Positions 1-42,342 of a stretch of DNA of 42,342 nucleotides are shown one piece after another; positions within the stretch are counted from its first letter, which is position 1, and the number at the start of each line of letters is the position of its first letter. The notes under the pieces are model-generated. The model saw only the letters and a list, made by a program, of their open reading frames with translations, ran no database searches and was not told the DNA's origin. The DNA comes from a virus. The translations under genes were made by a program, and so were the position numbers. The stretch lies in IMG/VR virus record IMGVR_UViG_3300013122_000002, positions 1 to 42,342 of that record; one strand, written 5' to 3'.

Positions 1-123
1 TTTAGGTATCAATGAGGATTGAATTATGGATTCTATGCAAGCATTTGCGAATGGTGAAGCTAATCGAGGAAAGGAGTTAATGGTTTTTGATTGGGAAAAA
101 GCCGTTAATCTAATTAATGAAAA
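1..123. repeat. terminal direct repeat, copy A (identical to 42220..42342)
   Basis: Read directly: bases 1-123 recur at 42220-42342. This implies a 42,219-bp circular or permuted unit opened at an arbitrary point. Confidence 0.95.
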
Positions 124-376
124 AGGCTATAAAGAATGCGGCGCAGGCCTTAAAGATGATTATGAGTGGACTGCTGGAAATATTTTAACTAATGGAAAGC
201 CTGTAACTGATGATTATACTTATCTAGCATCAACTTGGGCTACCCCACAACTAATTGTTTACTCAGATGATGGTTATGAGATTATTCATGAAATCGATTG
301 CTTTATCATGGAAAGTGAAACAAATTGGGGCGCAGACACAAAGTTCCCAGAAGATCAACAGAAGCGATTAAAATAG
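26..376 (+). CDS. hypothetical accessory protein (cargo of leader-RNA cassette 4)
   Basis: 116-aa ORF. GAGGA SD lies 7 nt upstream (seen in the 42233-42237 copy). Followed by terminator 394-419. No family recognised. Confidence 0.7.
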   Translation: MDSMQAFANGEANRGKELMVFDWEKAVNLINEKGYKECGAGLKDDYEWTAGNILTNGKPVTDDYTYLASTWATPQLIVYSDDGYEIIHEIDCFIMESETNWGADTKFPEDQQKRLK

Positions 377-419
377 ATTTAAATGCTAAACTAAGCCTAT
401 CGAAAGATGGGCTTTTTTT
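374..419 (+). repeat. 3' cassette-boundary repeat (homologous to 35233..35276), contains the terminator
   Basis: TAGATT(T)AAATGCTAAACTAAGCC..GATGGGCTTTTTTT is shared almost base for base with 35233-35276. Confidence 0.85.
394..419 (+). terminator. intrinsic terminator
   Basis: 8-bp stem AGCCUAUC/GAUGGGCU (one G.U pair), GAAA loop, T7 tract. Confidence 0.75.
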
Positions 420-1316
420 ATGAACAGAAAAAAACTAAGGGTAACAATCACCCTGAACGGAAAAAACCAAAACGGCGAGCAAAAAGTATTTGAAAGTGAA
501 TACAATCAACTATCATCGTCTGAGCTTCGTGTTTCTTGCACTATTGTTTCAGGAAACGGAGCGCTCTCGCCTACCGCTAAGATTCAAGTCTATGGCCTAT
601 CGCTAACTAAAATGCTTGCGCTTTTTCGCGTGCAATGGAATACGTTAGACGCAATGTTGAATGAGGTTGCAATTGAAGCGGGAGAGGAGGGCGAGCCATT
701 CGAGCTTATTTATAAGGGCAATATTACTACTGCAACTATTAACATGGATTCCGCGCCCGACCCGTTTCTTGATATTGATAGCGTTGTTGGATTAGTCGAA
801 CAAATGAAGCCCGCTGAACCTCTAGCCATTATTAACGAGGTTGATGTAGCAGAAGTGATTAGGATTATCACTGAAACACGAATGGGCTATGAATTTAAGA
901 ACAACGGTGTTTCTCATATCATTCCCGATGGCTTCATGTCCGAGGGTGCGAACTTAGAAACAATACGCCAACTAGCGCATGATTATGATTTCGATTTGTA
1001 CATCGAGCATAAACTGATTGCCATTGCGCCGCGAAACACTAAGCGCGAAATTCCTATACCACAGATACGACCTACTAGTGGGCTTGAGGGCTACCCTACC
1101 CCCGACATTAAAGGCATATCGTTTAAATGCTTCTATAATCCCCTGGTTCGCTTTGGTGGAAACTTAGAGGTGAAAGATAGTATCATTGAGGTCTGTAATG
1201 GTGTATGGCGCGTGTACGGCTTGAAAACCATTCTTGAAAGTGGCGTACCAAATGGGCGCTGGTCTATGGAAGTTAATGCAACTTGGGCGAATAGTACCGA
1301 TGCCGTTAGAAAATGA
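420..1316 (+). CDS. baseplate hub-like tail protein
   Basis: 298-aa ORF located between the distal tail genes and the spike/baseplate-J genes. The family call is positional only. The ATG abuts the terminator T-tract. Confidence 0.6.
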   Translation: MNRKKLRVTITLNGKNQNGEQKVFESEYNQLSSSELRVSCTIVSGNGALSPTAKIQVYGLSLTKMLALFRVQWNTLDAMLNEVAIEAGEEGEPFELIYKGNITTATINMDSAPDPFLDIDSVVGLVEQMKPAEPLAIINEVDVAEVIRIITETRMGYEFKNNGVSHIIPDGFMSEGANLETIRQLAHDYDFDLYIEHKLIAIAPRNTKREIPIPQIRPTSGLEGYPTPDIKGISFKCFYNPLVRFGGNLEVKDSIIEVCNGVWRVYGLKTILESGVPNGRWSMEVNATWANSTDAVRK

Positions 1317-1941
1317 TCAACAGACGACAAACTATAGAGCATCCCAAAGCGTTGGCGGTGCTGCTGAATTTGAAGCCATTGTGCGCTCGCTTATGGGTAA
1401 AAATCACACCCTAATGCTAGGCGAGGTCATGGCTGTCACTCAAGAAGCAAGTAGCACGGCTGCGGTCGGTTTTTTATCCGTTCGTCCGATGGTTTTTATG
1501 GTGGATGGATCAAATAACAACTATGACCGTGCAACCATTAATAATGTGCCTTTCTTTCGATTACAAGCAGGCGGTAACGCAGTCATTCTAAATCCAAAAG
1601 TCGGTGATATTGGCTTGATTGCCTATTGTGAGCGCGACATTTCGATGGTGAAGCGTAACAAGAAACAAGCAGCGCCAAACTCACGTAGACAATTTAATAT
1701 CAATGATGCTGTATATCTTGGCGGTATGTTGAACAGTGCGCCTACGCAATATATTCAGTTTCTTGATAGCGGGATGAATATTAAGACGACTGGTAATGTG
1801 AACATCAACGGCTTAACTATTGCGCCTAGTGGCACTTTAACGCTTGCCAATGGTGTTGTGGTAGATACACACATTCACAGCCAAGCAAACGACAGCGCAG
1901 GTAATACAGAGCAACCAGTGGGGATTCCAAGAAATGGCTAA
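1300..1941 (+). CDS. baseplate central spike (gpV / Gp138-N-like)
   Basis: GDIGLIAYCERDIS-type OB-fold motif and a C-terminal HIHS (HxH) tip motif. Start chosen at ATG 1300, the shortest overlap with the upstream gene; ATGs at 1234-1276 are possible. Confidence 0.65.
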   Translation: MPLENDQQTTNYRASQSVGGAAEFEAIVRSLMGKNHTLMLGEVMAVTQEASSTAAVGFLSVRPMVFMVDGSNNNYDRATINNVPFFRLQAGGNAVILNPKVGDIGLIAYCERDISMVKRNKKQAAPNSRRQFNINDAVYLGGMLNSAPTQYIQFLDSGMNIKTTGNVNINGLTIAPSGTLTLANGVVVDTHIHSQANDSAGNTEQPVGIPRNG

Positions 1942-2290
1942 TACTCTTTTTTTACTTCCTAGTACTTGGGATTTGACATTGGATTCAAGCGGCAATATTG
2001 CCATTGCTAGTGATGTCTACCAACAAGCGCAAGACATTGCATCGGCTTGTCGCGTATTTCGTGGTGATATGTATTTCAATAAAAATGATGGCATTCCTTA
2101 TTCCGAGTCTATTTTAGGGAAATCATCCTATCCGCTTGGCTTGTATCAGTCAGAGTTAAGGCAAGCCGCACTATCTGTCGATGGTGTGATTAGTGCTAAT
2201 ATAACCTTCAATAAAATTGAAAATCGGGTGCTTAGTGGCATGATTAAATTTACAAATGATCAAGACCAAACGGGAGTTGTGAGTTTATGA
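1934..2290 (+). CDS. small baseplate wedge protein (gp25/W- or XkdS-like)
   Basis: 118 aa with a WDLTLDSSGNIAI...GIPY motif. Overlapping start/stop codons with both neighbours. Sits directly upstream of baseplate J. Confidence 0.6.
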   Translation: MANTLFLLPSTWDLTLDSSGNIAIASDVYQQAQDIASACRVFRGDMYFNKNDGIPYSESILGKSSYPLGLYQSELRQAALSVDGVISANITFNKIENRVLSGMIKFTNDQDQTGVVSL

Positions 2291-3477
2291 TTCCTGATAT
2301 TGAAATTACCGAAAATGGCATTATAGCTCCCACAACGGATGAAGTGCTCGCAGGTGTATGGGAAATCCTGAAAACCGCTTTTGGCTCAAACCTGAATACC
2401 GCAATGAACACCCCACAAGGGCAGTTAGCAACATCGATCACAGCGGTTATTCAAAACGAGCGCAATAAGTGGATTCAGTTAATGAATCAGATTGACCCGC
2501 AATATTCCACAGGTATTTGGCAAGATGCGATTGGTGAGTTGTATTTTATTAATCGACAATCTCAAACATACTCAATTGCTGAAATCCGCTTGCATGGTTT
2601 AAATGGAACGATTGTCCCCGCTGGATATAGAATCAGCGATGTTGCGGGCAATATTTGGGAGACAACAACTCAACTGATTATTGATTCAACTGGCTATATC
2701 GACGGTTTTGTGCAATGCACTGTCGCAGGGCCAATCGAAGCATCCATTGACACAATCACAAATATTCTTGTTGCTCTTTCGGGGTTAGATCGTGCGACAA
2801 ATACAAGTGCCGCCATTGCAGGTGTTAATGCTGAAAGCCCTGAAAACTTCGAGCAACGTAGGCAAGAATCTGTTTCAGCAAATGCTAAATTGACCGGTGC
2901 TGCTGTGCGTGGTGCTGTAGCCAATTTACCGAACGTAGTCGATGTTTGGGTTAAGTCAAATCCAACAGATGCGACTGTAAATTTTGGCGTGACTAATTAC
3001 CCAGTGACGCGAAACACCCTGTTGTGTTCTGTGGTCGGCGGTGTTGATTATGACATTGCATGGCAGATTTTAGTTAAAGGCGGAACTGGTTGCTCTTTTG
3101 CAGGTGATACAGAAGTTACTGTTTACGACAATGATACATACCCAGTAGACCCGCCCGATTATAAGGTAAAGTTTCTTCGCCCGACATTAAAAGCAGTTAA
3201 GTTTAAAATCACGCTTGAAGACAAAAACGAAATGTCATTGCAAGATGAAAAGGCAATTAAAAACGCTATTCTTGATGCGCTGAAAACTGGAAAAACTCGC
3301 GCACGCATAGGTCAAAAACTCAGAGCTTCCGCTTATGTTTGCCCTGTTGGTAATTCGATTGATTTAAGTCTGCTTGACATTGAGGTAAGCTTTGATGGCA
3401 TAACATGGGCTAATTTTCTTGAGCTTGGCGTGGATGAATACCCAGTAACCACTGAATTTGATATAGAGATTGTCTAA
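2287..3477 (+). CDS. baseplate J-like protein
   Basis: 396 aa. Size, position and sequence character match Baseplate_J family proteins. ATGA overlap with the upstream gene. Confidence 0.75.
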   Translation: MIPDIEITENGIIAPTTDEVLAGVWEILKTAFGSNLNTAMNTPQGQLATSITAVIQNERNKWIQLMNQIDPQYSTGIWQDAIGELYFINRQSQTYSIAEIRLHGLNGTIVPAGYRISDVAGNIWETTTQLIIDSTGYIDGFVQCTVAGPIEASIDTITNILVALSGLDRATNTSAAIAGVNAESPENFEQRRQESVSANAKLTGAAVRGAVANLPNVVDVWVKSNPTDATVNFGVTNYPVTRNTLLCSVVGGVDYDIAWQILVKGGTGCSFAGDTEVTVYDNDTYPVDPPDYKVKFLRPTLKAVKFKITLEDKNEMSLQDEKAIKNAILDALKTGKTRARIGQKLRASAYVCPVGNSIDLSLLDIEVSFDGITWANFLELGVDEYPVTTEFDIEIV

Positions 3478-4115
3478 TGTTTGATGTTAAAGATACTTTG
3501 ATGTCGCAGTATGCAAACAGTCCCGCTATTGTCGGGATTATTGATGGTATAGCAGATGCGCTAGACCCTGAGCATACGGCAGAGGAATTTTACTCGATGT
3601 TATGGCGTTTAAGCTCCGCAACATCGTGGGGCTTGGATATTTGGGGGCGCATTGTTGGTGTAAACCGAAATGTGCAGATGAGCGACCCCGATGCAATCAC
3701 ATTTGGATTTAAGACTGATCCTGTATCCCAAAACTTCACGCCTTTTAATGTCGCTCCATTTAGCGCGGGCAGCGCAAAATTTAACACCTATCGCCTGCCA
3801 GATAACCTCTATAAAGAATTAATCATTATTAAGGCTGCTTCAAATATTCTTTATGCCACAGCACCAAATATTAATAAGTATCTTCAGATGATTTTTACTG
3901 AAAAAGCTTATTACTACATCACTGGTCACATGACAGCAAAGTATATTTTTGAGTTTGAATTAACGCCATTCCAGCGCTTAATTGTCTACACTTTGAAGTT
4001 ATTACCTGAGCCATGCGGTGTGTTAATCTCTTATGAAGAAAAACCAATTGCAGAGGTATTCGGCTTTGACGGTACAGAGTATGAAACATTTGATTACGGA
4101 GTATTCATTCAATGA
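3477..4115 (+). CDS. baseplate/tail-fibre connector protein (DUF2612-like)
   Basis: 212 aa. The N-terminus (YANSPAIVGIIDGIADALDP...GLDIWGRIVGVNR) resembles DUF2612 proteins, which follow baseplate J. Confidence 0.65.
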   Translation: MFDVKDTLMSQYANSPAIVGIIDGIADALDPEHTAEEFYSMLWRLSSATSWGLDIWGRIVGVNRNVQMSDPDAITFGFKTDPVSQNFTPFNVAPFSAGSAKFNTYRLPDNLYKELIIIKAASNILYATAPNINKYLQMIFTEKAYYYITGHMTAKYIFEFELTPFQRLIVYTLKLLPEPCGVLISYEEKPIAEVFGFDGTEYETFDYGVFIQ

Positions 4116-5020
4116 GCAATCCTGAAATTATGTGGTCTAAAGCATTTGCTTGGAACGCCACGAATAAAAACACGATACAAGAGGAGCGGCAGCCAGCACA
4201 AGACGTTCAAGATGCCACGCTCAATGATGGCTTCCCGCTTATCACAATGACCCCACAAGATGCGGGCGGCATTGCTCCAAACGGTCAAGACATGAACGGC
4301 GCTCTTTATGCCATTAGTTCGAACATGGTTCATCGTCAAAAAGGGCTACGCATTCAGTTTGACCCTGCCTACGCTGCGAAAATTGGCGGTTATGATCAAG
4401 GCTGTGTTCTTGCATCAAACGACTACACACGTGATTACATTAGCCTTATCCCGAACAACTTAACCGATCCAAACGGCAGCGGCACTGCGGGACGTTGGGC
4501 TATATATTCGGGTGCTGGCTCTATCGCTTCTGCAACTGCGAGTATTGCGGGGATTGTTAAGATTGTTGATAGTTTATCGAGTACCGCAACGGATGCGGCA
4601 TTAACAGCCAATCAAGGTAAGACGCTAGGAGATCGAACGCAGCAAGCCACTACCACAAATGTAGGTATTAGTCGATTTGCTAATGCGTCAGAGGTTGCAA
4701 ATAAAAGCAATGTTAGCGCCGCGGTTACTCCATCGAATGCCGCCGCAATTGCACAAAGCACAGACTTGGGAGTTGGGCAGACTTGGCAGAATGTTTCAAG
4801 ATCATTAGGATCAACATACACAAATAACACTGGTCGACCAATTCAAATTTCAATCTTTGCATCTGGAAGTTCTGGATCAGCCCTAGCTTTGATTATTGAT
4901 GGTCTTGAACTCCTGAGAACCAACCAATCTGCAACAATCCATGTAACTGCCGTAATTCCCAACGGTTCAAGCTATACCATGACTGGTGCTATACTGAGTA
5001 ATTGGTCGGAGCTTAGATAG
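4112..5020 (+). CDS. tail fibre protein (short)
   Basis: 302 aa. N-terminal GFPLITM..GG..P.G.DMNG..GGY anchor motif. Two fibre repeats (AGIVKIVDS...ALTANQ and VGISRFANASEV...AVTPSN). Confidence 0.75.
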   Translation: MSNPEIMWSKAFAWNATNKNTIQEERQPAQDVQDATLNDGFPLITMTPQDAGGIAPNGQDMNGALYAISSNMVHRQKGLRIQFDPAYAAKIGGYDQGCVLASNDYTRDYISLIPNNLTDPNGSGTAGRWAIYSGAGSIASATASIAGIVKIVDSLSSTATDAALTANQGKTLGDRTQQATTTNVGISRFANASEVANKSNVSAAVTPSNAAAIAQSTDLGVGQTWQNVSRSLGSTYTNNTGRPIQISIFASGSSGSALALIIDGLELLRTNQSATIHVTAVIPNGSSYTMTGAILSNWSELR

Positions 5021-5046
5021 CTCATCAAAAAATTAAGGAATAAGAC

Positions 5047-6924
5047 ATGCTACAACCTACTAGATTAATTTCTACGCCATTCGCTCAAGAAGGCGAAAAA
5101 ACTGAAATTCAAAACGTAACAGGCGAATTTGATAATAGCGCCACTTACCGACTTGGATTTCCACCGCTTACAATGCAATCCATTCGCTCAGGTGGTAAGC
5201 CGCCAAAAGGCACGGACTTTAACGGTGTGCTATTTGACATTACGGAAAACATTTCTTTTCTGTGTAAAGGTGGGCGCTACCAATACAATGCGGGCTTATC
5301 GACTCTAATTGGCGGTTATCCTGAAGGTTCAAATTTACTTCTTGATGATAATGTCACTGAGGTTGTAAGCACTGTCGCGGGAAATCAAAATGACCCAAAT
5401 ACAGATATGACTGGTTGGGTTTTAAAACCAAATAAAACATCCACAGTTGATGTTTTGGACGCAAGCGGCTTAAACCAAGCACAAATTAACGCACTTAAAA
5501 CAAATAACTCTGAGGTTTTACCTCAAACACAAACAAAAGACAGCTTTAAAAATGCGTATTCATCAAAGCTTACAAATCGCTTCAATAGAGTAAAAGACTT
5601 GTGCAGCGTTGGGCGTTCATATGTCTGGAAAAACCCAAAATATACATCAGATAGTGCGTATAAGTTCAGTGTCGGCTTAAACATGAATGGTTGGACTACA
5701 ATCGAATGGGATTTTATTGCAGATGTTGATAATTTTTGGCGTATGCGCTATGGATTCACTGGTGCAATACGATCACCCTCTGTAAATGTTGATGCTACAG
5801 GGATGTCCATCGCCCCGATTAGAACTGGCGATAATGCATATTTCAGATCTAGTGACGGATTAAATGCTACATTTAATGTTGTTTTCACTGGTACTGGATT
5901 TCTATTTAATCATTATGTTGATGGTAATGGTGGTATTTTTGAGGTATCCGTTGATGGTGTTGCTCGCGGCACAGTGTCTTGCAACTCTAGCAATCCTGAA
6001 AATGCATCTGCGCAAGCCATGAACATATCAAAGCTAATTGTTGATGGGTTAAGTAATTCTTCCCATACAGCAACTTTTAAATTTATCGGTAATGACCCTT
6101 CATATCCCCCAACAAGCGGAACTTCACGTGGCTGGTTTAAGTTATCAGATGGAGTTGCACCAGAGGCTTATACCGCAAGCATTATTACGGGTTCTGAAAT
6201 GGGAATCGCGGATACAAGGGGCCTTTTGGTATCGAATGGTATTCTTGAGTTTGCAATTGGCGCAGCTCCAACGGGCGTGGAGGGGATAACACCAGATTGG
6301 ATTCCAGCCCACGGCTCTGCTTCGGGTTGTATTGTTGTTAGTGAGCGTAAATTATTCGTTGACGGAATAGAGTATTTGGGATTTTCTAGTGCGGAAATGG
6401 CGTTCAATGAGTTTACTATGCGACAAAAATACACTGCGTACAATAGTGCAGACACATCAAAGCTATACCCAATGTGGTCTGGTGTTCTTTATACGAAATT
6501 TGATAAACAACGCGGGCTGACATATAGCCACGAATTTACCACCCTTAGAGAAATACAGGTGTCTGATGGTTACACCGCTATGGCGTCAGGTCGCAGAACT
6601 TCTAATCTATCTAAGATTACCTTTGACAACGGACTTGTATTGGATATATCTGGGGCAACCCCTAGCGCACAGATTACGCACTTTCCGGGTGTATTTAAGT
6701 CTGTATCTTGGACTGGAAGTAAAACCGCACTAGCACTAAATATCGAAAGTATAGAAGCATCTTCTGCAATTGGAACAGATTTAACAGACGGGGTTGCGAC
6801 AGTTTCAACGGAACGACCGGACGGTTTTTGTAAAGTGTACGCAAAACCGCTTGGCACTAATAAGGTCATACCATCTGGTGTAACGGTATCATCAACACAC
6901 AGTATATGGTTGGCAACTTTCTAA
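5047..6924 (+). CDS. tail fibre / receptor-binding protein (long)
   Basis: 625 aa. Its N-terminal anchor is homologous to the 4112..5020 protein; the C-terminal ~450 aa are unique. AAGGA SD upstream. Confidence 0.75.
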   Translation: MLQPTRLISTPFAQEGEKTEIQNVTGEFDNSATYRLGFPPLTMQSIRSGGKPPKGTDFNGVLFDITENISFLCKGGRYQYNAGLSTLIGGYPEGSNLLLDDNVTEVVSTVAGNQNDPNTDMTGWVLKPNKTSTVDVLDASGLNQAQINALKTNNSEVLPQTQTKDSFKNAYSSKLTNRFNRVKDLCSVGRSYVWKNPKYTSDSAYKFSVGLNMNGWTTIEWDFIADVDNFWRMRYGFTGAIRSPSVNVDATGMSIAPIRTGDNAYFRSSDGLNATFNVVFTGTGFLFNHYVDGNGGIFEVSVDGVARGTVSCNSSNPENASAQAMNISKLIVDGLSNSSHTATFKFIGNDPSYPPTSGTSRGWFKLSDGVAPEAYTASIITGSEMGIADTRGLLVSNGILEFAIGAAPTGVEGITPDWIPAHGSASGCIVVSERKLFVDGIEYLGFSSAEMAFNEFTMRQKYTAYNSADTSKLYPMWSGVLYTKFDKQRGLTYSHEFTTLREIQVSDGYTAMASGRRTSNLSKITFDNGLVLDISGATPSAQITHFPGVFKSVSWTGSKTALALNIESIEASSAIGTDLTDGVATVSTERPDGFCKVYAKPLGTNKVIPSGVTVSSTHSIWLATF

Positions 6925-6930
6925 ATAACC

Positions 6931-6954
6931 AAACCCCTTTCTAGGGGTTTTTTT
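6931..6954 (+). terminator. intrinsic terminator after the tail fibre genes
   Basis: AAACCCCT-TTCT-AGGGGTTT stem-loop followed by a T-run. Confidence 0.8.
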
Positions 6955-6969
6955 ATTTTGTGGTAAAAG

Positions 6970-6978
6970 TGTTATTAT
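6970..6978 (+). promoter_or_regulatory. extended -10 promoter TGTTATTAT (lysis cassette)
   Basis: TGnTATTAT lies between the terminator and ATG 7005. The same 9-mer recurs at 22940 and 42151 in equivalent post-terminator positions. Confidence 0.45.
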
Positions 6979-7004
6979 CGGTAAAACTGATATAGAGCGA
7001 ACCA

Positions 7005-7370
7005 ATGCAGATTTTTAAAAATTTAGAGGAGCATATTGAGCATATTGCGCTTGTGCTTCTCGTCACCGCTTTAAGCATGATTGCTTATTTCTTAACATCA
7101 CCACAACCGCCACGAGAACGAACTAAATCCGCTTTCGCAGGCGGTGTTATTGCGGGTGTGTTGTCATATCCGACATGGGCATTAATCGGCTCAATGACAC
7201 CATCGGGGCATCTTCATGTTGGATGGCTAACCGTAATCATCTTCATTTACTCAGTTTCAGGGCAGTTCATCCCTGAATTTTTACAATCGGTAATACCAAA
7301 ATTGGCTAAAAAGTTATTTAATCGTAGCTATAAGGCCAAGACTGGCGAGGATTTTGAAGATGATCACTAA
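7005..7370 (+). CDS. holin-like membrane protein
   Basis: 121 aa with about three hydrophobic helices and a charged C-terminus (KAKTGEDFEDDH). First gene of the lysis cassette. Confidence 0.6.
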   Translation: MQIFKNLEEHIEHIALVLLVTALSMIAYFLTSPQPPRERTKSAFAGGVIAGVLSYPTWALIGSMTPSGHLHVGWLTVIIFIYSVSGQFIPEFLQSVIPKLAKKLFNRSYKAKTGEDFEDDH

Positions 7371-7599
7371 TATTTGCTTGATTGTAATTTTTTTCTGTTT
7401 TCTGTTTATGGTAATGAATCGAAGAATCGAATTGCTTTGGTTTGCAAAAGGTCTAATGTGTATCGGGATGCTTGCCATTGTGGGCGTGCTTTCGATACCC
7501 AAGCACCATGACACCATAATGGACGTTTTGTTTATCGTTATAGCATTCCTAACGGCATACGGAACGACATTAATCTATAAGAGGGGAAGCTATAAGTGA
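7354..7599 (+). CDS. second small membrane protein (holin/antiholin candidate)
   Basis: 81 aa with three hydrophobic segments. Overlaps both neighbours. Confidence 0.5.
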   Translation: MKMITNICLIVIFFCFLFMVMNRRIELLWFAKGLMCIGMLAIVGVLSIPKHHDTIMDVLFIVIAFLTAYGTTLIYKRGSYK

Positions 7600-8111
7600 A
7601 CTTCGATAAAGCATTTGAATTATTAATCGGACATGAGGGTGGATATACAGCCAACCCAAAAGACGCGGGAAACTGGACAGGCGGAAAGCAAGGTGTTGGT
7701 GTCAATAAAGGCACTAAATACGGCATTGCTGCAAACAGCTACCCAAACCTAGATATTAAAAACCTCACACTAGATCAAGCAAAAGCAATCTACAGGCGTG
7801 ATTATTGGGATAAGGTTTGTGGTGATAAGCTTCCTGCTTCTTTGGCTTTTCATGTTTTTGACATGGCGGTGAATAGCGGTATTAGTCGCGGGGTTAAGCT
7901 TCTGCAAAAAACAGTAGGCTCTACACAAGATGGTATCATGGGGCCAGCCACGCTTCGAGCAGCGCAGGCAATGGATGCGAGTGCAGCAATCATGCTGTAT
8001 AACGCCAATCGATTGAAATTTTATACATCACTAAGTTCGTTCGGCACATTTGGTAAAGGATGGACAAATCGAGTTGCAAATAATCTAGAACTTGGAGTCA
8101 AGGAATCATGA
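7596..8111 (+). CDS. endolysin, GH108 lysozyme-like with a PG_binding_3-like C-terminus
   Basis: N-terminal LIGHEGGYTANPKDAGNWTGG...KYGI motif and a C-terminal ...GKGWTNRV motif are typical of GH108 endolysins. Confidence 0.85.
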   Translation: MNFDKAFELLIGHEGGYTANPKDAGNWTGGKQGVGVNKGTKYGIAANSYPNLDIKNLTLDQAKAIYRRDYWDKVCGDKLPASLAFHVFDMAVNSGISRGVKLLQKTVGSTQDGIMGPATLRAAQAMDASAAIMLYNANRLKFYTSLSSFGTFGKGWTNRVANNLELGVKES

Positions 8112-8371
8112 GCGTATCAATCTCACAAGCAATTAACGGAACGCTGACACTAATCACGGTCGGGCGCGAAATCTACGAAGCTGTAACGGAGCTAATGGAT
8201 GTAGTTCAGGCAGAGGGTGGGAACGGCTCAAACAAAAAAGCATGGGTAATGGCTGCGACAAAGCATCTCATTTTAGAGGGTGGTAGAAACTGGGATAAAT
8301 GGGAGAAATATATTTCAGATTTTATTGACGCTGCGAAGTCGATTTATAATTCGCTAAAAGGCATCTTTTAA
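8108..8371 (+). CDS. hypothetical lysis-cassette protein (Holin_LLH-like?)
   Basis: 87 aa, ATGA-coupled to the endolysin. Weak resemblance (KKAWVMAATKHLI...FIDAA) to LLH-type holins. No lipobox. Confidence 0.45.
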   Translation: MSVSISQAINGTLTLITVGREIYEAVTELMDVVQAEGGNGSNKKAWVMAATKHLILEGGRNWDKWEKYISDFIDAAKSIYNSLKGIF

Positions 8372-8374
8372 AAA

Positions 8375-8393
8375 AAGCCCCGTGATGGGGCTT
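8375..8393. terminator. bidirectional stem-loop between convergent operons
   Basis: AAGCCCC-GTGAT-GGGGCTT, flanked by an A-run on the left and a T-rich run on the right. Confidence 0.65.
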
Positions 8394-8397
8394 CTTG

Positions 8398-8628
8398 TTA
8401 TTTGATTGGCGGATTAGGCAGTGGCATCCAGTGGGTGATTAGGTGTAAAGCATTCTCAACACCATCATAAGCAAATGTTTCTCTCTGCGGTATCCACCAT
8501 GCTTTTTCTAGCAATTGATCATACCTAGCAGGGAGCCAAAAATCTATTCCATCGTCTTTTAGCAAGACATGCAGCACTGTCTCTTCTTTAAATTCAGGCA
8601 GTCTATCTTCAACACTAATCCAACTCAT
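8398..8628 (-). CDS. DUF551-like protein
   Basis: MSWISVEDRLP ... HWMPLPNPP is the hallmark of DUF551 phage proteins. Confidence 0.7.
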   Translation of the reverse strand: MSWISVEDRLPEFKEETVLHVLLKDDGIDFWLPARYDQLLEKAWWIPQRETFAYDGVENALHLITHWMPLPNPPIK

Positions 8629-8864
8629 ACATTTTCACCTTTCTTTAAATGCTTATCCGCAGCGTAAAGCGCATTCTTAGCACCTTGCCTTAACTGGTTT
8701 AAGCCTTTTTGAATCTTTGCATCCGCATAACTCAATGGTATTAATGATTCAGGAACAGGCGGTTGCTTCCCTGCATTGTGATACATTTGATCAATGTATT
8801 GCTTGTGGATCATATCAAGCGCTTCGGCAAACTCAGGGTTTTTTAATAGGTCTTTCATTCGCAA
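8625..8864 (-). CDS. hypothetical protein
   Basis: 79-aa ORF translationally coupled to both neighbours. Confidence 0.6.
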   Translation of the reverse strand: MRMKDLLKNPEFAEALDMIHKQYIDQMYHNAGKQPPVPESLIPLSYADAKIQKGLNQLRQGAKNALYAADKHLKKGENV

Positions 8865-9331
8865 TTGCTCTCTATAGCGGATGTCACTGGGTCAGTTGAA
8901 CCAAAACCGCCAACACCACGATCCGTTGTTGATAATTCATCCACGACATTAAACTCAATTTGTGGAACTGGCATAATAACGATTTGTCCGATGCGGTCGC
9001 CAATTTCATAATCATCGTGATATGATTTTTTTCTGAACTCGGTTAATGATAGTTGTAACTTAAACTTCAAAACCACTTCACCGCGATAACCGCTATCGAT
9101 CACACCAACCGAATTACCCAAAATTAAATCTTTTTTTGTGTTGCTTGAGCGTGGAAATAAAAATCCCGCAAAACCATTTGGGATTTCAAAGGCTAAGCCC
9201 GTGCCGTAGCAGACGTTTCCATGCTCATCATAGTTTTTTGATATTGCGGTTAAATCCATGCCCGCGTCACCATGCTTTGCATAAGTCGGGATAACAGCAT
9301 TACTGTCTAGTTTTTTTACATTAACTTTCAT
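8855..9331 (-). CDS. dut: dUTP diphosphatase
   Basis: Motifs seen: DAGMDL, PRSS, GVIDSGYRGE, GDRIGQ, RGVGGFGSTD. Confidence 0.9.
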   Translation of the reverse strand: MKVNVKKLDSNAVIPTYAKHGDAGMDLTAISKNYDEHGNVCYGTGLAFEIPNGFAGFLFPRSSNTKKDLILGNSVGVIDSGYRGEVVLKFKLQLSLTEFRKKSYHDDYEIGDRIGQIVIMPVPQIEFNVVDELSTTDRGVGGFGSTDPVTSAIESNCE

Positions 9332-9349
9332 TTTTCATTTTCCTTAAAT

Positions 9350-9371
9350 GCCACGACATTTCTATCGTGGC
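9350..9371 (-). other. stem-loop between ssb and dut (attenuator or processing site?)
   Basis: GCCACGA-N8-TCGTGGC inverted repeat. Only a weak U-tract follows on the minus strand. Confidence 0.3.
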
Positions 9372-9386
9372 GGGTGTTTTTATGGA

Positions 9387-9779
9387 TTAGAACGGTAATT
9401 CTTCTGAGTCATCTACTGGATTAGGTTGCGCCTGTGGCTTGGGCTGTGCATAGCCTTGCTGTTGTGGAGCTTGTTGCTGACCACTCTGCGGACTGCCTGC
9501 CAAGTTACAAGAATATGAACGCACTTCCATATATGTTTTGCCGTTATATTCGCGTGTGGATAGCTCACCTACAACCTGAACCATTTGTCCTTTTTTCAGG
9601 TAATCCACAAAATTTGACTTTGCTTGACCACCCCAAATTGAGACGGTGAACCAATTTACCGACTTTTTATCACCAAAGCCGACATTTTGAGCCACGCTAA
9701 ATTTTGCAAGTGCTGTGCCGTTTACGTCTTTTAACTCAACATCACCGCCAAGTTTTCCTAGAATTGTTACTGTGGTCAT
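9387..9779 (-). CDS. ssb: single-stranded DNA-binding protein
   Basis: OB-fold N-terminus, Q/P-rich linker, acidic tip DDSEELPF. Confidence 0.9.
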   Translation of the reverse strand: MTTVTILGKLGGDVELKDVNGTALAKFSVAQNVGFGDKKSVNWFTVSIWGGQAKSNFVDYLKKGQMVQVVGELSTREYNGKTYMEVRSYSCNLAGSPQSGQQQAPQQQGYAQPKPQAQPNPVDDSEELPF

Positions 9780-10401
9780 TTTGTTTCACCTTACTTGATA
9801 ATAATTTGTTTAAATAATCTTGAGCCAAAATAGCCTTATTGACCATCTGTTGCTCTTTCTTTTCGCACCGTTGTAGTGATGCGATTGCTACGCGCTTGTA
9901 CTCTTCGACATGGTCTACAATGTGCCAGTCCTCAGGCTCGCCACGCTTGATTAAATGCTCAGGCGTGGACACCAAACAATAAGCCAATTCGGCATTATCA
10001 ACATTATACAAATGCATATAACAACGTAACTGCCATTCGTAAAGCTTGGATGCAGTCAAGAACATTGGAAAGGTCTTTTTGCTGTAAGCAGTTTTAATGT
10101 CGATTACAAGGCTTTTTTCTTGGTCGAGTATGTCACACTCGCCTGTCATTAAATCGTTGCTGATACGTGCTGTATTTTTCATATAGAACGTATCTTGGTT
10201 TAGGTTATACAGATCAATCGAAATGTCTTCGCACACCTTACCTTTTTCGATTTCAAAAGTGTTTAAGTTTTCGCGCCAATCTAAAATATACTGACTGGCT
10301 AATTTTTCAAGATATGTTTTCGCACCATCGGCAAGCGTATCTTTTTCAGGATACGCCATGATATTCCCGATTGATGATGCGCGTAAGAGGATATTAGGCA
10401 T
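9742..10401 (-). CDS. YqaJ/lambda-Exo-like PD-(D/E)XK recombination exonuclease
   Basis: GECDILD...VIDIKT (D..D/E.K) and YEWQLRCYM motifs. Adjacent to ERF. Its 3' end overlaps ssb by 38 nt. Confidence 0.7.
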   Translation of the reverse strand: MPNILLRASSIGNIMAYPEKDTLADGAKTYLEKLASQYILDWRENLNTFEIEKGKVCEDISIDLYNLNQDTFYMKNTARISNDLMTGECDILDQEKSLVIDIKTAYSKKTFPMFLTASKLYEWQLRCYMHLYNVDNAELAYCLVSTPEHLIKRGEPEDWHIVDHVEEYKRVAIASLQRCEKKEQQMVNKAILAQDYLNKLLSSKVKQNDHSNNSRKTWR

Positions 10402-11080
10402 CTTGGTTTACCTCGCGACCAACACGCATCATTTGCTCATTTGTTAAATCACGTGCATTGAATAGCTTTTCAAGCGTATAAGTTTTTGCATTAATCGCTT
10501 GGATGCCTTTTGTCAGTTCTTCGTCACTGATCGGCTTTTTAGCAGATTCAACTTTTGCATTTGTTGCAAAACCGTTGTTGTCATCATCCGCAGTGGTTGC
10601 AATATTTAAAATGCCGCATAGCGTGTAGCGTTTACCGTAGCTGATTGCACCCCCGATTGCCTGCATTGGATTCATGCCTTTAGTTACCGCTTCGGTCGGA
10701 AGTGTCAAGGCGTTTTCGATCATGTGGCCGCCTTTGTGTCGAAGTTGACAGGTTACAGTCACGAAGCCTTTTTCTAGTTGCTCGTTATTAAACGACACAC
10801 TAAAACCATGCTCAGATAGAATCGGGCGAACAATGTTTACAATATCTTCAAGCGGTGTATAGGTTGTGCTGTACGATTTCTTTGTGTGAGAAATCACAGG
10901 GATTTTACGACTCATTACCGAAAAGTCGTTATTAAAATCAATGATGGCTTGCTGTGCCATGACTTCTTTTTGCATTGCAAGCATGTCTTTTAATACAGAC
11001 ATATCCATGTTAGGCGTGGTTAGCGCCTGTTGCATCAACTGCAAAAAACCGTTGTCTTGTTTGGTTGCTAACTCGTTCAT
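10394..11080 (-). CDS. erf: ERF-family single-strand annealing protein
   Basis: YTPLEDIVNIVRPILSEHGFSV ... QAIGGAISYGKRYTLCGILNI matches the ERF core pattern. Confidence 0.8.
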   Translation of the reverse strand: MNELATKQDNGFLQLMQQALTTPNMDMSVLKDMLAMQKEVMAQQAIIDFNNDFSVMSRKIPVISHTKKSYSTTYTPLEDIVNIVRPILSEHGFSVSFNNEQLEKGFVTVTCQLRHKGGHMIENALTLPTEAVTKGMNPMQAIGGAISYGKRYTLCGILNIATTADDDNNGFATNAKVESAKKPISDEELTKGIQAINAKTYTLEKLFNARDLTNEQMMRVGREVNQDA

Positions 11081-11081
11081 G

Positions 11082-11231
11082 TTAAACCGCCTTTAATAAC
11101 TGCTGATATTCTTCTGCGTTAATTTTCCCGACTTGGAATAATGTTTCAATCACAATTGCCAAGTCATCTTTTGAGAAAGTCATGCTGTGTTTCTTGACAT
11201 GATCTAGCCATGCTTTTGTTTGATTATCCAT
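11082..11231 (-). CDS. hypothetical 49-aa protein, first gene of the leftward early operon
   Basis: Translated by hand: MDNQTKAWLDHVKKHSMTFSKDDLAIVIETLFQVGKINAEEYQQLLKAV. GAGGTG SD upstream. Its stop lies 1 nt before the erf ATG. Too short for the ORF track. Confidence 0.55.
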   Translation of the reverse strand: MDNQTKAWLDHVKKHSMTFSKDDLAIVIETLFQVGKINAEEYQQLLKAV

Positions 11232-11245
11232 TTTCACACCTCGCT

Positions 11246-11263
11246 TAAAGTAAGATCACTTTA
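11246..11263. promoter_or_regulatory. inverted repeat TAAAGT-N6-ACTTTA (operator candidate)
   Basis: 6-6-6 palindrome overlapping the predicted leftward -10 and transcription start. Confidence 0.4.
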
Positions 11264-11285
11264 GCACATTGAAAGATAAAATCAA
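11258..11285 (-). promoter_or_regulatory. leftward early promoter (TTGATT-N16-TGCTAAAGT)
   Basis: The -35 TTGATT is the complement of 11280-85. The extended -10 TGC-TAAAGT is the complement of 11258-66. Confidence 0.5.
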
Positions 11286-11312
11286 CACTATAATTAAGAT
11301 AATTTACTACGA

Positions 11313-11340
11313 TTGCATATATTTTGTATTGTGATATATT
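11313..11340 (+). promoter_or_regulatory. rightward early promoter (TTGCAT-N16-TGATATATT)
   Basis: -35 at 11313-18; extended -10 TGA-TATATT at 11332-40; ACGGAG SD and ATG 11366 downstream. Confidence 0.55.
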
Positions 11341-11365
11341 AAACCAAAATAACGGAGTTTCTTAA

Positions 11366-11542
11366 ATGATGACGCTTGAACAAGTAAAAGAGAAGTTGCA
11401 AGACCGCAATATTGCCGAGGTATCGCGCCGATGCAATCTGCAATACCAAACGGTTTTTAATATTGCCACTGGGCGGAATAAAAACCCAAGTTATAACACT
11501 GTATTAAAGTTGATTGAGTATTTAAGCGAGGGCGCAAGATGA
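11366..11542 (+). CDS. Cro-like small HTH DNA-binding protein
   Basis: 58 aa translated by hand: MMTLEQVKEKLQDRNIAEVSRRCNLQYQTVFNIATGRNKNPSYNTVLKLIEYLSEGAR. HTH at IAEVSRRCNLQYQTVFNIATG. First rightward gene. Confidence 0.65.
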   Translation: MMTLEQVKEKLQDRNIAEVSRRCNLQYQTVFNIATGRNKNPSYNTVLKLIEYLSEGAR

Positions 11543-11742
11543 GTGAATGGATTTTACTTTCTGAAAAGAAACCAAATAAAGATCAATTCTGCATTACAAG
11601 CTTTATGCCAACAAAAAGCAGAACATTTGCGCTTAAAAGGCATTACGAGATTGGTTATGGGCTGCAATCTTTTGGCAGCCGTGTTGTTGATATGTGGATG
11701 CCACTTACAGAGCCACAAGAGCAAGGAGACAAAAATGATTAA
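11539..11742 (+). CDS. DUF551-like protein (second copy)
   Basis: MSEWILLSEKKP...MWMPLTEPQ. ATGA-coupled to the upstream gene. Confidence 0.6.
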   Translation: MSEWILLSEKKPNKDQFCITSFMPTKSRTFALKRHYEIGYGLQSFGSRVVDMWMPLTEPQEQGDKND

Positions 11743-11953
11743 ATACGACTGGACGAATGTGCCTAAGGATGAGAACTGGATAGCAACAGATGAGGACGGG
11801 AATGCATTTGGATGGGTAACTGAGCCATATATAGAAGATGGTGAACCTGAATGGAATACATGCGAATCATACATAGGGAATCACTTTATCAGTGCGGAAA
11901 ATAATCCATTCAAAGGCGACTGGCGCGAATCACTAGAGGAGCGCCCAAAATGA
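11735..11953 (+). CDS. hypothetical protein
   Basis: 72 aa from ATG 11735 (MIKYDWTNVP...) with a GGAGA SD. The longer 11543 start in the ORF track overlaps the previous gene out of frame. Confidence 0.6.
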   Translation: MIKYDWTNVPKDENWIATDEDGNAFGWVTEPYIEDGEPEWNTCESYIGNHFISAENNPFKGDWRESLEERPK

Positions 11954-12084
11954 CAATATTTCAAGATTCGATAGTGGTCGTGATTTTCATATTACTGTTT
12001 ATTGTTTTTCTTGGTCTGTGCGCTTTTGTAAATTTCATGTATCAGGTGAAGCAGGCTAAAAAAGATCGGGAGTTGTCGGAATGA
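11950..12084 (+). CDS. small membrane peptide (44 aa)
   Basis: MTIFQDSIVVVIFILLFIVFLGLCAFVNFMYQVKQAKKDRELSE. ATGA overlaps at both ends. Confidence 0.45.
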   Translation: MTIFQDSIVVVIFILLFIVFLGLCAFVNFMYQVKQAKKDRELSE

Positions 12085-12362
12085 AAGCGAATGAATTTAT
12101 TAAAAGACAAGGATTGGAGGAAGCAAGGAGAGTGCTGCATGATGCAAGGGGTTGTGTTGGCGTGAAGCTATGGGGTCGATATGAATTTTCTACTGAAGAT
12201 TTAAAACGCCTTGTCGAAAGTCATGAGTTGGTAGGGAGTTACGGGGGTTTAGAATCATCAAAATTAACAGTTAATTATCCAAATTTTTTAAATGATGAGG
12301 ATGTTAAGACTACAAACCACATATTAAGTAAAGCCATCGCAGACGTTGAATCCTGCCTTTAA
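12081..12362 (+). CDS. hypothetical protein
   Basis: 93-aa ORF, translationally coupled, GGGAG SD. Confidence 0.6.
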   Translation: MKANEFIKRQGLEEARRVLHDARGCVGVKLWGRYEFSTEDLKRLVESHELVGSYGGLESSKLTVNYPNFLNDEDVKTTNHILSKAIADVESCL

Positions 12363-12377
12363 TACAGAGAACTTTAA

Positions 12378-12725
12378 ATGAAAACCCTAGAATTTGATTT
12401 AATTCAGTGGCATGAAGCTTACAAGAAAATCCCAAAAGGGTTTACGAGTTTACAAATGCGAAACTTGAAAAAAGATTACTTCAAAGGTAATGCGTTTAAT
12501 ACAGCGTTTCCACTGGGTTTGATTGAGATGCCACAGCGTTGGATTTTAGACGGCGTGGTAGAAATCGAAGATGGTAGCGAGTACGAATTTAGTTGGCGAC
12601 CTGACGGTATTTTGACGTTCACCGACTTAATTAAAAATAGTGGTCACGCTTGGTCTGAGAAGATGCAAGAAGCTGCGAGCGCTGAGTATGCGGTAGCGAT
12701 TCGATGTATGGCGCGGGTTTTGTGA
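12378..12725 (+). CDS. hypothetical protein
   Basis: 115-aa ORF in the operon context. Confidence 0.6.
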   Translation: MKTLEFDLIQWHEAYKKIPKGFTSLQMRNLKKDYFKGNAFNTAFPLGLIEMPQRWILDGVVEIEDGSEYEFSWRPDGILTFTDLIKNSGHAWSEKMQEAASAEYAVAIRCMARVL

Positions 12726-12847
12726 TCCGCTGCCATAGATGCGGTAAATTAAAAGAGCCGAGCCAATTTAGAAAATTAAAACCAGTGTGGTGTACTTGGT
12801 GCATTAATTGCGAAAATACCCCGATTGGTATGATGCCCTCTAATTGA
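12722..12847 (+). CDS. possible 41-aa zinc-ribbon peptide (GTG start)
   Basis: VIRCHRCGKL...CTWCINC has paired CxxC motifs. GTGA overlap with the upstream stop. Its own stop lies inside the terminator. Confidence 0.3.
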   Translation: MIRCHRCGKLKEPSQFRKLKPVWCTWCINCENTPIGMMPSN

Positions 12848-12856
12848 GGGCTTTTT
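12835..12856 (+). terminator. intrinsic terminator between convergent operons
   Basis: GCCCTC-TAATT-GAGGGC followed by T5. Confidence 0.75.
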
Positions 12857-12861
12857 CATAT

Positions 12862-13170
12862 CTATTCGATGTCGTCCTCGGATCGGGCAAGGATATATTT
12901 CACACCTAATTTTTCGACCGCCTTTTGCCATTTCTTTTGTGGCTCAGATTGTCGCCCTGTTGCTGTTTTTACTTCAACCGCTACAAAGACCGCCAGCGTC
13001 TGCCCGACCATCTCAGGTGTGATTACAGTCGGTTTTATCGCCATTAAATCCGATGATCCTTTTACACCTATCGGGATGGTGCGAGTTCCGTCCATTGTCT
13101 TAAATAACCCGACCTGATTACGCCATACCAACCACCCTTTTTTAGACATGGCAAGCATGATTCTGTTCAT
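12862..13170 (-). CDS. VRR-NUC domain nuclease
   Basis: GSSDLMAI ... FVAVEVKT..G..S..Q..W pattern. Start set at ATG 13170, just below the helicase stop; the 13248 start would overlap the helicase. Confidence 0.7.
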   Translation of the reverse strand: MNRIMLAMSKKGWLVWRNQVGLFKTMDGTRTIPIGVKGSSDLMAIKPTVITPEMVGQTLAVFVAVEVKTATGRQSEPQKKWQKAVEKLGVKYILARSEDDIE

Positions 13171-13190
13171 GATGTTAGTTTCTTCGTTTC

Positions 13191-14696
13191 TCAATGTGAA
13201 ATACCTCTTTTTTGATTTTGTCGAATTGCCCACATTTTGTGTGCCCACCCCTGCTTGTATCCACGACTTTCAGCAAGTGCTAGAAAATCCTGCAATGTTT
13301 GGCATTGTCCTTGCTCTCTCTTTTTCTGCTTTTTCTCCTCGTCTTGTTTCCGTTTTATTTCTGCCTTATCTTGCTCTGTTAATTCAACAAGCTCTCCTGA
13401 CACTTCTTCGATTGATCTTTGTTGTATTGGGTAAACAAAACCGCATATCGGGCACATTGGTGCAGGCTCGTGAATGTGAAAACATTGCTGGCATGTTTTG
13501 ATATTTACGTCTTTTTCATCGGATTCTCTTTTCTTTTTATCATTGCCTTCGAGTGACCACTCACGATCCGCGCACGGCAGGGAGTGCCTTAAAACATTTC
13601 CTGAATGGTCTAAAATTATCGCGGTCTTGTTTGGTTTTTTTCGCAAAACTCGACCCCACCTCTGCATAACAACAACTAGCGACTTTGATGGTGCTAGGTC
13701 TATGCAGACATCGAGTGTCACGCCTTGCCTTTGCGTTAAGCTTTCAAGATCCGTTCCCTCGCTGATTAATGCTTGATTGCATATTATTTTGATTACACCG
13801 TCCGCATAATCAGTAAATACTTTTTTTCGTTCTGCGTCGGACATCGTTCCGTCAACATGCGCAGCGGGTATTCCATTTTCTATGAATTGCTGTGTTACGT
13901 GCTTGCTGTGGCTGATCGACGTGCAGTAGCAAACGCCCGACATGCCATCACATAGTTTTTTATAGTGCGCGATTGCGTCACCTGTCACGCTTGGCTTATC
14001 AATTAATTCTTCAAGCTCTTTTTCGTCATATTCACCATTGCGCTTTGTTTTTACCGCTGAAATATCCCATTGTTTAGCAGTTGTATAAACCTTATATGGT
14101 GCTAGGTATCCTTGCTCTATAAGCCATGACATTTTAGCGCCAAGGATTAGGTCATCGTTATATCCACCACTATCAACCCCAAGACCTACGCCATCGCTTC
14201 GTTGTGGTGTAGCCGTCAATCCAAGCCCAAGCGCATTCGGGTATGCTTCAAAAATTGAACCCCACTGGTTTCCTTTTTTTAAATGGTGTTGCTCGTCAAT
14301 AATAATCAATCTTGGATTTATTGATAATTTACCGACACGACTTGCCAGTGTTTGAACACTCCCAACGTGTAGCTTTGAATCTTTGTTATAAAAAACTCGA
14401 CCAAAGTTTTTGAATTGATCCGCTTTAATATTTGTTGCTGTGGATTTTGCCGTGATTAAGTTATGCTCAAGCCCAAAATTACAAAGTGTTAGTGATAGCT
14501 GCGCAATCAATTCCTGTCTGTGAGCAATAATTAGCGTTTCATTTCCTTTTTTCGCTGCGTTCTCTGCAATAAAACCCAAAACACAAGCCTTTCCACCACC
14601 TGTCGGCATGACAATCAGCGGGTGTTTTTTCTTGTTTTTATAGGATTCTCTTAGCTTGTCGATAACTTCCTGCTGATATGGTCTAGGTGTAATCAT
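13191..14696 (-). CDS. SF2 DEAD/DEAH-type helicase with a C-terminal zinc ribbon
   Basis: Walker A MPTGGGKA, motif II IIDEQHH, helicase C-domain motifs, and CQQCFH...CPICG. Confidence 0.85.
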   Translation of the reverse strand: MITPRPYQQEVIDKLRESYKNKKKHPLIVMPTGGGKACVLGFIAENAAKKGNETLIIAHRQELIAQLSLTLCNFGLEHNLITAKSTATNIKADQFKNFGRVFYNKDSKLHVGSVQTLASRVGKLSINPRLIIIDEQHHLKKGNQWGSIFEAYPNALGLGLTATPQRSDGVGLGVDSGGYNDDLILGAKMSWLIEQGYLAPYKVYTTAKQWDISAVKTKRNGEYDEKELEELIDKPSVTGDAIAHYKKLCDGMSGVCYCTSISHSKHVTQQFIENGIPAAHVDGTMSDAERKKVFTDYADGVIKIICNQALISEGTDLESLTQRQGVTLDVCIDLAPSKSLVVVMQRWGRVLRKKPNKTAIILDHSGNVLRHSLPCADREWSLEGNDKKKRESDEKDVNIKTCQQCFHIHEPAPMCPICGFVYPIQQRSIEEVSGELVELTEQDKAEIKRKQDEEKKQKKREQGQCQTLQDFLALAESRGYKQGWAHKMWAIRQNQKRGISH

Positions 14697-14869
14697 CTTA
14701 TGCGCACCACTAAGACTTCATTTTCAATCTGTCTTGTCATGTATGATCTATCTTTATATCGTCTGATTGCATCCCGCACTTCTGTCCTTGTCGCGTCGGC
14801 AATCATGATTGATTCATTTACATTCAATTCGCCTAAATTTAAAAACTTAGTTGGTTTCACGCCTCGCAT
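14693..14869 (-). CDS. hypothetical 58-aa protein, first gene of the helicase operon
   Basis: Translated by hand: MRGVKPTKFLNLGELNVNESIMIADATRTEVRDAIRRYKDRSYMTRQIENEVLVVRIR. AAGGTG SD upstream. ATGA-coupled to the helicase. Confidence 0.55.
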   Translation of the reverse strand: MRGVKPTKFLNLGELNVNESIMIADATRTEVRDAIRRYKDRSYMTRQIENEVLVVRIR

Positions 14870-14898
14870 ACCGCACCTTTTAAATAAATCTTTATAGC

Positions 14899-14927
14899 AT
14901 TATATAATGCGCTTTTTTTGATGTCAA
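14899..14927 (-). promoter_or_regulatory. perfect consensus sigma70 promoter TTGACA-N17-TATAAT (leftward)
   Basis: The complement of 14922-27 is TTGACA and the complement of 14899-904 is TATAAT, with an exact 17-nt spacer. Confidence 0.75.
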
Positions 14928-14931
14928 TTTA

Positions 14932-14940
14932 TGCTATGAT
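14932..14940 (+). promoter_or_regulatory. extended -10 promoter TGCTATGAT (rightward replication operon)
   Basis: TGn plus TATGAT lies 27 nt upstream of ATG 14967. A second rightward TATAAT sits at 14903-08 inside the palindrome. Confidence 0.4.
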
Positions 14941-14966
14941 TGGATTTTTAATGTGTGAGCAAATAC

Positions 14967-15593
14967 ATGATTAAGGCAATCGAAACGAAATACAATGGCT
15001 ACAGTTTTAGAAGTAGAACAGAAGCAAAATGGGCTTATGTTTTTGATAAACTAAACATTAAATACCTTTATGAAAATGAGGGCTATGAATTAGATAATGG
15101 CGACTGGTATTTGCCAGATTTCTATTTGCCTAATCATGGGTTTTTTATTGAGATTAAAGGCACAACCCCAAACCAAACAGAATTGGATAAGTGCTCTTTT
15201 TTAGCCAACGGTCTAAACAAGCCTGTTGTTATGGCTATCGGCAATCCTGACGATTTTAATTCATTGTGCTTTTATGGATACAATCGCCCTGCTGACGATG
15301 GTGTGGATCAATATTTTTATGATTATTATTATACTGATATTCAGGGCTTGGGTAGTTTTGTTAGTCATGGCTTGGAATGTGGGTGGAATCATGATGTGTC
15401 TGGAAGCTTATGCGAACGCGTCGATAAGACAAATATTTTAAGGCACAACCACGATACAGCCAAGAATAATAGGTTTATACTTCCAAACCACATTAAAGGC
15501 GCTGTGTTTAAATCAAGCAGAATAATTAGTCTATGTGATAATTTTCAAGATTTCTATGACGCTATAGAATCAGCAAAATCATATAAATTTTGA
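14967..15593 (+). CDS. PD-(D/E)XK-fold nuclease-like protein
   Basis: FRSRTEAKWAYVFD...YLPDFYL...FFIEIKG gives an E / PD / ExK arrangement. GTG 14955 is an alternative start. Confidence 0.65.
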   Translation: MIKAIETKYNGYSFRSRTEAKWAYVFDKLNIKYLYENEGYELDNGDWYLPDFYLPNHGFFIEIKGTTPNQTELDKCSFLANGLNKPVVMAIGNPDDFNSLCFYGYNRPADDGVDQYFYDYYYTDIQGLGSFVSHGLECGWNHDVSGSLCERVDKTNILRHNHDTAKNNRFILPNHIKGAVFKSSRIISLCDNFQDFYDAIESAKSYKF

Positions 15594-15600
15594 TATTAAA

Positions 15601-15623
15601 AAACCGCCTGTGCAGGGCGGTTT
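15601..15623 (+). terminator. stem-loop (weak terminator)
   Basis: AAACCGCC-N7-GGCGGTTT. The U-tract is short. Confidence 0.45.
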
Positions 15624-15656
15624 GTGTATTGAGCAAATACGAGGTTATTTTACACA

Positions 15657-18431
15657 ATGTTAGCAGAATTAGAAACACAATTCTCATTCACGAATAGCAA
15701 TGAAATACCGATAATTCAAAGCATGGGGATTTCAAGCAATCAGCTTTGCTTGTTTGACGGACACACCTTGAATGGAGGTGACGGCACAACTATCGATATT
15801 TCTAATCGTATTGCGATTGCTATGTTCAATAGCTTTGGTGAAAAAACATCATTTGGATTATTTGGTGCTGATAAACGCCCAGAGTTTTACCCATCGTATG
15901 ACATCAACGATATTGCTATTCACTTAACTAGCACAAGTGAAAAAATATATCTAACAAATAACCTTTCGTATTTTATTGCAATGCAGGACGCTGATATTCA
16001 GTGTGCCTACCATCCGTCACTAAGCAAGACAACAGCACTACAAGAAGTAAAAAAGCCAATTGCTCAAGCTATACCAACACTTAAATTTATTGGTTTTAAT
16101 GATATTTGTGTTATCGGCCACTTATCGCAAAAAGAAGAAATTACAAACATACTTAAAAACAAGGGTGTATCACTTCAATGCACGATTGATTTTTTATCGC
16201 CTGAATTGCCAACACTAGAAAACATTGAAATATTAAATCAATCTGTTTCTGTTGAGCTTCAAAACTCAATTGACCTTGAAAAAACAGATTACAGCCTGAG
16301 TGAGCTTAAATTTGTAGAGGGTAAAATCGACTTGTCTTTGCCATGCAGTCGATATGATTATGCTTGCAAGGTTTTAACCTATGCTATGCAGCAAGAAAAA
16401 GCAGTTCCAGCATTTAATTCAATCAAGCAGATTTATAACGCTGTAAATGACCAAAGTCGAATCAGCGGAAAAACCTTAAATGATATTTTTAATCGCGTGC
16501 AGCGCATTGTTGATAATCGCAAAAAAGTAGCACTACAGGCGGTTAAGGTTGATTCATGGGGCAATCACAAGGTAACTATTGTTGATTCACTAGAATCCGC
16601 AGTAATTGACCATAAAATTAATATTATTACCGCGCCCACCGCATCGGGTAAAACAAAACACACAATTAAGCCATTCTCAGATAAGGCAAAATCTGAAAAT
16701 AAGAAATTTATGGCGGTTGCCCCATTAGTTAGCCTGATTAGCGAGCTTTCCTTAAAGCTGGACATCGGTATGTATTCTAATGTGAAGCATGAAAATGACA
16801 CGCTAAGTACTGACTCTTTGGCGGTGTGCTTGCCGTCAATCAAATCTTTTAAATTAAGATCATTTGTTGGTGGTGTTTCATATCTTGCTGTTGATGAAAT
16901 CAGTCAAAACCTCAGATTTACAGCATCAAAAGAATGCAAGGTAAAAGGTGCTGATTCTGAGGCAATCTATTTTGAGTTGAAAAAACTGGTTAGCGAGTGC
17001 GAGCAGATCGTTGTTGCTGATGCTTCGATTGACAACAAAACGCTTCGATTTTTTGAGGGTGCTTTGCCTGACACTAAGTTTAATATTATTCAGCAGAAGC
17101 CCAAAGACACTGGTCGTCAATGTTTTATTTATCAAGAAATGGGCGATCTAATCTATAAGGTTTTATCAGAAGTGACGATTAATAACGGCAATGTGTGGCT
17201 TGCTATTGAATCCGCTGACAGGTCTGCCAATGTTGGCGCATACTTCGAGCAGCAAGGCTTGAATGTTCTTGTGATTAACTCAAAGAATAAGGGCAATAAG
17301 GCGCAAAAGCAGTTTTTAAGCAACCCTGAGAAATACTCGAAAGATTATCAGATTGTTATTGCATCACCTGTTATTTCGTCTGGAATCAGTATTGAGCATC
17401 ACGACAGCCCACACTTTACGCTTATTGCAGGGATTGCGAGTGGTCATCGTATATGCCCAACGGATTTCATGCAGATGTTGGCGCGTGTGCGATATATCCC
17501 CGACTATCATGTCTGTTTGCTTGGTAATAATGAGCGAGATAATAAGATTACAGAAAAGTCATTTCTTTCAGGCTATCGCCTATCAGCACAGCTTGAGGGC
17601 GGGAATCTTGTGCAGAATGAATATTCTGAGTTCAAAGCCATCTGTGAAGCTGAATCAATAAAATACCGTGCTGACTTTGCCAATGGGTTTTACTGGGTGA
17701 TGCAACACTTCATGTTTAATGTATCTCACGTTTTGGATAGTAATGCTTATGATTTTATGAAGCAAGAAATCAAAGAGATTGCTCAGGTTAGAAATGCGGA
17801 AGAATTGAATTTTTTAATGACAGTAGATCCGATCACGAAAGAGGAAGCAGAACGACTAGAGATTGCAGACAAGACAGAAATTGAATCGCTACAGCTACAG
17901 GCTTATATTTCGCGCAAATTGCTCGGTTATCCGTGGGATCACCAGTTAAGCGAGATTGATGTCGAGATGGCGCAGAACGTGCGCAGGATCGTTAGATTTT
18001 CACGATATAAGGGGTTAAAGCCTAAAAAGGATGATGTAGATAAGAACATCGCTCTAAGGGCGTATGACAGCGCTCAGATTAAAGCCTATCGAATGGTGTT
18101 TGGTGACACAGACATTAGTGAGCTTCGCATAAATGAGGACATTGCAAGCGATATTATAAAGCGTGTCGTGGACAATCGATTCTTGCTTGCGGGGCTTCGA
18201 CTTGTGCCACAAAAATATGGTCGATGGGATGAAGTGAAATCGACTTTAGAATTGAAGCCGTACCCATTAACCAAGAAACCTACTCGCGCACTGAATGAAA
18301 TTTTTGAAATGATGGGATTAACCACAGCAAGAAGAACAACAACAGGCAACTCTAAGTTTCTGCAAATCACACCTGAAAGTTGGCAGAGAATGAGTCACTA
18401 TTCCAAGCTGCAACACGACAGTTTCGTATAA
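15657..18431 (+). CDS. large replication protein with a P-loop helicase core (origin-binding / SF2-like)
   Basis: 924 aa. Walker A APTASGKTKH, Walker B YLAVDEISQ, later IASPVISSGISIEH. The N-terminal ~300 aa are unassigned. Confidence 0.7.
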   Translation: MLAELETQFSFTNSNEIPIIQSMGISSNQLCLFDGHTLNGGDGTTIDISNRIAIAMFNSFGEKTSFGLFGADKRPEFYPSYDINDIAIHLTSTSEKIYLTNNLSYFIAMQDADIQCAYHPSLSKTTALQEVKKPIAQAIPTLKFIGFNDICVIGHLSQKEEITNILKNKGVSLQCTIDFLSPELPTLENIEILNQSVSVELQNSIDLEKTDYSLSELKFVEGKIDLSLPCSRYDYACKVLTYAMQQEKAVPAFNSIKQIYNAVNDQSRISGKTLNDIFNRVQRIVDNRKKVALQAVKVDSWGNHKVTIVDSLESAVIDHKINIITAPTASGKTKHTIKPFSDKAKSENKKFMAVAPLVSLISELSLKLDIGMYSNVKHENDTLSTDSLAVCLPSIKSFKLRSFVGGVSYLAVDEISQNLRFTASKECKVKGADSEAIYFELKKLVSECEQIVVADASIDNKTLRFFEGALPDTKFNIIQQKPKDTGRQCFIYQEMGDLIYKVLSEVTINNGNVWLAIESADRSANVGAYFEQQGLNVLVINSKNKGNKAQKQFLSNPEKYSKDYQIVIASPVISSGISIEHHDSPHFTLIAGIASGHRICPTDFMQMLARVRYIPDYHVCLLGNNERDNKITEKSFLSGYRLSAQLEGGNLVQNEYSEFKAICEAESIKYRADFANGFYWVMQHFMFNVSHVLDSNAYDFMKQEIKEIAQVRNAEELNFLMTVDPITKEEAERLEIADKTEIESLQLQAYISRKLLGYPWDHQLSEIDVEMAQNVRRIVRFSRYKGLKPKKDDVDKNIALRAYDSAQIKAYRMVFGDTDISELRINEDIASDIIKRVVDNRFLLAGLRLVPQKYGRWDEVKSTLELKPYPLTKKPTRALNEIFEMMGLTTARRTTTGNSKFLQITPESWQRMSHYSKLQHDSFV

Positions 18432-18465
18432 TATTATATAGAGAAATACCCCAAACTGTCGTGTT
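18411..18465. other. 13-bp perfect inverted repeat with a 28-nt A/T-rich spacer
   Basis: AACACGACAGTTT (18412-24) pairs with AAACTGTCGTGTT (18453-65). The spacer contains the palindrome TATAATATTATA. Straddles the stop of the 924-aa gene. Confidence 0.6.
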
Positions 18466-18559
18466 TTGTAACTGAATTGTAAACGCAAAAAAACAGCTAT
18501 ATGCAGCACATTTAAAGCATCATAATAGTGGCTAAATATCGCAATAAACGGATAGAGAA

Positions 18560-18724
18560 ATGAGTGATTTTAAAGTAGGACAATTGGCAAGAAGTAGAGT
18601 AGAGGGAAAGGTGATTCAAATTAGACGAATTAAGTTTAAAGATGGTGAGTGGATGCTTGGCGTTGGTAGAATTGCATTCACTTGGGTTTTTGCTAAGGAT
18701 TATGATAAGTATAGGAAGGTGTGA
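18560..18724 (+). CDS. hypothetical 54-aa protein
   Basis: Translated by hand: MSDFKVGQLARSRVEGKVIQIRRIKFKDGEWMLGVGRIAFTWVFAKDYDKYRKV. Its stop lies 1 nt before the next ATG. Confidence 0.45.
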   Translation: MSDFKVGQLARSRVEGKVIQIRRIKFKDGEWMLGVGRIAFTWVFAKDYDKYRKV

Positions 18725-18725
18725 G

Positions 18726-18953
18726 ATGAATAGAAAGCAAAAGAAAGCAAAAAGACTGAAAGCAACCAGACATAAAGAGACGTGCTTGTGGTTGAAAGGT
18801 GGAGCACCAAGAAGATACAAAAAACTTAGAGGTTTGTTTATCACCAAAGGTATTAGGGTTTCAAGAAAGCGATTACATGAAATAAGCATTAGAACCATGA
18901 ATGCATACATGGAGTTGGCAGACAACGTAAGGTCACGGCACATTGATCTATAA
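18726..18953 (+). CDS. highly basic 75-aa protein
   Basis: MNRKQKKAKRLKATRHKETCLWLKGGAPRRYKKLRGLFITKGIRVSRKRLH.... Strong AGGAAGGTG SD upstream. Confidence 0.55.
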   Translation: MNRKQKKAKRLKATRHKETCLWLKGGAPRRYKKLRGLFITKGIRVSRKRLHEISIRTMNAYMELADNVRSRHIDL

Positions 18954-19007
18954 GCTTGCACCGCTGGCATCATTCCTATATATTAACCAGATCACAACTC
19001 GTTTATG

Positions 19008-19038
19008 CCCCGACCACCTCCATGATCGGGGTTTTTTT
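19008..19038 (+). terminator. intrinsic terminator
   Basis: CCCCGA...TCGGGG stem followed by T7. Confidence 0.6.
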
Positions 19039-19132
19039 ATATAAGAAAAACAAATATTCATATCAGATAATTGAATTGGATAATATTTATAAAAATTATT
19101 ATATTTGTTCTATCGAAACACAAGAGAAGAAA

Positions 19133-19321
19133 ATGGCAGAGTTTAAGAAGTATAGAAAGTACGATACACCGAATGGGTGGTGCTATGACATGAGTTATGC
19201 AGATGTTATGCAGTTGAGATCGGCTTATGCAAGTGGCATAAAAACACCTGAAACACTAGAAGCGTGCAGAATCTATATGGACTGGCGCAGAGTTAAACAA
19301 AAATTAAAAGGTGGGAAGTGA
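19133..19321 (+). CDS. hypothetical protein
   Basis: 62 aa from ATG 19133 (MAEFKKYRKY...). The upstream part of the track ORF runs through the terminator. Confidence 0.55.
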   Translation: MAEFKKYRKYDTPNGWCYDMSYADVMQLRSAYASGIKTPETLEACRIYMDWRRVKQKLKGGK

Positions 19322-20130
19322 TGGAAAATTTAAAAATTAAATGCAAAACCGCAGAACAGGACAAGCAGGCGCAAGAATTATTTCTTAGTCTTGGTTATGA
19401 ATTGTTTAATTCTAAACGTGTTGGCATGATTTCAACAGAGGGTTGGACTGCTTATCCAGACGTTTTGGATAATTGGGAGGCTTATGATGCCAAAGAAATC
19501 ACCATACAAGAACTTCGAGATATGGTTAATCATATGAAAGAGTATTTAGAGCCTAGCAACAATTATTCTTTGATTAAAGCGCATCGCAAAGAGGGTAATG
19601 ACTGGATTGAAGTTCCAGAGGGTGCTAACTTTTATTGCGATAGATATTTTTGGATGCAATTAAATAGCGAAAAATTTTGGAACGGTGATAATTGGCAGAA
19701 TGATTTTAAAACACTCTGCGGTTTCTCTAAATCATTCAATAAGACCATTCTATGGCAACGCCACACACAGCCCGAAGAATTGCCTTTCATGGATTCGTTA
19801 CCTGAGTTCAAGCATGATTTTGGCGCGTCATCTTTAAACGACCAATACGCAGAAATCGAGCAGGTGCGACAACAAACCATTGAAGCAACACTTGCAGAGC
19901 GTCAGGCGCAGTATGGATGCTTTGAGGATGTGGCTCGAACTACGGGTAAAATCATGGAAGCGCTTTCGGAAGTTCGCGTTAATGGGTTGAATGATCTTCC
20001 ATATCCGCACCGAATGGCACTGTATATGATTGCTTCAAAAATGGCGCGCATCGTGAACGGCGACTTTAATCACAAAGACGGCTGGCACGACATCGGCGGT
20101 TACAGCAAGTTAATCGAGGATTTGCTTTAG
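19318..20130 (+). CDS. hypothetical protein (C-terminus DUF6378-like?)
   Basis: 270 aa. The C-terminal ERQAQYG...MIASKMARIV...HKDGWHDIGGYSKL resembles a common phage domain; recalled from memory, not verified. Confidence 0.6.
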   Translation: MMENLKIKCKTAEQDKQAQELFLSLGYELFNSKRVGMISTEGWTAYPDVLDNWEAYDAKEITIQELRDMVNHMKEYLEPSNNYSLIKAHRKEGNDWIEVPEGANFYCDRYFWMQLNSEKFWNGDNWQNDFKTLCGFSKSFNKTILWQRHTQPEELPFMDSLPEFKHDFGASSLNDQYAEIEQVRQQTIEATLAERQAQYGCFEDVARTTGKIMEALSEVRVNGLNDLPYPHRMALYMIASKMARIVNGDFNHKDGWHDIGGYSKLIEDLL

Positions 20131-20132
20131 TC

Positions 20133-20489
20133 ATGAACAAACCAAACCCAAATCTAATCCGCCAATGCATGGTTGAATATGCAAACCAACTAGGCAGACC
20201 GCATTTTGAAGTATGTGTGGTGAAGCGTGTTGTGCAATCGTTTGCCACTGGTGTGGATGATGTTTTTAAACCTGTTATCGAGCAAATGCTTAACGATAAA
20301 AACAAGCGCAATGCATCAAACCGTAGGCGCGAATTACTTAACGAGTTTTGTGAAGATCATTCATACATGAAGCTGGCAGTGTTTTCTGAAATGTCAGCGC
20401 CGACTATGAAGAAAATACTCATTGGTCAGTTAGAGTGCAGTGATGATCAATGGGCTAAAATATTAAACGCTTTCGAGTTGATGGCATGA
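20133..20489 (+). CDS. hypothetical protein
   Basis: 118-aa ORF, tightly packed in the operon. Confidence 0.6.
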   Translation: MNKPNPNLIRQCMVEYANQLGRPHFEVCVVKRVVQSFATGVDDVFKPVIEQMLNDKNKRNASNRRRELLNEFCEDHSYMKLAVFSEMSAPTMKKILIGQLECSDDQWAKILNAFELMA

Positions 20490-20791
20490 AAGAATTAGAA
20501 ATTTGGTGCATGTTTGGGCATGGCAGAAAATTAGCGCTATGCGAGAAAATAGGGTGCAGTCGTCAGAACTTAGAGCAGTTGATTAAGTCTAGCGAGAACA
20601 AACGCAGCTACAAAACCGAAATGAGCCAAGTCGAGCAAGACGAAATGTTCAGCATTGATAAGGCAAAACGCAACATGATCCGCGCTGCTGAGCATATAGC
20701 ACATGATGATTTTATGGTTCAGAAGAAAGCACATTTTGAGTTAGCACGATGGGCAGACATTTACGCAGATTTGAATAGGGTGATGAAATGA
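20486..20791 (+). CDS. hypothetical protein with a possible HTH
   Basis: 101 aa. LALCEKIGCSRQNLEQLIK looks like an HTH. ATGA coupling. Confidence 0.55.
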   Translation: MKELEIWCMFGHGRKLALCEKIGCSRQNLEQLIKSSENKRSYKTEMSQVEQDEMFSIDKAKRNMIRAAEHIAHDDFMVQKKAHFELARWADIYADLNRVMK

Positions 20792-21021
20792 AAATTGAAT
20801 TAGTACGCTTTGAAGATGGATTGGCAGACTTCGAGATTGGTGATTTAACGGCACGCTGTAACGTGTCTGACTGGGATTTAAACGAGTTTTTGAATGGTCA
20901 ATTAATTATCAAGCCTTATGCTTGGTTCGATATGAATGACGATGAAGTGGCGAAGCCTGAATGGTTCGGACGTAAAGAACTATTCGAGATGAACAATGAG
21001 TTTGAGCGTGGCTTAAAGTGA
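20788..21021 (+). CDS. hypothetical acidic protein
   Basis: 77-aa ORF rich in D/E. ATGA coupling. Confidence 0.55.
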   Translation: MKIELVRFEDGLADFEIGDLTARCNVSDWDLNEFLNGQLIIKPYAWFDMNDDEVAKPEWFGRKELFEMNNEFERGLK

Positions 21022-21158
21022 CAAAACCCAAAGGCGCAACGCACTACGATTTTAAGAAGTCATGTTTTTATAAGATTGATGAAAAGTTTTATAAGTACAA
21101 CGGCTTCGGGTGGTGCGAAGTTAAAGAAGTTAATTTGAAAAATTGTATTGAGGTGTGA
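21018..21158 (+). CDS. ATHY-motif small protein family member (GTG start)
   Basis: VTKPKGATHYDFKKSCFYKIDEKFYKYNGFGW.... GTGA overlap with the upstream stop. Confidence 0.45.
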   Translation: MTKPKGATHYDFKKSCFYKIDEKFYKYNGFGWCEVKEVNLKNCIEV

Positions 21159-21159
21159 G

Positions 21160-21468
21160 ATGGAAATTAATGGTTTTAAGATTTTTGAAAATACCGATGA
21201 GGCTGTTTATGCAGCAAAGTCAAAAGAAGATGTTTATGATTATTTTGTTGAAATGTATGGGTCAACAGAAGATTGCCAGAGCCAAACAAAAGAGCAATTT
21301 ATTGATGAGCTAATTGAAATTGAGGTCGATAGTGATTTAGCGCAAAGAATCAGAACTTGGCATAATGATGACACTGGAGAAATAACAGAAAGCACTTATT
21401 ATGATGAATATAAGAAAGTTTCCGAGAAGAATGATGGCGTTGATGTTATTGCTTATTTGACATGGTGA
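21160..21468 (+). CDS. hypothetical, strongly acidic protein
   Basis: 102 aa from ATG 21160 with a GAGGTG SD. Very D/E-rich. Confidence 0.6.
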   Translation: MEINGFKIFENTDEAVYAAKSKEDVYDYFVEMYGSTEDCQSQTKEQFIDELIEIEVDSDLAQRIRTWHNDDTGEITESTYYDEYKKVSEKNDGVDVIAYLTW

Positions 21469-21470
21469 TT

Positions 21471-21962
21471 ATGAAAATTAACATTCCAGCAGACACAAAA
21501 CAAACAGTAATTTTAAACATAGCGAGTAATGAAATGATCGAACTAAAAAACGTAGTAAACGAAGCGAAAATTAAACTAGGCTTGAGTAATTCTGAGCTAT
21601 CTAAATTGATTGGGCATTCACGAAACTATATCAGCGAAACTTTGCGGATCGGAGCAAGCACTGAGAAACAGGCGGAAATTGTTAGCAAGATTAAAGAAGC
21701 CGTAGCGGTTGAGTTGGTTAGCCGTGGGGTGGGCATGTCGTGCGATGACGAGCAGAAACAAAGCGTCCGTATGTTGAATATGGAAGTTGAGCAGTTGAAG
21801 CAGGCTAAAAAGCTAACTAACAATGACCTAGCAATCGCAAATCGTGACAAGAATTTCATGAAGAAGAAATTGCAGGATAAAAACTTGCTTATCAACTGGC
21901 TTGTTGCATCGAATGTATTTTTTATTCTGTTTTTAGCGTCTAAGTGTGCGGGGTGGGTGTGA
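21471..21962 (+). CDS. HTH protein with a coiled-coil and a C-terminal transmembrane anchor
   Basis: LGLSNSELSKLIGHSRNYISETL (XRE-like HTH), a K/E/Q-rich middle region, and a C-terminal LINWLVASNVFFILFLASKCAGWV. Confidence 0.6.
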   Translation: MKINIPADTKQTVILNIASNEMIELKNVVNEAKIKLGLSNSELSKLIGHSRNYISETLRIGASTEKQAEIVSKIKEAVAVELVSRGVGMSCDDEQKQSVRMLNMEVEQLKQAKKLTNNDLAIANRDKNFMKKKLQDKNLLINWLVASNVFFILFLASKCAGWV

Positions 21963-22225
21963 TGAAAAGTTTTGATGAGTGGTTTAAGGACACAATGCCA
22001 AATACACACAAAGGCGTTGGAAGTGAAAAAATAGAAACATTCGTGTATGAAACAGCTCAAGATGCTTGGAATTTCAAACAAGCCGAGGTGGATGAGTTGC
22101 AGAAACGGATTGATGAGGCATTAATTGCAATTGGTGGTGATGATTTTGTTGATGTTAGAGTAGATTACTCGCACCAAATCAGAGATATTCGTAAAATTTT
22201 AAAAGGAGACTCGCATGAATCATGA
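21962..22225 (+). CDS. hypothetical protein
   Basis: 87 aa from ATG 21962 (MKSFDEWF...). ATGA coupling and a GGGTGGG SD. Confidence 0.55.
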   Translation: MKSFDEWFKDTMPNTHKGVGSEKIETFVYETAQDAWNFKQAEVDELQKRIDEALIAIGGDDFVDVRVDYSHQIRDIRKILKGDSHES

Positions 22226-22499
22226 TAATGAGAGAAAGGCTTTTGAAGCGTGGTTTGAGTCACGCTATGACGCCCATTTTATGCAGTTTGCGCTCGATCT
22301 CGACCTTTATGTTGATAAGCACACTCAAACCTGTTGGGAAGCATGGCAAGCATCCGCAAACCGAGAAGGCTATAAGCTTGTGCCTTTGGAGCCGACAGAA
22401 AGAATGCTAGATAGCGCATACAGCTCAATATCAGATAATTTGCATTATGCAGATTTAGAAAATATTTACAAAGCCATGATCGGAGCTTGTGATGAATAA
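22215..22499 (+). CDS. hypothetical protein
   Basis: 94-aa ORF (..AFEAWF..CWEAWQA..). Confidence 0.55.
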   Translation: MNHDNERKAFEAWFESRYDAHFMQFALDLDLYVDKHTQTCWEAWQASANREGYKLVPLEPTERMLDSAYSSISDNLHYADLENIYKAMIGACDE

Positions 22500-22764
22500 T
22501 GCTGTCCTTGCAAAAAGAAAAAGACTTATCCATTATTTTGACTTGGCGATGAAGAAAATATGGATTTCCATAGAGCATGATTACCGTGTTGGAAGCTACG
22601 CTTTAGTTCACTTTCTTGATCATAGTGAGCTATTTGGAGAGCAGTACATTGCTTGCGAAAATCAAACCGACTTAAATAACATTAAATCAAAATTGCTGAA
22701 TAATGGATTTAAAATAGATTGGACTGAATTTAATAAAGCATTGGAGTGGATTAATGACCATTGA
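22489..22764 (+). CDS. hypothetical protein
   Basis: 91-aa ORF overlapping both neighbours. Confidence 0.5.
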   Translation: MMNNAVLAKRKRLIHYFDLAMKKIWISIEHDYRVGSYALVHFLDHSELFGEQYIACENQTDLNNIKSKLLNNGFKIDWTEFNKALEWINDH

Positions 22765-22930
22765 AGAAATCAGGAAGAATGCTCCATATTGTGCCACGCA
22801 TTATTTTTTAGTTCCGAATGGTAGTGGCGAACCATACTACGTGTTTAAGGATGGTGAAAATTATTATTATGCGTATAGTAAAGACCAAATATTTAAACCG
22901 CACATATTGGAATGGATAAAGCCCCTATGA
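22754..22930 (+). CDS. ATHY-motif small protein family member
   Basis: MTIEEIRKNAPYCATHYFLV...WIKPL (58 aa, translated by hand). Confidence 0.5.
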   Translation: MTIEEIRKNAPYCATHYFLVPNGSGEPYYVFKDGENYYYAYSKDQIFKPHILEWIKPL

Positions 22931-22938
22931 GGGCTTTT
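22918..22938 (+). terminator. stem-loop / weak terminator before the packaging genes
   Basis: AAAGCCC-CTATGA-GGGCTTT followed by T. Confidence 0.45.
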
Positions 22939-22939
22939 C

Positions 22940-22948
22940 TGTTATTAT
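22940..22948 (+). promoter_or_regulatory. extended -10 promoter TGTTATTAT (packaging/head operon)
   Basis: Same 9-mer as at 6970 and 42151. Sits immediately after a hairpin, 27 nt before the terS ATG. Confidence 0.45.
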
Positions 22949-22974
22949 GTGGTTTTAGTTTGGGAGGGTTTTTA

Positions 22975-23397
22975 ATGAGTCGCGAAATTGGTAGACCCTC
23001 ATTATTAGATGAGGAATTGCTAGAAAAAGCCAAGCACTACATGATTGAGGGGTACAAGGAAATTGAAAATATTGTGCCTAGTGTTGCTGGGCTTTGTTGT
23101 TATCTAGGGGTAAGTAAAAGCACCATATACGAGTGGGCTAAAGATACGCCAGAGAATAAATTAATTCCACTAAGGGTTAAGTTTTCGGACACGTTAGATG
23201 CGATTCAAGCAAAGCAAGAGATGCTTTTGATTAATGGTGGGCTTTCACAGGCGTTTAGTGGAACAATCACAAAGTTGATGTTGGCTAATCATGGGTATAG
23301 TGACAAAGTTCAAACTGATGTCACCTCAGGCGATGGCTCAATGACTCCAAAAGGTTTAGACGATTTCTATGCAGACTATGGAAAAAAAGAAACCTAG
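22975..23397 (+). CDS. terS: terminase small subunit
   Basis: 140 aa from ATG 22975 with a GGGAGGG SD. HTH-like VAGLCCYLGVSKSTIYEWAK. Directly upstream of terL. Confidence 0.75.
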   Translation: MSREIGRPSLLDEELLEKAKHYMIEGYKEIENIVPSVAGLCCYLGVSKSTIYEWAKDTPENKLIPLRVKFSDTLDAIQAKQEMLLINGGLSQAFSGTITKLMLANHGYSDKVQTDVTSGDGSMTPKGLDDFYADYGKKET

Positions 23398-24772
23398 TTT
23401 AAATCCTGTATTACGTGACTTTTGGACGACAAGAGCGCGTAATAAAATCCTGTACGGCGGTCGAATGAGTGGCAAATCATGGGATGCCGCAGGGATGGCA
23501 GTTCAATTAGCCGCACGCTATAAGTTGCGGTTTTTGTGTGTTCGTCAGATTCAAAATAAGATTGATGAATCGGTGTATGCCTTGCTGAAAATTCAGATTG
23601 AAAGATTTGGATTGCAGGGCGAGTTCCGCATTCTTGAAAACAAGATCATTTCAAAGACTGGCAGTGAATTTATGTTCTATGGTCTTTGGCGGCACATCAC
23701 TGAAATTAAGTCTATTGAATCTATCGACATCCTATGGTCAGAGGAAAGCCACGCGCTTACACAATCGCAATGGGAAATATTAGAGCCGACCATTCGTAAA
23801 GAGGGTTCAGAGTGCTGGCTTTTATTCAATCCATCGCTGGTATCTGATTTCGTTTGGCGTAATTTTGTTGTCAATCCTCCGATGAACACATTGGTTCGCA
23901 AGGTCAATTTTGATGAAAATCAGTTCTTATCAAACACGGCGCTACAGGTAATCGAAAACCATCGGATTCAACATCCCGACACTTTCGAGCATATCTATTT
24001 GGGTGAGCCAAGAACCGATGACGACTCAAGCGTTATTAAAACATCGTGGATTCTTGCTGCGGTGGATGCTCACAAGCTGTTAGGCTTCGGTGATGATGGT
24101 CAGTCAAGACTTGGCTTCGATATTGCAGACGATGGAAGCGACTTGTGCGCAACCGTACACAGGAAAGGCTCTATTGCTTACTGGTGCGAAGAATGGGCAG
24201 GAAAAGAGGATGAACTACTCAAGAGTTGCAAACGCGCTTATACGTCAGCGAGAGAGCGCAATGCGCTAATCGTTTATGACTCTATTGGCGTTGGTGCTTC
24301 TGCGGGCGCTAAATTCCAAGAGTTGAACAGAGAGCTTCGGGCGAATGTCCAGTATGCTAAGTTTAATGCGGGATCAGCCGTGTTGAAACCTGAAGCATTC
24401 TACCAACCAAAAATTAAGAACAAAGACTTCTTTGCTAACCTCAAAGCCCAAGCATGGTGGTCTGTAGCGGATAGATTTCGCTTAACTTATCAGGTGGTAA
24501 ATGCAATCAAGAACGGCGAAACACCGCCACCTTATAAGGTTGATGACTTGATCAGCCTTAATTCATCCATGCCAAACCTTGAAAAGTTGAAATACGAGCT
24601 TGCTATACCGATGCGAGATTTCGACAACAATGGTCGAGTTAAAGTAGAATCTAAAAAGGATTTGGCTAAACGCGACATCAAGTCACCGAATATTGCCGAC
24701 GCGTTTATAATGGGATTTGCCCCAGTACAAGCTGGACTCAACATCAACCCCGATATTTTAGGACAACTATAA
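23369..24772 (+). CDS. terL: terminase large subunit (PBSX/Terminase_3-like)
   Basis: Walker A GGRMSGKS, then WSEESH and a C-terminal nuclease region. 467 aa. Confidence 0.85.
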   Translation: MQTMEKKKPSLNPVLRDFWTTRARNKILYGGRMSGKSWDAAGMAVQLAARYKLRFLCVRQIQNKIDESVYALLKIQIERFGLQGEFRILENKIISKTGSEFMFYGLWRHITEIKSIESIDILWSEESHALTQSQWEILEPTIRKEGSECWLLFNPSLVSDFVWRNFVVNPPMNTLVRKVNFDENQFLSNTALQVIENHRIQHPDTFEHIYLGEPRTDDDSSVIKTSWILAAVDAHKLLGFGDDGQSRLGFDIADDGSDLCATVHRKGSIAYWCEEWAGKEDELLKSCKRAYTSARERNALIVYDSIGVGASAGAKFQELNRELRANVQYAKFNAGSAVLKPEAFYQPKIKNKDFFANLKAQAWWSVADRFRLTYQVVNAIKNGETPPPYKVDDLISLNSSMPNLEKLKYELAIPMRDFDNNGRVKVESKKDLAKRDIKSPNIADAFIMGFAPVQAGLNINPDILGQL

Positions 24773-26217
24773 TGTTCAAATGGTTTAAGAAAAAGGAGAT
24801 TGTAGAGACTCCTAAAATTGATCAATATGCTGCGCTGCGTCAGATGCAGCGTGTCGTCACTATGTTGGACGACATCAAAGACTCGGGGCATTTTGTTTAT
24901 ACAATCCCTGAGCTTGCGCCTAATGTCGTGCCTGCGGGTGTAACGCCACTTATCGCTCAAGATAGTATGTGCGGGGCAATGGCTAACTATGCAGGCATGG
25001 AGCCGCAGTTCTATTCAACATTTATCGGCTACCCTGCCCTATCGTGGATGTCACAGAATGCTGATTATCGCTTAGTGCCTGAAACCGTAGCTGAAGAAAT
25101 GACGCGGGAATGGGGTAAGCTTAAAGGCGGTGATGAGGAAGTTATTAAGCAGATTGAACAGCGCCTGGATGAATTAGGCGTGCGTGACTTGATTCGCAGG
25201 CACATTGAAAACGATCACTACTTTGGGCGGTCTCAATTGTTTATCGATATTGAGGGGCAGGAAGATAAAACAGACTTGCCTTTGCTGATTAATGAGAAAG
25301 GCATCAAGAAAGGCTCATTAAAAGGCTTCTCACTGGTTGAAGCGCTTTGGTCTACCCCATCGGCTTACAATGCGAATAATCCACTACAAAATGATTTCTT
25401 TGTGCCGTATGAGTGGTATGTGTTGGGCAAGCGTGTGCATCGTGATCGATTGATGACGTTAATCATGCGACCAGTGCCCGACATGATGAAGCCGAGTTAT
25501 AACTTCGGGGGCTTGCCAATGACTCAGGCAATGAAGCCTTATGTAGAGCGTTGCGAGCGCACCGTGGATAGCGTGAGTGACCTAGTACACACATATAGCA
25601 TCACTGGCTTAAAAACCGATATGAGCGCAGTCCTAAGCGGTGGCGAGGGTTCGGCTGCAAACCTAGTAGCACGCGCTCAAATCTTCTCTAAGATGAAGAA
25701 CAATCAAAACTTGATGTTGATTGATAAATCAGGAGAGGAGGAGTTTTTCCAACTTAACACCCCATTGACCACGCTAGATATTCTATGCAGTCAAGCCTTT
25801 GAGCAGATGGCTGGCCCTGCAAAAATGCCATTGGTGAAAATGTTTGGTAAATCACCAAGCGGATTAAATGCGACAGGTGATAGCGAGATTCGCGTATGGT
25901 ACGACCATGTAGCAGCACTGCAAAATGCGCACATACTTCCGCAGATGAAAACTATCATTGACTTGGTTCAACTAGACTTATTCGGTAAAATTGATCCTGA
26001 ATTGTATTGGCAGTTTAACCCGCTGTATCAATTGGATGCTAATGAGCAAGCGGACGTTGATTTGAAGAAAGCACAGACGGCACAGGTTTACGTGGACATG
26101 GGTGTGATTGATAACATTGAACAGCGCGAGATTCTTCAGTCTGACGAGGATGGGCCATATACAGGACTGGATATGACTAAGGATATGGATTCGTATAATG
26201 ATGTTGATGTAGAATAA
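24772..26217 (+). CDS. portal protein (DUF1073-like)
   Basis: 481 aa, ATGA-coupled to terL, acidic C-terminus. The position and size are canonical for a portal. Confidence 0.8.
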   Translation: MFKWFKKKEIVETPKIDQYAALRQMQRVVTMLDDIKDSGHFVYTIPELAPNVVPAGVTPLIAQDSMCGAMANYAGMEPQFYSTFIGYPALSWMSQNADYRLVPETVAEEMTREWGKLKGGDEEVIKQIEQRLDELGVRDLIRRHIENDHYFGRSQLFIDIEGQEDKTDLPLLINEKGIKKGSLKGFSLVEALWSTPSAYNANNPLQNDFFVPYEWYVLGKRVHRDRLMTLIMRPVPDMMKPSYNFGGLPMTQAMKPYVERCERTVDSVSDLVHTYSITGLKTDMSAVLSGGEGSAANLVARAQIFSKMKNNQNLMLIDKSGEEEFFQLNTPLTTLDILCSQAFEQMAGPAKMPLVKMFGKSPSGLNATGDSEIRVWYDHVAALQNAHILPQMKTIIDLVQLDLFGKIDPELYWQFNPLYQLDANEQADVDLKKAQTAQVYVDMGVIDNIEQREILQSDEDGPYTGLDMTKDMDSYNDVDVE

Positions 26218-26241
26218 CCACGTAGGCAACTACATTTGACG

Positions 26242-26267
26242 ACCCACTGTAACAGGTGGGTTTTTTA
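26242..26267 (+). terminator. intrinsic terminator after the portal gene
   Basis: CCCAC..GTGGG stem followed by T6. Confidence 0.7.
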
Positions 26268-26362
26268 ATACATAAGAAAAAATGATAAGTATATTAGAAT
26301 TATGAATTGTACTAAAAACTGTGGACACAGTATTATAAGAATATATAAAGCGAGGTGTGATT

Positions 26363-26548
26363 ATGAAAGTAAAAATCAAAAGCTTTAACGGTGAGCTTCC
26401 TGATTATTTGACCGAGGATAAAGAGTATGAATTTAAAAAACTAAAAGAATACTGTGGATTAGTAAAGGTTGATAATGGTCTTGAGTATTTTACTTATTTG
26501 AATGGTTCATGTCATTTAAACGGCGGGTCATGGGAGATTGCTGATTGA
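26363..26548 (+). CDS. small protein, MK(V/I)KIKSFNG family, copy 1
   Basis: 61 aa. Paralog of 29136..29327 (shared MKxKIKSFNGxLPxYL...HLNGGSWE). GAGGTG SD. Confidence 0.6.
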   Translation: MKVKIKSFNGELPDYLTEDKEYEFKKLKEYCGLVKVDNGLEYFTYLNGSCHLNGGSWEIAD

Positions 26549-26688
26549 AAAAAAACTATAACCACACGCGAGAAATCAAAAAGGTTTCTTTAGGTGTGAC
26601 AAAAGATGCTGACATTATCACTTACATCAAAGATAAAGAGTTCAGCACCTACGTTAAAAAATTGATTCGAGAGGATATGAAGAAATGA
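26545..26688 (+). CDS. possible ribbon-helix-helix DNA-binding protein (TTG start)
   Basis: 47 aa: MKKNYNHTREIKKVSLGVTKDADIITYIKDKEFSTYVKKLIREDMKK. The pattern reads as beta strand, helix, helix. Overlaps the upstream stop. Confidence 0.4.
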   Translation: MKKNYNHTREIKKVSLGVTKDADIITYIKDKEFSTYVKKLIREDMKK

Positions 26689-26741
26689 AAAAGAATATGA
26701 AAATAGAGATCAACAAAGAAAAACCGCTTGATTAGGTGGTT

Positions 26742-26912
26742 ATGGAGTTAGAAAGAATTGGTTTTAAAAAGGCTGGATGGATTGGATATAGAAATGTGAG
26801 CTTCATTACAACAAGTAAGCTAGGTTTTTATACAGACCACGCCATTAGTTTTTGGAGTGTTTTTGGGGACTCACCATTAACCACACTAGCAGAACTAAAG
26901 GAGATGAAATGA
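26742..26912 (+). CDS. hypothetical 56-aa protein
   Basis: MELERIGFKKAGWIGYRNVSF.... AGGTGG upstream. In frame with a 16-codon ORF (26685-26735) that ends in TAG. Confidence 0.4.
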   Translation: MELERIGFKKAGWIGYRNVSFITTSKLGFYTDHAISFWSVFGDSPLTTLAELKEMK

Positions 26913-26995
26913 AAAACCTAGCATACAATACACTAGCAGGGCTGATCTACGCAGCGCCATTGGTTTGGATTATTTTATTTGAGGTGGGGAAATGA
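26909..26995 (+). CDS. possible 28-aa membrane peptide
   Basis: MKNLAYNTLAGLIYAAPLVWIILFEVGK. Overlaps the upstream gene by 4 nt (ATG 26909, stop ends 26912). Its TGA is ATGA-coupled to the next ATG at 26992. Confidence 0.25.
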   Translation: MKNLAYNTLAGLIYAAPLVWIILFEVGK

Positions 26996-27372
26996 GCGAA
27001 TTAATTAGCAAGGAAGAAGCGAAGCTGGCTTGGGCTAATGGCAAAAAATTGCAAATAGCTAACACGATTGTTGGCGAAGATTTTTACGACATGGATGATA
27101 GCAATACAACGTTAAATATTTTTGATTTGGATTTTTATAAATTCCGCCTAAAACCACGCACAATCACCATTAATGGAATTGAAGTGCCTGCGCCTTTTGA
27201 GCCGAAGCACGGGGATGACATATGGTTTTTAAATCCTGACTATGGCTGCGGGTATGCCGATGGAGATTACGACCCCGCGGAATCCGTAATTCAATTCGGA
27301 GTATGGCAGACAGAAGATGAAATTAAACAGGTTGTTTCTGCATTGCGTTCTGTTTTTAAGGGTGGTGTGTGA
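26992..27372 (+). CDS. hypothetical protein
   Basis: 126-aa ORF with a GGTGGGG SD. Confidence 0.6.
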   Translation: MSELISKEEAKLAWANGKKLQIANTIVGEDFYDMDDSNTTLNIFDLDFYKFRLKPRTITINGIEVPAPFEPKHGDDIWFLNPDYGCGYADGDYDPAESVIQFGVWQTEDEIKQVVSALRSVFKGGV

Positions 27373-27485
27373 TGACTAAACTACTATGCCTATTCAGATT
27401 CCATACTTTCGAGTATGAAGAAAATATTTTAACAGGCAAGCGTTACAAGGTATGCCGACATTGCGGAGTTAGTCGTGAAGCCTGA
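27372..27485 (+). CDS. possible DUF1660-like 37-aa peptide
   Basis: MTKLLCLFRFHTFEYEENILTGKRYKVCRHCGVSREA. Has a C..F.H...C.HCG pattern. Overlaps the upstream stop. Confidence 0.35.
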   Translation: MTKLLCLFRFHTFEYEENILTGKRYKVCRHCGVSREA

Positions 27486-27550
27486 ATTACTTGCCTTTGC
27501 TTTTATGTCACCTTTAGTGTTTTTAATTATTTATGTGGGAGTGATGATGA

Positions 27551-27817
27551 ATGGATTTTGAACAAATGAAAAAAATCGTGGATGGTGCGCCTATTGGTGC
27601 GACAGATTACAGTGATGAAGATTGTGAAATCACTTATTACCAAAAAACAAACAACGTCATTTACTGGGATGATATTTATGATGCTTGGGATGAGGTGTAT
27701 TTCGAAATGCCTGAATTGAAACCACTATCAGACCTCCGAACCGAACTAGCCAAACACGAACCTATGGAATTGCGATCTGTTGATATTCCACACGGTACTA
27801 TTGTTTTGGAGAAGTGA
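27551..27817 (+). CDS. divergent, longer ATHY-family-like protein
   Basis: 88 aa: ..IVDGAPIGATDYSDED...ELKPL... GGGAG SD. Confidence 0.6.
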   Translation: MDFEQMKKIVDGAPIGATDYSDEDCEITYYQKTNNVIYWDDIYDAWDEVYFEMPELKPLSDLRTELAKHEPMELRSVDIPHGTIVLEK

Positions 27818-27960
27818 TGAAAGCCAATCTCGATGACGCGACACACTGGCAGCAAAGGCACGATGAATATTGGATGTTGTTTAGCGGCGTGTACTATCTT
27901 TTTAACGAAGGGCATTGGCAAAGAGCTAAGCCTGACTTGGACGGCATGGTGGAATTATGA
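27817..27960 (+). CDS. ATHY-motif small protein family member (ATHW variant)
   Basis: MKANLDDATHWQQRHDEYWMLF... (47 aa). ATGA coupling. Confidence 0.45.
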   Translation: MKANLDDATHWQQRHDEYWMLFSGVYYLFNEGHWQRAKPDLDGMVEL

Positions 27961-28121
27961 ATAACCATAGATATAAAATAGGTCAAAGGGTGCGGCATGG
28001 TTTAACTGGTCGTGATTTTTATATTGTTGGAATTAAGACATGCTTAATCGGTTATGCGGAAACAAAATTGATTGTTCACGAAAACAAGAATGAGCCTTCA
28101 AGAAATGGATTTACAATGTAG
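27957..28121 (+). CDS. hypothetical 54-aa protein
   Basis: MNNHRYKIGQRVRHGLTGRDFYIVGIK.... ATGA coupling. Confidence 0.4.
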   Translation: MNNHRYKIGQRVRHGLTGRDFYIVGIKTCLIGYAETKLIVHENKNEPSRNGFTM

Positions 28122-28144
28122 CCTTGCCACTGTGAGGTAATAAA

Positions 28145-28315
28145 ATGACAAGCCAAGAAATCAAAGATAGAGCGCCTTGTGAGGCAACTCATTACGGATG
28201 CGACTATGACGACCTTATTTATTTTTACGCTAGACCGTGGGGCTATCATTATTGCGGATCAAATAACCTAGTTGATGAATACGAAGTCTACATGTTCAAT
28301 ATCAAACCACTCTAG
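28145..28315 (+). CDS. ATHY-motif small protein family member
   Basis: MTSQEIKDRAPCEATHYGCDYDD...FNIKPL (56 aa). GAGG SD. Confidence 0.5.
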   Translation: MTSQEIKDRAPCEATHYGCDYDDLIYFYARPWGYHYCGSNNLVDEYEVYMFNIKPL

Positions 28316-28360
28316 CAGTGGTAATATAACCAAACCCAAGCTCAATAATTTAGGTTAGCC

Positions 28361-29128
28361 ATGAAACAAAAAAAGCCAATCGTTCTGCCGTTAATACCGC
28401 CATCCGTTCGTATTCAAAAAGAATATGAACGCATGATGATGGATATGATTGACGAAATCCGTGCAGAAGTAATCCGAGATATTGTAAAGCCATTTAAAAA
28501 TGATTTGGCAATGGATGGAATTACAGATTGGCTTTCTCACGTCATGGATGCGGTGATTAATCGTTGGTCGTATAACCTAGATCGAATTGCTCCTGAAATG
28601 GCGAAAGTGTTTGTCGGTAAATCCAAATCCAACTACGAGCGTAGATTGTTGTCTATTCTGCGTAGACGTGGCTTTACGGTTGGGTTTAATCATTCCCAGT
28701 ATGTTGAAGAACAGATGCAAGTTGCATTGGGTGAAAACATCGGTTTGATTAAATCGGTTGGTGAACAATATCTTGACCGTGTGCGCTTGTCTGTGTGGCA
28801 ATCGGTTAAGGGTGGTTACGATGTTGAGGGCTTAGTAAAGCGCCTACGTGAAATCGATGGTATGTCAGAGCGTAGAGCTAAGATTATTGCGTCAGATCAA
28901 GTAAGTAAAATAAACCAAGCCATTGAGGAAGCCAGAGCAACTGAGTTGGGTGTAACAAGGGCTATATGGGTTCATTCTAGTGCGAGCAAGGAACCACGCC
29001 CTAGCCATGTAAAAGCAAGCGGAACAGAGTATGAATTGCAGAAAGGTTTATATTTGGATGGAGAATGGCTTAAACCTGCTCAAGCCATAAACTGCCGTTG
29101 TAGACCTAGACTTATTATTGAATTGTGA
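28361..29128 (+). CDS. head morphogenesis protein (Mu gpF / SPP1 gp7-like)
   Basis: 255 aa. The C-terminal ...RPSHVKASG.EY......NCRCRP motif is typical of Mu-F family proteins. Confidence 0.8.
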   Translation: MKQKKPIVLPLIPPSVRIQKEYERMMMDMIDEIRAEVIRDIVKPFKNDLAMDGITDWLSHVMDAVINRWSYNLDRIAPEMAKVFVGKSKSNYERRLLSILRRRGFTVGFNHSQYVEEQMQVALGENIGLIKSVGEQYLDRVRLSVWQSVKGGYDVEGLVKRLREIDGMSERRAKIIASDQVSKINQAIEEARATELGVTRAIWVHSSASKEPRPSHVKASGTEYELQKGLYLDGEWLKPAQAINCRCRPRLIIEL

Positions 29129-29135
29129 GGTTTTT

Positions 29136-29327
29136 ATGAAAATTAAGATAAAAAGCTTTAATGGTGATTTACCTTGCTACTTAAGTGAAAATAAAGAATA
29201 TGAGATAGAATATTTAAGCGGAGATTCCATCTTTATTACAACTGGATTTGACGATCCAGAGTATATATCGGTGACAAAAGAGAATTGCAAGCATCTAAAT
29301 GGTGGAAGCTGGGAGAATGCAAAATGA
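29136..29327 (+). CDS. small protein, MK(V/I)KIKSFNG family, copy 2
   Basis: 63 aa from ATG 29136. Paralog of 26363..26548. GTGAGG SD. Confidence 0.6.
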   Translation: MKIKIKSFNGDLPCYLSENKEYEIEYLSGDSIFITTGFDDPEYISVTKENCKHLNGGSWENAK

Positions 29328-29494
29328 CCCCAACGGAACTACGCGCACGCGCACCAAGAGACGCAACGCACTACGACTTTGAGAACGGCAAGCCAGTATT
29401 CTTTAAAAAGAATGATCTAGGCTTTACGTTCAAATCCAATGGCGGTGCATGGCAAATGATTAAAGTAAGTTTGAATAGTTATAAGAGGTTGTGA
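29324..29494 (+). CDS. ATHY-motif small protein family member
   Basis: MTPTELRARAPRDATHYDFENGKPVFF... (56 aa). ATGA coupling. Confidence 0.5.
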   Translation: MTPTELRARAPRDATHYDFENGKPVFFKKNDLGFTFKSNGGAWQMIKVSLNSYKRL

Positions 29495-29658
29495 TGGATA
29501 TTAAGAAAAACGCGCCTGATGTGGCAACGCATTACAGTGAGACTGATATGGAGTATATTTTTTTAAAAGAATCATATAAGTATGGCTGGAAGTGTTTTGT
29601 GTTTGGGGTATGGAAACCATACATTGCAGAAGATAATGAAGAAATAAAACCATTATAA
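29494..29658 (+). CDS. ATHY-motif small protein family member
   Basis: MDIKKNAPDVATHYSETDMEY...EEIKPL (54 aa). ATGA-type coupling. Confidence 0.5.
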   Translation: MDIKKNAPDVATHYSETDMEYIFLKESYKYGWKCFVFGVWKPYIAEDNEEIKPL

Positions 29659-29673
29659 TAGGGCTTTCCATTG

Positions 29674-29682
29674 TGATATAAT
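29674..29682 (+). promoter_or_regulatory. extended -10 promoter TGATATAAT
   Basis: Perfect TATAAT with an upstream TG, 20 nt before ATG 29702 (GGAGA SD). Confidence 0.45.
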
Positions 29683-29701
29683 TTATTTTTTGGAGATTGA
29701 T

Positions 29702-29860
29702 ATGGTTATTGAAAAAGGAACTGTAATTCATCTTAATGGGATTCCATTTAAATTAAGCGAAGATGCTCAGGTTTTAGGTAATGATGAAAACTTGAAACTA
29801 GCCAAAGAATTGAGCGATAATAGTTTTGATCGCAAGGGCAGTTGTGACGAAAATCCATAG
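29702..29860 (+). CDS. hypothetical 52-aa protein
   Basis: MVIEKGTVIHLNGIPFKLSEDAQVLGNDENLKLAKELSDNSFDRKGSCDENP. Has its own promoter-like element and SD. Confidence 0.45.
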   Translation: MVIEKGTVIHLNGIPFKLSEDAQVLGNDENLKLAKELSDNSFDRKGSCDENP

Positions 29861-29914
29861 TAGGATATGGTGTAAATTAGACTCTTAAATGGGTCTTTTT
29901 TATTGCCTGCCGTT

Positions 29915-29923
29915 TGCTATAAT
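29915..29923 (+). promoter_or_regulatory. extended -10 promoter TGCTATAAT (scaffold/capsid genes)
   Basis: TGC plus perfect TATAAT, 26 nt upstream of ATG 29949. Follows a weak hairpin. Confidence 0.45.
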
Positions 29924-29948
29924 CAATTTTATTTATAAGGCGTTTACT

Positions 29949-31106
29949 ATGCCAAAATACGCTATGGACTTCCAAACCCTAACCACGGCGCGGCACAAAG
30001 ACAACAATGGACATCTAATCGTTGATCGAACCTGCATTACCAAAGCTGCGATTAACCCATATCGAGGTCAAGAAATCCCAAACTGGCAAGCTTTAGGATT
30101 GGATCCGAATAAGGTTTATATGCTATTGCGCTGCCCTGCTGAGCTGCAACGCGCATTGCCTACATTTCAGGGTTTGCAACTGTTAGAGCGTCACACACCA
30201 GTTTCATCCGAAGAACCTGAGAAAGAATCCACAGTTGGTAGCATTGGCACTGTTGTTGAAATGGACGGGGACAATGTATACTCTAGCTTACGTGTATATG
30301 ATCAGAACGCAATCGACCTGATTGAGTCTGAGAAGTTAAACCAGTTATCTGCGGGATATGCGTATACTGCTGATATGACAGGCGGTGAATGGAACGGGGA
30401 GCACTATGACGGTGTGATGCGTAATATTCACGGTAATCACGTTGCTTTAGTTGAACGTGGTCGTATCGGTAAAGATGCTATTATTGCAGATGAGATGCCT
30501 AACGAAATTGAGGAATTTTTAATGAGCAAGAAAATTGCCCTGAAAAAAGGCTCGTTATCTAAACTCCAAGAACAACTTGGAATGGATTCAGCCGAAGAAC
30601 TGAAAAAGACCATTATTGCAGTTGTGGGGCAATTAGCTCATGACGAAGATGTGGAAGAAAAGGAAGCTGAGGACGAGGACGACGAGAAGAAGACCGACGC
30701 CGAAGATGAAGAAGTAATCGAAGTCGCTGAAGATGAAGATGAAGATGATGATGATAAAAAGTCTGACGCAGAAGATGAAGACGACAAAGACGACAAAAAG
30801 CAAGCTATGGACGCTGCTATGATCGAATCTAACGCTGTTGCTAAAGTAACCGCTCTATTTGAAGCACGCGAAAAGGTTAAGCCGATTGTTGGTCAGATTG
30901 CTTGCGATAGCGCGGAAGAAGTTTATAAAACTGCTTTGGCTAAATCAGGCGTGTCTACTAAAGGCGTTCATCCTTCTGCATACGGTGCTATGGTTGATCT
31001 TGTGTTGCAAGGCAAACAAAACACTCCAAACATTGCCCAAGACTCAGCTTATGCAAGTGCGTCTACGGGCTTGAAATCAATCACTGGTCATATTCGTAAG
31101 GGGTAA
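29949..31106 (+). CDS. DUF2213-like scaffold/prohead-protease protein with an acidic C-terminal region
   Basis: From ATG 29949 (MPKYAMDFQ...). ..SAGYAYTADMTGGEWNGEHYDGVMRNIHGNHVALVERGRIG matches the DUF2213 core. A long E/D/K low-complexity stretch follows. Confidence 0.75.
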   Translation: MPKYAMDFQTLTTARHKDNNGHLIVDRTCITKAAINPYRGQEIPNWQALGLDPNKVYMLLRCPAELQRALPTFQGLQLLERHTPVSSEEPEKESTVGSIGTVVEMDGDNVYSSLRVYDQNAIDLIESEKLNQLSAGYAYTADMTGGEWNGEHYDGVMRNIHGNHVALVERGRIGKDAIIADEMPNEIEEFLMSKKIALKKGSLSKLQEQLGMDSAEELKKTIIAVVGQLAHDEDVEEKEAEDEDDEKKTDAEDEEVIEVAEDEDEDDDDKKSDAEDEDDKDDKKQAMDAAMIESNAVAKVTALFEAREKVKPIVGQIACDSAEEVYKTALAKSGVSTKGVHPSAYGAMVDLVLQGKQNTPNIAQDSAYASASTGLKSITGHIRKG

Positions 31107-31110
31107 TATC

Positions 31111-31611
31111 ATGGCTACAGGTTTTCAACAAACAATTAACCGCAATGTCCCTTTAGCTGTTGAGGGTGATTTCGCGGCTGCTGGCCCGTACCACGCGGTG
31201 CTTGCAGGTAATCAGCAATTAAAAGCATCGGCTACAGGTGTGACTATTGCACGCTTTGCATGGGTTAACATTGCAAACGGTCAAGTAGCGAATGCCAAGC
31301 CTGCTGATTTAACCAATCAGGTAGTAGGTTTTGTTCGTCGTGGTGAAAATACTGCTTTGATTACTGGCTACCGTGCTGAAACATCAATGCTTATCCCTGC
31401 GGGCTTCGGTGTAACGCTTTATGACCGTGGCGACTTTTGGGTTAAAACAACCACTGCTGCAACAGTAGGCCAAAAGGTATTTGCTTCTGATACTACAGGC
31501 GAAATCGCTACAGGTGCGGCGGGTGCTACAGTTGCAGGCTTCACAGAAACAGAATTTAAGGTAGCTTCCATCGGTGATGTTGGCGAACTTATCAAAATTA
31601 CAGCATTTTAA
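31111..31611 (+). CDS. head decoration/cement-like protein
   Basis: 166 aa between the scaffold and major capsid genes. The functional call is positional. Confidence 0.55.
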   Translation: MATGFQQTINRNVPLAVEGDFAAAGPYHAVLAGNQQLKASATGVTIARFAWVNIANGQVANAKPADLTNQVVGFVRRGENTALITGYRAETSMLIPAGFGVTLYDRGDFWVKTTTAATVGQKVFASDTTGEIATGAAGATVAGFTETEFKVASIGDVGELIKITAF

Positions 31612-31623
31612 GAGGACTGAATA

Positions 31624-32664
31624 ATGCCTTTAGAATTAACACAAAGCGATATTGCGGTACTCAATAAAGAACACGGCGTTATCTTCGGTCGTGGCGCTCA
31701 GGTATTAACGGATGCAAAGAAAGCGAACCTAGCAATGGCTATGGATGCTGAGCTTGTGCCAGGATCATTAGTTACCAATCCTAATGGTGGTTTTCCTGCG
31801 CTATTTACCACATGGGTTGATCCGAATTTAATCGAAGTGCTTGTGTCACCTATGAAAATGGGTGAAGCGTTCGGCGAAGTTAAAAAAGGCAACTGGACTA
31901 GCTCACTTGTTCAATTCCCTGTTATTGAGTCAGTAGGTGAAACTTCAACCTATGGCGATTTCAATGATAACGGTATGTCAGGTGTTAACGTGCAATACCC
32001 ATCACGCCAACCGTACCACTATCAAACGGTTATTCGTGTTGGTGAGTATGAGCAGGAAATGGCGGGTGAAGCGCGTATCGACTGGTCAAGCCGTAAACAA
32101 ATTTCTGCTGCATTGACGCTTAACAAGTTCCAAAACCATTCATACATCTACGGTATTGATGGCTTGGCTAACTACGGCATGATCAACGATCCTAGCTTAT
32201 TGCCTGCGGTAACTGGTGGTAACTGGGAAACATTAGTTGCTGAAGATATTTTCAATGACTTCGGTAAATTGTTTAAAAAGCTGATCGCTCAAACTGAGGG
32301 ATTGGTAGACAACGAAACAACAATGACTTGCTTGCTTTCTCCACTAATGAAAGCGCAATTTACTAAGACAAACCAATTCGGTTTAAACCTTGGCGCATTG
32401 TTCAAAGAACATTACCCGAACTTACGTTTCGTTACTATTCCTGAATACAGCACCCCAACAGGTGAAACTATTCAGTTAATCGTTGATGAGTACGAAGGTC
32501 AGAAAACTGTTGAAATGTCATTCACTGAAAAAATGCGTACCCATCCGCTAATTCAGGACATGTCAGGCTTCAAGCAAAAACGCTCACAAGGTACTTTAGG
32601 CGCAATCCTTTACCGCCCTGCGTTTGTTGCTACTATGGATGCGACTTCAACTCCTGCACCGTAA
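31624..32664 (+). CDS. major capsid protein (DUF2184 / encapsulin-like)
   Basis: 346 aa with a GAGGA SD. The position after DUF2213 is canonical. Followed by a strong terminator. Confidence 0.8.
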   Translation: MPLELTQSDIAVLNKEHGVIFGRGAQVLTDAKKANLAMAMDAELVPGSLVTNPNGGFPALFTTWVDPNLIEVLVSPMKMGEAFGEVKKGNWTSSLVQFPVIESVGETSTYGDFNDNGMSGVNVQYPSRQPYHYQTVIRVGEYEQEMAGEARIDWSSRKQISAALTLNKFQNHSYIYGIDGLANYGMINDPSLLPAVTGGNWETLVAEDIFNDFGKLFKKLIAQTEGLVDNETTMTCLLSPLMKAQFTKTNQFGLNLGALFKEHYPNLRFVTIPEYSTPTGETIQLIVDEYEGQKTVEMSFTEKMRTHPLIQDMSGFKQKRSQGTLGAILYRPAFVATMDATSTPAP

Positions 32665-32680
32665 CCAGCAAGCCTAAATT

Positions 32681-32713
32681 AAAGGTATCATCGTTTTGGT
32701 GATACCTTTTTTT
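32681..32713 (+). terminator. intrinsic terminator after the capsid gene
   Basis: AAAGGTATCA-N9-TGATACCTTT followed by T7. Confidence 0.85.
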
Positions 32714-32719
32714 ATTGTA

Positions 32720-32728
32720 TGTTAGAAT
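32720..32728 (+). promoter_or_regulatory. extended -10 promoter TGTTAGAAT
   Basis: TGn plus TAGAAT directly after the capsid terminator, 26 nt before ATG 32754. Confidence 0.4.
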
Positions 32729-32753
32729 GAATTATCTTTTGGGAGAACAGAAA

Positions 32754-33086
32754 ATGTCTACAGTTACAGTATTATGCAAAAAGCCTTATGGTGTTGAATT
32801 GCAAGTTGGTAATCAGAAAGTCGTCTTAAACGGCTACAACAGCTCTGCCGTTGCTCACGGCTATGGCATCACTGAAAACGTGCCTAAAGAGTTGTGGGAT
32901 GCATGGGTAGAACAACACAAAGGTCATAAGCTCTATACGTCAGGTTGTATTGCCGCACAAGAAACTACACGAAATGCCAAAGCTCAGGCGAAAGATACAG
33001 CCGAGCTAAAAACTGGCACTGAGCGCATTAAGCAAGGCAAACATGCAGGCGTTGAGAAAGATGCCGATGCAGGTAAAGGCGTATAA
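32754..33086 (+). CDS. hypothetical head/connector-module protein
   Basis: 110 aa from ATG 32754 with a GGGAG SD. Confidence 0.6.
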   Translation: MSTVTVLCKKPYGVELQVGNQKVVLNGYNSSAVAHGYGITENVPKELWDAWVEQHKGHKLYTSGCIAAQETTRNAKAQAKDTAELKTGTERIKQGKHAGVEKDADAGKGV

Positions 33087-33088
33087 CT

Positions 33089-33517
33089 ATGGCAAAAGTC
33101 GTATTCGACCCCGCCCACTTTAAAGAGATTTACCCGCAATTCGCGGGTATTTCCGATACACAATTAGAGTGGTTTTTCAAGAAGTCTGAGCAAATCCTAG
33201 ATAATAGCGAAAATTCTTGTATTGACGAGGATACGCGCCTTATTTGGTTTTACTTGCTTGTTGCTCACTACGCGCAACTACAGACACAGATCCAAAGCGG
33301 AAATTCTGCCGTTGGTCGGATTTCTTCGGCTACTGAGGGTAGTGTTTCTGTTTCGTTGGATTACCCCACTTCTGCCGTTGGTCGTGAAAAATGGTTCAAC
33401 CAAACGCCATACGGTGCAGAATACTGGATGATGACAGCTCCATATCGCACAGGCTTGTATGTTGTGACTAACATTGCCATGCCTGTTGATCGCAGTCGTT
33501 ATCCGCAACCACGGTGA
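33089..33517 (+). CDS. head-tail connector protein (DUF4054-like)
   Basis: 142 aa. The N-terminal FDPAHFKEIYPQFAGISDTQLEWFF resembles DUF4054 proteins. Confidence 0.6.
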   Translation: MAKVVFDPAHFKEIYPQFAGISDTQLEWFFKKSEQILDNSENSCIDEDTRLIWFYLLVAHYAQLQTQIQSGNSAVGRISSATEGSVSVSLDYPTSAVGREKWFNQTPYGAEYWMMTAPYRTGLYVVTNIAMPVDRSRYPQPR

Positions 33518-33520
33518 TAA

Positions 33521-33952
33521 ATGGTCAAGCGTACAGGGCAAGGACTTGCGAGCTATCTTAAAAAACTAGCTCCTGAGTCTACAGGCGCACACGTTAAAGT
33601 CGGTGTGCTAGAAAATTCTAAATATCCCGATGGTACGCCCGTTCCATTGGTGGCTTTTTGGAATGAGTACGGCACACGGACAGCACCGCCCCGACCTTTT
33701 TTTCGAGATACCATCGAACAGAATAAGAAGAATTGGTCTGATATGACTTTACGTGGTATCGGCAGAGGTTTGCCAGTTACCGAAATTTTGGGGCTTGTTG
33801 GTCTCCAAATGCAAACAGACCTACAGACCGCCATCATGACGTTTACAGACCCAAAAAACGCAGATAGCACGGTTGCCAAGAAAGGAACACAGTCGCCATT
33901 GCGTGAAAGTTTACTTCTTCATGATTCAATTAAGTCGCAAGTTGTTGAATAG
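33521..33952 (+). CDS. HK97 gp10-like head-tail joining / tail completion protein
   Basis: 143 aa. ..VGVLENSKYPDGTPVPLVAFWNEYGT..APPRPFFR resembles the HK97 gp10 family. Confidence 0.6.
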   Translation: MVKRTGQGLASYLKKLAPESTGAHVKVGVLENSKYPDGTPVPLVAFWNEYGTRTAPPRPFFRDTIEQNKKNWSDMTLRGIGRGLPVTEILGLVGLQMQTDLQTAIMTFTDPKNADSTVAKKGTQSPLRESLLLHDSIKSQVVE

Positions 33953-33955
33953 TGA

Positions 33956-33964
33956 TGCTATAAT
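33956..33964 (+). promoter_or_regulatory. extended -10 promoter TGCTATAAT of cassette 1
   Basis: Starts 4 nt after the upstream stop codon. Exactly 6 nt separate the hexamer from G33971, the first base of the leader RNA. Confidence 0.6.
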
Positions 33965-33970
33965 AATTAT

Positions 33971-34034
33971 GCGGATAGAGTGACGGCTCGAAAACCAATT
34001 AACCTGATTGGCTTCCGCATTAATATTTCAGGTT
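33971..34034 (+). ncRNA. structured 5' leader RNA (three-way junction + pseudoknot), copy 1 of 4
   Basis: P1 GCGGA/UCCGC. J1/2 UA. P2 GAG-UGACGG-CUC. J2/3 GAAAA. P3 CCAAU-UAACCUG-AUUGG. J3/1 CU. The L3 loop AACCUG pairs with CAGGUU at 34029-34. Confidence 0.8.
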
Positions 34035-34053
34035 ATTGATAGAGGTATCAAGT

Positions 34054-34635
34054 ATGAAATTAGTCCATGGTGTTGGTTTTAATGATAGAAAATATATAAC
34101 AAGAATTGATGGGAAGAACACAGTTCAATACTCATTATGGTTTAATATGGTTGCTAGATGCTACTCTCCACATATGCTTAAAAATCTACCAACATATAGA
34201 GATTGCTTTCTATCTGATAACTTTCTTGATTTTTCATATTTCCATGAGTGGTTTGATAATCAGCATGGGCGAAAGCTGTTCGACCCAAATATAGATAAAG
34301 ATCTAATCTTTAAAGGAAATAAAATATACAGTGAGGATAATTGTTTTATTCTTCCTCCTGAAGTAAACGGATTGTTTATTAAAAGCAACTCCAAGAGGGG
34401 GCTTTATCCAATTGGCGTTAATTTTAGGAAAAATGATAATAAATTTGTCGCACAAGTAAACGCAATGGGGAAGCGAAAGACTATAGGGTACTCAAAAGAT
34501 CCTATGGAATGTTTTTTAATGTACAAATACGCTAAAGAAAAAGAAATTAAGCGTGTAGCTAGTGTGTGGAGAGATCAAATATCTCCTAAAGCTTATGACT
34601 TGCTTATGAGTTATCAAGTTGAGATAACTGATTAA
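34054..34635 (+). CDS. AP2-domain / degenerate HNH_3-like putative homing endonuclease
   Basis: 193 aa from ATG 34054. GVGFND..Y..W.NMVARCY; IDKDLIFKGNKIYSEDNCFILPPEVN; AP2-like GVNFRKNDNKFVAQV...IGYSKDPMECFLMYKYA. Confidence 0.6.
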   Translation: MKLVHGVGFNDRKYITRIDGKNTVQYSLWFNMVARCYSPHMLKNLPTYRDCFLSDNFLDFSYFHEWFDNQHGRKLFDPNIDKDLIFKGNKIYSEDNCFILPPEVNGLFIKSNSKRGLYPIGVNFRKNDNKFVAQVNAMGKRKTIGYSKDPMECFLMYKYAKEKEIKRVASVWRDQISPKAYDLLMSYQVEITD

Positions 34636-34662
34636 TATAAGAAATACTAATTATCTTTTTAA
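34636..34662 (+). repeat. 5' cassette-boundary repeat (homologous to 42115..42140)
   Basis: TATAAGAAATACTAATTATCTTTTTAA versus TATAAGAAATACTGATTATTTTTTAA: one substitution and one indel. Confidence 0.85.
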
Positions 34663-34674
34663 GAGCAATATTAG

Positions 34675-34680
34675 TATTAT
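34675..34680 (+). promoter_or_regulatory. -10 box TATTAT of cassette 2
   Basis: Exactly 6 nt upstream of G34687. Same distance (38 nt) from the boundary motif as in cassette 4. Confidence 0.5.
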
Positions 34681-34686
34681 GAGTAA

Positions 34687-34749
34687 GTGCCTAGATTAGC
34701 TATCGAACATCGGGAAAGCCTACCGACTGGCACACCATATTTTTAGGCT
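34687..34749 (+). ncRNA. structured 5' leader RNA, copy 2 of 4
   Basis: P1 GUGCC/GGCAC. J1/2 UA. P2 GAU-UAGCU-AUC. J2/3 GAACA. P3 UCGG-GAAAGCCUA-CCGA. J3/1 CU. The L3 loop AGCCUA pairs with UAGGCU at 34744-49. Confidence 0.8.
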
Positions 34750-34766
34750 GTAACTGAGGTAGTTAT

Positions 34767-35231
34767 ATGTTTTATAAAGTTGAGTGTGAAGAAACTTTAT
34801 CCTTGATTGATGCATTTATGGAAAAGCGTAATGCATTATATGATCAAGTTAAATTGATTTGTGAAAAGTACGGATTTGAGATGCATCAAACGCATGACAG
34901 TATTCAGTTTGGCATCCAGTTTTACAATATGGTGGCAAACCCAAATACTGAAATTGATAAATCTTTATGGAAGACGAGAAAACAAAAGAATGGGTATTTA
35001 TGCTTATTGCCACGCGCCACAGCAAAGGATCATAAGAAGGAATATGACGCCCTCACCCCAAAACAAGTTGATTATTCAGAGCTAACAAAACTATTAATCA
35101 AGGATGAATTGCCTTGGAATAAGTCTTATGGATACCGCTACAAGAAAGGCGAGTATTTTATGTTTGAAACATCACTACCTGTATCTGATATTGCTATCGA
35201 GATTCTTGGCAGCGAATACAACAAAGAATAA
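34767..35231 (+). CDS. hypothetical accessory protein (cargo of cassette 2)
   Basis: 154-aa ORF with a GAGG SD 7 nt upstream. No family recognised. Confidence 0.7.
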   Translation: MFYKVECEETLSLIDAFMEKRNALYDQVKLICEKYGFEMHQTHDSIQFGIQFYNMVANPNTEIDKSLWKTRKQKNGYLCLLPRATAKDHKKEYDALTPKQVDYSELTKLLIKDELPWNKSYGYRYKKGEYFMFETSLPVSDIAIEILGSEYNKE

Positions 35232-35232
35232 C

Positions 35233-35276
35233 TAGATTAATGCTAAACTAAGCCCTATCAATGATGGGGCTTTTTT
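35233..35276 (+). terminator. 3' cassette-boundary repeat with an intrinsic terminator
   Basis: TAGATTAATGCTAAACTAAGCCCTATC-AAT-GATGGGGCT followed by T6. Homologous to 374-419. The downstream ATG 35277 abuts the T-tract. Confidence 0.8.
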
Positions 35277-35693
35277 ATGTCTATTAAACTAAGAATGATG
35301 GCGAATAGCGTTACAAGGGCAATAAACCCGAATGTAACCAATGCGGATATTTATGTGAACATTGGATCGGAAACAATCGCAGGCGGTAAGGTTGTGCCGA
35401 AATACACCAAGATTGTGAAAGATATTCAGATTCAGGCGATTCAATCAAAAGACCTTGAGCATTTAAACTTGATCAATCAACAAGGCTCATTCTGCTACGG
35501 ATACATTGACGGTATCATTGACCCTATGATACGTGGCTTAGGCACAGGTTTATCCTATGTTGAGTTTGGTGGTGTAAAATGGACTGTCAAATCCGTGGTT
35601 GAGGATTGGCTCAAGTATGCAAGCGGTGACATCGGTAATGCATTGAATGATCAAAATGGCGATTGGGTGAAGGTGGTATTATGGCGGAAGTAG
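35277..35693 (+). CDS. neck / head-closure-like protein
   Basis: 138-aa ORF between the connector genes and the tail sheath. The function is positional. Confidence 0.55.
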   Translation: MSIKLRMMANSVTRAINPNVTNADIYVNIGSETIAGGKVVPKYTKIVKDIQIQAIQSKDLEHLNLINQQGSFCYGYIDGIIDPMIRGLGTGLSYVEFGGVKWTVKSVVEDWLKYASGDIGNALNDQNGDWVKVVLWRK

Positions 35694-36187
35694 ATTTTTT
35701 AGATCAAATGTTTGTTGAAATCTGGAATATGTTCGCTGAAATGTTCCCGACTTTCGATTCAAGCAAGATTGTGTGTGGCTATCAGAACACCCAGCCACTT
35801 CCTATAGATGGAATAGTGATAACCTTTATCACTGAAACTGATTTAGACCAATTGAGCTATTCAGAGGTGACTAATCCCGATTTAATTAGCCAAACTGTAA
35901 CCGTACAGACCGCAGTTAAGACAATGATGCAAGTTGACTGCTATGGCGACTTAGGACAGGCAAGGGCTAGACAAATAGCCACAATGTTTAAAAACCCTTA
36001 TGCATGTGAGCGCCTGCAATCATGTAAGCCGCTAGACTATCGACCGCCTAAGAACCTCTCATTTGTTAATGAAGCATCTGAGTACGAAGCACGATGGATG
36101 GTGGAAATTGATATGCAATACAATCCACACTATACTTATCGTCAAGAATCTACTAAAACAATTACGGTAGATATTAATCCACTTTAA
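35681..36187 (+). CDS. tail completion / sheath-terminator-like protein
   Basis: 168 aa from ATG 35681 with an AAGGTGG SD. Directly upstream of the sheath gene. Confidence 0.55.
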   Translation: MAEVDFLDQMFVEIWNMFAEMFPTFDSSKIVCGYQNTQPLPIDGIVITFITETDLDQLSYSEVTNPDLISQTVTVQTAVKTMMQVDCYGDLGQARARQIATMFKNPYACERLQSCKPLDYRPPKNLSFVNEASEYEARWMVEIDMQYNPHYTYRQESTKTITVDINPL

Positions 36188-36202
36188 GAGGAAATAAGGA
36201 TA

Positions 36203-37672
36203 ATGCTAGCATCCATTCCAGCAAGTGAAATCGTTACGGTACTTCCCTCGGTTCTAGGGGCGGGCGGTACTGCAATGGCACTTAACGCAGTAATCATTAG
36301 TGATGACGTAAAGTTTGTCGCTAAGGAGTATTCAAATGCTGACGCAGTAGGCAATGACTACGGTACAACGTCTGATAAATACGCATTCGCTCAGATTTAT
36401 TTCAATGGCTTTACAGGCTCAACTGTTAAACCATCTGCGCTATTCATTTCTAAATATTCAGCGGTTGACAGTGCTGCGAAATTGACAGGTGCGTCACTGC
36501 GCTCTATGTCGCTTGATCAGTTAAAAGCGATTACAGGCGATATTGGCGTAACTATCGATGGCACTTTAAAAACAGGCACAGTTGATCTTTCTGCCGCTAC
36601 AAGTTTTAGCAATGCTGCTACATTGATTGCGACCGCCTTAACTGCTGCTGTAACCTTTGACACTCAGCTACAGTCGTTTGTTATTGCTTCAGGCACAACT
36701 GGTGCGACAAGTTCTGTCTCGTTCGCTACTGGCGCTGCTGCTGAAGCTTTGGCCTTAACTGAGCTTACAGGTGCGCAATTAGATACCGTGACAACGGTTG
36801 ACACTGCGACTACAGCAATGAAGCGTTTAACCAACTACACATTGAATCTATCAACAGTCGTGGTTGAAACTTCAGCTGCATTAACTGACGATATTCAGAA
36901 AGAGATTGCGACTTGGGTATCTTTGCAAAATCACCGTTATTGGTTGGTTAAATATGGCGAAGAACCAACAGCTTTAATCCCAAATAACACAACCAACTTT
37001 GCGGGCTGGGTTGCTGAAAACAATGTTGCTGATGTGACTTGTGTTTATGGCACACTTGAACATGCGGCTCTATGCGCGGGCTATGCTGCGTCACTAAACT
37101 TTAGTGAGCTTAACGGCCGTACAACAATGGATTTCCGTTCAGCTTCAACATTAGCGCCTAGTGTTACCGATGTGAATGATGCGAATGCCCTTGAATCGAA
37201 CGGATACGCTTATTATGGCGCGTTTGCAACCGCCAATGACCGTTTCATCTTCTTACGCAATTCGATTGTCTCAGGAGAATTTAAGTGGGTTGACGCGTAC
37301 CTAAATCAAGTCTACTTCAACAGCCAATTGCAGTTAGCGCAAATTACTGGTCTGATTGCTAACAAGTCGATTCCATACAATGACGTCGGAAAGTCTAAAG
37401 TACGCGCTTCAGCTCAAGACCCAATTAACGAAATGCTTAACTTTGGTGGTATCCAAACTGGTGTCATCTTATCTGAGCAACAAAAGTCGATTATCAACAA
37501 CGAAGCGGGTGTTGACGCTGCGACTATTATCTTTAATCAGGGCTACTACTTAATGATCCGTGATGCTACCCCGCAGGTTCGCTCTGCACGCGGTTCATTC
37601 CCGATTAAGCTGTGGTACACAGATGGCGGCTCGGTTCACTCGATCAACATTGCTTCAATTAACGTACAGTAA
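36203..37672 (+). CDS. tail sheath protein (DUF3383-like)
   Basis: 489 aa with a GAGGA SD. Its size and its position before the tube, chaperone and tape measure genes fit a sheath. Confidence 0.8.
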   Translation: MLASIPASEIVTVLPSVLGAGGTAMALNAVIISDDVKFVAKEYSNADAVGNDYGTTSDKYAFAQIYFNGFTGSTVKPSALFISKYSAVDSAAKLTGASLRSMSLDQLKAITGDIGVTIDGTLKTGTVDLSAATSFSNAATLIATALTAAVTFDTQLQSFVIASGTTGATSSVSFATGAAAEALALTELTGAQLDTVTTVDTATTAMKRLTNYTLNLSTVVVETSAALTDDIQKEIATWVSLQNHRYWLVKYGEEPTALIPNNTTNFAGWVAENNVADVTCVYGTLEHAALCAGYAASLNFSELNGRTTMDFRSASTLAPSVTDVNDANALESNGYAYYGAFATANDRFIFLRNSIVSGEFKWVDAYLNQVYFNSQLQLAQITGLIANKSIPYNDVGKSKVRASAQDPINEMLNFGGIQTGVILSEQQKSIINNEAGVDAATIIFNQGYYLMIRDATPQVRSARGSFPIKLWYTDGGSVHSINIASINVQ

Positions 37673-37684
37673 GGGGTTTAAAGC

Positions 37685-38125
37685 ATGGCTATTAACAAAA
37701 AGACCTTAACCGCTGCGAACTGTGTCCTACTGTTTCGTTGTGAGGGGATTTACGATTCATACGTTCAGCTCACTGGCTTTCAGGCTGACAACATTTTTAA
37801 CTTAGGCGACATCACACTTGCTCAAACTGTAGCGGGTGCTGATGGTAATTTAAGCGGTGGTTTTGTGTTTAACGCGCAAACTTTCGGCTTGAACCTTGAG
37901 GCGAACTCACCATCATTGGCAATCCTTGAAAACTGCGCTGCGAACTTCCTTGAAAATAAAGAAATCGTTGCGGTTGATTTTCAATTGACTTTACCGTCTG
38001 TCGGTAAGACCGCTTCGTTTAGTGGCTTCTATACTCAGCACTCAGGTGTAAGCGCTACTAAACTTTTACAAGGTAGCCAGTCAGTATTTGAAGTTGACCC
38101 AACATCATTGACGGAGATCGCATAA
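37685..38125 (+). CDS. tail tube protein (DUF3277-like)
   Basis: 146 aa immediately after the sheath gene. Confidence 0.75.
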   Translation: MAINKKTLTAANCVLLFRCEGIYDSYVQLTGFQADNIFNLGDITLAQTVAGADGNLSGGFVFNAQTFGLNLEANSPSLAILENCAANFLENKEIVAVDFQLTLPSVGKTASFSGFYTQHSGVSATKLLQGSQSVFEVDPTSLTEIA

Positions 38126-38126
38126 G

Positions 38127-38543
38127 ATGGCTCGTAAGACTAAAGATTTAGTTATTGCGGACGGTCGTGACAAGGGGAAAACCTTTGTCATTACCGAAAT
38201 GTCTGTGATTGATGCTGACAATTGGGCCAATCGTGCTTTGCTTGCAATGCTTCGCGGTGGTGTTGATGTGGGTAATTTAGACTTCTCAAACGTCAATACA
38301 TCGGGTGGTATGCTTGAGCTTGCCCGTGTTGTAATTGCGGGGCTTGGAAATATGCAAGAACAGATTGCAACCGACCTACTGAATGAGCTTCTTGATTGCG
38401 CTCGTATTGTGCCATCGGGCGGAACTCCACGCGACATCCTTTTAGATTCTGACATTGAGTCAATTAAAACATTATGGCAAATCCGAAAAGAGGCCCTAAT
38501 GATTCATATTGATTTTTTAACAGACGGCAGTTCGCAAGCTTAG
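38127..38543 (+). CDS. tail assembly chaperone (G-like, frame 0 product)
   Basis: 138 aa between the tube and tape measure genes. Contains the slippery heptamer near its 3' end. Confidence 0.75.
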   Translation: MARKTKDLVIADGRDKGKTFVITEMSVIDADNWANRALLAMLRGGVDVGNLDFSNVNTSGGMLELARVVIAGLGNMQEQIATDLLNELLDCARIVPSGGTPRDILLDSDIESIKTLWQIRKEALMIHIDFLTDGSSQA

Positions 38544-38746
38544 GGCAACAAAGCGGACTGTCAATTAATGAAAGTCTGCTTTCTAAGACAGTGAACGTAT
38601 CTGATACCGTGTTTCAAGCCCTACAAACAGGGCTTGTTTCATATACGGACTTAGCATTACACCTAAGCCTAGAGGATGCGTTAAACGTCATAGAGGTGGA
38701 TTTAGTTGCTAAACACAATAAGGCAGTTATAGAGGAGCTTAAATAG
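38127..38746 (+). CDS. tail assembly chaperone, frameshift-extended product (GT-like)
   Basis: Joins frame 0 up to 38519 with the -1 frame ...NRRQFASLGQQSGLSINESLLSKTV...AVIEELK. Its stop overlaps the tape measure GTG (TAGTG). Confidence 0.6.
38513..38519 (+). other. -1 programmed ribosomal frameshift site T_TTT_TTA
   Basis: In frame 0 the codons read GAT TTT TTA. The -1 frame stays open from 38519 to the TAG at 38744-46; 75 codons checked by hand. Confidence 0.7.
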
Positions 38747-40881
38747 TGGCTCATATTGTAGATGCAATCATGGTAACGCTTGGGCTTGATACATCAAAGT
38801 ATACAGCTCAGGCAGAGAATGCCATTAAGACCGATGCACGGCTCGAAAAAAGCCTAGATGGTGTCGAGAAGAAAGGCGGTGCGGTTTCCAAAAACTTTGA
38901 GGGGCTAGCCAACGCTGTAAAGGGTGCTGCTAAGGTTTTTGCGTCTTTGGCTGCTGCGACAGGTATCATCCGATTTTTGCAAAACGTAGCGGAAGAAACG
39001 CGCCAAGCCAATGAGGAAATGCTAAAGCTTCAATCTTCACTTGGTCTAACTGCTGAAAAAATCAATGGTATGCGTGGTGCGGGTGCTGCTTTAGGCGGTA
39101 CAGCCGAGGGCATGACAAATTCAATGAAAGGCCTTAACAAAGGCATGAATGATTTTGTTGTGAAAGGTGATACTTCCCTGCTTCCATTTATGAACGCACT
39201 AGGCGTTTCAATGGTAGACGGACAAGGAAAACTTCGGGACGTAGACAAGGTGATGCTTGATCTATCTGATTCATTCTCAAAAATGAACAGCGAACAAGCT
39301 TACGCACTCGGTCAAGACATGGGTTTCGATGAGGGAACGATTGCAGCATTGATGCAGGGTCGTGACGCCATGAAAGAAATGTCCGAATATCACGCCAAAA
39401 TGTACACATCATCGAAAGAGGAATTAGCAGCAAGCCGAGAGCTATCCAAGAATCAGGCGCAATTATCTGCACATTGGGCAAGCATGAAATTGATGATCGG
39501 TAATGCGATTATCCCCCTACTTGTAAAGCTAACCAACTTTGCTAAGGCATTTTTTGAGTTTTTACAAGATCATCAAAAGACTGTTAAGAACGTATTTGAA
39601 GCAATGGCATTTGTTTTGGGTGCTGTGCTTATTCCGTTATTTGGCAAAGCATTGATTGCAGCACTAGCATTTATTGCACCGTTTGCTCCATTTATTTTAG
39701 TTGTCACAGCAATAGCCGCTGCATTTACCTTGCTTTATGACGACTACAAAGTATGGGCAGAGGGTGGTCAATCATTATTTGATTGGGGTAAATTCTCCGA
39801 CCTTATTGACGGTGCAAAACTTTCCGTTGAAAGCTTGACCAAAGGTTTTGGAGAGCTTGCCGATAAAGTAATGGCTGAGGTTATCCCTACACTCAAAGGC
39901 TATGCGTCAATCATTCAGAAGCTATTTAGCGGTGACTTTGCAGGAGCATCGGCAGAAGCTAAAGAAATGTTTGCTGAGTTTGGTTCGCGTGCTAAGGATG
40001 CTATTAGCCCTGCATGGAATAAAGCTGCTGACTTTATGTTAGGTGGTGCGTTTAAGATGGGCGACAACCAATCCCCTGCTGTTGGTGGTGGCTCATTCAA
40101 GAAATCAAACCACGGTAGCACCTTAGCACTAAGCGAAAGCGATATTATTGATATTATGAAAGTAACATCAACAGAGGTTGTCTCAGGGCTTAAAAACGGG
40201 AATAGCGAAAAGCAAGCAGCGGGTGTAATTGATACTATTCTTAACCGAGCTGCGTCAGGGAAATTTGGCAAAGGGGTGCGTGGTGTTGCAAATCAGCGTT
40301 GGGCGTTTTCCGCTATTAATGCGCCACGAAAAGGAGCTTATGGAAGTGTGCAAAATGTTCCTATGGATAAAGTATCACCTAGTATGCAGGCTTTTGTGCG
40401 CGACTACTTGAGAAAACGCGCCGAGGGAATGCCATCGAGTGTTGGTGAAAACTTATCTTATGCAAATCCAAATTATTTAGGGGAAGCTAGTTCAGCCACT
40501 AAAAAATGGGTTGCAGAGGTTGAAAAACAAGCCAAAGCGTCAGGTCAGATTTTCGGCTCAGGAAAAGCTATTCATGTTCATGGAACACCATCGGCAGACC
40601 GCAGCAAGATGCCCTCTCCATTCAATGTGGCTATTCCAGATCAACCATCCAACCTACAACAAGGCGCAGCACAAGCACAAGGCATGGTTCAGCAAAGCGC
40701 TACACCAAGAAAGCTTTATAACAGCAAAGGTCTACAATCCGATATGCAAAGCCGCTCAGTTGATGTGAAAATGGGTGACTTGAATATCTATACAACAGCT
40801 TCAAGCGTGTCGGGCATTACTTCCGATGCAATGCGTGGAGTTGAAGCAAGCCTTAACAATCTTGGCACAAGTATGGCATAA
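38746..40881 (+). CDS. tape measure protein with a C-terminal cell-wall-hydrolase-like domain
   Basis: 711 aa, GTG start. Coiled-coil-type N-terminal half and a hydrophobic block (FVLGAVLIPLFGKALIAALAFIAPFAPFILVV). The stretch AAGVIDTILNRAASGKF...NQRWAFSAIN resembles the SleB/Hydrolase_2 family. Confidence 0.8.
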   Translation: MAHIVDAIMVTLGLDTSKYTAQAENAIKTDARLEKSLDGVEKKGGAVSKNFEGLANAVKGAAKVFASLAAATGIIRFLQNVAEETRQANEEMLKLQSSLGLTAEKINGMRGAGAALGGTAEGMTNSMKGLNKGMNDFVVKGDTSLLPFMNALGVSMVDGQGKLRDVDKVMLDLSDSFSKMNSEQAYALGQDMGFDEGTIAALMQGRDAMKEMSEYHAKMYTSSKEELAASRELSKNQAQLSAHWASMKLMIGNAIIPLLVKLTNFAKAFFEFLQDHQKTVKNVFEAMAFVLGAVLIPLFGKALIAALAFIAPFAPFILVVTAIAAAFTLLYDDYKVWAEGGQSLFDWGKFSDLIDGAKLSVESLTKGFGELADKVMAEVIPTLKGYASIIQKLFSGDFAGASAEAKEMFAEFGSRAKDAISPAWNKAADFMLGGAFKMGDNQSPAVGGGSFKKSNHGSTLALSESDIIDIMKVTSTEVVSGLKNGNSEKQAAGVIDTILNRAASGKFGKGVRGVANQRWAFSAINAPRKGAYGSVQNVPMDKVSPSMQAFVRDYLRKRAEGMPSSVGENLSYANPNYLGEASSATKKWVAEVEKQAKASGQIFGSGKAIHVHGTPSADRSKMPSPFNVAIPDQPSNLQQGAAQAQGMVQQSATPRKLYNSKGLQSDMQSRSVDVKMGDLNIYTTASSVSGITSDAMRGVEASLNNLGTSMA

Positions 40882-40882
40882 T
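40874..40882 (+). promoter_or_regulatory. extended -10 promoter TGGCATAAT of cassette 3
   Basis: Overlaps the tape measure stop codon. Exactly 6 nt lie between the hexamer and G40889. Confidence 0.5.
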
Positions 40883-40888
40883 TAATAC

Positions 40889-40951
40889 GTGGCTAGGGTA
40901 GCTCCCGAAAATCGTGCAACCTACACGACCGCCACGTTAATTTTTTAGGTT
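40889..40951 (+). ncRNA. structured 5' leader RNA, copy 3 of 4
   Basis: P1 GUGGC/GCCAC. J1/2 UA. P2 GGG-UAGCU-CCC. J2/3 GAAAA. P3 UCGUG-CAACCUA-CACGA. J3/1 CC. The L3 loop AACCUA pairs with UAGGUU at 40946-51. Confidence 0.8.
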
Positions 40952-40967
40952 ATTTAAGGTGAATGTT

Positions 40968-41189
40968 ATGACAGTTACGGTAAAAGTTGTTGACATAGAT
41001 AAGATTAAAAAAACAGTAACAATTGAAGCTTGGTGTGATCGTGGAGGGCATAGAGTTATGCGAACCCCATTTAGTTATAAGCAGCAATCAAAGAAATCAA
41101 TTGAGTCAATGTTGAGAAAAGAGCTGAAAGCGTTTCAACAACCAGTATGGGGTGGTTTTTGCGTTCAATTCTATTGCAGCGTTGATTGA
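40968..41189 (+). CDS. hypothetical 73-aa accessory protein (cargo of cassette 3)
   Basis: ATG 40968 lies 6 nt after an AAGGTG SD; GTG 40959 is possible. MTVTVKVVDIDKIKKTVTIEAWCDRGGH.... Confidence 0.6.
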   Translation: MTVTVKVVDIDKIKKTVTIEAWCDRGGHRVMRTPFSYKQQSKKSIESMLRKELKAFQQPVWGGFCVQFYCSVD

Positions 41190-41197
41190 TGTAAACT

Positions 41198-41219
41198 AGC
41201 CCTCAATAGAGGGCTTTTT
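41198..41219 (+). terminator. intrinsic terminator of cassette 3
   Basis: AGCCCTC-AATA-GAGGGCT followed by T5. Confidence 0.75.
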
Positions 41220-41232
41220 AATTGGTGAATTT

Positions 41233-41844
41233 ATGGCAATGGCTGGAATGCCGAGTATCCCCAACTTTAAGGGATTGGTAACTGCGGGTACTGACGCTGC
41301 AATCAACTTAGGTGGCGCAGCATTAATCCGCGCTGTATTCGGTGAAGTATGGGGTTTGGTTAATGAATTTGGCGTGCCGATTCTTTTGTCGGATAGTGTG
41401 AAGAACGTTGACTATACAAACAGCTCAACCATTTCTAAATTCTTGATTGAGAAAGGCTCATTTAGCTCATACAACAAAGTCACCGATCCGCGCTTTTTAT
41501 CGGTTCAGTTGATTAAATGGAAAGGTACAAAGCTTGAGAAATCAGCTTGGTTGGCTCAGCTTGAGCTATACGCAAACAGCACACTTAAATTCCATGTTGT
41601 TACACCTGAATACCTATATCGAAATTACAACATTACGCGCCTTGCCTACATGCGCGACAACACTTCAATTCAGATGATTACAGCGTCTATTGATTTAGAG
41701 GAAGTGCGTGAGGTTCAGCTTGAGTTTGGAACACAAGAAGCCAAAGCAGAGCAAGATAATTCCACGGTTGAGGGTGGAACGGTTCAGCCTAAGGAAGCTA
41801 GTCAATCCATGCTGTCGAAACTTGCAGGGAAATTTAACCTATGA
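41233..41844 (+). CDS. distal tail / baseplate-associated protein
   Basis: 203-aa ORF after the tape measure gene. GGTG SD. The function is positional. Confidence 0.6.
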   Translation: MAMAGMPSIPNFKGLVTAGTDAAINLGGAALIRAVFGEVWGLVNEFGVPILLSDSVKNVDYTNSSTISKFLIEKGSFSSYNKVTDPRFLSVQLIKWKGTKLEKSAWLAQLELYANSTLKFHVVTPEYLYRNYNITRLAYMRDNTSIQMITASIDLEEVREVQLEFGTQEAKAEQDNSTVEGGTVQPKEASQSMLSKLAGKFNL

Positions 41845-42119
41845 CCACACTAGCCATTGACCTACAACAAACAGCCAATCAAAACTTGCAAGTTACACTA
41901 GGTGGGAATGTCTACCGATTGACGCTAAATACCCGACTTGATGAACTTTATATGAGTATTGAAAAAAACGGTGAGCCTGTTATTTATAATCGCATTTGCC
42001 AAAACTTAAACCCAATCGAGGAGGGTTTTGTCTTTGTTGATTTGGATGGCAGCAACAATCCGACTTTCGACCAATTCAATGATCGTTTTGTTTTGACTTG
42101 GACGGATGGGCTTATATAA
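41841..42119 (+). CDS. small tail/baseplate protein
   Basis: 92 aa, ATGA-coupled to the upstream gene. Confidence 0.6.
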   Translation: MTTLAIDLQQTANQNLQVTLGGNVYRLTLNTRLDELYMSIEKNGEPVIYNRICQNLNPIEEGFVFVDLDGSNNPTFDQFNDRFVLTWTDGLI

Positions 42120-42140
42120 GAAATACTGATTATTTTTTAA
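42115..42140 (+). repeat. 5' cassette-boundary repeat (homologous to 34636..34662)
   Basis: TATAAGAAATACTGATTATTTTTTAA. Overlaps the TAA stop of the upstream gene. Confidence 0.85.
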
Positions 42141-42150
42141 TTAAGTAAAT

Positions 42151-42159
42151 TGTTATTAT
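42151..42159 (+). promoter_or_regulatory. extended -10 promoter TGTTATTAT of cassette 4
   Basis: Exactly 6 nt lie between the hexamer and G42166. Confidence 0.55.
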
Positions 42160-42165
42160 TGTTTT

Positions 42166-42226
42166 GTGGCTAGAGTCATTCTCGAAAGCTATGCAACCTA
42201 CATAGTTGCCACATCATATTTTAGGT
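42166..42226 (+). ncRNA. structured 5' leader RNA, copy 4 of 4 (3' end lies in the terminal repeat and equals bases 1-7)
   Basis: P1 GUGGC/GCCAC. J1/2 UA. P2 GAG-UCAUU-CUC. J2/3 GAAAG. P3 CUAUG-CAACCUA-CAUAG. J3/1 UU. The L3 loop ACCUA pairs with UAGGU at 42222-26. Confidence 0.8.
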
Positions 42227-42244
42227 ATCAATGAGGATTGAATT

Positions 42245-42342
42245 ATGGATTCTATGCAAGCATTTGCGAATGGTGAAGCTAATCGAGGAAAGGAGTTAAT
42301 GGTTTTTGATTGGGAAAAAGCCGTTAATCTAATTAATGAAAA
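42245..42342 (+). CDS. 5' part of the same gene as 26..376 (duplicate created by the terminal repeat)
   Basis: Identical sequence to 26-123, truncated by the window end. Confidence 0.9.
   Translation, partial: MDSMQAFANGEANRGKELMVFDWEKAVNLINE

What the first reader, a model, noticed from the sequence alone, without database searches (positions are those of the whole stretch)
33971..34034. Unrecognised RNA family: three-way junction plus pseudoknot leader, four covarying copies, each starting at a predicted transcription start
The same architecture occurs four times on the + strand.

Copies, written as P1, J1/2, P2 stem-loop-stem, J2/3, P3 stem-loop-stem, J3/1, P1', linker, pseudoknot strand:
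- c1 (33971): GCGGA UA GAG-UGACGG-CUC GAAAA CCAAU-UAACCUG-AUUGG CU UCCGC, 10 nt, CAGGUU
- c2 (34687): GUGCC UA GAU-UAGCU-AUC GAACA UCGG-GAAAGCCUA-CCGA CU GGCAC, 10 nt, UAGGCU
- c3 (40889): GUGGC UA GGG-UAGCU-CCC GAAAA UCGUG-CAACCUA-CACGA CC GCCAC, 10 nt, UAGGUU
- c4 (42166): GUGGC UA GAG-UCAUU-CUC GAAAG CUAUG-CAACCUA-CAUAG UU GCCAC, 9 nt, UAGGU

Evidence for structure:
- All three helices show compensatory double substitutions. P1 is GCGGA/UCCGC, GUGCC/GGCAC or GUGGC/GCCAC. P2 is GAG/CUC, GAU/AUC or GGG/CCC. P3 has four different stems.
- The P3 loop covaries with a downstream hexamer: AACCUG:CAGGUU, AGCCUA:UAGGCU, AACCUA:UAGGUU. This supports a pseudoknot.
- The junction residues stay constant: UA, GAA, and two pyrimidines.

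Conserved geometry:
- Exactly 6 nt separate a -10 box from the first G of P1.
- The pseudoknot ends 4-6 nt before the SD and 16-19 nt before the AUG.
- That places the pseudoknot inside the 30S footprint.

Interpretation (inference only): a riboswitch-like or protein-bound translational control element. Alternatives are a 5'-end stabiliser or an RNA-polymerase-modifying element like the HK022 put RNAs. I do not recognise it as any riboswitch, ribozyme or phage RNA motif I know.
Basis: seen in the sequence. Interest (0 to 1): 0.92.

Follow-up and report, generated by a model that had tools for sequence, protein, structure and literature searches.

The report
Known int-alpA leader RNA, four copies
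The four repeated RNA structures are real, but they belong to a catalogued RNA family of unknown function (Rfam int-alpA); each heads a small add-on gene in this Acinetobacter phage, and a loop that can pair with either a decoy site or the ribosome-binding site suggests they control translation.

Summary
Four copies (33971, 34687, 40889, 42166, + strand) share a three-way junction, a pseudoknot and a -10 box 6 nt upstream. No fifth copy exists.

The claim of an unrecognised family is refuted. Rfam RF02996 (int-alpA RNA) matches c1 and c3 above its gathering score. A model built only from bacterial copies ranks all four as the top window hits.

About 230 relatives show more than Rfam models:
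- The -10 box tracks the base of P1, so the RNA starts at or near the transcript 5' end.
- The P3 loop (L3) covaries with X1 (the pseudoknot strand) and also with a second site, X2. X2 lies in the loop of a small hairpin, P4, and overlaps the Shine-Dalgarno sequence.
- Both pairings use the same L3 bases, so they exclude each other.
- The downstream genes are accessory or selfish: HNH and GIY-YIG endonucleases, TnpB and small unknown ORFs. They are often followed by a terminator.

My best reading is a portable promoter-plus-leader cassette that sets translation of its cargo through two alternative pairings. The trigger is unknown, and none of the mechanism has been tested by experiment.

The parts
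33959..34053 (+). c1 promoter-leader. Extended -10 TGcTATAAT 33956-33964; three-way junction 33971-34018; pseudoknot strand X1 34028-34035; hairpin P4 UUGAUA-GAGG-UAUCAA 34036-34051 with the SD in its loop.
   Evidence: Sequence. Rfam int-alpA 44.7 bits. R1 58.4 bits. R2 35.9 bits. P4 appears in the MFE fold. L3:X1 -10.2 against L3:SD -4.7 kcal/mol.
34054..34635 (+). c1 cargo: free-standing HNH endonuclease, 193 aa.
   Evidence: phrog_953 HNH endonuclease, E=5e-62. It is 46% identical to the AB2 gp56 HNH, which carries the same leader at another genome position.
34675..34766 (+). c2 promoter-leader. -10 TATTAT 34675-34680; three-way junction 34687-34733; X1 34744-34749; P4 UAACU-GAGGU-AGUUA 34751-34765.
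   Evidence: Sequence. Rfam int-alpA 31.2 bits, below the gathering score. R1 54.8 bits. R2 34.9 bits.
34767..35231 (+). c2 cargo: 154-aa protein of unknown function.
   Evidence: phrog_2314, unknown function. No Pfam match.
35250..35272 (+). Intrinsic terminator closing the c2 cassette, 5 nt before the next structural gene (35277).
   Evidence: Terminator scan: 10-bp stem followed by a T run.
40853..40967 (+). c3 promoter-leader. -35 TTAACA 40853-40858; -10 TGgCATAAT 40874-40882; three-way junction 40889-40935; X1 40946-40951; SD AAGGUG 40956-40961. P4 is weak in this copy.
   Evidence: Promoter scan hit, 10/12 with TG. Rfam int-alpA 44.7 bits. R1 61.7 bits. R2 39.1 bits.
40968..41189 (+). 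c3 cargo: 73-aa protein of unknown function. AB2 has no such gene at this site.
   Evidence: phrog_18516. In AB2 the tape-measure gene gp81 abuts gp80 directly.
41198..41215 (+). Intrinsic terminator closing the c3 cassette.
   Evidence: Terminator scan.
42154..42244 (+). c4 promoter-leader. -10 TGtTATTAT 42151-42159; three-way junction 42166-42212; X1 42222-42226; P4 UCAAU-GAGG-AUUGA 42228-42241.
   Evidence: Sequence. R1 55.8 bits. R2 24.3 bits, E=4e-4. The Rfam model reported nothing here.
42245..42342 (+). Start of the c4 cargo ORF. It runs off the window end and continues as 26-376 (116 aa, unknown function), because the last 123 nt repeat the first 123 nt.
   Evidence: Terminal repeat and translation. 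No PHROG or Pfam match.
26..376 (+). The same c4 cargo ORF, read complete at the window start.
393..419 (+). Intrinsic terminator closing the c4 cassette (AGCCUAUC-GAAA-GAUGGGCU then U7). It abuts the baseplate-hub ATG at 420.
   Evidence: Read directly from the sequence. The hub gene is phrog_196.

Best explanation
The four elements are members of the known int-alpA RNA family (Rfam RF02996).

Each is the 5' part of a portable expression cassette. The parts, in order, are:
- a sigma-70-type promoter with a -10 or extended -10 box;
- a transcript that begins at or within about 2 nt of the base of P1;
- a three-way junction;
- a pseudoknot between the P3 loop (L3) and site X1;
- a small hairpin, P4, that starts right after X1, carries the SD in or next to its loop, and ends 0-4 nt before the AUG.

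The cargo is one accessory or selfish gene, often closed by its own terminator.

L3 is also complementary to a second site, X2, which lies in the P4 loop and overlaps the SD. The same L3 bases are used for both pairings, so L3:X1 and L3:X2 cannot form together.

I infer a cis-acting control of translation initiation. When L3 is held by the decoy X1, the SD is available. When L3 pairs with X2, the SD is hidden. Burying the 5' end in P1 probably also protects the mRNA.

Shown: family membership, the architecture, the three-way covariation, and the gene context.
Inferred: that the two pairings are ON and OFF states.
Unknown: what shifts the balance. In the four window copies X1 pairing is much the stronger, so the SD-free state should dominate.
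For: Family membership:
- Rfam hits.
- An independent model built from bacterial copies only ranks all four as the top window hits.
- 11 of the 20 related loci tested reach the Rfam gathering score.

Structure:
- 93.7% of cells paired, and 10 of 12 pairs have changes on both sides.

5' end:
- TAtAAT lies at -12..-7 relative to P1. Exactly 6 nt intervene in 45 of 89 copies, and 5-7 nt in 66 of 89.
- In bacterial copies P1 is 8 bp, and the peak of -10-like hexamers moves to 9 nt before the conserved GCGCC, i.e. again 6 nt before the base of P1.

Pairing of L3:
- Mean longest L3:X1 duplex is 5.44, against 3.71 +/- 0.13 in permutations. L3:X2 is 5.46, against 4.40 +/- 0.13. None of 200 permutations reaches the observed values.
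- Replicated in the bacterial set: 5.77 and 5.53, against 4.79 and 4.95, with 0 of 300 permutations reaching them.
- The two duplexes share 91% of their L3 bases.
- Family mean energies are close: -7.4 (X1) and -6.6 (X2) kcal/mol.

P4 hairpin:
- Best stem averages 5.59 bp, against 3.75 in shuffles (p about 1e-12).
- It starts -1 to +1 nt after X1 in 54 of 67 copies. Its loop is 4-9 nt and is filled by X2. It ends 0-4 nt before the ATG in most.

Context:
- Cargo families include HNH_3, AP2, GIY-YIG, NUMOD, TnpB, DUF551 and antirepressor-like proteins.
- A terminator lies within 90 nt of the cargo stop in 21 of 61 cassettes, against 3.3% of random windows.
- In the window, c2, c3 and c4 each have one ORF followed by a terminator.
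- The same leader (about 89% identical) heads an HNH gene (46% identical) at a different position in phage AB2.
Against: - There are no experimental data of any kind, and none in the literature held. The 5' ends are predicted, not mapped.
- The generic promoter scan found only one of the four promoters.
- P1 covaries 1-2 bp upstream of the predicted start in many viral copies. One lineage has a 4-bp extension that cannot be in a transcript from the adjacent -10 box. The fold must therefore also matter in read-through transcripts, or starts vary.
- In the window copies, L3:SD pairing is only 3-4 bp (-3.0 to -4.9 kcal/mol), against -5.5 to -10.2 for X1. A true switch is weakest in exactly these copies.
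- With 4-nt P4 loops (c1, c4), the SD is poorly accessible in either state.
- Permutation tests do not correct for shared ancestry.
- The strongly conserved junction bases (CUAG, CGAAA) are not explained by a simple two-helix competition. They hint at a bound partner not identified here.
Confidence: 0.45

Rival explanations
1. A static 5' module with no switching. The junction plus pseudoknot simply buries the triphosphate end and forms a compact block. That block protects the mRNA from 5'-end-dependent decay and insulates the ribosome-binding site from whatever lies upstream. An inserted gene would then be expressed at a context-independent level, much like engineered insulators.
For: P1 begins at or next to the predicted start. 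The cassettes are inserted in many unrelated contexts. In the window copies X1 pairing dominates strongly.
Against: It does not explain why X2 at the SD covaries with L3 beyond what SD-likeness gives. It also does not explain why family-wide energies of the two pairings are nearly balanced.
Confidence: 0.2
2. A trans-acting antisense or immunity RNA, like P1/P7 C4 RNA or P4 CI RNA. The stable junction RNA would be released from the leader, and its free L3 loop would pair with X1 or X2 on other transcripts of the same specificity. This would give dose control or cross-regulation among copies.
For: Rfam types the family as an sRNA. AB2 has a copy with promoter, junction and X1 followed directly by an intrinsic terminator and no ORF, which would give an RNA of about 100 nt. 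A loop complementary to two sites, one over an RBS, is the logic of C4 and CI (established knowledge). In bacteria the element heads alpA-primase operons of P4-like islands. c3 and c4 share the same L3 and X sequences.
Against: X1 sits at a tightly fixed 8-10 nt after P1 and directly abuts P4. That is what a cis pseudoknot requires and a trans target does not. All but 3 of 168 distinct copies lack a terminator-like hairpin in the leader, and the parsed copies have a start codon about 30-38 nt after P1'. No match to the C4 family appeared at E<=10.
Confidence: 0.12
3. A processive antiterminator like the HK022 put RNAs. The nascent RNA would stay bound to the polymerase that made it and carry it through the terminators that lie just ahead of essential structural genes.
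For: In the window, terminators lie 0-18 nt before the head/sheath, phrog_1830 and baseplate-hub genes. There is no room for a promoter, so read-through must occur, and each terminator is preceded by an int-alpA promoter-leader. AB2 has promoter, RNA, terminator and then the hub gene.
Against: The architecture differs from put, which has two hairpins and neither a junction nor a pseudoknot (established knowledge). The element is tightly coupled to the SD and AUG, which antitermination does not need. In lambdoid prophages the cassette sits in the late operon and has its own terminator. An RNA that defeated that terminator would switch on late genes in lysogens.
Confidence: 0.08
4. Mainly a DNA-level mobile regulatory cassette, like the PeSL elements of T4-type phages. 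The repeated, conserved stretch of about 80-100 bp would serve as a recombination substrate that shuffles accessory genes. The RNA fold would be secondary.
For: The leader is the only stretch of 33000-36000 that matches other phages at megablast level. The same leader occurs with a diverged HNH gene at another locus in AB2. c2 and c4 share a further upstream block. PeSL provides the precedent (PMC2839356).
Against: Compensatory changes in three helices, the pseudoknot and P4 show selection on the RNA fold, not just on DNA identity. This role could coexist with an RNA function.
Confidence: 0.05

Closest known systems
Rfam RF02996, int-alpA RNA motif (Weinberg et al. 2017, NAR 45:10811; function unknown)
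   Same: The same family. It has the same three-way junction with CUAG and CGAAAA junction bases, the same 3' tail complementary to the P3 loop, and a phage or mobile-element context. c1 and c3 score above its gathering threshold.
   Different: The Rfam model stops at X1 and types the RNA as an sRNA. The promoter lock, the P4 hairpin, the second complementary site at the SD, and the association with homing endonucleases and morons are not in the model. I could not check whether the original supplement mentions them, because it is not held. c2 and c4 fall below the Rfam threshold.
P1/P7 C4 antisense RNA and P4 CI RNA (phage and satellite immunity RNAs)
   Same: A small branched RNA encoded in the leader of the operon it controls. 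One loop is complementary to two sites on the same transcript, and one of those sites covers a ribosome-binding site. The context is P4-like islands.
   Different: No sequence or model match. C4 and CI are cut out by RNase P and act in trans, and their sites flank the RNA. Here both sites lie downstream at fixed distances, which suits a cis fold.
Translational riboswitch expression platforms, and the bistable lambda cIII leader
   Same: The logic of an SD, an anti-SD and an anti-anti-SD, with two mutually exclusive pairings of similar energy next to a conserved folded domain.
   Different: No ligand is known. The downstream genes share no metabolic theme. The switching strand is a hairpin loop rather than a P1 strand.
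HK022 put RNAs
   Same: A promoter-proximal phage RNA lying upstream of terminators.
   Different: put has two hairpins, with no junction, no pseudoknot and no link to an SD or AUG.
Morons, and the PeSL mobile regulatory cassettes of T4-type phages (PMC2839356)
   Same: Small self-contained units of promoter, ORF and terminator, inserted between conserved phage genes. They are repeated within a genome and shared between unrelated genomes.
   Different: PeSLs are a terminator stem-loop plus a promoter, with no covarying leader RNA. Here the conserved part is a structured 5' UTR.

Membership tests
Rfam RF02996 int-alpA | Score at or above the curated gathering score (35.8 bits) with the Rfam covariance model | tested here: met
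   c3 scores 44.7 bits. c1 scores 44.7 bits.
Rfam RF02996 int-alpA | The same threshold, applied to c2 and c4 | tested here: not met
   c2 scores 31.2 bits, E=2e-4. c4 was not reported at E<=10. Both are recovered by the two models built here.
Rfam RF02996 int-alpA | Recognition by a model built from other members only, with no window sequence in it | tested here: met
   Model R2 was built from 67 bacterial genome copies. It scores c3 39.1, c1 35.9, c2 34.9 and c4 24.3 bits. The next window hit is 10.7 bits.
Rfam RF02996 int-alpA | Three-way junction P1-UA-P2-GAAAA-P3-YY-P1', with G-C as the first P2 pair | tested here: met
   All four copies have it.
Rfam RF02996 int-alpA | A 3' tail complementary to the P3 loop | tested here: met
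   5-8 bp in each copy.
Rfam RF02996 int-alpA | Located upstream of integrase or alpA genes | tested here: not met
   The window cargo is an HNH endonuclease and three unknown ORFs. An alpA context was seen in the Ralstonia locus L167. The name reflects only part of the family's contexts.
HK022 put RNA | Two adjacent stem-loops without a multi-helix junction | tested here: not met
   The element is a three-way junction plus pseudoknot.
HK022 put RNA | Makes the transcribing polymerase resistant to terminators | not testable with these tools
   Only the arrangement of promoter, RNA and terminator can be seen.
Riboswitch | A conserved folded domain coupled to an expression platform with alternative pairings | tested here: inconclusive
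   Alternative L3:X1 and L3:X2 pairings are present. A terminator takes the place of P4 in 2-3 of 168 copies.
Riboswitch | Downstream genes share a metabolic or transport theme that points to a ligand | tested here: not met
   Cargo is heterogeneous and mostly selfish or unknown.
Riboswitch | Direct ligand binding | not testable with these tools
   This needs in-line probing or ITC.
C4 / CI antisense RNAs (RF01695) | Match to the family model | tested here: not met
   No C4 hit at E<=10 around c1, c2 or c4, and none at gathering level in the window.
C4 / CI antisense RNAs (RF01695) | A loop complementary to two sites on its own transcript, one over an RBS | tested here: met
   This is a likeness in function only.
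Moron / mobile regulatory cassette | Own promoter and own terminator around one ORF, inserted between conserved genes and absent at that site in relatives | tested here: met
   c2, c3 and c4 each have a -10 box, one ORF and a terminator. The c3 cassette is absent in AB2. Terminators are enriched after cargo across the family. The promoters are predicted only.

The most novel reading that the evidence does not exclude
The int-alpA RNA could be a widespread, promoter-locked, two-state translational switch that travels with selfish and accessory genes: homing endonucleases, TnpB, morons and the alpA-primase operons of P4-like islands. Its invariant junction would bind a still unknown, broadly conserved signal, either a small molecule or a host or phage factor. 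That signal would decide whether loop L3 holds the decoy X1 or the SD-overlapping X2. The rare variants in which P4 is replaced by a terminator would then be the transcriptional version of the same switch. This would give an orphan Rfam motif a mechanism, and it would reveal a common expression controller for mobile genes across Proteobacteria and their phages.
Probability: 0.25. Interest if true: 0.75.

Novelty: new member of a known kind. Interest (0 to 1): 0.45.

Why it matters
The family has been an orphan since 2017, and Rfam files it as an sRNA.

The analysis here turns it into a concrete, cheap-to-test model. It gives a defined 5' end, three short sequence blocks (L3, X1, X2) whose compensatory mutants give clear predictions, and a defined hairpin at the SD.

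If the model holds, it would explain how free-standing homing endonucleases and morons carry their own expression control from genome to genome. It would also offer a compact natural insulator or attenuator part.

If it fails, the four copies remain ordinary members of a catalogued motif.

Tried and rejected
- **Single-sequence folding.** Three of four copies give the junction as the MFE fold, but z-scores are -1.6 to +0.3. This was rejected as evidence.
- **Rfam with default filters.** On the whole window it reported only c3, although c1 scores the same in a local scan. The Rfam model misses c4 entirely.
- **Generic promoter scan.** It found only c3's promoter and showed no enrichment. A family-wide position matrix was used instead.
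- **Literature.** 'int-alpA' occurs in one held paper, as a table entry only. 'RF02996' occurs in none. The supplement of the discovery paper is not held. A broader search for a homing-endonuclease leader RNA found nothing relevant.
- **Hammerhead or other ribozyme.** The topology is similar, but the junction has 9 nt and lacks CUGAUGA. No ribozyme family appeared at E<=10.
- **tRNA-like or RNase P substrate.** No tRNA genes were found. A weak N-Y-C-Y motif follows the 8-bp P1 in bacterial copies only. This was not pursued.
- **Link between -10 distance and P1 extension.** There is a trend for 6-9 nt, but overall it is not significant (rho 0.15, p 0.22).
- **MAFFT alignment of the full leaders.** The tail was misaligned. 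P4 and X2 were therefore analysed by anchored scripts, not by column counts.
- **Pfam on bacterial cargo ORFs.** Essentially nothing was found.

Full report
**1. What is in the window**

The window is a complete phage genome. Its last 123 nt repeat its first 123 nt.

It is a distant relative of the Acinetobacter Obolenskvirus myophages such as IME-AB2 and LZ35. Within 33000-36000, the only stretch that matches them at megablast level is the c1 element itself, at 88-90% identity over about 79 nt.

The four elements lie in the late structural region:
- c1 lies between the Neck1 gene and an HNH endonuclease.
- c2 lies between that HNH gene and a 154-aa ORF.
- c3 lies between the tape-measure gene and a 73-aa ORF.
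- c4 lies between a virion protein gene and a 116-aa ORF that precedes the baseplate hub.

**2.

Each copy has a -10-like hexamer ending 6 nt before the first G of P1. Three of them have a TGn extension.

A covariance model run without filters on both strands finds these four copies at 55-62 bits and nothing else above 14.9 bits.

**3. The family is already known**

Rfam RF02996, the int-alpA RNA, matches c3 and c1 at 44.7 bits. Its gathering score is 35.8. c2 reaches 31.2 bits, and c4 is not reported.

To test c2 and c4 independently, I collected 67 copies from bacterial genomes. These are mostly Burkholderiales, Rhodocyclaceae and Xanthomonadales, and their P1 is GCGCC. I built a model from these alone.

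That model ranks the four window copies first, at 39.1, 35.9, 34.9 and 24.3 bits. The next hit scores 10.7. All four are therefore members.

The literature held gives no function for the family. The family is not mentioned in the main text of the discovery paper, and its supplement is not held.

**4. The relatives collected**

Of 20 related loci tested (19 viral, one bacterial), 11 reach the Rfam gathering score.

On 80 distinct sequences the three helices are paired in 93.7% of cells, against 36-42% when partners are slid. Ten of 12 pairs show changes on both sides.

**5. The 5' end**

Upstream of P1 the viral copies show TAtAAT at -12..-7. TG is enriched at -15/-14, and there is only a faint TTG near -36. 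Exactly 6 nt intervene in 45 of 89 copies.

Positions -1/+1 pair in 65 of 80 copies and -2/+2 in 50 of 80, with several pair types at each.

In bacterial copies P1 is 8 bp. There the peak of -10-like hexamers shifts to 9 nt before GCGCC, which is again 6 nt before the base of P1 (13 of 76 loci, against about 1 at other offsets).

So the -10 box follows the base of P1. This is good indirect evidence that the RNA begins there. It remains a prediction, and one lineage has a 4-bp extension that a transcript from the adjacent box could not contain.

**6.

L3 is complementary to X1, which starts 8-10 nt after P1'. It is also complementary to a second site, X2, about 13-15 nt further on.

With L3 permuted among 50 representatives:
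- The mean longest L3:X1 duplex is 5.44, against 3.71 +/- 0.13.
- The mean longest L3:X2 duplex is 5.46, against 4.40 +/- 0.13.
- No permutation reaches the observed values.

The bacterial set replicates this, with 5.77 and 5.53 against 4.79 and 4.95.

X2 overlaps the SD. Examples are GACGA-GG, UGAAGG-AGG and G-GAGAC. The two duplexes use the same L3 bases, with 91% overlap, so they exclude each other. Their mean energies are close, at -7.4 and -6.6 kcal/mol.

**7. The P4 hairpin**

Between X1 and the AUG lies a hairpin, P4.
- Its best stem averages 5.59 bp, against 3.75 in shuffles (p about 1e-12).
- Its 5' arm starts within 1 nt of the end of X1.
- Its 4-9-nt loop is essentially X2.
- It ends 0-4 nt before the ATG.

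In the window, c1, c2 and c4 show it clearly: UUGAUA-GAGG-UAUCAA, UAACU-GAGGU-AGUUA and UCAAU-GAGG-AUUGA. In c3 it is weak.

In the window copies X2 is just the SD, and L3 (ACCU or GCCU) reads as an anti-SD. X1 pairing is much the stronger here, at -5.5 to -10.2 against -3.0 to -4.9 kcal/mol.

**8. Gene context**

Of 69 distinct downstream proteins in phage contigs, Pfam gives these counts. One protein can carry several of these domains.
- HNH_3: 9
- AP2: 4
- DUF4379: 4
- TnpB domains: 2
- GIY-YIG: 2
- NUMOD3 and NUMOD4: 2 each
- T5orf172: 2
- DUF723: 2
- Also antirepressor-like domains, a resolvase and DUF551.
- The remaining proteins, most of them short, have no Pfam match.

Terminator-like sites follow the cargo stop within 90 nt in 21 of 61 cases, against 3.3% of random windows.

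In the window, c2, c3 and c4 each have one ORF and then an intrinsic terminator, at 35250-35272, 41198-41215 and 393-419. The c3 cassette is absent from AB2.

AB2 carries a c1-like leader before a 46%-identical HNH gene in its early region. It also has a second copy at the c4 position. That copy has promoter, junction and X1 followed directly by a terminator, with no ORF.

In an E. coli prophage the element precedes a DUF551 gene between the lysis and terminase genes. In Ralstonia it heads an operon of two unknown ORFs, alpA, an HTH protein and a DUF927/Toprim primase, which is a P4-like island.

The element is thus the front end of a portable single-gene or operon cassette, in the sense of phage morons. 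It recalls the PeSL regulatory cassettes of T4-type phages (PMC2839356).

**9. How it most likely works**

Shown: the architecture, the three-way covariation, the mutual exclusion of the two pairings, and the context.

Inferred: the leader acts in cis on translation initiation. L3:X1 is the state that leaves the SD free, and L3:X2 is the state that hides it. The buried 5' end adds protection. I put about 0.45 on this.

Beyond the rivals listed, the remaining probability covers mechanisms not considered here.

Open points:
- The trigger, if there is one, is unknown.
- The invariant junction bases suggest a bound partner.
- In two or three of 168 copies a terminator replaces P4. This would fit a modular regulatory domain.

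**10. Rivals**

- A static stabiliser or insulator (0.2).
- A trans-acting antisense RNA in the manner of C4 or CI (0.12). The AB2 copy without an ORF and the P4-like context favour it. The fixed position of X1 argues against it.
- A put-like antiterminator (0.08). In its favour, terminators abut essential genes in this phage. Against it are the coupling to the SD and the cassettes' own terminators in lambdoid prophages.
- A mainly DNA-level recombination cassette (0.05).

**11. Verdict**

This is a real feature that was accurately observed, but it belongs to a catalogued family. The four copies are new members.

What may be new is the extended anatomy and the link to selfish genes. That makes an orphan motif directly testable, so interest is moderate.

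Noticed in passing
window 1-123 and 42220-42342: The first and last 123 nt are identical, so the window is a complete, circularly closed or terminally redundant genome of 42,219 unique bp. The ORF after c4 that appears cut is ORF 26-376.
   Followed up: yes
L001 (phage IME-AB2) 40419-40483, - strand: A second, weaker family copy (24.2 bits) sits at the position equivalent to c4. It has a -10 box, junction and X1, followed at once by a strong intrinsic terminator (AGCCUCC-AAUAC-GGAGGCU-U5) and then the baseplate-hub GTG. There is no cargo ORF. The 3' arm of the terminator carries both the SD and the L3-complementary X2.
   Followed up: partly
window 35250-35277, 41198-41233, 393-420: Intrinsic terminators end 0-18 nt before essential structural genes (head protein and sheath block, phrog_1830, baseplate hub), leaving no room for a promoter. 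Late transcription must read through them. How it does so is unexplained.
   Followed up: no
window 34633-34660 and 42113-42138: c2 and c4 share a block of about 27 nt (ATATAAGAAATACTRATTATYTTTTT) some 30-55 nt upstream of the RNA start. It overlaps the stop of the preceding gene. It could be a shared promoter-upstream or cassette-boundary sequence.
   Followed up: partly
positions +6 to +11 of every copy (e.g. window 40894-40899, TAGGGT): The nearly invariant U6, A7 and U11 of the RNA read as a -10-like TAnnnT in the initially transcribed DNA. It could act as a sigma-dependent promoter-proximal pause signal. The RNA-level constraints (junction UA, first loop base of P2) may equally explain it.
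   Followed up: no
linker after P1' (e.g. window 34019-34028); bacterial loci L123-L242: The 8-10-nt linker is almost free of G. In bacterial copies the 8-bp P1 is followed by N-Y-C-Y, with C at 82% at the third position. This faintly recalls a tRNA-like NCC end.
   Followed up: partly
window 34036-34635: The mechanical ORF list starts the HNH gene at TTG 34036, which lies inside hairpin P4. The SD (34042-34045) and spacing point to ATG 34054 as the real start.
   Followed up: yes
window 33968-34033: A point of method. The whole-window Rfam scan at gathering threshold missed c1, although c1 scores 44.7 bits in a local scan. The default speed filters can lose true members of this short family.
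   Followed up: yes
L123-L242 (bacterial genomes): The first ORF after the element in bacterial islands is usually a protein of about 200 aa with no Pfam match, and it is very diverse between loci. alpA lies further down the operon.
   Followed up: partly

Follow-up and report, generated by a model that had tools for sequence, protein, structure and literature searches.

An int-alpA family leader in an Acinetobacter-type myophage, its loop-to-tail pseudoknot and the relation of its loop to the Shine-Dalgarno region

The RNA flagged as leader copy 2 in the window (the whole 42,342-nt stretch of viral DNA analysed here) is already catalogued, as a member of the Rfam family RF02996, int-alpA. Judged from the sequences of about a hundred diverse relatives, the pseudoknot between its P3 loop and a downstream tail is real. 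What appears to be new is that the Shine-Dalgarno (SD) region tracks the same loop; because this second site copies the tail, the P3 loop could pair with either the tail or the ribosome-binding site. Copy 2 is best read, with confidence a little above even, as the cis-acting 5' leader of the mRNA of a 154-aa ORF and as a portable, pseudoknotted module of translational control.

Family membership and fold of copy 2

The int-alpA family was described by Weinberg et al. (2017, NAR 45:10811); it has no assigned function and is listed in Rfam as type 'sRNA'. Copy 2 was aligned to RF02996 over its full length (model positions 1-71) with 31.2 bits and an E-value of 0.011, below the gathering score of 35.8 bits. 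Copies 1 and 3 exceeded that score (44.7 bits each), and copy 4 gave no RF02996 match even at E<=10. Copy 4 was found with R1, a covariance model of our own that was built without the tail; the R1 score of copy 2 was 49.1 bits, but copy 2 belongs to the R1 seed. The Rfam threshold overlooks diverged copies in AT-rich phages, two of four in this window. Copy 2 had been described as the most diverged member. It is indeed the weakest of the three detected with Rfam, but by identity copies 1 and 2 are equally far from their siblings (53-54% on average), and it is copy 4 that escapes Rfam altogether.

Two structural features of int-alpA were found in copy 2: a three-way junction of three helices joined by UA, GAACA and CU, and a CCU loop and an AGG tail that are complementary to each other. 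The parts of copy 2 are as follows.

34675-34680, + strand: putative -10-like hexamer TATTAT of a possible cassette promoter, 6 nt upstream of P1, with no TG and no good -35
34687-34749, + strand: whole element, from the first P1 base through the last tail base, 63 bases
34687-34733, + strand: three-way junction P1/P2/P3 (int-alpA), mapped onto the sequence by script
34687-34691 and 34729-34733, + strand: P1, GUGCC/GGCAC, 5 bp
34694-34704, + strand: P2, GAU-UAGCU-AUC
34710-34726, + strand: P3, UCGG-GAAAGCCUA-CCGA, 4 bp with a 9-nt loop
Joining segments: J1/2, UA; J2/3, GAACA (family consensus GAAAA, one substitution); J3/1, CU
34717-34722, + strand: P3 loop segment AGCCUA, 5' strand of the pseudoknot
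34734-34743, + strand: linker ACCAUAUUUU, G-free and U-rich, from P1 to the tail; no call in the terminator scan
34744-34749, + strand: tail UAGGCU, 3' strand of the pseudoknot
34751-34765, + strand: hairpin P4, UAACU-GAGGU-AGUUA, with the SD in its loop; kept in Acba_21
34767-35231, + strand: 154-aa accessory ORF (phrog_2314, no assigned function)

P2, the 4-bp P3 with its 9-nt loop and the UA/GAA/CU junction were read as in the original prediction (J2/3 in full is GAACA), and the same goes for the P1 pair that is C:G in copy 2 where copies 3 and 4 have G:C. The loop segment AGCCUA and the tail UAGGCU are perfectly complementary (34717-34722 with 34744-34749). Compared with copies 3 and 4 (AACCUA with UAGGUU or UAGGU), the A-to-G change in the loop is offset by a U-to-C change in the tail, as had been noticed; the distance between the two altered bases is 30 nt and not about 28. 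Copy 1 provides a second compensated position, with AACCUGA/UCAGGUU (G:C) against an A:U pair in copies 2-4.

The pseudoknot duplex of copy 2 has 6 bp and about -8.4 kcal/mol. Folded alone, the copy has a nested minimum free energy structure of -20.1 kcal/mol (z = -0.48) that differs from the family fold (-12.7 kcal/mol). With its 5-bp P1 and 4-bp P3 it is a weak member, and prediction favours a rival nested fold for it unless the pseudoknot is counted. The failure to fold alone reflects a weak copy that relies on its pseudoknot, and does not speak against the structure.

The window copies resemble the int-alpA model in its 8-bp P1, UA, short P2, GAAAA, 5-bp P3 with a CCU loop, and CU, and also in the conserved AGG tail behind a U-rich stretch. 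The Rfam model reaches this tail, and its consensus loop CCuU is complementary to the tail aAgG. Since the model already includes a complementary tail, the pseudoknot is probably no new discovery, and the 3' extension suggests that it was seen by those who found the family. The flagged finding itself thus adds little, being a sub-threshold copy with a pseudoknot very likely implicit in the family model. Not covered by that model are the SD hairpin and the second site that is complementary to the loop.

The canonical site of int-alpA is between int and alpA (L002 is so placed), whereas the window copies lie in a late structural operon. Since many members in phage contigs that pass the Rfam threshold are likewise away from int, proximity to int is typical of the family and not defining. 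A literature search found 'int-alpA' in one paper, as a table entry alone, and no functional study; the family is not discussed in the main text of the 2017 discovery paper, and the leaders are not mentioned in a 2026 paper on P4/P2 hotspots.

Covariation of the helices and the pseudoknot

The window copies are 48-61% identical to one another, and each is 71-82% identical to a copy in another Acinetobacter phage. Because copies so diverged still keep every helix, selection acts on RNA pairing and not on conservation of a DNA repeat, in agreement with the original prediction. Among 86 distinct relatives, 87.9% of the cells of the nested helices were paired (58.1% after shuffling; at most 47.5% in slid controls), 394 cells were changed on both sides (104 after shuffling) and the covariation score was 0.648 against 0.14; none of 500 shuffles reached the observed value. 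G:U pairs were present at many helix positions among the relatives.

The pseudoknot formed by the P3 loop and the tail (PK1) was evaluated in two independently collected sets, with 56-66 and 42-44 distinct loops, using search patterns that left loop and tail unconstrained. The longest Watson-Crick run was measured for cognate pairs and for loops permuted among sequences (3000-5000 permutations). The best register was picked for each pair, cognate and permuted alike, in which this test differs from a column-wise test like R-scape. Register-free tests were used because the variable linker throws the tails out of register in a MAFFT alignment, and column-wise counting of the pseudoknot on that alignment was dropped for the same reason. 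Cognate runs averaged 5.13-5.25 against 3.47-3.87 nt when permuted, 5.55-5.59 against 3.12, and 5.14/5.57 against 3.84/3.13, values equalled by none of the 3000-5000 permutations. Control windows from the same loci gave 2.9-3.2 nt (p 1e-7 to 1e-10). The predicted pairing of loop and tail is thus borne out family-wide, by permutation and same-locus controls together.

Loop/tail pairs were diverse (CCUUCA/UGAAGG, CAGCCU/AGGCUG, GCAUCCCG/CGGGAUGC, UCGUCA/UGACGA and CGUAGA/UCUACG). Loops and tails that cannot pair, named beforehand as grounds for refutation, were confined to a few low-scoring or decayed copies with no matching tail; runs of 3 nt or less were seen in 6 of the 114 canonical members, and Brutus (L047:21438-21496) is an example of a copy without a matching tail. 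Family-wide the tail lies 5-11 nt past P1, behind linkers with 5% G and 43-44% U. Within the phage collection, Acba_21 alone has an ortholog of copy 2, in which the G:C pair is kept (AGCCU/AGGCU). Orthologs of the copy 2 cassette sought through its protein in viral contigs were not found, and a scan with the 15-mer of the SD hairpin, TAACTGAGGTAGTTA, gave 106 matches, all of them chance or coding and none a leader.

A DNA-level origin, in which a recombination or attachment site or a dispersed repeat would have the pairings as mere by-products, is very improbable. Cassettes do occur in tandem arrays and next to integrase genes, and the modules clearly recombine. The element, however, invariably shares the coding strand of the ORF behind it and keeps a fixed distance from the start codon of that ORF. 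It also shows complementarity to the SD region, and has the G:U pairs and, even among copies of one genome, the retention of helices described above. Homology breakpoints vary from one example to the next, without a fixed crossover point.

The Shine-Dalgarno region and candidate modes of action

The SD-proximal sequence complementary to the P3 loop (site 2) was analysed in the same way. Cognate runs were 4.8-4.9 against 3.8-4.2 nt when permuted in one comparison and 4.88 against 3.59 in the other, reached by none of 3000-5000 permutations. For the 17 loops without CC in the paired segment the values were 5.0 and 3.84 (0/3000), and loops that are not SD-like were tracked by site 2 as well: UCGUCA with GACGAGG, CGUAGA with CUACGAGG, and GCCGUC with GACGGC. 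The 3' end of site 2 is 4-10 nt before the start codon family-wide, and in 82 of 144 leaders site 2 is within a hairpin loop; the segment from tail to start folds with a median z of -1.87. The distance from tail to start is 16-24 nt, and in nearly all members the start codon is 35-45 nt after P3/J3-1. For the int-alpA family this means a cis leader tied to a start codon, rather than a free-standing sRNA, with a loop that covaries with two sites, one of them the ribosome-binding site.

In the mechanism proposed, the three-way junction with its conserved junction bases would be locked into a compact form by PK1, the partner of the P3 loop being a tail one short G-poor linker past P1. A small hairpin right after the tail would show the SD in its loop, at a short and constant distance upstream of the start codon. 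When the loop pairs with the tail, the tail would serve as a decoy, leaving the SD free and translation on; when the loop pairs with site 2, the SD would be occluded and translation off. From the covariation we infer that PK1 and the loop:SD pairing alternate in vivo, and PK1 would be the ON state. The leader would thus be a self-contained module of translational control; it travels with the hypervariable cargo of phages, satellites and islands, moving between them. A broader reading, put forward tentatively and as less likely to hold than the leader role itself, is that int-alpA is a widespread, self-contained translational switch on newly acquired cargo. Its loop would toggle between decoy and ribosome-binding site under some cue (a ligand, a protein, RNA processing or the infection state), and the leader would double as a homology patch for cargo swaps between phages, satellites and islands. 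Such a toggle, if true, would be a compact natural device for translational control and a marker of cargo-gene slots in mobile elements. Decoy and SD as near-duplicates is an arrangement that, to our knowledge, is not found in the described riboswitch classes.

In the window copies the loop is complementary to the SD over 3-4 nt (-3 to -5 kcal/mol) and to the tail over 5-7 nt. Since the complementarity to site 2 is so short, PK1 should dominate in these copies, and the tail/SD switch may be vestigial in this phage. The same difference would suit a purely structural leader with no switch, a constitutive 5' module against mRNA decay that, with the SD hairpin, makes translation independent of the flanks and whose loop never pairs with the SD in vivo. 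The display of the SD in a hairpin loop, the unrelated cargo (apt for a generic role in expression or stability) and the position of some members at processed 5' ends directly after tRNAs are also in line with a structural leader. The tracking of non-SD-like loops by site 2 is left unexplained by it, and we hold it to be rather unlikely.

A second alternative keeps the architecture of the decoy/SD leader but makes it an aptamer, riboswitch-like or controlled by a protein. The junction (UA, GAAAA, CU) and PK1 would form a pocket that binds a small molecule or a protein, from phage or host, and binding would stabilise PK1 and free the SD. The junction nucleotides are invariant or nearly so in a three-way junction closed by a pseudoknot, and the competing SD pairing would supply the expression platform, an arrangement that is the standard logic of translational ON switches. 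In preQ1-II, SAM-II/V and NAD+-II riboswitches, an aptamer pseudoknot competes with SD sequestration; int-alpA is like these translational riboswitches in its compact pseudoknot-closed fold, in having one strand that can alternatively pair with the SD, and in its conserved junction bases. It differs from them in that the genes behind it share no function, an uncommon situation for metabolite riboswitches, and in that there is no known ligand and no ligand candidate. Conserved A-rich junctions could, moreover, merely make minor-groove contacts with the pseudoknot helix. An aptamer is judged improbable.

Control in trans is the third alternative. C4 RNA of phages P1 and P7 has three stems and a loop that occludes a ribosome-binding site, and is processed from the same transcript (PMC5320573). 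Like C4 (RF01695), int-alpA is a structured three-stem RNA within the leader of the transcript that would be controlled, in a phage or mobile-element setting, with a loop that pairs with, and would partly occlude, a downstream ribosome-binding site and whose sequence sets specificity. C4 differs in acting in trans after RNase P processing and through two loops (a' and b'). The P4 CI RNA is related to C4, and the same kind of likeness applies to it. In an int-alpA RNA of this type, the junction would be released from the leader as a stable small RNA, for instance through cleavage at the base of P1 by RNase P or in the linker by RNase E. Its P3 loop would then act on sister transcripts, blocking their site 2 or tail, in copy-number or immunity control. 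The topology resembles that of C4 RNA from P1/P7, the same transcript holds two target-like sites, and the family is of Rfam type sRNA. Some members abut tRNA 3' ends with tRNA-like spacing, four loci doing so directly, and the loops differ among copies 1, 2 and 3/4, so that the copies would be partly orthogonal. The tail, however, is always 5-11 nt past P1, with a G-poor linker in between. This favours a pseudoknot formed in cis, since a target in trans would be free of such a constraint. In addition, RCCA after P1 is not consistent, no Rfam C4 match was found in the window at E<=10, and the P3 loop alone covaries with targets, where C4 uses two loops; for the conserved P2 loop (UAGCU, GACG or similar), inspection by eye gave no partner. 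Antisense control of the C4/CI kind is, in our estimate, distinctly improbable.

Cassettes, cargo genes and transcription signals

The window is from an Acinetobacter-type myophage with four leaders per 42 kb, all in the late structural operon and each ahead of a small accessory ORF. Their sites are between neck/tail genes, behind the tape-measure gene and behind a gene of the baseplate region, and none is near int or alpA. Three of the leaders head short accessory-gene cassettes closed by a terminator; the fourth is cut off by the end of the window. Features of the other copies and their cassettes are as follows.

33954-33962, + strand: TGcTATAAT box just upstream of the copy 1 leader
33968-34053, + strand: copy 1 leader, three-way junction, Rfam 44.7 bits
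34028-34034, + strand: copy 1 tail UCAGGUU; SD hairpin UUGAUA-GAGG-UAUCAA
34054-34635, + strand: 193-aa HNH/AP2-type endonuclease-like ORF behind copy 1 (phrog_953, E 5e-62)
35250-35280, + strand: intrinsic terminator (10-bp stem and T run; 35250-35272 in the comparison with morons) ending the copy 1-HNH-copy 2-ORF154 cassette
Ending at 40882, + strand: promoter-like TTAACA-18-TGgCATAAT before copy 3 (scan 10/12 with TG)
40886-40967, + strand: copy 3 leader, three-way junction, SD AAGGUG, Rfam 44.7 bits
40946-40951, + strand: copy 3 tail UAGGUU
40968-41215, + strand: 73-aa ORF (phrog_18516) and terminator (41198-41215, T run)
42161-42247, + strand: copy 4 leader (R1 32.9 bits, E 5e-7, outside the seed; missed by Rfam), with TGtTATTAT box, P1 UGUGGC/GCCACA and P3 CUAUG-CAACCUA-CAUAG
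42222-42226, + strand: copy 4 tail UAGGU; SD hairpin UCAAU-GAGG-AUUGA, ATG at 42245; ORF leaves the window

Copy 3 and ORF73 form a 351-bp cassette that is inserted after the tape-measure gene and parts it from its usual neighbour. In Brutus the end of the tape-measure gene, at 20551, is followed by the start of the next gene at 20559; window positions 41233-41844 are 47% identical to this Brutus gene directly after the tape-measure gene. A moron, as defined by Hendrix and Juhala, is an additional gene that brings a promoter and a terminator of its own and has been inserted where related phages have two genes side by side. The insertion of copy 3, ORF73 and terminator relative to Brutus and the terminator after ORF154 are moron-like; -10-like boxes precede each leader, and the cassettes of the three leaders may carry their own promoters, as morons do. 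Morons are defined by gene organisation, in contrast, and not by a shared RNA leader; we know of no description of many unrelated morons that have one conserved, structured leader in common.

The genes behind the leaders are hypervariable orphans. The 81 downstream proteins have about 15% identity, and almost none has a function in Pfam, PADLOC or PHROG. Defence genes as cargo were considered and rejected, with just 2 of the 81 proteins matching PADLOC. Obolenskvirus phages have the copy 1 leader (33956-34034) with about 89% identity, but the identity of its ORF to IME-AB2 gp56, whose gene has the same leader, is 44%. In IME-AB2 the leader combines window types 1 and 4 as a mosaic, and the copy-2-type leader of Acba_21 precedes an unrelated ORF. 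The leader is thus portable, and what int-alpA precedes are hypervariable orphans both here, as accessory ORFs (morons), and in islands, as int-alpA cargo slots.

All four copies have [T/C]AT[A/T]AT 4-6 nt before P1, three of them with an upstream TG, and TANNNT was found at that offset in 20% of relatives against 2-5%; transcripts would then begin at P1. A scan for consensus two-hexamer promoters passed copy 3 alone, with site totals no higher than in shuffles, and some relatives follow a tRNA gene or a stop codon so closely that a promoter would not fit.

An intrinsic terminator or attenuator, with P1 and the U-rich linker halting transcription, has a negligible probability. Runs like UUAAUUUUUU do follow P1 in the AT-rich window copies, but the terminator scan called no leader copy, several bases lie between P1 and the U run, and the linkers of GC-rich relatives, UCCUUU or ACCCGA, are not U-tracts. 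The conserved tail and the SD hairpin downstream would, moreover, go untranscribed.

A Trp_leader match in the Rfam scan was spurious and corresponds to the terminator hairpin after ORF154. The idea of an RNase P or tRNA-like substrate, with NCC(A) after P1, was abandoned as a defining feature because it is inconsistent: copy 2 (ACCA) and some of the GC-rich members have such a sequence, and the commonest one after P1 in the second set was TTT.

Family membership and architecture of the leaders

The Rfam scan of the whole window matched the int-alpA motif (RF02996; gathering score 35.8 bits) three times, always on the + strand. A covariance model of our own (R1), built from the core alone with the tail left out, recovered these three copies and a fourth, absent from its seed, at 42161-42217 (32.9 bits, E 5e-7); copy 4 was not reported by the Rfam scan of the window, even at E<=10. 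The copies and the genes that they lead were as follows.

Copy 1, 33968-34033, + strand: Rfam int-alpA, 44.7 bits, above the gathering score; leads an HNH/AP2-type endonuclease-like ORF at 34054-34635
Copy 2, 34684-34748, + strand: Rfam int-alpA, 31.2 bits, E 0.011, below the gathering score; leads a 154-aa ORF of unknown function, followed by a terminator at 35250-35272
Shine-Dalgarno (SD) hairpin of copy 2, 34751-34765: UAACU-GAGGU-AGUUA, with the AUG at 34767
Copy 3, 40886-40950, + strand: Rfam int-alpA, 44.7 bits, above the gathering score; sits after the tape-measure gene, at the head of a 73-aa ORF whose 3' side carries a terminator (41198-41215)
Copy 4 leader, 42161-42247: tail UAGGU at 42222-42226, its own SD hairpin and an ATG at 42245; the ORF runs off the window end

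Copy 2, read directly at 34687-34749, is GUGCC UA GAU-UAGCU-AUC GAACA UCGG-GAAAGCCUA-CCGA CU GGCAC ACCAUAUUUU UAGGCU. The helices of its three-way junction were as originally predicted: P1 is of 5 bp, with C:G at the position where copies 3 and 4 have G:C, P2 is GAU/AUC, P3 is of 4 bp with a 9-nt loop, and the junctions are UA, GAA.. and CU. The loop hexamer AGCCUA (34717-34722) is fully complementary to UAGGCU (34744-34749); relative to copy 3 (AACCUA/UAGGUU), the A-to-G change in the loop is compensated by a U-to-C change in the tail, 30 nt downstream. A second compensated loop/tail position sets copy 1 apart (AACCUGA/UCAGGUU). Since the Rfam int-alpA consensus loop (CCuU) is itself complementary to the 3' tail (aAgG), the motif as published probably implies the pseudoknot already. 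The observation on copy 2 is correct, and copy 2 itself is a new member, scoring below the threshold, of a known family, for which no experimental work was found in the literature searched. What is added here is the fourth copy, the moron-like cassette context, the coupling to the start codon and a ribosome-binding site that covaries as a second partner and so offers a testable mechanism for an orphan motif.

Covariation of the P3 loop with the tail and the ribosome-binding site

Relatives were gathered by patterns that left both the P3 loop and the tail unconstrained. Set 1 had the canonical P3 (GCGGG/CCCGC) and comprised 44 viral and 88 genomic loci (114 unique sequences, 66 distinct loops). 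In set 2 P2 alone was fixed; the viral loci numbered at least 120, and the 60-63 that were parsed held 37 distinct P3 stems and 42-44 distinct loops. Across 18 loci (16 from set 2), the Rfam int-alpA model gave ten matches above the gathering score. The nested helices covaried strongly: in 86 distinct sequences, 87.9% of cells were paired vs 58.1% in shuffles and at most 47.5% in slid controls, with 394 double-sided changes vs 104 in shuffles.

The pseudoknot (PK1, P3 loop with downstream tail) was measured as the longest Watson-Crick run that the loop could form with a fixed 18-nt window 3' of P1. Each distinct loop was represented once, and cognate pairs were set against pairs made by permuting the loops between sequences. 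The cognate run was 5.14-5.15 vs 3.74-3.84 (sd 0.12) in set 1 and 5.55-5.57 vs 3.12-3.13 (sd 0.145) in set 2; the observed value was reached by 0 of 3000-5000 permutations in both sets. Against same-locus control windows it was 5.2-5.5 vs 2.9-3.2 (Wilcoxon p 1e-7 to 1e-10). Pairs were highly diverse (CCUUCA/UGAAGG, CCCUG/CAGGG, CAGCCU/AGGCUG, GCAUCCCG/CGGGAUGC, UCGUCA/UGACGA, CGUAGA/UCUACG, UGCACC/GGUGCA), and phage Acba_21, the only copy 2 ortholog in the phage collection, retains the diagnostic G:C pair. The original prediction of a loop-tail pseudoknot under selection on RNA pairing is therefore supported. Homologous loci with a non-pairing loop and tail were few, and were decayed or low-scoring copies (e.g., Brutus L047:21438-21496). 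The tail begins 5-11 nt past P1 across the family, after a linker of 5% G and 43-44% U. One rival reading is a processed antisense RNA of the c4/CI kind (PMC5320573); the fixed short linker favours a pseudoknot in cis and speaks against a purely trans mechanism.

Directly 3' of the tail lies a hairpin with the SD in its loop. In 144 leaders the tail end was 16-24 nt from the start codon, and this segment folded more stably than its shuffled versions (median z -1.87); from the junction to the start codon the distance was 35-45 nt. Given this hairpin and set spacing, the element is a 5' leader and not a free-standing sRNA. Strand, spacing and SD coupling likewise speak against a DNA-level site, and a terminator is opposed by the scans and by GC-rich linkers.

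The SD-proximal sequence (site 2), whose 3' end is 4-10 nt before the start, also tracked the P3 loop. Cognate runs were 4.8-4.9 vs 3.8-4.2 permuted in set 1 and 4.88 vs 3.59 in set 2 (matched in 0 of 3000-5000 permutations), and 5.0 vs 3.84 for set 2 loops with no CC in the paired segment (n=17). Examples of tail and site 2 are UGACGA with GACGAGG, UCUACG with CUACGAGG and GACGGC with GGACGGC. As site 2 tracks the loop as the tail does, the ribosome-binding site and the tail are both possible partners of one loop. Complementarity to site 2 extends over just 3-4 nt in the four window copies, vs 5-7 nt for the tails.

The best-supported reading is a cis-acting, pseudoknotted translational leader, in which PK1 would close the fold and hold the anti-site loop off the SD, and the SD would be masked when the loop pairs with site 2. 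The analysis shows the architecture, both covariations, the coupling to the start codon and the portability of the leaders. Alternation of the two pairings in vivo is inferred, as are the identity of the ON state and the factor that shifts the balance. Control by a ligand or protein, as in an aptamer, is a rival to this reading; so is a constitutive, non-switching stabiliser or insulator, and the site-2 covariation speaks against a purely structural role.

Portability, cargo and phage context

The leaders were portable. Copy 1 shares 79 bp of about 89% identity with Obolenskvirus phages, the ORFs being 44% identical. Acba_21 carries a copy-2-type leader ahead of an unrelated ORF, homology stopping a few codons into the gene; the small 'hypothetical protein' CDSs deposited over that leader (L046:19630-19755) are probably spurious. 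Sibling copies in the window are 48-61% identical, each being nearer to a copy in another phage. The IME-AB2 leader (L001:4011-4100) is a mosaic of a type-1 junction and tail, 82% like copy 1, and a type-4 SD hairpin (UCAAUGAGGAUUGA) identical to those of copy 4 and Brutus, which points to recombination between tail and hairpin. The decayed Brutus copy (13.8 bits; loop AUAGCCUA, no complementary tail, about 75 nt extra before the next ORF) follows a small ORF after the tape-measure-neighbour gene, and looks to occupy the same slot as copy 4.

The downstream proteins (n=81) are hypervariable orphans of about 15% shared identity, with a handful of HNH or EndoVII nucleases, methyltransferases or DUF6387 proteins and almost no PADLOC matches. 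A canonical enterobacterial island has the order int, RNA, 313-aa orphan, alpA, antirepressor. The window represents a myophage or prophage of Acinetobacter type, whose nucleotide similarity to known phages is confined to short islands. The gene 3' of the copy-3 cassette is 47% identical to the Brutus gene directly after the tape-measure gene; the cassette is therefore an insertion. A [T/C]AT[A/T]AT box lies 4-6 nt upstream of P1 in all four copies, with an upstream TG in three, and TANNNT is modestly enriched at the same offset in relatives. Only copy 3 passed a two-hexamer promoter scan, so the promoters of the leader cassettes are putative.

Weak Rfam 'Trp_leader' (35198-35278) and 'osmY' (41173-41235) matches corresponded to the intrinsic terminators closing two cassettes. 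Islands 6951-7063 (intergenic, no annotated feature) and 22231-22352 share about 93% identity with Acinetobacter phages (MD-2021b, fBenAci003; Ab9) that are unrelated elsewhere; R1 found no int-alpA copy in either. Two or more int-alpA leaders also occur in viral contigs L280 (2059-2116 and 2645-2702), L319 (3758-3815 and 4343-4400), L256, L307, L270 and L276, at a spacing of about 480-590 bp in most, which suggests that leader-small-ORF cassettes stand in series there, as in the case of copies 1 and 2. Several viral contigs have the element immediately behind the final tRNA of a phage tRNA array (L245:2271-2325(-), L246:6181-6235, L261:4038-4094, L269:1062-1131(-)), 0-2 nt from the tRNA 3' end and so as closely spaced as the tRNAs themselves, suggesting a 5' end made by tRNA-type processing. 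One contig with an int-alpA leader also has a GP20-b RNA (RF03003) above the gathering score (L244:4621-4676).

Follow-up and report, generated by a model that had tools for sequence, protein, structure and literature searches.

Between the tape measure and Dit-like genes of this phage lies what is probably best explained, taken as a whole, as an autonomous moron-type accessory-gene cassette (cassette 3) whose leader RNA would act in cis on translation. It is a real cassette of a known kind, and it also suggests a new, testable interpretation of an orphan RNA motif. The window, the 42,342-nucleotide (nt) stretch of DNA that was analyzed, is a complete circular Obolenskvirus-like genome whose first and last 123 nt are identical. 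A preliminary description made from the sequence had listed a promoter, a leader RNA, a 73-aa ORF, and a terminator directly after the tape measure stop codon, and each of these elements was found where it had been placed (Table 1).

Table 1. Features of cassette 3, its flanking genes, and the other cassettes of the window
Feature	Position	Strand	Basis or details
Tape measure protein gene, left flank	38746..40881	+	711-aa ORF; phrog_3824, phrog_2276 (tape measure), and Pfam Hydrolase_2 matches
Predicted sigma-70-type promoter	40853..40882	+	TTAACA, 18-nt spacer, extended -10 TGGCATAAT (40874-40882)
int-alpA leader core, three-way junction	40887..40937	+	Rfam RF02996, R1, covariation
P1	40887-40893 with 40931-40937	+	Leader core helix
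P2	GGG 40896-98, loop UAGCU, CCC 40904-06	+	Leader core helix
J23	GAAAA 40907-11	+	Leader core joining strand
P3	40912-16 with 40924-28; loop L3 CAACCUA 40917-23	+	Leader core helix
Site 1 UAGGUU, pseudoknot 3' strand	40946..40951	+	Pairs with P3 loop AACCUA 40918-23
Shine-Dalgarno (SD) AAGGUG (DNA AAGGTG)	40956..40961	+	Holds site 2 AGGU; 6-nt spacing to ATG 40968
Cargo ORF, 73 aa (MTVTVKV...FYCSVD)	40968..41189	+	ATG 40968 to TGA 41189
3' end module, three-frame stops plus intrinsic terminator	41183..41220	+	Terminator scan, fold, recurrence
Stops, all three frames	TGA 41183, TGA 41187, TAA 41192, TAG 41197	+	Sequence
Terminator stem	41198-41204 with 41209-41215, then T run	+	AGCCCTC-AATA-GAGGGCT plus TTTTT
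Dit-like/tail tube initiator-like gene, right flank	41233..41844	+	Pfam Dit_like, 7.4e-10
Cassette 1	33956..34635	+	Extended -10 TGCTATAAT (33956-64), int-alpA leader 33968-34033, ORF 34054-34635
Cassette 2	34636..35276	+	int-alpA-type leader 34684-34748, 154-aa ORF 34767-35231, 3' stop/terminator module 35232-35275
Cassette 4	42120..42342, continuing 1-419 (circular)	+	Promoter module, int-alpA-type leader 42164-42240, 116-aa ORF, 3' module

The preliminary description proposed that related phages be compared at this junction, and the junction is empty in some of them and carries different cargo in others. In the window, the tape measure stop codon (TAA) occupies 40879-40881, and the next tail gene begins at 41233. 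In Scipio, L142, and L145, only 2 to 8 nt separate the two genes, the Dit-like homologue of phage Scipio beginning 8 nt past the tape measure gene. Other cargo, enclosed by the same ends, is present in L136, L137, L138, and L139; the C terminus of the tape measure protein (...NNLGTSMA, then the stop) is identical in L136, L137, and L139. Relatives whose Dit-like proteins are 89 to 98% identical carry a metallophosphatase, a DUF551 protein together with an 81-aa ORF, or a Rha-like protein, and the cassettes of these three close relatives all end in the same terminator. Leaders of the int-alpA type occur in L137 and L139, and L136 has a plain promoter without a leader. More distant relatives have toxin-antitoxin pairs at the junction, identified by sequence reading only.

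Measured against L136, L137, and L139, identity is 84 to 94% in the flanks and 86 to 91% in the terminators, as opposed to about 30% in the cargo, and the joint between promoter and P1 is 96% identical in L139. In QH4 and Brutus, the same end modules enclose other cargo at another site. By their mosaic identity, these comparisons show the promoter-leader and stop-terminator ends, both conserved, as the points at which related phages exchange cargo.

The start of the cargo ORF at ATG 40968 is taken as the true one because all homologues begin MTVTVKV; both ends of the ORF agree with the preliminary description. The protein matches phrog_18516 (unknown function; E = 1.3e-18) and no Pfam family. 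A search of 1.84 billion representatives turned up only 20 clusters. An AlphaFold2 model with a pLDDT of 93.4 predicts a confidently folded, small beta-beta-beta-alpha-beta protein of an orphan phage family; a first model, from 9 sequences, reached a pLDDT of 58 and was too poor for use. The structural comparison that had been suggested for such a model yielded no match of known function, with no significant match in the PDB (best E = 0.03) and only its own family in BFVD, and a sequence profile search of the PDB returned one spurious coiled-coil match only. Inferring function from the fold was rejected: the beta-beta-beta-alpha-beta half-domains of RNase H-like and sugar-kinase proteins match at E values of at least 0.03 and TM scores of about 0.5, and there are no conserved catalytic residues. 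Zinc binding through WCDRGGH and CVQFYC was also rejected, the cysteines and histidine not being conserved in the wider family.

None of the cargo homologues lies among tail genes. They occur in clusters of the early or replication type or, elsewhere, in a stand-alone cassette. In L010, a family member, complete with leader and terminator, stands by itself between two opposite-strand genes. Because the family usually occurs among early genes and displays no catalytic signature, the cargo is most likely a binding protein that would serve host takeover or another accessory role. An anti-defense role, which the preliminary description raised, can be conjectured for it.

The reading that would have counted against the preliminary description, in which the ORF encodes a conserved tail protein with a structural or assembly role, made from the late operon and flanked by chance matches, is extremely improbable and already contradicted. 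The ORF does lie on the same strand inside the tail block and resembles small tail and assembly proteins in size, but it is absent or replaced at the junction in all relatives examined (missing from Scipio, L142, and L145, with unrelated genes in its place in L136 to L139) and thus lacks the conserved position of a structural tail gene. Moreover, the genomic setting of its homologues is not that of a tail gene, and the flanking signals recur around other cargo. The idea of a self-contained unit with nonstructural cargo at a gene junction is supported by these comparisons.

The promoter likewise agrees with the preliminary description, which had TGGCATAAT overlapping the tape measure TAA. This element reads TG-n-CATAAT, an extended -10, and the last codons of the tape measure gene (AGT ATG GCA TAA) double as the -10 element. 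The site scores 10 of 12 consensus matches, with TG ahead of the -10 and a -35-like hexamer upstream, but the single-sequence scan is not above chance (9 sites versus 9.0 expected) and alone provides no evidence. Across cassettes, however, the position of the -10 is conserved, and across 155 leader copies the element is enriched. A TGnTATAAT-type element stands at equal spacing upstream of the leader in QH4, Brutus, L139, and L137, and TAnnnT hexamers in the 155 copies peak 9 to 15 nt upstream of the C in CUAG (82 versus about 15 in other bins). The transcription start is predicted at about G40889, which is the base of P1, and the predicted start falls at the P1 base in most leader copies. The comparison shows, at this level of prediction, a leader that begins at the transcription start.

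The leader RNA is present as claimed in the preliminary description, which did not recognize it as a described Rfam family. The 65 nt from 40886 to 40950 match int-alpA (RF02996; Weinberg et al. 2017, PMC5737381) at 44.7 bits, above the gathering score of 35.8, and the match spans model positions 1 to 71 of 71. Aligned to the consensus, the leader has a P1 enclosing two hairpins, with CUAG and CGAAAA as joining strands. An Rfam search of seven related loci together produced no match, although several contain clear copies, and for this reason we built our own covariance model, R1, with which the cassette 3 leader scores 78.7 bits. The comparison of leaders extends to about 150 copies, and the -10 enrichment was counted on 155.

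In 39 sequences, P1, P2, and P3 covary, with 88.5% of cells paired versus 65.2% after shuffling and a covariation score of 0.576 versus 0.144 for shuffled and 0.07 to 0.14 for slid controls. The folding energy of the leader is no better than that of shuffled sequences (z = -0.36 and z = +0.4) and alone is not evidence. The helices contain 20 G:U cells and 16 A:C cells, which is no clear excess; this count was discarded as uninformative, and pairing in the RNA strand is argued from context rather than from wobble pairs. With the single-sequence scan and the folding energy both at chance, the evidence for leader and promoter is comparative, consisting of the covarying structure, the -10 enriched at a fixed distance in 155 copies, and the end modules around other cargo.

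A near-invariant core of about 19 nt (GGCUAGGGUnGnUCCCGAA) recurs in viral contigs and genomes of at least 8 phyla, surrounded by helices that vary, so that int-alpA ranges well beyond Pseudomonadota. In nearly all copies, an ORF starts within about 20 to 50 nt downstream; the downstream genes are heterogeneous, and the genomic contexts are many. The literature searched contained no functional study of int-alpA. Several candidate identities were rejected. By inspection only, the junction order CUAG/GAAAA/CU is similar to that of a hammerhead-like ribozyme, but the leader lacks the CUGAUGA core, and the Rfam search gave no ribozyme family for it. The GGG/CCC stem of P2 could suggest an initiator tRNA mimic, but P2 is GAG/CUC, GAU/AUC, or GGA/UCC in other Acinetobacter copies. 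An upstream leader peptide was considered on account of the ATG in AATGAGGA of several cassettes, which is not conserved as an ORF.

Covariation shows a three-way junction in the leader and, as a pseudoknot, pairing of its P3 loop with site 1. Loop and site change together (AACCUG/CAGGUU, AGCCUA/UAGGCU, UCGUCA/UGACGA, GCACC/GGUGC, and CCUCA/UGAGG, for example), and the best complement between them averages 4.91 nt, versus 2.65 +/- 0.12 nt in permutations (maximum of 3.12 in 2,000). In cassette 3, site 1 lies 8 nt past P1, from which it is separated by a U-rich linker (40938-45). Across the family, the same loop is shown to have a second potential partner, a near-copy of site 1 that overlaps the SD, this pairing being weak in the cassette 3 copy. 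Of the 43 loop classes, 26 contain a further loop complement, 4 nt or longer, overlapping the SD, as against 0.31 expected (maximum of 4) in permutations. For 31 of 35 copies, the prediction includes a local hairpin around the SD, which lies in or near the hairpin loop in most copies, and the second site often occupies the loop of a small hairpin just ahead of the start codon.

We infer that the leader works in cis, affecting how translation of the following gene is initiated and probably also how stable the 5' end is. The SD would be accessible in the pseudoknot state and masked when the loop pairs with it. The AAGGTG SD of the preliminary description was confirmed in cassette 3; its site 2 complement measures just 4 nt, and the prediction for this copy lacks a stable SD hairpin, for which reasons the switch model draws on other members of the family. 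The predicted duplex energies are similar (-6.1 kcal/mol for loop:site 1 versus -6.7 kcal/mol for loop:site 2), and prediction consequently does not fix the default pairing state.

The Rfam label of RF02996, "Gene; sRNA," raises the alternative of a trans-acting small RNA ended by P1 and the U run at 40938-45, with the 73-aa ORF expressed only from occasional read-through or late transcripts. A promoter directly upstream of the leader and a U-rich stretch after P1 in cassette 3 and other AT-rich copies are in keeping with this alternative, which is distinctly unlikely. The U-rich tract follows P1 in only 19 of 69 parsed copies and is lacking in enteric and Pseudomonas copies, and P1 plus a U run was accordingly rejected as a general intrinsic terminator. 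Site 1 and site 2/SD covary with the P3 loop and hence belong to the functional RNA, and the short distance to the ORF start is nearly constant in nearly all copies. Nor are the four loops of the window all alike: those of cassettes 1 and 2 are distinct, each with its own matching downstream site, and cassettes 3 and 4 share CAACCUA/UAGGU. Because the downstream sequence covaries with the P3 loop and the spacing to the ORF is constant, int-alpA looks like a putative cis-acting translational leader rather than the trans-acting small RNA of its label. Separately, P1 followed by the U run in the cassette 3 copy resembles an attenuator and could end most transcripts before the ORF.

Two further readings accept a cis-acting leader and differ in what it does. 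In the first, the three-way junction would be an aptamer of a riboswitch-like device, where binding of a ligand or factor locks the loop onto site 1 and frees the SD, the partner being universal, whether a metabolite, the ribosome, or some other host component. Conservation of such breadth is typical of RNAs with an invariant binding partner, and the near-invariance of the core across phyla amid varying helices fits this proposal, as do the two mutually exclusive loop pairings, one of which overlaps the SD. Nevertheless, the aptamer is unlikely: no gene association among the heterogeneous downstream genes indicates a ligand, and the Rfam search matched no known riboswitch class.

In the second, the leader would be a passive 5' stabilizer or insulator without switching, a natural counterpart of synthetic RiboJ-type insulators, in which the paired 5' end protects the mRNA and an autonomous fold plus an SD-displaying hairpin gives context-independent expression. 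This very unlikely reading accommodates the predicted start at the P1 base and the SD in or near a local hairpin loop, both seen in most copies, as well as very diverse cargo in many genomic contexts. It leaves unaccounted for both the covariation of the P3 loop with a second, SD-overlapping site and the strict conservation of the junction sequence across phyla.

At the other end of cassette 3, the clean terminator that had been placed at 41198-41219 before the next tail gene was recovered by terminator scan and folding (-12.9 kcal/mol, z = -2.8). A (T)AAACTAGCCCT-loop-AGGGCTTTTT module of this kind also closes cassettes 2 and 4 of the window and cassettes in QH4, Brutus, L136, L137, and L139. 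Host RNA polymerase would start at about 40889, with the transcript beginning at the P1 base, and would stop at 41198-41220. With such a start and stop, expression of the cargo would be independent of late transcription, and the cargo would probably be made early in infection. A strong terminator 13 nt upstream of an essential tail gene is also expected to be polar on late transcription unless it is read through.

Where the preliminary description counted three cassettes in the window, R1 finds four of the same type; two of the four copies fall below threshold or are missed with Rfam. The cassette 1 leader scores 44.7 bits with Rfam and 54.7 bits with R1, and its ORF resembles the C-terminal half of an HNH homing endonuclease (phrog_953, E = 5e-62). 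The cassette 2 leader scores 31.2 bits with Rfam, under the gathering score, and 59 bits with R1; its ORF is orthologous to the cargo that QH4 carries at this genome position, and its terminator folds at -14.8 kcal/mol (z = -4.2). The cassette 4 leader, missed by Rfam, scores 57.7 bits with R1. The 116-aa ORF of this cassette runs from 42245 onward (equivalent to 26-376), and its 3' module (377-419; -14.7 kcal/mol, z = -4.7) lies ahead of a baseplate hub gene (420).

Morons of lambdoid phages, of the HK97/HK022 type, were reportedly described by Juhala et al. in 2000, and the HK022 record annotates gp20, gp22, srb, and cor as "moron gene product." Cassette 3 resembles them as a single additional gene that lies between tail genes adjacent in relatives (Scipio, L142, and L145), with nonvirion cargo and, judged by sequence only, a terminator of its own; a candidate promoter also precedes it. 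It differs in its shared 5' and 3' end modules and its structured leader, which are outside the moron definition, and in being one of four cassettes of a single design in one genome. Furthermore, the phage itself, an Obolenskvirus-like Acinetobacter phage of about 42.2 kb with Obolenskvirus as its nearest named relatives, looks virulent, which makes prophage expression doubtful. Given this virulent look and the lack of an integrase among the 10 ORFs scanned in the window, moron in the sense of lysogenic conversion may not apply, and an early-type accessory cassette located within the late region is the more fitting description.

Activator pseudoknots are used by the rep mRNAs (repZ/repA) of IncI-alpha and IncB plasmids, with involvement of a leader peptide and an antisense RNA. 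There, as proposed here, a distant hairpin loop pairs beside a downstream SD, and the pairing governs translation initiation. However, the int-alpA leader has no sequence or structural homology with these pseudoknots; its loop would be contested by a decoy site, and it shows no sign of an antisense RNA or a leader peptide.

The promoter-early stem-loop (PeSL) cassettes of T4-type phages, in which conserved promoter and terminator motifs bound nonessential ORFs of unknown function, differ between close relatives at those motifs, suggesting that cargo is shuffled by recombination between them (Arbiol et al. 2010, PMC2839356; Comeau et al. 2014, PMC4122927). Here, differences between close relatives likewise map to conserved end motifs, which flank variable ORFs in the identity profile of L136, L137, and L139 and in QH4, Brutus, and L010; cargo exchange may proceed by homologous recombination, as in PeSL cassettes. 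Unlike cassette 3, PeSL is a composite of terminator stem-loop and promoter without a structured translational leader, whereas the 5' module of cassette 3 includes an RNA, with a three-way junction and a pseudoknot, whose range extends far outside this phage group. The leader belongs to RF02996, with helices P1 to P3 and both conserved strands, CUAG and CGAAAA, but where Rfam has a small RNA, a cis-acting 5' leader is indicated here, with a pseudoknot, an SD-overlapping site, and a promoter at fixed distance. The put RNA of HK022, a cis-acting antiterminator just past the early promoters, has two stem-loops in a V shape and no closing helix (PMC9378689). It resembles the leader in being structured, cis-acting, about 70 nt long, and 5'-terminal in phage transcripts, but the pairing of the int-alpA leader to the SD points to translation, not antitermination. 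A put-like antiterminator was rejected, as put is without an enclosing helix and R1, applied to the whole HK022 genome with filters off, gave a best match of only 11.7 bits (E = 0.14).

It is possible, although doubtful, that int-alpA is a portable translational control module of mobile elements in at least 8 bacterial phyla, in which the three-way junction binds a metabolite (as a new riboswitch class) or 30S and so decides between the decoy site and masking of the SD. Phages would then be equipping the genes they acquire with this module as an expression cassette ready for use. The phage of the window has four accessory genes in one standard "socket" (promoter, leader, cargo, and three-frame stops plus terminator), and close relatives fill the same sockets otherwise. 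The socket provides a simple sequence rule for spotting recently acquired accessory genes in this Obolenskvirus-like phage group, which is used in phage therapy against A. baumannii, and the socketed genes are candidates for host-takeover or anti-defense roles. The orphan Rfam motif gains a concrete, testable model consisting of a 5'-terminal three-way junction, a decoy-site pseudoknot, an SD-overlapping second site, and a cross-phylum core; if this model holds, the int-alpA element would be a natural compact part for context-independent gene expression.

Comparison with related phages indicates that cassette 3 (C3) was inserted at a junction whose content varies, and the preliminary description of C3 as a moron is essentially right: the junction varies, a terminator is present, and the cargo does not appear to be a tail protein. 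All coordinates first assigned to the C3 elements proved correct when checked on the sequence. The C3 promoter match and the fold energy of the leader, each taken alone, are not above chance; the case for C3 rests on sequence comparison.

Features of the four cassettes and of the adjoining genes (window coordinates unless a contig is named)
Feature	Position	Detail
C3 extended -10 promoter	40874-40882	TGGCATAAT; overlaps tape measure TAA (40879-81); TTAACA 18 nt upstream
C3 leader RNA		Rfam int-alpA (RF02996); 44.7 bits, gathering score 35.8; full model covered
C3 SD	40956-61	AAGGTG
C3 cargo ORF	40968-41189	73 aa; cassette at tape measure/Dit-like junction
C3 terminator	41198-41215	hairpin, then T run; -12.9 kcal/mol, z -2.8
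C3 edge repeat, TATGGCA (7 nt)	40872-40878; 41231-41237	tape measure end AGTATGGCATAA; Dit-like start TTTATGGCAATG
C1 cargo	34054-34635	C-terminal half of HNH endonuclease family; cassette after head-completion genes
C2 cargo		orthologue of cargo of phage QH4; cassette after C1
C4 leader	42164-42240	cassette between Pam3_gp18-like plug and baseplate hub genes
C4 cargo ORF	26-376	116 aa
C4 terminator module	377-419	
Stable terminator hairpins, three cassettes	35250-35272; 41198-41215; 393-414	essential late genes at 35277, 41233, and 420
Tape measure gene	38746-40881	L136, 141-2204; L139, 88-2193

The junction between the tape measure and Dit-like genes occurs both empty and with other cargo, the two states that the preliminary description had proposed to look for in relatives. 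In the phage Scipio, 8 nt separate the tape measure gene from the tube-initiator (Dit-like) gene, and among 16 viral contigs encoding a relative of the window's Dit-like protein, two (L142 and L145) have a gap of 2-3 nt. The close relatives, whose Dit-like proteins are 89-98% identical to that of the window (contigs L136 to L139), carry a metallophosphatase (L139), a DUF551 protein and, after it, an 81-aa ORF (L137 and L138), or a Rha-family protein (L136). Identity to three close relatives is 91-93% at the 3' end of the tape measure gene, 84-94% at the 5' end of the Dit-like gene, and 86-91% in the terminator, as opposed to about 30% in the cargo. Every cassette of the close relatives closes with one common terminator and one common spacer, AATTGGTGA(A/G)TTT, ahead of the ATG. 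Leaders of the int-alpA type are present at the junction in L139 and L137; the left joint of L139 matches exactly (TATGGCATAATTAATACGTGGCTAGG), with divergence beginning within the leader. Distant relatives (~45% identity) have apparent toxin-antitoxin pairs, recognized by inspection, at this junction, without an int-alpA leader.

Several further features of the region were observed. The repeat at the two edges of C3 may reflect insertion microhomology or else chance; a TATGGC/TATGGT repeat is found at the left joint of L137. In L136 (2204-2250), the tape measure stop codon is immediately followed by the terminator module of the cassettes, after which a plain TGGTATAAT promoter without an int-alpA leader precedes the Rha-like gene; the arrangement resembles an "empty socket" with a moron of a different kind behind it. 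The tape measure proteins of these close relatives have both ends in common and differ in their central cell wall hydrolase modules, with a Hydrolase_2-type segment in the window and L137 and other lysozyme-like segments in L136 and L139; there appears to have been a domain swap inside this protein among close relatives.

The homologues of the 73-aa cargo also argue for a nonstructural role, since they lie in early or replication-type gene clusters or in a lone cassette, and none is among tail genes. The protein falls in phrog_18516, a group of unknown function, and matches no Pfam family. Close homologues (68-89% identity; contigs L009 and L011) cluster with DUF1064, methyltransferase, DUF3310, Imm_superinfect, and HNH genes, and another, in L010, occupies a lone cassette of the same design (promoter, int-alpA leader, ORF, and terminator) between two opposite-strand genes beside a primase gene. 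More distant homologues occur in the early region of the Obolenskvirus fThrA and, in Ab105-2phi, 3' of the DnaB helicase gene. Only 20 clusters out of 1.84 billion representatives make up this very small family, and no cysteine is conserved within it. In the structural comparison proposed earlier, AlphaFold2 with 25 sequences gave a confident fold (pLDDT, 93.4; topology, beta1-beta2-beta3-alpha-beta4). A Foldseek search with this model returned no significant PDB match, and its BFVD matches were confined to the protein's own family. The cargo is most economically read as a small binding protein, early or accessory in class.

The window begins and ends with the same 123 nt (1-123 and 42220-42342) and so represents a whole phage genome, circular or circularly permuted, of ~42,219 bp, the repeated end being an assembly overlap. 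Its only named DNA relatives are Acinetobacter Obolenskvirus phages, with low coverage. Baseplate and fibre genes are followed by opposite-strand early genes (ERF, dUTPase, and helicase) and replication genes, then by terminase, portal, capsid, sheath, tube, chaperone, and tape measure genes, the Dit-like gene, and a Pam3_gp18-like plug gene. The genome contains four cassettes of one design (C1 to C4) rather than the three originally counted: Rfam at a relaxed threshold matched int-alpA at 33968, 34684, and 40886, and R1, the covariance model of the leader built in this analysis, recovered a fourth leader, that of C4, at 57.7 bits, which Rfam missed. The end modules of C2, C3, and C4 are alike, (T)AAACTA(A)GCC..loop..GGGCTTTTT. 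Stop codons in all three frames stand ahead of the module, and the ATG of the next gene comes directly after it. The phages QH4 and Brutus have the same cassette ends with different cargo inside. The C4 cargo has no Pfam or PHROG match. The C1 cargo aligns only with positions 196-388 of the 420 in the profile of an HNH homing endonuclease PHROG, and it may represent a homing endonuclease that was truncated or split. In several bacterial genomes (L186, L224, and L239), genes that by inspection encode HNH and GIY-YIG endonucleases likewise follow an int-alpA leader. Three stable terminator hairpins stand 2-13 nt before essential late genes, and late transcription could pass them by antitermination, leakiness, or reinitiation from the cassette promoters.

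The C3 leader is a bona fide member of the int-alpA family, although the label "sRNA" appears to fit the data poorly. Across 155 copies, 82 hexamers resembling a -10 element end 9-15 nt ahead of the C of CUAG, compared with ~15 in other bins, and this fixed distance places the probable transcription start at the base of P1. The three helices of the leader's three-way junction (P1, P2, and P3) covary, with 88.5% of cells paired (65.2% when shuffled) and a covariation score of 0.576 (0.144 when shuffled and 0.07-0.14 in slid controls). In most copies, the P3 loop has a Watson-Crick complement (site 1) that begins 8 nt (median) past P1 and a second complement (site 2) a median of 14 nt further on; the end of site 2 lies a median of 7 nt upstream of the start codon, so that this site overlaps the SD. 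When 43 distinct loop classes were permuted 2,000 times, the best complement averaged 4.91 nt at site 1 (2.65 ± 0.12 permuted) and 4.77 nt in the SD region (3.15 ± 0.13 permuted), and 26 of the 43 classes had both sites (0.31 permuted; maximum, 4 in 2,000). Examples of loop, site 1, and site 2 are UCGUCA/UGACGA/GACGAgg, CUACG/UCUACG/CUACGagg, UCCGC/GCGGA/GCGGAg, and AUCCCG/CGGGAU/CGGGAgg. The first of these is from an enteric copy with a strong site 2. In 31 of 35 copies a small hairpin is predicted between site 1 and the start codon, and the SD falls within or close to its loop; only 19 of 69 copies have a U-rich tract after P1. In C3, where the P3 loop lies at 40918-23 and site 1 at 40946-51, site 2 is only 4 nt long and the SD hairpin is not predicted. 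The genes 3' of the leader are very diverse: DUF551 and DUF2213 proteins were identified by Pfam, and on reading of the sequence others resemble DUF1376-like replication genes, HNH and GIY-YIG endonucleases, and recombinases, with many hypothetical genes besides.

Searching viral contigs for the 19-nt int-alpA core recovered 120 loci (109 unique), and searching one genome per species recovered at least 120 further loci (L152 to L271). Tens of random matches are expected for 17 specified bases in 596 Gb; among the matches listed, R1 gave an E value of ≤0.001 in 96 of 100 loci (about 70 at ≥45 bits), and P1 was correctly placed at 94 of 104 parsed sites. Most of these hits thus appear genuine. 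Those listed come from Alpha-, Beta-, Gamma-, and Deltaproteobacteria and from Acidobacteriota, Planctomycetota, Bacillota, Actinomycetota, Chloroflexota, NC10, and Verrucomicrobiota; the core with proper P1, P3, and pseudoknot occurs, among the matches listed, in genomes of at least eight phyla. The family is not known to have been described outside Pseudomonadota and phages. Chance or contamination may account for a match in an archaeal metagenome-assembled genome (L189, 36.5 bits). Rfam scans under-report the family because of filter settings: the default gathering search of the window found one of the four copies, and a joint search of seven loci (from L001, L002, L010, and L135 to L139) at an E value of ≤0.1 gave no match, though several hold clear copies. 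No functional study of int-alpA was found in the literature searched.

The sequences show how the cassette is built and that it was inserted at a junction that varies; they also show the end modules shared with other cassettes, the three-way junction, the covarying pseudoknot with its SD-proximal site, and the fixed position of the predicted promoter. The transcript would start at P1, in C3 at about 40889, giving it a base-paired 5' end, and the leader would act in cis on translation of the next gene, the SD being free when the loop pairs with site 1 and masked when it pairs with site 2; the predicted energies of the two duplexes are similar. The conserved cassette ends may be recombination sites for cargo exchange.

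The cassette itself is of an ordinary kind, a moron or accessory cassette. Its position and terminator are those of a moron, whereas support for its promoter is comparative and expression from a prophage is doubtful. In the PeSL cassettes of T4-type phages, ORFs of unknown function are shuffled by recombination between conserved promoter and terminator motifs (PMC2839356). The four-cassette arrangement parallels the PeSL cassettes and would be analogous to them in its working. The C3 leader is not a put RNA. The rep mRNAs of IncI-alpha and IncB plasmids form activator pseudoknots, which the pairing between the loop and the SD flank in the int-alpA family seems to resemble without homology. The conserved core and exclusive pairings of int-alpA recall a riboswitch, with no clue to a ligand. 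What the analysis adds is a modular system of four cassettes whose leader is recognized as int-alpA, together with comparative evidence that recasts this orphan family as a 5' translational leader of wide phylogenetic range.

Follow-up and report, generated by a model that had tools for sequence, protein, structure and literature searches.

Accessory genes within the late operon of a 42-kb myophage are probably exchanged through portable regulatory linkers

Two places in the late structural operon of a phage genome carry closely similar sequences around different ORFs, which raises the question of whether these flanks delimit genes that are exchanged between phages. The window, i.e., the whole 42,342-nt stretch analysed here (IMG/VR record IMGVR_UViG_3300013122_000002), comes from an uncultured ~42-kb myophage that is a distant relative of the Acinetobacter AP22-like phages, with a major capsid protein ~52% identical to theirs. 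An earlier note on this DNA had placed one of the units, cassette 4, across the two ends of the window. Comparison of the ends revealed 123 bp of identity, indicating that they are artificial and represent an assembly overlap of a circular or permuted 42,219-bp genome. Cassette 4 is thus contiguous as proposed, running from 42115 to 42219 and then from 1 to 419. The early-region genes that we examined have replication and recombination functions, with no integrase among them.

The late operon holds four self-contained units, including cassettes 2 and 4, each laid out as a sigma-70-type promoter (by sequence consensus) whose -10 is good and in several cases extended, a structured leader, an accessory ORF and, usually, a terminator (Table 1). 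Cassette 2 lies between the genes for Neck1 and the head protein phrog_1912, and cassette 4 between those for the Pam3-gp18-like plug and the baseplate hub gp41, confirming the late structural position claimed previously. The common 5' boundary that had been described is present at full length in both. Its shared sequence, TATAAGAAATACTRATTAT, has just two copies in the window, starting at 34636 and 42115, while shuffling gave an expectation of 0.05 matches with 3 mismatches allowed and two or more matches in 0 of 100 shuffles. The plug gene's stop codon (TAA, 42117-42119) lies within the first bases of the cassette 4 box, and the cassette 2 box directly follows the stop codon of the cassette 1 HNH gene. 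The identical offset of the -10 element was likewise borne out, since TATTAT begins 39 nt past the boundary's first base in cassette 2 (at 34675) as well as in cassette 4 (at 42154), and the leaders, which the note had considered common to the two, are homologous when scored with a family-specific covariance model. The ~45-nt common 3' boundary was recovered as 86% identity across ~44 nt (35233-35276 versus 374-419), including the exact 16-mer AATGCTAAACTAAGCC; intrinsic terminators were called at both boundaries, each directly followed by the ATG of the next structural gene (hub, 420; phrog_1912, 35277). As stated before, the cargo ORFs between these flanks are unrelated (BLASTP E=1.4). Pfam and PHROG searches gave nothing for the 116-aa ORF of cassette 4, but it is one of a widespread family, with more than 199 homologues.

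Table 1. Positions of the cassettes, their parts and other features in the window
Feature	Position	Strand	Details
Recombination module	9387-11080	-	SSB 9387-9779; exonuclease 9742-10401; Erf-like single-strand annealing protein 10394-11080
Cassette 1	33956-34635	+	extended -10 TGCTATAAT 33956-33964; int-alpA leader 33969-34034; HNH ORF 34054-34635
Cassette 2 5' boundary box	34636-34662	+	TATAAGAAATACTAATTATCTTTTTAA, 27 nt
Cassette 2 -10 region	34672-34680	+	TAGTATTAT
Cassette 2 leader	34687-34749	+	75.1 bits, own model
Cassette 2 leader P1	34687-34691 with 34729-34733	+	
Cassette 2 leader P2	34694-34704	+	
Cassette 2 leader P3	34710-34726	+	loop L3 34714-34722 (AGCCUA)
Cassette 2 site 1	34744-34749	+	UAGGCU
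Cassette 2 cargo ORF	34767-35231	+	154 aa; phrog_2314 (unknown function); GC 35%
Cassette 2 3' boundary	35233-35276	+	pre-terminator box AATGCTAAACTA; terminator hairpin 35250-35272; T6 run
Cassette 3	40874-41219	+	int-alpA leader 40887-40951; 73-aa ORF 40968-41189; terminator 41198-41219
Cassette 4 5' boundary box	42115-42140	+	TATAAGAAATACTGATTATTTTTTAA, 26 nt; ~-51 to -26 of cassette promoter
Cassette 4 extended -10	42151-42159	+	TGTTATTAT; ends 6 nt 5' of leader helix P1
Cassette 4 leader, three-way junction	42166-42228	+	80.7 bits, own covariance model
Cassette 4 leader P1	42166-42170 with 42208-42212	+	
Cassette 4 leader P2 hairpin	42173-42183	+	
Cassette 4 leader P3 hairpin	42188-42206	+	loop L3 CAACCUA 42194-42200
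Cassette 4 pseudoknot partner, site 1	42222-42226	+	UAGGU
Cassette 4 small hairpin	42228-42241	+	UCAAU-GAGG-AUUGA; Shine-Dalgarno in loop
Cassette 4 cargo ORF	26-376	+	116 aa; GC 37% vs 39-44% in flanking genes
Cassette 4 3' boundary	374-419	+	stop codon; pre-terminator box AATGCTAAACTA; hairpin 393-414; T7 run
Assembly overlap	42220-42342	.	identical to bases 1-123

The other two units differ in their signals. Cassette 1 encodes a predicted HNH homing endonuclease of 193 aa, counted from the ATG, which matched phrog_953 (HNH endonuclease, E=3.7e-63) and gave no match in a Pfam search. The unit lacks its own terminator and continues into cassette 2, with no terminator between them. The cassette 3 promoter (TTAACA-18-CATAAT with an upstream TG) matches 10 of 12 consensus positions and overlaps the stop codon of the tape-measure gene. 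No -35 element was recognisable in the promoters that carry the 5' box, and a simple promoter scan left cassettes 2 and 4 uncalled; a TG precedes TATTAT in the cassette 4 promoter. The 5' boundary is the most conserved, distal part (~-51 to -26) of one promoter type, a position that suggests it probably serves as an UP-like element or a regulator-binding site. The 3' boundary is a terminator module consisting of the conserved AATGCTAAACTA box and a G/C hairpin, and in three of the four units an intrinsic terminator abuts the ATG of the next structural gene. The G-rich 3' arm of the hairpin is probably also the putative ribosome-binding site of that gene; in cassette 4, its G-run lies where the ribosome-binding site of the hub gene is expected.

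In layout and location the units resemble the morons of lambdoid and other tailed phages, reportedly described by Juhala et al. in 2000 and Hendrix et al. in 2000. As in morons, an extra gene is located between genes that are adjacent in relatives, within a late operon, with a promoter and terminator of its own (recognised by consensus only, and with cassette 1 lacking the terminator) and with an atypical base composition (cargo GC of 32.5-37.4% compared to 39.4-45.8% in the flanking genes). They differ from morons in that the flanks are common to different cassettes, junctions and phages and come with a common family of leader RNA. Classical moron accretion would offer another account, in which rare illegitimate recombination adds the genes and the flanks are conserved for their function in the host operon rather than for mobility. 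Conservation of the promoter and terminator could indeed reflect function alone, and classical morons need no conserved flanks (PMC2839356). Furthermore, the terminator type mostly follows the downstream structural gene, with GCCCTCAATAGAGGGC at every tape-measure|Dit junction, a pattern more in keeping with something fixed in the host operon than with the travelling end of a cassette. The position of the 3' module, directly before the next ATG and probably supplying the ribosome-binding site there, also favors this account. Terminators with a similar box and hairpin follow unrelated 5' regions in Vibrio phage 1.174.O and in further contigs; with a broader pre-terminator pattern, 7 of 102 matches ran on into a terminator.

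Comparison with relatives bears directly on this account. The earlier note had named boundaries confined to one genome, with no cargo variation, as the result that would speak against exchange. Instead, the 5' box was found in ~10 further independent phage contigs from IMG/VR and metagenomes (11 true matches of 104 in the metagenome search), with varied cargo, and it lies 51 nt upstream of the leader wherever a leader follows. At the plug|hub junction, the 116-aa ORF of the window is replaced in relatives by a 149-aa ORF, an HNH endonuclease or a 198-aa ORF, and further inserts there are a ~380-nt non-coding stretch and a C5 methylase. At the Neck1|head-protein junction, the cassette 2 promoter and leader drive three unrelated ORFs. 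From the 5' box to the ATG, the window is 96-98% identical to contigs L038 and L039, although the neighbouring phrog_1912 gene reaches only 61-62% identity in DNA (44% in protein) and the cargo shows no more than background similarity. An identical 19-nt box is present at three or more different junctions. Of the six matches to the 3' 16-mer in IMG/VR, three (L017, L018 and L020) were chance occurrences inside coding sequence, and a search of species-representative genomes for the 5' box returned only chance matches in unrelated AT-rich taxa, with no prophage and no host assignment.

The same cargo was also found elsewhere. Acinetobacter phages XC1 and QH4 encode a protein with 87% identity to that of the cassette 2 ORF, but at a different junction and behind a different leader type. 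A 149-aa DUF2213-like ORF is present in both L025 and phage Brutus, and a Rha-like ORF occupies the tape-measure|Dit junction of L022 but the Neck1 junction of L038. Between close relatives, breakpoints map to the 5' box or its immediate 3' side, the start codon, the pre-terminator box and the T-tract/ATG; endpoints shared by several independent replacements are the box, start codon and pre-terminator box. Mosaics were seen within the regulatory parts as well. The XC1 leader combines a cassette 3-like junction with a cassette 4-like tail and Shine-Dalgarno region, contig 3300027851_000053 has a plug|hub promoter that mixes the cassette 2 and cassette 4 types, and in Brutus a relic Shine-Dalgarno region is fused to the pre-terminator box. 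Some relatives carry no insert at all: plug and hub abut in L026-L036, which are 11 distant prophage relatives, and in L019 the same holds for the tape-measure and Dit genes. Pairs of a terminator followed by a promoter ~90 nt away occur only where two cassettes adjoin in relatives.

Repeated reuse of the same endpoints is not expected of illegitimate recombination. An identical box at three or more junctions, in phages whose neighbouring genes share 44% protein identity, together with independent replacements with common endpoints and with promoters and leaders that are hybrids of different types, makes moron accretion an unlikely explanation. The finding of the same promoter piece and terminator with different genes between them in relatives points to swappable, self-contained cassettes, and, since the pieces are near-identical among diverged phages and at different junctions, they appear to act as portable linkers. 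We therefore favor, as the probable though by no means certain reading of these sequences, that the late operon carries four moron-type units exchanged via portable regulatory linkers. Recombination inside the linkers would replace, insert or delete cargo while leaving the operon intact. The cassette exchange proposed in the earlier note thus gains support both from the same flanks around different cargo and from the same cargo at other places. Its boundary sequences need a more careful wording. Mosaic breakpoints do fall there, from which we infer recombination at the boundaries; however, they are regulatory modules, namely a promoter upstream element and a terminator that probably also carries the ribosome-binding site of the next gene, and as recombination sites they are candidates only. 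Short-homology recombination is the probable route of exchange, with the phage's own Erf, exonuclease and SSB as the likely engine. An Erf/Exo pair efficiently recombines short, diverged homologies (PMC3945230).

Homing endonucleases might contribute in another way. In intronless homing, the products of free-standing HNH or GIY-YIG genes cut the DNA of relatives that lack the cassettes or bear other cargo during co-infection, and repair copies the endonuclease together with the neighboring cassettes, a mechanism established for the T4 seg and mob genes (PMC2988022). Conserved flanks would, on that account, be co-converted tracts. The cargo of cassette 1 has the features of a free-standing homing endonuclease, as a predicted HNH ORF between genes and outside an intron or intein, and it adjoins cassette 2. 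Its homologues, 40-45% identical, sit at other junctions, HNH genes occur at three of these junctions in relatives, and homing endonucleases are the commonest cargo behind the leader (at least 11 of 73 cargo proteins scanned). However, most cassettes are without an endonuclease, cassettes 3 and 4 have none nearby, and homing predicts long identical tracts reaching into the flanking genes, where we observed short islands of identity. We consider it improbable that homing alone accounts for the cassettes. It is nonetheless compatible with, rather than exclusive of, exchange through regulatory linkers, and double-strand breaks made by homing endonucleases, as frequent cargo, may help that exchange.

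The note had likened the cassettes to the PeSLs of T4-type phages (Arbiol et al. 2010, PMC2839356; Comeau et al. 2014, PMC4122927). The likeness is apt in several respects. In both, short conserved promoter sequences (putative ones here) and terminator sequences surround non-essential ORFs, and these ORFs are inserted, deleted or replaced from one close relative to the next, with endpoints in the conserved motifs. Crossovers fall in the stretches that separate the -10, Shine-Dalgarno sequence, ATG and stem-loop. In both, each unit also has its own transcription signals, here predicted from sequence, so that swaps leave the neighboring genes undisturbed. It does not extend to the composite motif or the location. 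The PeSL fuses promoter and stem-loop terminator in a ~100-bp motif, whereas here they are at opposite ends of the unit, and PeSLs lie in hyperplastic early regions of T4-like genomes, whereas these cassettes stand singly or in pairs between essential late structural genes of a ~42-kb phage that is distantly related to AP22 and is not T4-like. A 60-nt structured RNA leader also belongs to the units here. If our reading is correct, PeSL-type shuffling of regulatory linkers would extend beyond the T4-like phages to essential late operons of small myophages, and the older moron concept would gain a concrete, testable exchange mechanism. For the engineering of Acinetobacter-type therapeutic phages, the junctions and modules would also point out where inserts are safely tolerated in nature and which expression signals could be used.

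The leader itself, which the note had regarded as an added structured element, is present as described but probably belongs to an Rfam family already on record, int-alpA (RF02996; Rfam type 'sRNA'), from the screen of Weinberg et al. 2017. With a gathering score of 35.8 bits, the Rfam model detected the leaders of cassettes 1 and 3 (44.7 bits each), scored cassette 2 under threshold (31.2 bits) and gave no report for cassette 4 even at E<=10 on a 243-nt region; it also missed an obvious leader at the XC1 and QH4 loci. The leaders of cassettes 2 and 4 are AT-rich variants. As AT-rich copies are lost by the Rfam filters or model, we built one specific to this family; it scores all four window leaders at 71-86 bits and also finds Rfam-positive copies in Pseudomonas and Enterobacter phages. 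All four fit a P1/P2/P3 junction with the conserved bases UAG, CGAAA and YU, the same three-way junction as in int-alpA, and cassette 4 departs from cassette 3 through compensatory substitutions, both in P2 (GGG/CCC to GAG/CUC) and in P3.

To characterize the family, we used 80 non-redundant copies from more than 120 viral contigs. The junction begins at about the predicted transcription start, and a -10 hexamer precedes it in 71 of the 80, most commonly 6 nt 5' of P1. In 74 distinct sequences, 97.9% of cells were paired, with 202 double-sided changes, compared to 32-59% paired in slid-register controls, and covariation was strong in P2 and P3. Most of these sequences had been collected by a pattern fixing P1 and the junction bases, so the conservation of those bases in this set is circular. 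Folding energies of single leaders were unremarkable (z of -0.3 to -2.8); the evidence for the structure is covariation, not stability.

Two features of the leader are additions of the present analysis. First, the P3 loop pairs with a site 6-12 nt past P1 (site 1), forming a pseudoknot, as judged by covariation: five or more contiguous Watson-Crick pairs with the leader's own site 1 were found in 79% of cases versus 5% with swapped tails, and duplex energies were -6.7 versus -2.6 kcal/mol. Second, in many copies the same loop is complementary to the leader's own Shine-Dalgarno window, with five or more contiguous pairs in 61% versus 10% when swapped and energies of -6.4 versus -4.0 kcal/mol. 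In the four window leaders, pairing of the loop with the true Shine-Dalgarno sequence is weak (-4.6 to -4.9 kcal/mol, near the swapped -4.0). In cassette 4, the Shine-Dalgarno sequence lies in a small hairpin that ends 3 nt 5' of the start codon at 42245 (= position 26); the signal for such hairpins is modest (mean z of -0.96).

The folded junction, as single-stranded DNA, or the 5' box could in principle be an integrase or transposase site. Models for site-specific or transposon-like mobility of this kind are integron attC sites and the ends of IS200/IS605. The name int-alpA derives from a neighborhood of integrase and alpA genes, two TnpB-like cargo ORFs are present in our wider set, and some 'RNA motifs' have turned out to be attC sites (Weinberg et al., PMC5737381). 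Nevertheless, the element is always on the sense strand, at a fixed ~6 nt after the -10 and ~35 nt before the start codon, and its P3 loop covaries with the Shine-Dalgarno region, all properties of an mRNA leader. Moreover, neither an integrase nor a transposase accompanies the cassettes of the window, an attC site with an integron integrase was not seen among the genes examined, and breakpoints fall at several positions rather than at one fixed site. We regard site-specific mobility as very improbable. Here int-alpA appears as a promoter-proximal leader directly upstream of accessory ORFs among late structural genes, rather than as a stand-alone sRNA near int or alpA, and this orphan motif thereby gains a context as the leader of mobile accessory genes.

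Literature searches on int-alpA and RF02996 found no functional study, and the motif is unmentioned in the main text of Weinberg et al. 2017 (PMC5737381). Several candidate functions were considered and rejected. A hammerhead-like self-cleaving ribozyme, suggested by the junction with GAAA, has neither a CUGAUGA core nor an Rfam ribozyme match. P1 and the U-run do not form an attenuator or small-RNA terminator: a spacer of 4-6 nt separates them, and the U-run, which is absent from GC-rich relatives, belongs to the pseudoknot partner. A leader peptide does not fit either, as the upstream ATG seen in the tails of cassette 4 and XC1 varies in frame and presence, and GGA is missing from many of the loop/site pairs, as would not be expected of CsrA-type sites.

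Homing endonuclease RNAs of the T4 family (I-TevI, segB and mobE; PMC2988022) provide a parallel, as selfish or accessory genes embedded in essential operons with their own promoter and an RNA structure involving the ribosome-binding site. In T4, the hairpin forms only on read-through transcripts, since the late promoter is inside it (PMC2988022). Such discrimination was rejected here: the predicted start site precedes the entire leader, which is thus contained in read-through and own-promoter transcripts alike, and its structure is a conserved junction with a pseudoknot, not a simple hairpin. As a best guess from these patterns, we suggest a leader that controls cargo translation, by setting its level or by switching it, and that also stabilizes the 5' end.

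The preQ1-II and SAM-II riboswitches use pseudoknots to sequester the Shine-Dalgarno sequence. The int-alpA leader is similar in that a loop or pseudoknot would compete for the ribosome-binding region beside a highly conserved core that could bind a ligand or factor; it differs in that its miscellaneous cargo gives no metabolic clue to a ligand. More speculatively, int-alpA-class leaders might be a widespread, portable two-state element of translational control in the operons of many Proteobacteria phages, a possibility we hold only tentatively. The leader would travel with selfish or accessory cargo such as homing endonucleases, antirepressor-like genes, methylases and ORFans, and its P3 loop would toggle between a decoy site (pseudoknot formed, ribosome-binding site free) and the ribosome-binding site itself, with the invariant junction core binding a ligand or factor conserved across hosts that sets the state. 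Given the weak pairing in the window leaders, the two-state idea rests mainly on the GC-richer relatives. Leader, promoter box and terminator module might then form a natural 'plug-and-play' expression cassette and, if so, recombination could place any gene into an essential operon with buffered expression. With the covarying pseudoknot and the complementarity to the ribosome-binding region, int-alpA function becomes directly testable by reporters and structure probing.

A scan of the window revealed four units built to one design within the late structural operon. Each carries a predicted promoter, a leader RNA and an accessory ORF, usually followed by a terminator.

Positions and parts of the four units, with the pseudoknot pairs of their leaders
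Unit	Position	Promoter	Leader	Cargo	Terminator	P3 loop	Pseudoknot partner
1	33956-34635	extended -10	33969-34034	HNH endonuclease	none	AACCUG	CAGGUU
2	34636-35276	5' box + TATTAT	34687-34749	154 aa	35250-35272	AGCCUA	UAGGCU
3	40874-41219	TTAACA-18-CATAAT with TG	40887-40951	73 aa	41198-41219	AACCUA	UAGGUU
4	42115-419	5' box + TGTTATTAT	42166-42226	116 aa	393-414	ACCUA	UAGGU

The earlier note had described units 2 and 4 as unrelated ORFs within common boundaries, and this observation was confirmed. Bases 1-123 of the window exactly repeat its last 123 bases, indicating that the window ends overlap through assembly and that the phage genome, 42,219 bp long, is circular or permuted. Unit 4 spans these artificial ends as one uninterrupted unit (42115-42219, then 1-419), as had been claimed. 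The shared 5' boundary, hereafter the 5' box (TATAAGAAATACTRATTAT), occurs at 34636 and 42115 and nowhere else in the window, where about 0.05 chance matches are expected even with three mismatches. In both units TATTAT begins at the same offset, 39 nt past the first base of the box, and the 3' boundaries share an exact 16-mer and 86% identity across ~44 nt. The two ORFs are indeed unrelated (BLASTP E=1.4).

The flanking genes are late structural genes, again as proposed. The junctions occupied lie between Neck1 and the head protein phrog_1912, between the tape measure and a Dit-like gene, and between a Pam3-gp18-like plug and the baseplate hub gp41. GC content is 32-37% in the cargo and 39-46% in the flanking genes. 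Because the plug and hub genes are directly adjacent, with no insert, in 11 distant prophage relatives, and the tape-measure and Dit genes are directly adjacent in one relative (L019), we regard the units as insertions of the moron type. By sequence they qualify as morons, accessory genes with their own promoter and terminator, and they have in addition shared flanks and a shared leader, features absent from classical morons. In unit 1, the mechanical call of the HNH ORF begins at TTG 34036, within the Shine-Dalgarno hairpin; the true start is likely ATG 34054, which has AGAGG upstream.

The leader is an RNA of the catalogued Rfam family int-alpA (RF02996), of which we found no functional treatment in the literature searched. 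With the Rfam model, whose gathering score is 35.8, units 1 and 3 gave leader scores of 44.7 bits each and unit 2 gave 31.2 bits; the unit 4 leader was not reported. A family-specific covariance model made from these copies unites all four, bearing out the claim that units 2 and 4 share a leader. The same model recovers Rfam-positive copies from Pseudomonas Detrevirus phages, where they lie within the tail operon, and from Enterobacter phage Tyrion, together with leaders of the Acinetobacter phages XC1, QH4 and Brutus. In IMG/VR, a pattern scan matched at least 120 contigs, and our statistics come from 80 non-redundant copies with an ORF downstream, among the matches listed. A -10-like hexamer precedes P1, the first helix of the leader's three-way junction, in 71 of the 80, most commonly by 6 nt, so that the RNA would start at about the transcription start. 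The median distance from P1 to the start codon is 35 nt and the median ORF is 157 aa; among the 75 complete ORFs, 40 have a terminator-like hairpin after them.

Strong covariation marks the other two helices, P2 and P3, in which 97.9% of cells are paired and 202 changes are double-sided, compared with 32-59% paired in slid-register controls. The invariance of P1 and the junction bases within this set is circular, since the search pattern fixed them for most copies. Our analysis adds two structural features to int-alpA. First, the P3 loop complements a site 6-12 nt past P1, forming a pseudoknot with at least 5 contiguous Watson-Crick pairs in 79% of copies versus 5% when tails are swapped (-6.7 versus -2.6 kcal/mol); the pairs in units 1-4 show plain covariation. 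Second, the loop is complementary to the Shine-Dalgarno window in 61% of copies versus 10% swapped (-6.4 versus -4.0 kcal/mol). With the real Shine-Dalgarno of units 1-4 the pairing is weak (-4.6 to -4.9 kcal/mol), and a small hairpin holding the Shine-Dalgarno in its loop is frequent yet weak (mean z of -0.96). The most economical hypothesis is that the leader acts in 5'-end protection and translation control. It would shield the mRNA 5' end, because P1 pairs the first bases transcribed, and might set or switch cargo translation through a competition for the P3 loop between the ribosome-binding region and the site past P1, a decoy. A host-conserved factor or ligand may act at the conserved junction core. 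The finding would carry more weight should the leader turn out to control mobile phage genes in general.

A search of relatives and metagenomes of the kind suggested in the earlier note found the 5' box in some ten further contigs of uncultured phages, independent of one another. Whenever the box has a leader downstream, it lies 51 nt upstream of P1. The predicted promoter of which it covers about positions -51 to -26 has a reasonable -10 and no recognisable -35. Across nine promoter variants the box is better conserved than the adjoining spacer, and we infer that it acts as an UP-like element or binds a regulator. A ~47-nt motif with two intergenic copies in the window (…ATAAGAAAAA-N17-TnAGAnnAT…GAATTG; 19032-19078 and 26263-26309) resembles a promoter class and has a ATAAGAAA core in common with the box, in a different register to the -10.

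The 3' boundary is a terminator family. Both copies were called intrinsic terminators and run from a (T)AATGCTAAACTA box through a G/C hairpin, with compensatory variants in its stems, and a T-run to the ATG of the next structural gene, for which the G-rich 3' arm occupies the expected ribosome-binding-site position. The family also occurs in Obolenskvirus phages, Vibrio phage 1.174.O and about seven further contigs, behind unrelated upstream regions, and its hairpin type mostly tracks the downstream gene. The conserved pre-terminator box is 12 nt long. The Vibrio phage module, near-identical (GATTAATGCTAAACTAGCCCTATC…GATGGGGCTTTTTTATG; L273:1195-1246), lies 3' of an accessory ORF and upstream of a neck gene; the host order of this phage differs.

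Variable cargo between conserved boundaries, as the earlier note envisaged, was seen at the plug-hub and Neck1 junctions, and promoter, leader, cargo and terminator are distributed as a mosaic among relatives. At plug-hub, five close relatives share the plug 3' end and the 5' box and then part at differing points. Homology stops within the box in L022, before a ~380-nt non-coding insert; right after it in L008, before another leader type and an HNH gene; and at the start codon in L025, where promoter and leader are 96% the same, the ORF differs (149 aa) and the 3' boundary resumes at 93%. At Neck1, the unit 2 promoter and leader are 96-98% identical in L038 and L039, where the ORFs that they drive (107 and 159 aa) show no relation to the cargo in the window and the adjoining structural gene has only 44% protein identity. 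Between tape measure and Dit, the window's 73-aa ORF gives way in relatives to a metallophosphatase, to a Rha-like gene, to a DUF551 gene accompanied by an 86-aa ORF, or to nothing. In XC1 and QH4 the unit 2 ORF (82% identical in DNA, 87% in protein) is found upstream of Neck1, behind a leader whose junction is unit-3-like and tail unit-4-like; Brutus encodes, at the XC1 position, a homologue of the 149-aa ORF from L025.

Several loci are unusual. In Brutus (L042:2995-3065), downstream of the homologue of the 149-aa ORF, a relic leader tail and Shine-Dalgarno region (AAATGAGGATTGAGAAAT) are joined directly to the pre-terminator box (TTAATTAATGCTAAACTAGCCC...), which looks like the deletion scar of a second cargo gene. 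The ORF-free L022 insert (4100-4495; IMG/VR 3300033120_000027), which takes the place of a cassette between a truncated 5' box and a terminator, contains a 14-nt inverted repeat as well as two pairs of direct repeats (GTTCACTNNANCAAAGTTA and TAATTTTGRRRAGTGAAT); it had no Rfam match and may represent a non-coding RNA. A mosaic cassette in an unusual gene order (L037:1-1300; IMG/VR 3300020050_002493) combines the final 57 nt of a gene resembling the tape measure, where identity to the window is 98% as against 72% farther upstream, with a leader of unit 3 type, a Shine-Dalgarno hairpin of unit 2 type, a novel ORF of 94 aa and the terminator of unit 2. The phrog_1912 gene immediately downstream has 98.5% identity to that of the window. 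The two ends of the 43-kb contig IMG/VR 3300027851_000053 (L006, reverse strand, bases 1-460, and L023:4400-4517) overlap in the 5' box and leader and disagree upstream, one having the plug gene before the box and the other the last 75 tape-measure codons plus 58 nt. This discord reflects either an assembly join induced by a repeat or variation in the population, the cassette occupying a different junction in the variant.

The comparative evidence supports the earlier note's reading that cargo is exchanged at the boundary sequences; the recombination itself we infer. Homologous recombination within short conserved regulatory sequences would exchange the cargo, these sequences serving as linkers, as proposed for PeSLs, the promoter-early stem-loop cassettes of T4-type phages (PMC2839356, PMC4122927). 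The likeness to PeSLs suggested previously thus holds for the mode of working but not for three defining features: the phage is not T4-like, the cassettes do not lie in a hyperplastic region, and promoter and terminator are not combined in a single composite motif. Recombination gains support because the genes of the window include those for an Erf-like annealing protein, an exonuclease and an SSB, and because homing endonucleases are the commonest cargo behind the leader, accounting for at least 11 of 73 scanned cargo proteins. For short and diverged homologies, the recombination efficiency of an Erf/Exo pair is close to that of lambda Red (PMC3945230). By analogy with T4 intronless homing, which uses break-induced repair (PMC2988022), such repair probably contributes to cassette exchange. 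Other cargo includes TnpB, antirepressor-like proteins, a methylase, DUF551 and many unknowns. Among int-alpA-type leaders at IMG/VR loci, two precede TnpB/Cas12f-like ORFs (OrfB_IS605) and others precede GIY-YIG, NUMOD and DUF4379 nucleases, indicating a strong association of the leader with selfish nuclease genes.

Elsewhere in the window, direct repeats (MKVKIKSFNGELPDYL... and MKIKIKSFNGDLPCYL...; 26361-26430, 29134-29203 and 21464-21484), 74% identical over 70 nt, overlie the starts of small early or middle ORFs, which are a small paralogous gene family of the non-structural region. Tandem-like acidic codon repeats (GAAGATGAAGA…; 30642-30781) within a 405-aa ORF (29889-31106) form an array typical of scaffolding or head-decoration proteins.
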